Shown piece by piece: positions 1 through 12,182 of a DNA stretch of 12,182 bases. Under the pieces are notes generated by a model, which was given only the letters and a program-made list of their open reading frames with translations, did no database searches and had not been told where the DNA came from. The DNA is taken from NCBI GenBank assembly GCA_033764315.1, contig JANRJA010000060.1:1-12182 (forward strand), read 5' to 3'. Each line of letters begins with the position of its first letter. Positions within the stretch are counted from its first letter, which is position 1. Both the position numbers and the translations under genes were made by a program. This DNA comes from Oculatellaceae cyanobacterium bins.114 (GTDB lineage Bacteria; Cyanobacteriota; Cyanobacteriia; Elainellales; Elainellaceae).

Positions 1-140
1 AAAAAGTCATGAGATCGCAGGACAGATGTTTGATAACGAGTACGATTTAGCAATTGCTGTCATGAATGGAATGGAAGCTCGTAGCCAAGCAGGTAGTTAT
101 GCACTGGAGCGTTTTATATTTAATTACACCTAGCTACTTA
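1..140 (+). mobile_element. Right end of an IS630-family insertion sequence
   Basis: The transposase tail runs into TAATTACACCTAGCTACTTA (121-140), ending in the TA dinucleotide that IS630 elements target. The left end is outside the window. Confidence 0.7.
2..133 (+). CDS. C-terminal fragment of an IS630-family transposase (cut by window edge)
   Basis: Frame 2 reads KSHEIAGQMFDNEYDLAIAVMNGMEARSQAGSYALERFIFNYT* (TAG 131-133). From memory this resembles the C-terminus of cyanobacterial IS630 transposases. The stop lies within a terminal-repeat-like end finishing in TA. Confidence 0.75.
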   Translation, partial: KSHEIAGQMFDNEYDLAIAVMNGMEARSQAGSYALERFIFNYT

Positions 141-169
141 AGTTCAGTTTTGAATTATTGGACTTTTGT

Positions 170-472
170 ATGACTTCTTCTAAACGACCTAAACCGATCT
201 CTATTGGGATTGGTGCCCACGGCATTGTGGCGATCGGTGTCTCTGCTCATGGCATTGTGGCGATCGGGGTGGCCGCTCACGGAATTCTCTCAATTGGCAT
301 TGTTTCAATGGGCGTTTTTTCCTTTGGCTTAGTTTCAATGGGGTTAGTCAGTTCAGGGTTAGTAGCAATGGGGCTAGCTGCCTTTGGTCAACACCAAATG
401 GAATGGGTAAAACCTCAACCGCCATCAGCAACTCCACATCAACATACCCCTGGAATGGATATGTCTCCTTAA
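170..472 (+). CDS. Small hydrophobic Gly-repeat hypothetical protein with His/Met repeats (alternative TTG start at 158)
   Basis: Gly every 5th residue over about 60 aa (ISIGIGAHGI VAIGVSAHGI VAIGVAAHGI LSIGIVSMGV FSFGLVSMGL VSSGLVAMGL). A 30-bp DNA periodicity is visible at 221-240 and 251-270. C-terminus HQHTPGMDMSP. Confidence 0.7.
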   Translation: MTSSKRPKPISIGIGAHGIVAIGVSAHGIVAIGVAAHGILSIGIVSMGVFSFGLVSMGLVSSGLVAMGLAAFGQHQMEWVKPQPPSATPHQHTPGMDMSP

Positions 473-556
473 CGAGCCTCTCAATCGTGGCAATGGTTTG
501 AGTTGATTAGAGCGATTACCTAGAGGGCAAAGCAATCCGCCCTTGATGACCAATTA

Positions 557-589
557 AAGTCAAGCCAAATCTAAGTCAAAGCCAAATCT
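557..589. repeat. Tandem duplication AAGTCAA(A)GCCAAATCT x2
   Basis: 557-572 AAGTCAAGCCAAATCT and 573-589 AAGTCAAAGCCAAATCT. Confidence 0.75.
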
Positions 590-701
590 GGTGTTGCTGA
601 TTGACTGTATGAATTTCGTCAGGGTGTTTTGCAAAACATCTCTGCTGCAAGAATTAACGTTTGTGATACCCATTTGAATTGGCTTCGCTGCACATGATTC
701 C

Positions 702-729
702 GTTAGGGCATTTCGCGAAACGCCCCTAC
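702..729 (-). repeat. GTAG-type REP-like palindrome
   Basis: Minus strand reads GTAGGGGCGTTTCGCGAAATGCCCTAAC: GTAG tetranucleotide plus GC-rich imperfect hairpin, about 40 bp downstream of the COQ4-like stop. Confidence 0.75.
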
Positions 730-768
730 CCAGTGATCTGCCACAATCAAACATTAAATCGGTATGAA

Positions 769-1425
769 TCATAGCCCTAGTTCCTGACGGACTTCAATCA
801 AAGGTTTGTGCCAATTTGCTTCAAAGGGATAGGCAAAAATGGGTTTGCAGACTAGCCCTTGTCGGATTCCCCTAATAACTGAAGCGATCGCTTGAGGAGC
901 CAACATGATATGACCCACCATAAACCAGGGGAGATGAGATAGCACAAACACATTCAACAAATCTCGATATTGCAACAAGACAAATGCAGCTAGCCCAAAT
1001 TCACCTACAGGAGTGCTATTAAACCCTGTCATAACGTGATGGACATCGTGAGATAACGCTAGTCGTTGTTCAACCCAATCGTATTGATTAGAGGTTACAA
1101 ACGCGGCGGGGTCAAATCCCTGACTGAGAAGATGCTTGGCATAAGCTCCACCCAAGCTGTCTTCCGGCAGTTGGGAGAGATAGTCAAGATTAATGTCAAT
1201 CATGGTGTGTGCTAGAGGAGTTGCTTGCTGAGCCAGTCGTGCAGTCACCCAGCGTTGCCAATGACTCTGTTGCCCTGCGGCAATGATGTGCAAAATGCCT
1301 TGAGATGGATTCTCTAGAAAGACACGATATGCCTGACGCAGCTCAGACCAATTCATTCCACTCAAGGGGTTGAGGCGAGTGAACCAGAAATTGTTGATTT
1401 GCGGGATCGAAGACCTGCTGACCAT
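769..1425 (-). CDS. Coq4-family protein (COQ4-like metal-binding protein, putative decarboxylase)
   Basis: Contains LSQLPEDSLGGAYA, the exact COQ4 motif HDxxH-x11-E (HDVHH-VMTGFNSTPVG-E; HDVHH at 1036-1050) and the tail FEANWHKPLIEVRQELGL. ATG at 1425 preferred to 1500: it has GGGAG just upstream, and the longer version overlaps the operator region. Confidence 0.88.
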   Translation of the reverse strand: MVSRSSIPQINNFWFTRLNPLSGMNWSELRQAYRVFLENPSQGILHIIAAGQQSHWQRWVTARLAQQATPLAHTMIDINLDYLSQLPEDSLGGAYAKHLLSQGFDPAAFVTSNQYDWVEQRLALSHDVHHVMTGFNSTPVGEFGLAAFVLLQYRDLLNVFVLSHLPWFMVGHIMLAPQAIASVIRGIRQGLVCKPIFAYPFEANWHKPLIEVRQELGL

Positions 1426-1477
1426 AAAAAATCTCCCATTCAAATTAAGAGCCAAGAACGTAGTACACTGAATTATG

Positions 1478-1542
1478 TATTCAATCAGTAGACTATTCAA
1501 TTAATTGAATATGCCTGTAGTTTATAGTCAACTAATTGAATA
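1478..1542. promoter_or_regulatory. Three 18-bp palindromic boxes, probable PadR/AphA operators in the divergent promoter
   Basis: 1478-1495 TATTCAATCAGTAGACTA; 1494-1511 TATTCAATTAATTGAATA (perfect palindrome); 1525-1542 TAGTCAACTAATTGAATA. Box 1 reverse-complemented matches box 3 at 16/18. The pattern resembles the AphA box TATGCA-N6-TGCATA. Confidence 0.75.
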
Positions 1543-1561
1543 TGTCAAGCAGGAGGGTTCA

Positions 1562-2101
1562 ATGGCGTTATCTCATGCGATCTTGGCAACGCTGGTAGGT
1601 CAAACTGCCAGTGGGTATGATTTACGGAAGCAGTTTGAAGGCTCGGTGGGGTTCTTTTGGCAAGCTAGTTTTCAGCAGATCTATCGAGAACTGGGCAAAT
1701 TAGAAGACCAGGGTTATGTGCGATCGCAAACCGTTCATCAAGAAAATCGCCCTGATAAAAAGCTGTATGAGGTGACAGACACAGGCAAAACCTATCTCGG
1801 CGATTGGATCAGCCAATCTTGTGAGATGGCACCGATTAAAGACGATCTGTTAGTCAAAGTATTTGCGGGTTATCTGGTGCCCAAAGCCGTCATGGTGAAG
1901 GAGTTAGAACACCATCGAACTCAGCATTTAGAACGGCTACAAGTTTACCGCACCTTAGAACAACGATTTTTTTCACCGGCGGAGCACCTGACGCCAGATG
2001 ACCAATTTCGCTATATGACGTTAAGCTATGGCATTCGCTATGAAACAGGTTGGTTAGCCTGGTGTGAAGAGGCGATCGCTGTTTTGGGGGCTACCTCATG
2101 A
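1562..2101 (+). CDS. PadR-family transcriptional regulator (AphA-like, with C-terminal dimerisation domain)
   Basis: MALSHAILATL...SGYDLRKQF...FFWQASFQQIYRELGKLE...RPDKKLYEVTDTG wHTH pattern; C-terminal DDLLVKVF...GIRYETGWLAWCEE. AGGAGG RBS at 1551-1556 before ATG 1562. Confidence 0.93.
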   Translation: MALSHAILATLVGQTASGYDLRKQFEGSVGFFWQASFQQIYRELGKLEDQGYVRSQTVHQENRPDKKLYEVTDTGKTYLGDWISQSCEMAPIKDDLLVKVFAGYLVPKAVMVKELEHHRTQHLERLQVYRTLEQRFFSPAEHLTPDDQFRYMTLSYGIRYETGWLAWCEEAIAVLGATS

Positions 2102-3321
2102 GTCAAGTCGTCATTATTGGAGCTGGACCAGGCGGAGCAACCCTAGCGTTGTTGTTAGCACAACGGGGCATTGCCGTCACGTTGGTTGAGGCATCTCGCA
2201 CCTTTCATCGAGCCTTTCGAGGTGAGGGGTTAATGCCCAGTGGCTTGGATGCGTTGCATCAGATGGGGTTAGAGTCGCTGCTAGACACGATTCCCCATCG
2301 CCCATTGACTGCCTGGGAGTTTTGGATTAACGGGCAATCACCCACTGGGGGAACTGCAAAGCAACCGCTATTTCGGGTCGAAGAACCGCTCGAACCCAAT
2401 GGCACACCGTGCACACTGGTTTCGCAATCGGCTCTGTTAACGGCATTAATTGATCAACTCAGCCATTATCCTCAGGTTGAGTTTGTTCAAGGGGTGGCAG
2501 TTCACGATTTGCTCAAGGCAGATGGACGAATCTCTGGGGTGACGCTAGCGGATGGTCGTGAGATTTATGCATCTCTGGTGATTGCCACTGATGGCCGCAA
2601 TTCTGTTGCCCGACAACGCGCCAAACTAGCTCTACACCACCAATCTAACGCTTTTGATATCCTCTGGTTGCGGTTGGCAGATAGCCCTCACTTTGAGACA
2701 GAGAATGTGTTTTATTCCATTGTTCAAGGGCAACAGGCTTTTGGGTTATTCCGCAGTTCAGAGGGTAATCTGCATGTGGGGTGGGCACTGCGCGATCGCT
2801 CTCAAGATTGGAAACAAATGGATTGGGCTGAAACCCTGGCATCTGCTTCTCCAGAGTGGTTGGCAGATCACTTTCGCACGGTTGCCACGACGATTGATCG
2901 ACCTGTGTTGTTGTCAGTGGTGGTAGGTCGCTGTCCTCAGTGGTGGGTACCAGGATTGTTGCTGTTAGGCGATGCCGCTCACCCCATGTCTCCCATTCGA
3001 GCACAGGGCATCAACATGGCACTGCGGGATAGCATTGTTGCCGCCAATCATCTCGTGCCGTTGTTGCAACAGGGGGCATCGACCGAGGCGATCAACAGAG
3101 TGTTGCCTCAGATTCAAACAGCACGAGAGCCAGAAATTATTCGTGCTCAACAGTTACAGCAGCAGGAAGCGGCTCAAGCCGAATTGTTGGGCAATTATCC
3201 GCTGCTACAATGGGGAGTCAGTCAATTTGCGCCACTCATCCGCTATCCCATTCGCTTCTCCTGGGTCGCTCGACAACGCCAGTTGCGTCAGGGGGTGACA
3301 TCGGTTCAGTTACAGGTTTAG
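2098..3321 (+). CDS. FAD-dependent monooxygenase/oxidoreductase (UbiH/COQ6/FAD_binding_3-like, group A flavoprotein)
   Basis: GxGxxG (VVIIGAGPGG), FRGE, DG motif (IATDGRNS), GD motif (LLLLGDAAHPMSPIRAQGINMALRD). ATGA overlap with the padR stop (2098-2101) implies translational coupling. Confidence 0.92.
   Translation: MSQVVIIGAGPGGATLALLLAQRGIAVTLVEASRTFHRAFRGEGLMPSGLDALHQMGLESLLDTIPHRPLTAWEFWINGQSPTGGTAKQPLFRVEEPLEPNGTPCTLVSQSALLTALIDQLSHYPQVEFVQGVAVHDLLKADGRISGVTLADGREIYASLVIATDGRNSVARQRAKLALHHQSNAFDILWLRLADSPHFETENVFYSIVQGQQAFGLFRSSEGNLHVGWALRDRSQDWKQMDWAETLASASPEWLADHFRTVATTIDRPVLLSVVVGRCPQWWVPGLLLLGDAAHPMSPIRAQGINMALRDSIVAANHLVPLLQQGASTEAINRVLPQIQTAREPEIIRAQQLQQQEAAQAELLGNYPLLQWGVSQFAPLIRYPIRFSWVARQRQLRQGVTSVQLQV
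2334..2368. repeat. Probable 27-bp in-frame small dispersed repeat inserted at a degenerate HIP1-like site
   Basis: GCAATCAC (2334-2341) and GCAACCGC (2361-2368) are each 6/8 to GCGATCGC, 27 bp apart, around the mini-hairpin CCCA-C-TGGG. Encodes QSPTGGTAK. Confidence 0.5.
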
Positions 3322-3436
3322 CGATCGCCCAAAACTACTGTCTTAATAGTTGATACAAGGGGGTTTAGTGACTGCGCTTCCTACCCAAAATTCTGAACTC
3401 ATAACGAATCCCCTACACTCCATCCTAACCAACTCC

Positions 3437-4354
3437 TCAGTTGCTATTCCTTAAAAAAGGATCTCCGTGATCTCGAAACCGAGTTGTTAAAAAGTCAACA
3501 AACAGTCGAATTTTAGTCGAAAGATGACGATTAACCGGATACAACACATAGATCGAAATTTCGGTTGGGTGATAGTCTGGCAAGACAAGCGTGAGTTGTC
3601 CCTGGCGTAAGGCATCGCCAATAATAAAAGTGGGTAGTAATGCAATCCCCAATCCATGTATGGCGGCATCTCGCAACACTTCTCCGTTGTTAGAACACAT
3701 GGCTCCCTGAATGGCGATGTGCTGCTCTCCATCTGGCCCCACAAGCAACCAATGGTTTTCAATGGCTAAGTGACCGTAGTGCAAACACGAGTGATGGCGC
3801 AAATCAGTGGGATGGGTCAATGGTTCCTGGTGTTGCATGTAGGCAGGGGAAGCACACAACACACGGGGTGCAGATACCAGTTTTTGGACGATCAAACTTG
3901 CTGTCTCTGGAGGCTCTGCAATGCGCACGGTGACATCAAAGCCCTCCTCAATGGGGTCAACAAAGCGATCGTCTAAAGTCAGTTGCATCTGCAAATCGGG
4001 ATACTGCATCAAAAAGTCAGCCACTGCTGAGGCTAAATGCAGTGTGCCAAATGACATGGGGGCGTTAACTCGTAAACGTCCTCTAGGTTCTCCATGCAAC
4101 TGAGAGACAGCCTGTTCAGCTTCGGCTAAATCTGCCAAGATCGCCACACACCGTTCATAAAATGCCAAACCACTTTCAGTGGGACTAACCTGTCGGGTAC
4201 TGCGATGTAATAGTTGCACACCTAGGTCATTTTCTAAATTAATCACTAGTTTATTGACTGCCGATCGCGACATTCCCATTTGGCGAGCTGCCGCCGCAAA
4301 CCCACCTGCTGTCACCACCTGTGTAAACGCTCGAATGCACTCAAACTTATCCAT
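3437..4354 (-). CDS. LysR-family transcriptional regulator (CrgA/DmlR-like)
   Basis: N-terminal [38 protein letters not shown]...[15 protein letters not shown]; substrate-binding domain [51 protein letters not shown] at 4354 chosen over 4372. Confidence 0.95.
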
Positions 4355-4462
4355 TCCTGGATTGTATAGCAACTGTTAAGGCAGTTGATACAAAAGGGGA
4401 TACAGGCTTGCGGTGGACTAATTGATCTGAGTGCTTTCCACTTCGGTATTCCGTCTGAACCC

Positions 4463-4737
4463 CTACTGTGGACACAGATCTCTGTTTCCTTCCAAATTAG
4501 GTGCAGAGTTGTTGCAAGCGTGTGAAAGCCAGGCATTGGGGGAGTCTCCTCCAAACCCTCATTGGGGGAGTCTCCCCCAAACCCCCTAGCAGACGGTGTT
4601 TTAGTTCACCCAAAGACGCGCTTCGCATCGGTTCCAAGTTCGGGTATTTTGGGTGGGGCAAGACCTTTGACAGCGGCTCAAAGTCCTCCAAAGTTAGGGA
4701 ATTTAGGAGGTTGAGAGAACTTGTGTGTACATCGCGA
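4463..4737. mobile_element. ~275-bp MITE with IS4-family IS50/Tn5-like 19-bp ends
   Basis: Left end CTACTGTGGACACAGATCT (4463-4481). Right end reverse-complemented is TCGCGATGTACACACAAGT (4719-4737). Tn5 inside end is CTGTCTCTTGATCAGATCT and outside end is CTGACTCTTATACACAAGT. No transposase inside. Confidence 0.6.
4534..4585. repeat. Tandem 26-bp hairpin unit x2
   Basis: CATTGGGGGAGTCTCCTCCAAACCCT / CATTGGGGGAGTCTCCCCCAAACCCC. The second folds as TTGGGGGAG-T-CTCCCCCAA; the first has one mismatch. Confidence 0.85.
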
Positions 4738-4762
4738 TCGCCTCTTTAAACCCACACACTGC

Positions 4763-5761
4763 TTAACGACGTAATTTTAACTTTCGGTTGACTTTGTTAA
4801 TCAACTGTTGCATTTGTAGATTAAAAAGTCGAGCGGGTGTTAGATCTGGAATTGGCTTGAGTCCTTGTTGTTTGTGATCAAAGAACTCATTGATCGCTTC
4901 TAAAATCACATTTAATCGCTGCATAATATTTGCAGTTCGATATTCTTGAAGCCACTCATTTGAAACATCTGTTTTAGGAGTTTGCAATGCTTTGAGAATG
5001 CGTTTGACATCATAGTCCTTAGCATATCCAGCAATTTTTTCGCAATTAAACCCTGGATCCAGATAGTCTGATAACCCATGATTAACACTCGAAAAAACGT
5101 GACAACCACAGGCGATCGCCTCTAGAGGTTGCAGCCCAAACCCTTCGGTGACCCTTTGCAATGCCCAATATTCAGCAGAGTCATAGAGATAAACAGTGGC
5201 TCGGTTGAATAAACCCGCTAAATCATCGACATAGGAGTCAACAACATAAACGTGACAGTCTTGTTTTAAGGCAGGAATTAACTCTTTTAACAAATAGCTA
5301 GAAGACTTACGAGCTTGGACGACGACATCAATATCTCGTGTTAAATGTAGATTACGAAAGCCATCAGAGATGTGGTTAGGCAAGTAATAAATCAGGGAAT
5401 GGGGCGATCGCTGTCCCCAATAGCCCATTGTGTTGCGGCTCACAGTAATAATGGGAATGCTGGCGGGCAAGGTAAAGCCATAATCGGCACTGTGAGCGTG
5501 ATAGATCACTGAGTGAGAGGCTAAACGGGTTGCAAGTTTGGGCACATCAAACCCCCAACTAATGACAAAAATCGCATCGCTCAGGGAGGGTGACTGCAAT
5601 AGGTCGTCTAGAAAAAGAGTGTTTGCTTCTCGCTGGCGATAGGTCACAACCTCTGCTGGACAAATCTGCCGAGCTAACTCAAAAATCTTTAGTTCTGCCC
5701 ACAGCCCACCACAGGCAAACCGACTGCCTGTCCCTGGAAGCAAGAAATAGAGTTTCCGCAC
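4763..5761 (-). CDS. Glycosyltransferase, GT-B fold, family 4/group 1-like
   Basis: N-terminal GG loop (FACGGLWAE), RK pair (QARKSS), EX7E motif EGFGLQPLEAIACGC. GTG start at 5761 follows purine-rich GAAGGAAGG; the ORF track start is 5779. Confidence 0.85.
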   Translation of the reverse strand: MRKLYFLLPGTGSRFACGGLWAELKIFELARQICPAEVVTYRQREANTLFLDDLLQSPSLSDAIFVISWGFDVPKLATRLASHSVIYHAHSADYGFTLPASIPIITVSRNTMGYWGQRSPHSLIYYLPNHISDGFRNLHLTRDIDVVVQARKSSSYLLKELIPALKQDCHVYVVDSYVDDLAGLFNRATVYLYDSAEYWALQRVTEGFGLQPLEAIACGCHVFSSVNHGLSDYLDPGFNCEKIAGYAKDYDVKRILKALQTPKTDVSNEWLQEYRTANIMQRLNVILEAINEFFDHKQQGLKPIPDLTPARLFNLQMQQLINKVNRKLKLRR

Positions 5762-5850
5762 AACCCTTCCTTCACACAATCACCGTTCATTAGCCTATCA
5801 TTCTTAAGATGGCTGATAGTATTTGTTTTGCGCGATCGCCATTTAATTGC

Positions 5851-6144
5851 ATGAGAGTTAGGATAGAAAATCAAATTTTATTTATTCATCGGGATGATTT
5901 GCCGCAGTATAAAAAAACGGGTTCAATTGTCCGCAACAGCTATTTTTGGGCACTAAAATCAATTGCTGCCAGTGCTAATCGTTCTCCTGATTGGGAATAT
6001 GACGATGAAGTTTGGCTGGCACTCCAGCGGTTGCTGCTCTCTTTTGCAGAATCGAGTTATCTCGGACTGCGGGAAACCCAGTTAGAATTTCCTGCCAGTT
6101 ACCCGATCCCCACGGTTCTAAAACCCGTGTCAACTTGGGAATAA
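5851..6144 (+). CDS. Hypothetical protein, probably conserved in cyanobacteria
   Basis: 97-aa ORF with protein-like composition (GSIVRNSYFWALKSIA...SFAESSYLGLRETQLEFP), divergent from the glycosyltransferase. Recalled as a cyanobacterial unknown-function family. Alternative start at 5809. Confidence 0.72.
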   Translation: MRVRIENQILFIHRDDLPQYKKTGSIVRNSYFWALKSIAASANRSPDWEYDDEVWLALQRLLLSFAESSYLGLRETQLEFPASYPIPTVLKPVSTWE

Positions 6145-6411
6145 GGGGCACCGTTTTTTGTGAGATCAACGTCAGGAATGACATTCTTCTTATCGTTACG
6201 ATATCAGTTCTTTTAATAGGGGTTTTAGAGAGAGGCTGACACGCTAATTTATTAGAGGGGGTGTAATCAGAAGCGTTTGAACCTATTCCTCACTGATCGT
6301 GTCTTTATGCATGGCGATCGCCCCACTGAGGCAACTGCTTTGCACCGTTTTAAGAACAGAACGTTTAGCAGTGGTAAATCGTGAACTCATCTAAACAGAA
6401 GGATTCTTTCA

Positions 6412-6873
6412 ATGCAAATCCGTTTGTTTCATCCCCAAGACGCTGAGCAAATTGCCCAGCTTTTTCATGACACCATTCGAGAGGTCAACAGCCGTGACTA
6501 CTCTGAGAGCCAAGTTAAAGCTTGGGCACCCGACAATATTCATTTTAGAAATTGGGTAGAAGCCTGCTCTAAGCGATTTACTTATGTGGCAGATGATGCT
6601 GGAGTGATTGCCGGATTTGGCGAATTAGAAGCCAATGGTCATATCGATTGTTTCTACTGCCACAAAGATTATCAGCGTCAGGGAGTGGGCAGTCAAATCT
6701 ATGCAGCTATAGAAGCAAAAGCGATCGCTCTCGGCTTAAAGTATCTGTTTGTTGAAGTCAGCATTACGGCTAAACCGTTCTTTCAACAGATGGGGTTTGC
6801 AGTGGTTAAAGAACAGCAAGAACCTCGTCGGGGTGAGCTGCTGACAAACTTTTTGATGGAAAAGTTTTTATGA
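6412..6873 (+). CDS. GNAT-family N-acetyltransferase (YafP/Acetyltransf_10-like)
   Basis: IAQLFHDTIREVNSRDYSESQVKAWA; acetyl-CoA motif A FYCHKDYQRQGVGSQI; motif B VEVSITAKPFFQQMGF. Confidence 0.92.
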   Translation: MQIRLFHPQDAEQIAQLFHDTIREVNSRDYSESQVKAWAPDNIHFRNWVEACSKRFTYVADDAGVIAGFGELEANGHIDCFYCHKDYQRQGVGSQIYAAIEAKAIALGLKYLFVEVSITAKPFFQQMGFAVVKEQQEPRRGELLTNFLMEKFL

Positions 6874-6934
6874 TGTTGGTAAATGTTATTGAAACCAAGG
6901 TTGCGATCGTTCACCTACGATTTTAACATAAATA

Positions 6935-7027
6935 TATAGCAGTCCTAAATCATTTGTTAAATTCGGGAGTTGTGAGACGCGCACCCCATTGGGGTGCGCT
7001 TCTCACAACCCATTTGGGATTGCTATA
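6935..7027. mobile_element. 93-bp TA-flanked MITE with internal hairpin
   Basis: TIRs TATAGCAGTCCTAAAT and ATTTGGGATTGCTATA (14/16 complementary). Internal stem GTTGTGAGA-C-GCGCACCCCA-T-TGGGGTGCGC-T-TCTCACAAC (6969-7009). The left 22 bp are identical to 12069-12090. Confidence 0.85.
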
Positions 7028-7125
7028 GGTTGGGGTGAAGCATGAAACCCAATATCTGCGTGGGTTGTGCGATCGCCAACCCATCCTACAAATAATTGTG
7101 CTTTCCTGTTGTGCTTTCCTACTTA
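7026..7125. mobile_element. REP doublet fused to an IS630-like terminal repeat
   Basis: TAGGTTGGGGTGAAGCATGAAACCCAA and the inverted TGGGTTGTGCGATCGCCAACCCATCCTAC. Then TAATT-GTGCTTTC-CTACTTA once the duplicated TTGTGCTTTCCT unit (7096-7107, 7109-7120) is collapsed; same TAATT-N8-CTACTTA pattern as the IS end at 121-140. Confidence 0.6.
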
Positions 7126-7247
7126 GCACAACTCGTCGTAAATAGGGGTGAGAATTTGGGGTGCAGGGGTTTCACCCCTGGCTGGAGGCGCAGCCCCCAC
7201 ACCCCTTGGTTCTATGTCCGAACCCTATCTGTGAAAAGCAGTCCTTA
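7123..7247. mobile_element. ~125-bp MITE-like element with branched GC-rich core
   Basis: Imperfect TIRs TTAGCACAACTCGTCGTAAATAGGG and CCCTATCTGTGAAAAGCAGTCCTTA. Core GGGGTG-[CAGGGGT TTC ACCCCTG]-[TGGAGGC GCA GCCCCCA]-CACCCC forms a three-way junction. Confidence 0.55.
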
Positions 7248-7358
7248 GTGATTAGCTTAATGATTAGCTCCGAATTGATTCGAGAGCAAGTTGTTGAGTA
7301 AAAATGCAAGATTTCAATAGCTCTAAAAACGAGAATAAGCAGAGTCAATAGTCACAAT

Positions 7359-7397
7359 TGATTATGACTGATGATTATGACTGATGATTCTGATTGA
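7359..7397. repeat. 13-bp short tandem repeat x3
   Basis: TGATTATGACTGA TGATTATGACTGA TGATTCTGATTGA. Confidence 0.75.
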
Positions 7398-7536
7398 GTA
7401 ACTTGAGAGTGATGGGTTGAGATAAGAAGCTGTGTCTTTAGAGAGGGGCTTTGTTAAAAAAGTTAGTTTACGGTTGAAAGATTATAAAAACATTGATCTT
7501 TCAGTCGCTTGTAAAATGAAGCTGAGGCAATGACCG

Positions 7537-8082
7537 ATGAATGTAGATGAACTTATCCAACGGTATGAAGCTGGAGAGCGTGATTTTAGTGTTGCTAATT
7601 TGACAGAAGCAGAATTAGAAGGGGTTGATTTAAACGGCGCAGTATTGCATGGAGCCACATTGGATGGAGCCAATTTGCGGTATGCAAAGCTGAGGGAAGT
7701 TGACCTGAGTGGAGCTGACTTAAATGGGGCTGATCTGACCCAGGCTGACTTGAGTGGAGCTGATTTGAGCGATGCGATTTTAGATGGTGCTATTTTAGAA
7801 GGCGCGATTCTTGATAGAGCCGTGTTAGGTCAGGCAAACCTGCAATTGGCAAATTTAGTGCAAGCTAATTTGAATCAAGCCGATCTAGCACAGGCTGACA
7901 TGCAAGGTGCCAATTTAGAATCGGCTGATCTGAGTGGGGCAAACCTGGCGATCGCTGACCTCCATCAAGCTAATCTCAATCAGGCAGCATTAGAAGGAGC
8001 CAATTTGGGTGGAGCTAATTTGGAAGATGCTAATTTAGAAGGCACTTTGTTAGAGGGGGGAGATAGTCATCTGGCAACTTAA
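7537..8082 (+). CDS. Pentapeptide repeat protein
   Basis: Cyanobacterial-type N-cap MNVDELIQRYEAGERDF followed by about 30 A(D/N)Lxx repeats. Confidence 0.96.
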   Translation: MNVDELIQRYEAGERDFSVANLTEAELEGVDLNGAVLHGATLDGANLRYAKLREVDLSGADLNGADLTQADLSGADLSDAILDGAILEGAILDRAVLGQANLQLANLVQANLNQADLAQADMQGANLESADLSGANLAIADLHQANLNQAALEGANLGGANLEDANLEGTLLEGGDSHLAT

Positions 8083-8273
8083 GGGGTCTACCCCTGCATC
8101 CCGTACTTCACCAAGTAGTGTGATGCTACAAAATGCATTTTGGCTTCGCTCAACGCTTAAACTTCTTCTGTTAGGTGGGTTGAGCCAAGGCAACCCCCAA
8201 ATCTCTAGCCAGATTCATTACATCCTTTCACTGATATGGCAAATTTTATTGAGGATGCACTAGGCTCGCCACT

Positions 8274-8289
8274 TGTAACTTGTAATACA
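8274..8289. promoter_or_regulatory. Candidate NtcA-binding site
   Basis: TGTA-ACTTGTAA-TACA matches TGTA-N8-TACA exactly. No TAN3T box at the canonical ~22-nt distance. Confidence 0.35.
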
Positions 8290-8843
8290 AAATAGCTGCT
8301 GCAACACTTCTTTGAAAGGTTTGTCAGATTACCATTTGTGCAATAGATCGCACTAGAAGGCTATCTGTTATAAGCTTATGAGCTTTTAAATGGCAGATTG
8401 GCACTTCAAGAAGGAACTTTTACGCATGGTTTAGCATCAACATACCCAAAATAATTATTTTTTTTAGGATAGATATCTAGCAAGTTTATTCCTCAAGGTT
8501 TATGAAATCTTATAGAAGAATGCGAATGACTATTTTGGCATCTCCTAGGGGCAGTGACTTTTAGGTAGGGCTGTTGATAAAACTTTTTTATCTAAGTTCT
8601 CTTAAACAAAATATCTATATTTACGCTAGTAAATACATTCAGATAGCTATAGTGTCATAGCAAGAAGGTGAGTTATAGTCACACCAACCCCCTTCTAGAC
8701 ACTGTAAACGAGGTTTAAACTTTACAATTGTTCATGTATCAAAAGATATAATCTGGGTTTCAGTCATCTTCCTTTAGGATGGAATTCTCCCCTGTCAGGA
8801 ATTAGATGATAAAAGGGCGTTTTCTATTCTGTTGAGATGACAT

Positions 8844-9074
8844 ATGCAGAGTCGAGTTATGAAGCAAACACAATCATCTGATCAACCTATGTTCTTTACG
8901 GTCTATGCCTCTGCCAATTGCCTTGAGTTGTGTGCAGGATGCGAAGACCGTTCAGATTGGGTTGCTATCCATACCTCTAAATCCTACGAGATGGCTTATG
9001 AGTTTGCTCAAAATGCAGCTAAACATCGAGGGATTGAGTTTAGAGATTGCTCTAATGAGTACACAAATTGGTAA
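8844..9074 (+). CDS. Small hypothetical protein with CX3CX2C motif
   Basis: 76-aa ORF at the end of a long AT-rich spacer, with TATAAT at 8747-8752 upstream and a hairpin after the stop. Contains CLELCAGC. Start is uncertain (8844, 8859 or 8889). Confidence 0.55.
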   Translation: MQSRVMKQTQSSDQPMFFTVYASANCLELCAGCEDRSDWVAIHTSKSYEMAYEFAQNAAKHRGIEFRDCSNEYTNW

Positions 9075-9118
9075 AGACCCACGTTTCAGTCCATTGAAAT
9101 GGACTTCTGCGGGCTTCT
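9073..9118. terminator. Hairpin between convergent genes (REP-like or bidirectional terminator)
   Basis: Core AGTCCATT-GA-AATGGACT (9088-9105), extended by imperfect outer arms AAGACCCAC / GCGGGCTT. Confidence 0.5.
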
Positions 9119-9148
9119 AATTGAGCGATCGCCCGATCGGTTTTCTAT

Positions 9149-11440
9149 CTAGCTCAAATCGGTTTTAATGGATTGAGCAACGCAACTATTGTGATTTTCA
9201 ACATTATAGTTTTTAGCATTTCTGACAGCAGTAATCCGACTAGAGGCATTACGGCTGAACGCTTGCTTAAACTCCTCAACATTACATTGGCTAGGATTAG
9301 GCGTCTGTTGCTCAATAAACTCCTTAGATGTGGTAGCCAGTTCCCAGCCAAGCGGGAGTTTGATTTGCTTCGCTTGATTGACCTTCTGTAGCATCAAAGT
9401 TCTAAAATTAAGCTTAAAGGGGTCAGTGATACCGTCGTTGAGAGTATAAGTTGACAACTCAATAGCACTAGAACTGCGGGCTCCACGAGCACTAAACAAA
9501 ACGCGGATGGGCGACAAAATCTCATTTAGCCCTGAAGACTTTAACGGTTGAATAGAACCGTCTCCTGGCTGATCAACAATGGCTAGATAAATGAGCTTGA
9601 AGGTTTTGCCGTTTCCTTCTATTTTCTGTAAAGTTCGACCAATATCGATAGATGTGGGGATGCCTGAATTATCAAAATAGCCCCCGTCTGCTAATCGAGA
9701 TTTGCTGCCATCGTTGCTGTGTTTATACCACCCCACTGGCGTTACGAACGGAAATCTGGCACTTAGTCCTGCTGCTGTACTCAGCCTTAAATCTAGATTA
9801 CTTTCGTCCAGGGCGATGTTCTCTCCGGTTGGCAACTCAATTTTAAAGGGACTAATGACTAGGCGTTTACCGCTTTCAACCACCGTGGTATTGAGCACTA
9901 AGGCAGGGGCAATGCCGTTGGGTTGCCAATGTTGATAAAAAGATCGCTTGAAGGGGTTTTCACGATTAGTATTGGGCAGATTGTTCCAGGCATTTTCAAA
10001 AGCAACTTCTAGTCCACTGGCTCTATCCCAATCATAGATAGAGAATGGAATAAATCTTTGAACTAAGTCAGGAAATAAGCCAAATGTGAGTAAAGGAGAG
10101 AGCAGATCTTGCTCAAAAATCTGACTTGCTCTTCTACTCAAAATCTGGTTATTACCATCACTTTCTTTAATTAAACTTGCGAAGGTCGATGCCCCAAGAC
10201 TGCCGCCAGAAACACCACTGATTGCAAAAATATGTTGAGGAAAGCTCGGAAAATATTCAGTTAATTTGGCAAACGCTGTTGCTGCATGGTAAGCCGCAAA
10301 AATCCCACCACCTTGCGCTGAGGCAATATAGACAGGATAGGGTTTACCTGAATATTGATCTCGGTCGGGTCGGCTTGCTAGCCATTGCTTAAAACTATTT
10401 TCTAAAGAGAGAATTGGGGGATTTTGCGAATTTATACTTTGTCGGAATTGATGGTTATCGTTGAAGTTAAAGACACTTGAAAGAATAACTAGACCAATCA
10501 AGATTGTCAGGGCTGGAATTCTATTGCGTAGTGCCCAAGTATAAATAGTTGAAAAAACAACTACAAGAATCGTAAATGAAACAGCGACTACACCGATCGC
10601 TCCCACCAGGTTGGGGATGCCAGTAGGAGGTAAAATCAAAACAAAGATGATAGATGTTACTAGTGAAATAATGAACCAACGGATAATGGTTTTGTCTAAT
10701 GTTGGATCATAGTCTGGATCTAACTTCTGTTTGATATGCCACGAATAAAGGATGGCATTTAGTAATGCGGAAAAAAGAAGAATGGTGATGATTCCCAAAG
10801 AAAATTTTGAGTTTGTGGCAGCTGCAACCAGAGGCAACGAAAAGGCACTAAAGACAATGTAAGCAGAATTGGCGAGTCCAATTTCAACCTTGGGGTCAAA
10901 TAAACCTGTCCCTTGAGATTTAGAGCCTAGAAATAATTGATTAAATAAAACAGTACGGGTAATAAATAGGAGTAAGATCAAACCCCCAACAATTAAACTT
11001 GAAGTCATCCAAGTCATTAAGAATGCTTTAACGGCTACGTTGATAGATTGCTTCCAGGCTTCAAAAATACCGAAACTCAATCCAAGCATTGGGGCAATTC
11101 CTAGACTTCTTGGTGCCCAAGTGGCTAAGAAATTTTGACACTTATTTTTTGGGCAATTGTTATATTCTTCTAGGACTAGAAAACGAGAAGTATACCAAAT
11201 AAAAATGGTTAATATAGCAACAAAAACCGTTGTTACGCACGCCTGATAGAGGTTGTTGTCTAAGGCAATTGAGCGATAAACCTCGATGGCTTGCTCAACC
11301 TGACTAAAAACGAGCCATGCAGCCAAGGCGATCGCTGTCTGGACTCTTAAATAAATCAGACATTGAAAGAGTGGCTTGATCCATTGCTCTATAAAATGAG
11401 CGGTTCTCTGAATGAGCTTGTCAAAATTGGATGCTTGCAT
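9149..11440 (-). CDS. Membrane-anchored patatin-like phospholipase
   Basis: The N-terminal ~325 aa have many hydrophobic TM-like segments. The C-terminal domain has an oxyanion loop (ASAQGGGIFAA), nucleophile elbow GxSxG (ISGVSGGSLG), LNTT, SARFP and catalytic Asp motif DGGYFDNSG. Confidence 0.88.
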   Translation of the reverse strand: MQASNFDKLIQRTAHFIEQWIKPLFQCLIYLRVQTAIALAAWLVFSQVEQAIEVYRSIALDNNLYQACVTTVFVAILTIFIWYTSRFLVLEEYNNCPKNKCQNFLATWAPRSLGIAPMLGLSFGIFEAWKQSINVAVKAFLMTWMTSSLIVGGLILLLFITRTVLFNQLFLGSKSQGTGLFDPKVEIGLANSAYIVFSAFSLPLVAAATNSKFSLGIITILLFSALLNAILYSWHIKQKLDPDYDPTLDKTIIRWFIISLVTSIIFVLILPPTGIPNLVGAIGVVAVSFTILVVVFSTIYTWALRNRIPALTILIGLVILSSVFNFNDNHQFRQSINSQNPPILSLENSFKQWLASRPDRDQYSGKPYPVYIASAQGGGIFAAYHAATAFAKLTEYFPSFPQHIFAISGVSGGSLGASTFASLIKESDGNNQILSRRASQIFEQDLLSPLLTFGLFPDLVQRFIPFSIYDWDRASGLEVAFENAWNNLPNTNRENPFKRSFYQHWQPNGIAPALVLNTTVVESGKRLVISPFKIELPTGENIALDESNLDLRLSTAAGLSARFPFVTPVGWYKHSNDGSKSRLADGGYFDNSGIPTSIDIGRTLQKIEGNGKTFKLIYLAIVDQPGDGSIQPLKSSGLNEILSPIRVLFSARGARSSSAIELSTYTLNDGITDPFKLNFRTLMLQKVNQAKQIKLPLGWELATTSKEFIEQQTPNPSQCNVEEFKQAFSRNASSRITAVRNAKNYNVENHNSCVAQSIKTDLS

Positions 11441-11818
11441 GGTTTTACCTTATGAATGCTTCAAGAGCTTGTCACGCGATCGCTCTTACACCTTTTACAG
11501 CAATTTTCATTTGTGGATGCTATAGCGTTCTTTTACGTCGCCTAAATGTATAGGCATTTATTGTGTGACACTCGCCCAAAAACCGCTGTAAGTTAGTCAG
11601 GCTTGAGTTCACCCATTTACAGCCTTAGAATGAACCCTGCTTTAGAATCTCCTGGGTAGAGGATAAGATCGGCTGATTCAGTATAATCACCCGCTACTGG
11701 AGGTCACAGATTGCTTAAATTTTATTCATCCTTTCGTTGTAGATCTCGGTAGGGTCTGCTTTCAGCTTTGTCTAAGAAGGGGTCTGACCCATCACGAGAT
11801 TTGATTTGAGTGTGTTTA

Positions 11819-12070
11819 TATAGCAATCCTATTTGATTTGTGAAAAAGCTTAGGAGTAGGGTCATTCGTCAATTGTCCTTAGCCTCAATCAATGACGCGA
11901 TATACAATTTAGGGGTTTAGATCCCTTAGGGGTTTAGATCCCCGGCTTTTTGTTGGGGTTGGCTGAAAGGTGCCTGGTTACATCCCTAGAAACCGGAGAT
12001 CTGGAATAGTCGCGACTAGGGTCAATGACCCATGACAGGGCAATTTTTCAAATGATTTAGAGCTGTTATA
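11819..12070. mobile_element. ~250-bp TA-flanked MITE (same TIR family as 6935-7027) carrying nested palindromic repeats
   Basis: Left TATAGCAATCCTATTTGATTTGTGAAA; right TTTTCAAATGATTTAGAGCTGTTATA. Inside: REP-like GTAGGGTCATTCGTCAATTGTCCTTAG (11856-11882), TTAGGGGTTTAGATCCC x2 (11909-11942), inverted pair AGATCCCCGGCTT / AAACCGGAGATCT (11936-12002), TAGTCGCGACTA (12007-12018). Confidence 0.75.
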
Positions 12071-12182
12071 TAGCAGTCCTAAATCATTTGTGAGATGGGC
12101 GGGTTGTGAGAGGCGGCCCCCCGGGGGGGGCGCCGCAAACCACCCCCATGGTAATGGGATAGATCTAAAAAGTCGAAAAAAA
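12069..12182. mobile_element. Left part of a third element of the same TIR family, sharing a TA with the previous one
   Basis: TATAGCAGTCCTAAATCATTTG (12069-12090) is identical to 6935-6956, followed by GTTGTGAGA and a GC hairpin related to the 6969-7009 core. No right TIR visible within the window. Confidence 0.75.

Follow-up and report, generated by a model that had tools for sequence, protein, structure and literature searches.

A Coq4-family gene divergent from padR in a cyanobacterium: a conserved pair with a predicted operator array and a locally added flavin monooxygenase gene

The phenolic acid stress response of Bacillus and Lactobacillus relies on the PadR-PadC system, in which the gene of a PadR-family repressor adjoins that of a cofactor-light decarboxylase. 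PadR-PadC operators are palindromic, with an ATG...CAT-type core and a 16-bp span, and are vacated in the presence of the substrate; regulators of the PadR family at large usually repress their targets until a small ligand lifts the repression. A further point of comparison is eukaryotic COQ4, which was long thought to bind or chaperone a lipid or isoprenoid. A catalytic role is said to have been assigned to it no earlier than 2023-24; how it works and which substrates it takes in vitro are reportedly still debated. COQ4 is described as a C1 decarboxylase that depends on Zn and whose work is coupled to COQ6, a class A flavin monooxygenase (FMO) (PMC7615680), or as a C1 oxidative decarboxylase (bioRxiv 10.1101/2023.11.13.566839); the latter source also places a hydrophobic tunnel alongside the metal site in the structure of the cyanobacterial homolog Alr8543. 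Plastoquinone synthesis in cyanobacteria uses UbiD/X-type and PlqH enzymes (PMC12998194).

The window, which is the whole stretch of 12,182 nucleotides analysed here, comes from Oculatellaceae cyanobacterium bins.114 (contig JANRJA010000060.1) and carries a Coq4-like gene next to a padR gene and an FMO gene. An earlier note had read these three genes as a PadR-controlled system of a COQ4-like protein and a UbiH/COQ6-like monooxygenase, serving aromatic acid breakdown or an alternative route to a quinone head group. The features of the locus are as follows.

769-1425, minus strand: Coq4-family metalloprotein gene, 218 aa from ATG 1425, stop TGA 771-769
1426-1561: divergent control region of 136 bp between the coq4-like and padR starts, read from the sequence
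1478-1495: operator-like palindrome 1, two mismatches to TATKCA-N6-TGMATA, overlapping palindrome 2 by 2 nt
1494-1511: operator-like palindrome 2, a perfect match (TATTCAATTAATTGAATA)
1525-1542: operator-like palindrome 3, one mismatch to TATKCA-N6-TGMATA
1562-2101, plus strand: padR, two-domain PadR-family regulator of 179 aa, with GGAGG at 1552-1556 before ATG 1562
2098-2101, plus strand: ATGA overlap of the FMO start (ATG 2098-2100) with the padR stop (TGA 2099-2101)
2098-3321, plus strand: class A FAD-dependent monooxygenase (FMO) gene, 407 aa

This layout agrees with the earlier description of a coq4-like gene divergent from padR, three matching palindromes between them and an ATGA coupling of padR to a group A FMO. 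Within the open reading frame at 769-1500 (minus strand), the Pfam family Coq4 (PF05019) is matched at 55.8 bits (cut-off 22.9) over profile positions 72-217 of 221, and the translation contains HDVHH-x11-E. The HDxxH-x11-E metal-binding motif is therefore intact, as had been noted before, and both family and motif are common to eukaryotic COQ4. The four ligands, H126, D127, H130 and E142, are invariant in all 26 aligned members of the subfamily. ATG 1425 is the likely start codon, since the shorter start called in the database would leave out a conserved NPL motif. The AF2 model of the protein (pLDDT 89.6, pTM 0.83) displays the all-helical Coq4 fold of PDB entries 6E12 and 3MSQ, which are the only Foldseek matches (TM 0.73-0.77, E 6e-9 to 2e-7; the next match has E >1) and also the only PDB matches of the sequence (E 9e-14 and 8e-11). 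These entries are the cyanobacterial Coq4 homologs Alr8543 of Nostoc PCC 7120 (6E12) and Npun02000094 (3MSQ); being only 23-24% identical to the window protein, they belong to a different paralog clade. As modelled, the Coq4-like protein has both the fold and the metal site known from COQ4. The literature search returned bacterial Coq4 homologs without a characterised function, the two of solved structure included, in line with the statement of the earlier note, and the passages on Alr8543 that it yielded give no bacterial function; nor did it find a description of a Coq4-like/PadR pairing.

The product of padR combines a winged-helix domain (PF03551, 53.7 bits, cut-off 27) with a C-terminal Vir_act_alpha_C domain (PF10400, 96.4 bits, cut-off 22.4), and a predicted palindromic operator lies near its own gene. 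PadR proteins with a Vir_act_alpha_C domain include activators, such as AphA, a point against reading this one as a repressor. The three predicted operator palindromes, of 18 bp each, all lie between the divergent coq4-like and padR genes. With at most one mismatch, TATKCA-N6-TGMATA is present in all 41 intergenic regions compared (the window's own and the homologous regions of 40 other loci), and 38 of them hold at least two sites. The intergenic regions contain 100 sites in 14.7 kb while the surrounding loci contain 2 in 418 kb (6.8 and 0.005 sites per kb, an enrichment of more than 1000-fold), the pattern having been derived from the same regions that were later counted and the rest of the loci being the sole independent control. 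Because the motif recurs in homologous intergenic regions and is rare in the surrounding loci, the three palindromes are not a chance occurrence. The 16-nt register of the overlapping sites is repeated in many orthologous loci, and the variable half-site positions differ across sites and lineages, giving TATGCA..TGCATA, TATTCA..TGAATA and mixed forms. Compared with PadR-PadC, the enzyme is Coq4-like instead of PadC, the operator TATKCA-N6-TGMATA occurs in arrays of two to five, and the regulator carries the Vir_act_alpha_C domain. A promoter-like match, by consensus only, is found on the minus strand (TTGACA at 1548-1543 and TAAACT at 1524-1519), with palindrome 3 between the two hexamers. Consensus matches in the control region overlap the operators, yet the scan found four where 3.9 were expected by chance.

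The pairing of the two divergent genes extends well beyond the window. An orthologous padR gene, scored by Pfam matches and by tblastn with the window PadR, lies upstream in divergent orientation at 45 of the 55 loci with Coq4 orthologs, directly adjacent in 42 and with an af470-like gene in between in three. In four of the remaining ten the upstream DNA is too short for a verdict, and in five (L007, L016, L036, L052 and L055) PadR is absent although the upstream DNA suffices; at L052 a TetR gene takes its place. All 43 PadRs compared that are encoded beside Coq4 orthologs are 47-65% identical to the window PadR (median 56%), and the identities of the Coq4 orthologs to the window's Coq4-like protein run parallel to these, over the same 47-65%. 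No window-type PadR occurs at the 25 loci of distant Coq4 paralogs. PadR relatives at 46-50% identity are paired with HlyD efflux adaptors. The pair is patchily distributed and thus fits an accessory function; no ortholog of the Coq4-like protein was found in the same-genus genome (best match 37% identical) or in the four same-family genomes searched. The conserved unit is padR, the Coq4-like gene and the operator array, without the FMO, and this conservation strongly backs a predicted control of the Coq4-like gene by PadR. That part of the earlier reading stands, while the FMO drops out as a recurring member.

The co-directional genes downstream of Coq4 orthologs are diverse. They include an af470-like monooxygenase, SDR, Flavodoxin_2 with Mpo1-like, DUF1993, Cass2/GyrI-like, ChrR-type cupin and DJ-1/PfpI genes, and in the largest group, the Nodosilinea-type loci, the Coq4-like gene has no co-directional follower. 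These neighbors, the af470-like and HlyD partners of related PadRs and the repressor gene beside every Coq4 paralog of the source genome speak for an accessory or detoxifying role. With downstream partners this heterogeneous, and none in the largest group, the detoxification theme derives from a minority of loci.

The FMO matches FAD_binding_3 (PF01494) at 121.9 bits (cut-off 22), and its translation contains IGAGPGG, ATDGRNS and LLGDAAHPMSPIRAQGIN, the fingerprint set of a class A monooxygenase; we take these to be the motifs that go by the names GxGxxG, DG and GD. The fold is common to PlqH (Slr1300), which hydroxylates C1 in plastoquinone synthesis, and UbiH, which does so for ubiquinone. 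Calling the protein UbiH/COQ6-like is thus right in the generic class A sense and wrong as to family, the score against TIGR01988 (UbiH/UbiF/VisC/COQ6) being 79.1 bits with a cut-off of 224.65. Against NCBIfam PRK07364, used as a stand-in for PlqH (an equation that is our own reading and not a statement of a tool), the FMO scores 57 and 41.9 bits (cut-off 487). Its best NCBIfam models, in contrast to PlqH and UbiH, are the unnamed subfamilies PRK06185.1-3 (197.6 bits, cut-off 500), and its best solved relative is PDB 8UIU (90 bits).

Orthologs of the FMO occur in 35 of 401 cyanobacterial genomes, the source genome included, and have their own, different neighbors elsewhere, an alpha/beta hydrolase being the usual partner. 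Within 1.5 kb of the FMO ortholog, padR and coq4 are both missing from all 29 loci examined. In the same-genus genome an FMO-LysR arrangement is kept without padR or coq4, and the FMO gene there also starts with ATGAGT with no padR upstream. Conversely, within the flanks examined of the 55 Coq4 loci an FMO relative was found at one, L011, where it is 54% identical and its gene sits roughly 1 kb past padR, in convergent orientation and uncoupled. The recurring three-gene system of the earlier note had been made to depend on co-location in other genomes, and because the three genes are not co-located elsewhere it falls. Judged by its gene neighborhoods, the FMO is a local, lineage-specific addition to the putative padR transcription unit. 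The tempting reading of a COQ4 plus UbiH module is corrected accordingly: the FMO appears as a local recruit. Structure prediction of the FMO together with the Coq4-like protein scored 0.29 (mark 0.32), in a run made without controls. A cooperation of the two proteins would draw on one genome, that of the window, and on one loose co-location, at L011.

The recurrent oxygenase partner of the window's PadR clade is of a different, cofactor-independent type. Genes for af470-like monooxygenases (ABM-type, PF13826) are the commonest partners of this clade, lying divergent from padR in at least 13 loci, with or without Coq4, and adjoin the Coq4-like gene in five loci; MAPEG genes are found near af470-like/PadR pairs in two of the loci scanned. 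These af470/Fma-ABM-like enzymes are unrelated to the FMO in fold and family and are absent from the window; elsewhere they take the oxygenase part for which the FMO is a possible stand-in at this locus. The source genome has no close af470-like ortholog, its best match (35 bits) not lying beside a PadR.

Taken together, we consider it probable, with some reserve, that the locus is a one-component, ligand-released PadR switch for the response to lipophilic aromatic compounds. What the comparison establishes is the gene content, the conservation of the pair and of its operator motif, and the lack of such conservation for the FMO; the repression, the ligand, the chemistry with its substrate and any joint action of the Coq4-like protein and the FMO are inferred. 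PadR would bind the array of three 18-bp palindromes in the 136-bp divergent control region and from there govern both divergent transcripts, that of the Coq4-family gene and its own, and a small ligand would release the repression. The FMO, which follows the pair directly in this lineage only, is very probably co-transcribed with padR and so brought under the same switch, as its start codon overlaps the padR stop. By likeness to COQ4, the most likely chemistry of the Coq4-like protein would be the metal-dependent decarboxylation of a lipophilic hydroxy-aromatic acid, and an oxygenase partner, af470-like in other genomes and possibly the FMO in the window, would oxidise the product. As a whole, the locus would be switched on in answer to lipophilic compounds of phenolic or quinone-like type and would not serve housekeeping plastoquinone synthesis. 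For bacterial Coq4 this means that a large clade of the family in cyanobacteria has a presumably ligand-binding PadR and a defined predicted operator as companions, and the tie offers an experimental handle: once a compound that releases the repressor is found, the substrate class follows.

The triad could still be a dedicated system in which PadR, a Coq4-like decarboxylase and a UbiH/COQ6-like hydroxylase act jointly on aromatic acids, mirroring eukaryotic COQ4/COQ6. According to PMC7615680, COQ4 and COQ6 take successive steps at C1, each stimulating the other in vitro, and the ATGA overlap and the operators would place both enzyme genes under one predicted PadR-controlled region. The FMO relative about 1 kb past padR at L011 and the af470-like monooxygenase as co-directional neighbor in five other Coq4 loci point the same way, and the FMO could be a substitute, since the source genome lacks a close af470-like ortholog. 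We nevertheless regard this system as rather unlikely: the FMO relative seen at one of 55 Coq4 loci is convergent with padR, the 29 FMO loci are devoid of padR and coq4, FMO-LysR stands without the pair in the same-genus genome, where a window-type Coq4 is lacking too, and the FMO lies under the UbiH/COQ6 and PlqH cut-offs. Relative to the eukaryotic pair, the Coq4-like gene of the window is accessory, patchy and PadR-paired, and the adjoining FMO falls outside the UbiH/COQ6 family. As af470-like genes partner the PadR clade in at least 13 loci, a module of Coq4 and an interchangeable monooxygenase is conceivable. Bacterial Coq4 homologs might then be inducible decarboxylases acting on lipophilic hydroxy-aromatic acids and served by an af470-like ABM enzyme in most lineages and by a class A FMO in that of the window, forming a PadR-gated two-step decarboxylation-hydroxylation module that would be the prokaryotic counterpart, and possibly a forerunner, of the COQ4-COQ6 step. 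This wider proposal is doubtful; if it held, the ligand of PadR would name the substrate.

That the pair provides an alternative or back-up route to the head group of plastoquinone or another prenylquinone, replacing UbiD/UbiX and PlqH, is very improbable, because the FMO does not reach the cut-off for UbiH/COQ6 or for PlqH and the genome itself encodes candidates for these steps, a full-scoring PlqH on another contig (621.6 bits, cut-off 487) and a UbiD (250.7 bits). One gene of the source genome (C11) reaches 419.9 bits on TIGR01988. That COQ4 makes up for ubiD and ubiH defects in E. coli (bioRxiv 10.1101/2023.11.13.566839) would suit such a route, as would the lack of a convincing PlqH in some cyanobacterial orders (PMC12998194) and the Coq4-like gene of L007, which adjoins genes of a chorismate-binding enzyme and a UbiA-family prenyltransferase instead of padR. 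Against these stand the lack of a Coq4-like ortholog in the same-genus and same-family genomes searched and the use of a repressor-type switch, an unusual arrangement for a pathway that makes an essential cofactor. The Coq4-like protein might instead be non-catalytic, a lipid or isoprenoid binder or chaperone tuned by PadR under membrane stress, with the FMO as an unrelated passenger. A fatty acid is bound in the hydrophobic tunnel of the 6E12 crystal, the Coq4-like gene stands alone, lacking an enzyme partner, in the largest locus group, and the neighbors of FMO orthologs elsewhere are different ones of their own. We hold this to be unlikely as well, given that the subfamily keeps all four metal ligands without exception, that redox enzymes are repeatedly co-directional neighbors of the Coq4-like gene and that, as stated in passages of PMC7615680, the decarboxylase activity of COQ4 requires the same metal-site residues.

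An open reading frame of 70 aa at 560-772, which an ATGA joins to the coq4-like stop codon, is not regarded as a gene, since it has no Pfam or NCBIfam match and its 5' part falls within a dispersed repeat. This repeat, of about 105 bp, has many copies in the source and same-genus genomes, and its folding is no better than that of shuffled sequence (z = -1.1). The source genome has three Coq4 paralogs, each of which adjoins a divergent repressor gene. The window's copy is paired with PadR, whereas the other two, its sister paralogs, are paired with TetR, one of them being followed by an MFS transporter gene.

The three-gene region 769-3321 (coq4-like, padR and FMO) lies on a contig that the window covers entirely (12,182 bases; cyanobacterial assembly of 6.6 Mb), with the following features.

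158-472: GLTT-repeat ORF
769-1500, minus strand: coq4-like ORF (Pfam Coq4, 55.8 bits against a cut-off of 22.9)
1478-1495, 1494-1511 (perfect) and 1525-1542: three 18-bp palindromes in the divergent spacer
ATG 1562 to TGA 2099-2101, plus strand: padR (PadR domain and Vir_act_alpha_C)
from ATG 2098-2100, plus strand: FMO, a class A FAD monooxygenase of 407 aa, from sequence and profile match
3437-4372, minus strand: LysR-family regulator, convergent with FMO (best NCBIfam match YafC, under the YafC cut-off)
6412-6873: GNAT acetyltransferase
7537-8082: pentapeptide-repeat protein, exceeding the cut-off of the Alr5209-family model
9149-11440: patatin-like phospholipase domain protein, 763 aa

The coq4-like translation displays the metal motif HDVHH-x11-E, and its start is likely the ATG at 1425, giving a predicted product of 218 aa, because an NPL motif conserved in homologues precedes the shorter database-called start. 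The coq4-like and padR starts are divergent and separated by 136 bp, with a GGAGG six bases ahead of the padR ATG, while the padR stop TGA overlaps the FMO ATG. The arrangement described in the earlier note, an intact HDxxH-x11-E Coq4 gene divergent from padR, three palindromes between them and ATGA coupling of padR to a group A flavin monooxygenase, is thus confirmed. An AF2 structure prediction for the Coq4-like protein (pLDDT 89.6) matched only the structures 3MSQ and 6E12 (TM 0.73-0.77), the latter presenting a two-metal site beside a hydrophobic tunnel (bioRxiv 10.1101/2023.11.13.566839). COQ4 is described as a Zn-dependent C1 decarboxylase that is dead when mutated at the metal site and whose performance improves on coupling with the class A FAD monooxygenase COQ6 (PMC7615680).

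The conserved unit is padR plus the coq4-like gene. Cyanobacteria hold a large subfamily to which the Coq4-like protein belongs (191 clusters at E <= 1e-5, with at least 50% identity in all 120 among the matches listed), and each of the 26 aligned members retains all four metal ligands. With one genome per species searched, 176 relatives came to light, and analysis went on with the 80 best loci; they comprise 55 orthologue-level loci (47-65% identity, some partial) and 25 distant paralogues (31-39%). PadR, counted by Pfam scans of neighbours and in-frame tblastn with the window PadR, has an orthologue in 46 of the 55 and is upstream and divergent in 45, directly adjacent in 42 of these (5' ends of both matches 129-322 nt apart) and separated from the Coq4-like gene by an af470-like gene in the other 3; the 46th locus, L059, is a truncated, rearranged remnant. 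Nine loci are without PadR, four of them (L010, L032, L057, L060) with upstream DNA too short to judge, and the genuinely PadR-less loci are L007, L016, L036, L055 and L052 (5 of 55), the last carrying a TetR in place of PadR. No window-type PadR was found in any of the 25 distant-paralogue loci. All 43 of 43 PadRs beside Coq4 orthologues share 47-65% identity (median 56%) with the window PadR; the Coq4 identities span the same range, indicating that the two genes moved as a pair. Among the best 80 of 176 loci, the Coq4-like gene finds its nearest genomic counterpart in L006 (65% identity), where padR and an af470-like gene adjoin it; the contig of L006 is binned as Rhizobium and may be mis-binned, since its gene content looks cyanobacterial.

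De novo detection of palindromes in the homologous padR/coq4-like intergenic regions gave the common form TATKCA-N6-TGMATA, which is present (<=1 mismatch) in all 41 regions (those of the window and 40 other loci), 38 of them with at least two sites. There were 100 sites in 14.7 kb of intergenic sequence versus 2 in 418 kb of remaining locus sequence, the latter being the sole independent control because the pattern was derived from the same intergenic regions that were counted. The operator-like sites are arrayed in recurring registers of 16 nt (overlapping) and 29-37 nt, with which the window spacings of 16 and 31 nt are consistent, and the variable half-site positions differ by site and lineage (TATGCA..TGCATA, TATTCA..TGAATA, or mixed). 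Promoter-like hexamers for coq4-like flank or overlap the palindromes, at a frequency not above chance. By analogy with the PadR family, PadR would repress both directions and a ligand would release repression. PadR switches facing a divergent enzyme gene are a known kind of arrangement; a literature search of article texts found no published description of the padR/coq4-like pairing, whose value is that it offers a way into what bacterial Coq4 homologues do.

The divergent PadR and the operator motif sustain the PadR-Coq4 regulon of the earlier interpretation; its conserved triad, UbiH/COQ6 identity and quinone route did not hold. Of the 55 Coq4 loci, one (L011) has an FMO relative in the flanks retrieved (54% identical, convergent with padR, two small ORFs between), and the best 29 FMO-orthologue loci all lack both padR and coq4 within 1.5 kb. 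Of 401 cyanobacterial genomes sampled, 35 carry an FMO orthologue, source genome included, and the orthologues form well-conserved clusters (65-81% identical). Among 37 flanking ORFs scanned at 19 of the best 29 loci, an alpha/beta hydrolase gene adjoins FMO in 12 of the 19, overlapping by 4 nt in some, and GntR, glyoxalase and Uma2 genes are also neighbours. A same-genus genome retains FMO (81% protein identity) and the convergent LysR (82%) with neither padR nor coq4 upstream, and the Coq4 closest to the window protein there is a paralogue with 37% identity. The FMO of the same-genus genome starts with the same ATGAGT, inside which the window padR frame ends on TGA; FMO would therefore have joined the padR transcription unit in the window lineage only and is, on this sequence comparison, a local recruit.

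By its profile scores FMO is neither a UbiH/COQ6 nor a PlqH enzyme: it reaches 79.1 bits against a cut-off of 224.65 on TIGR01988 (UbiH/UbiF/VisC/COQ6 hydroxylases), 57 against 487 on PRK07364 (the PlqH stand-in) and 197.6 against 500 on its best NCBIfam models, unnamed PRK06185 subfamilies. The plastoquinone C1 hydroxylase has been demonstrated to be PlqH (Slr1300), an enzyme that almost all cyanobacteria possess (PMC12998194). Another gene of the source genome (C11) scores 621.6 bits on PRK07364 and 419.9 on TIGR01988, and UbiD is also encoded there (250.7 bits), so that the canonical plastoquinone route is complete without the window locus. For this reason, and given the patchy distribution and the presence of a repressor, an alternative plastoquinone route via the locus is unlikely. 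The sole quinone-pathway-like Coq4 context among the loci examined is L007 2987-6627 (Desmonostoc MAG), where a Coq4 orthologue without padR lies beside genes for a chorismate-binding enzyme and a UbiA-family prenyltransferase; a chorismate-binding gene also adjoins a distant Coq4 paralogue (L083).

Our overall reading is that the locus would respond, under the control of a ligand, to lipophilic aromatic or quinone-like compounds, with the Coq4-like metalloenzyme as one effector and an oxygenase as a frequent, exchangeable second. FMO possibly fills the second role in the window, as the source genome and L011 suggest. Co-directional neighbours of Coq4 orthologues, where present, are redox or stress-type enzymes: an af470-like ABM monooxygenase in 5 loci, an SDR in 4, and in one locus each Flavodoxin_2 plus Mpo1-like, DUF1993, Cass2/GyrI-like, a ChrR-type cupin and DJ-1/PfpI; a large Nodosilinea-type group has no such neighbour. 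The commonest divergent partner of the window PadR clade is an af470-like monooxygenase without any Coq4, found in 4 of 4 same-family genomes reached via padR DNA similarity and in 8 clear cases and 1 weak one among the best 29 PadR loci of the 401-genome sample, where Coq4 is the partner once (L143). The namesake af470 is an ABM-superfamily monooxygenase of fumagillin synthesis (PMC7020470). MAPEG genes are nearby in both af470-type loci whose corresponding ORF was scanned, HlyD efflux adaptors are the partner in all 6 loci scanned at 46-50% PadR identity, and the sole af470-like match of the source genome is weak (35 bits) and away from the window locus.

Each of the three Coq4 paralogues of the source genome lies beside a divergent one-component regulator of its own, PadR once and TetR (TetR_N plus TetR_C_15) twice (G000:C162, L004 3427-4896; G000:C168, L005 4506-7692); an MFS transporter gene follows one of the TetR-paired copies. 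In one genome (L009 1635-6612, also L143) a TetR-Coq4-MFS unit and a PadR-Coq4 unit stand side by side, with tetR and padR convergent and overlapping by 4 nt at their 3' ends.

Three genomes of the same family carry, opposite padR, short af470-like genes of 96-138 aa that match only a portion of the profile (L130 915-1205, L131 1054-1440, L132 1973-2389), one with an IS1 transposase fragment adjoining; these may be decaying copies. In 10 loci (L011 4612-5115, L145-L149, L152, L154, L157, L159) the gene that immediately follows padR, in the same orientation, encodes a 167-181-aa protein, absent from the window, that is 80-100% identical across genera, far exceeding PadR conservation; the 7 loci scanned gave no Pfam match above cut-off and one weak sub-threshold DNA_processg_A match. 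A 70-aa minus-strand ORF at 560-772, with an ATGA overlap with the coq4 stop, is probably an artefact of a dispersed repeat of ~105 bp (657-767) directly downstream of that stop. The repeat has copies 90-97% identical both on at least 6 other contigs of the source genome and at 6 sites in the same-genus genome, and contains the GC-rich hairpin GGGCATTTCGCGAAACGCCC.
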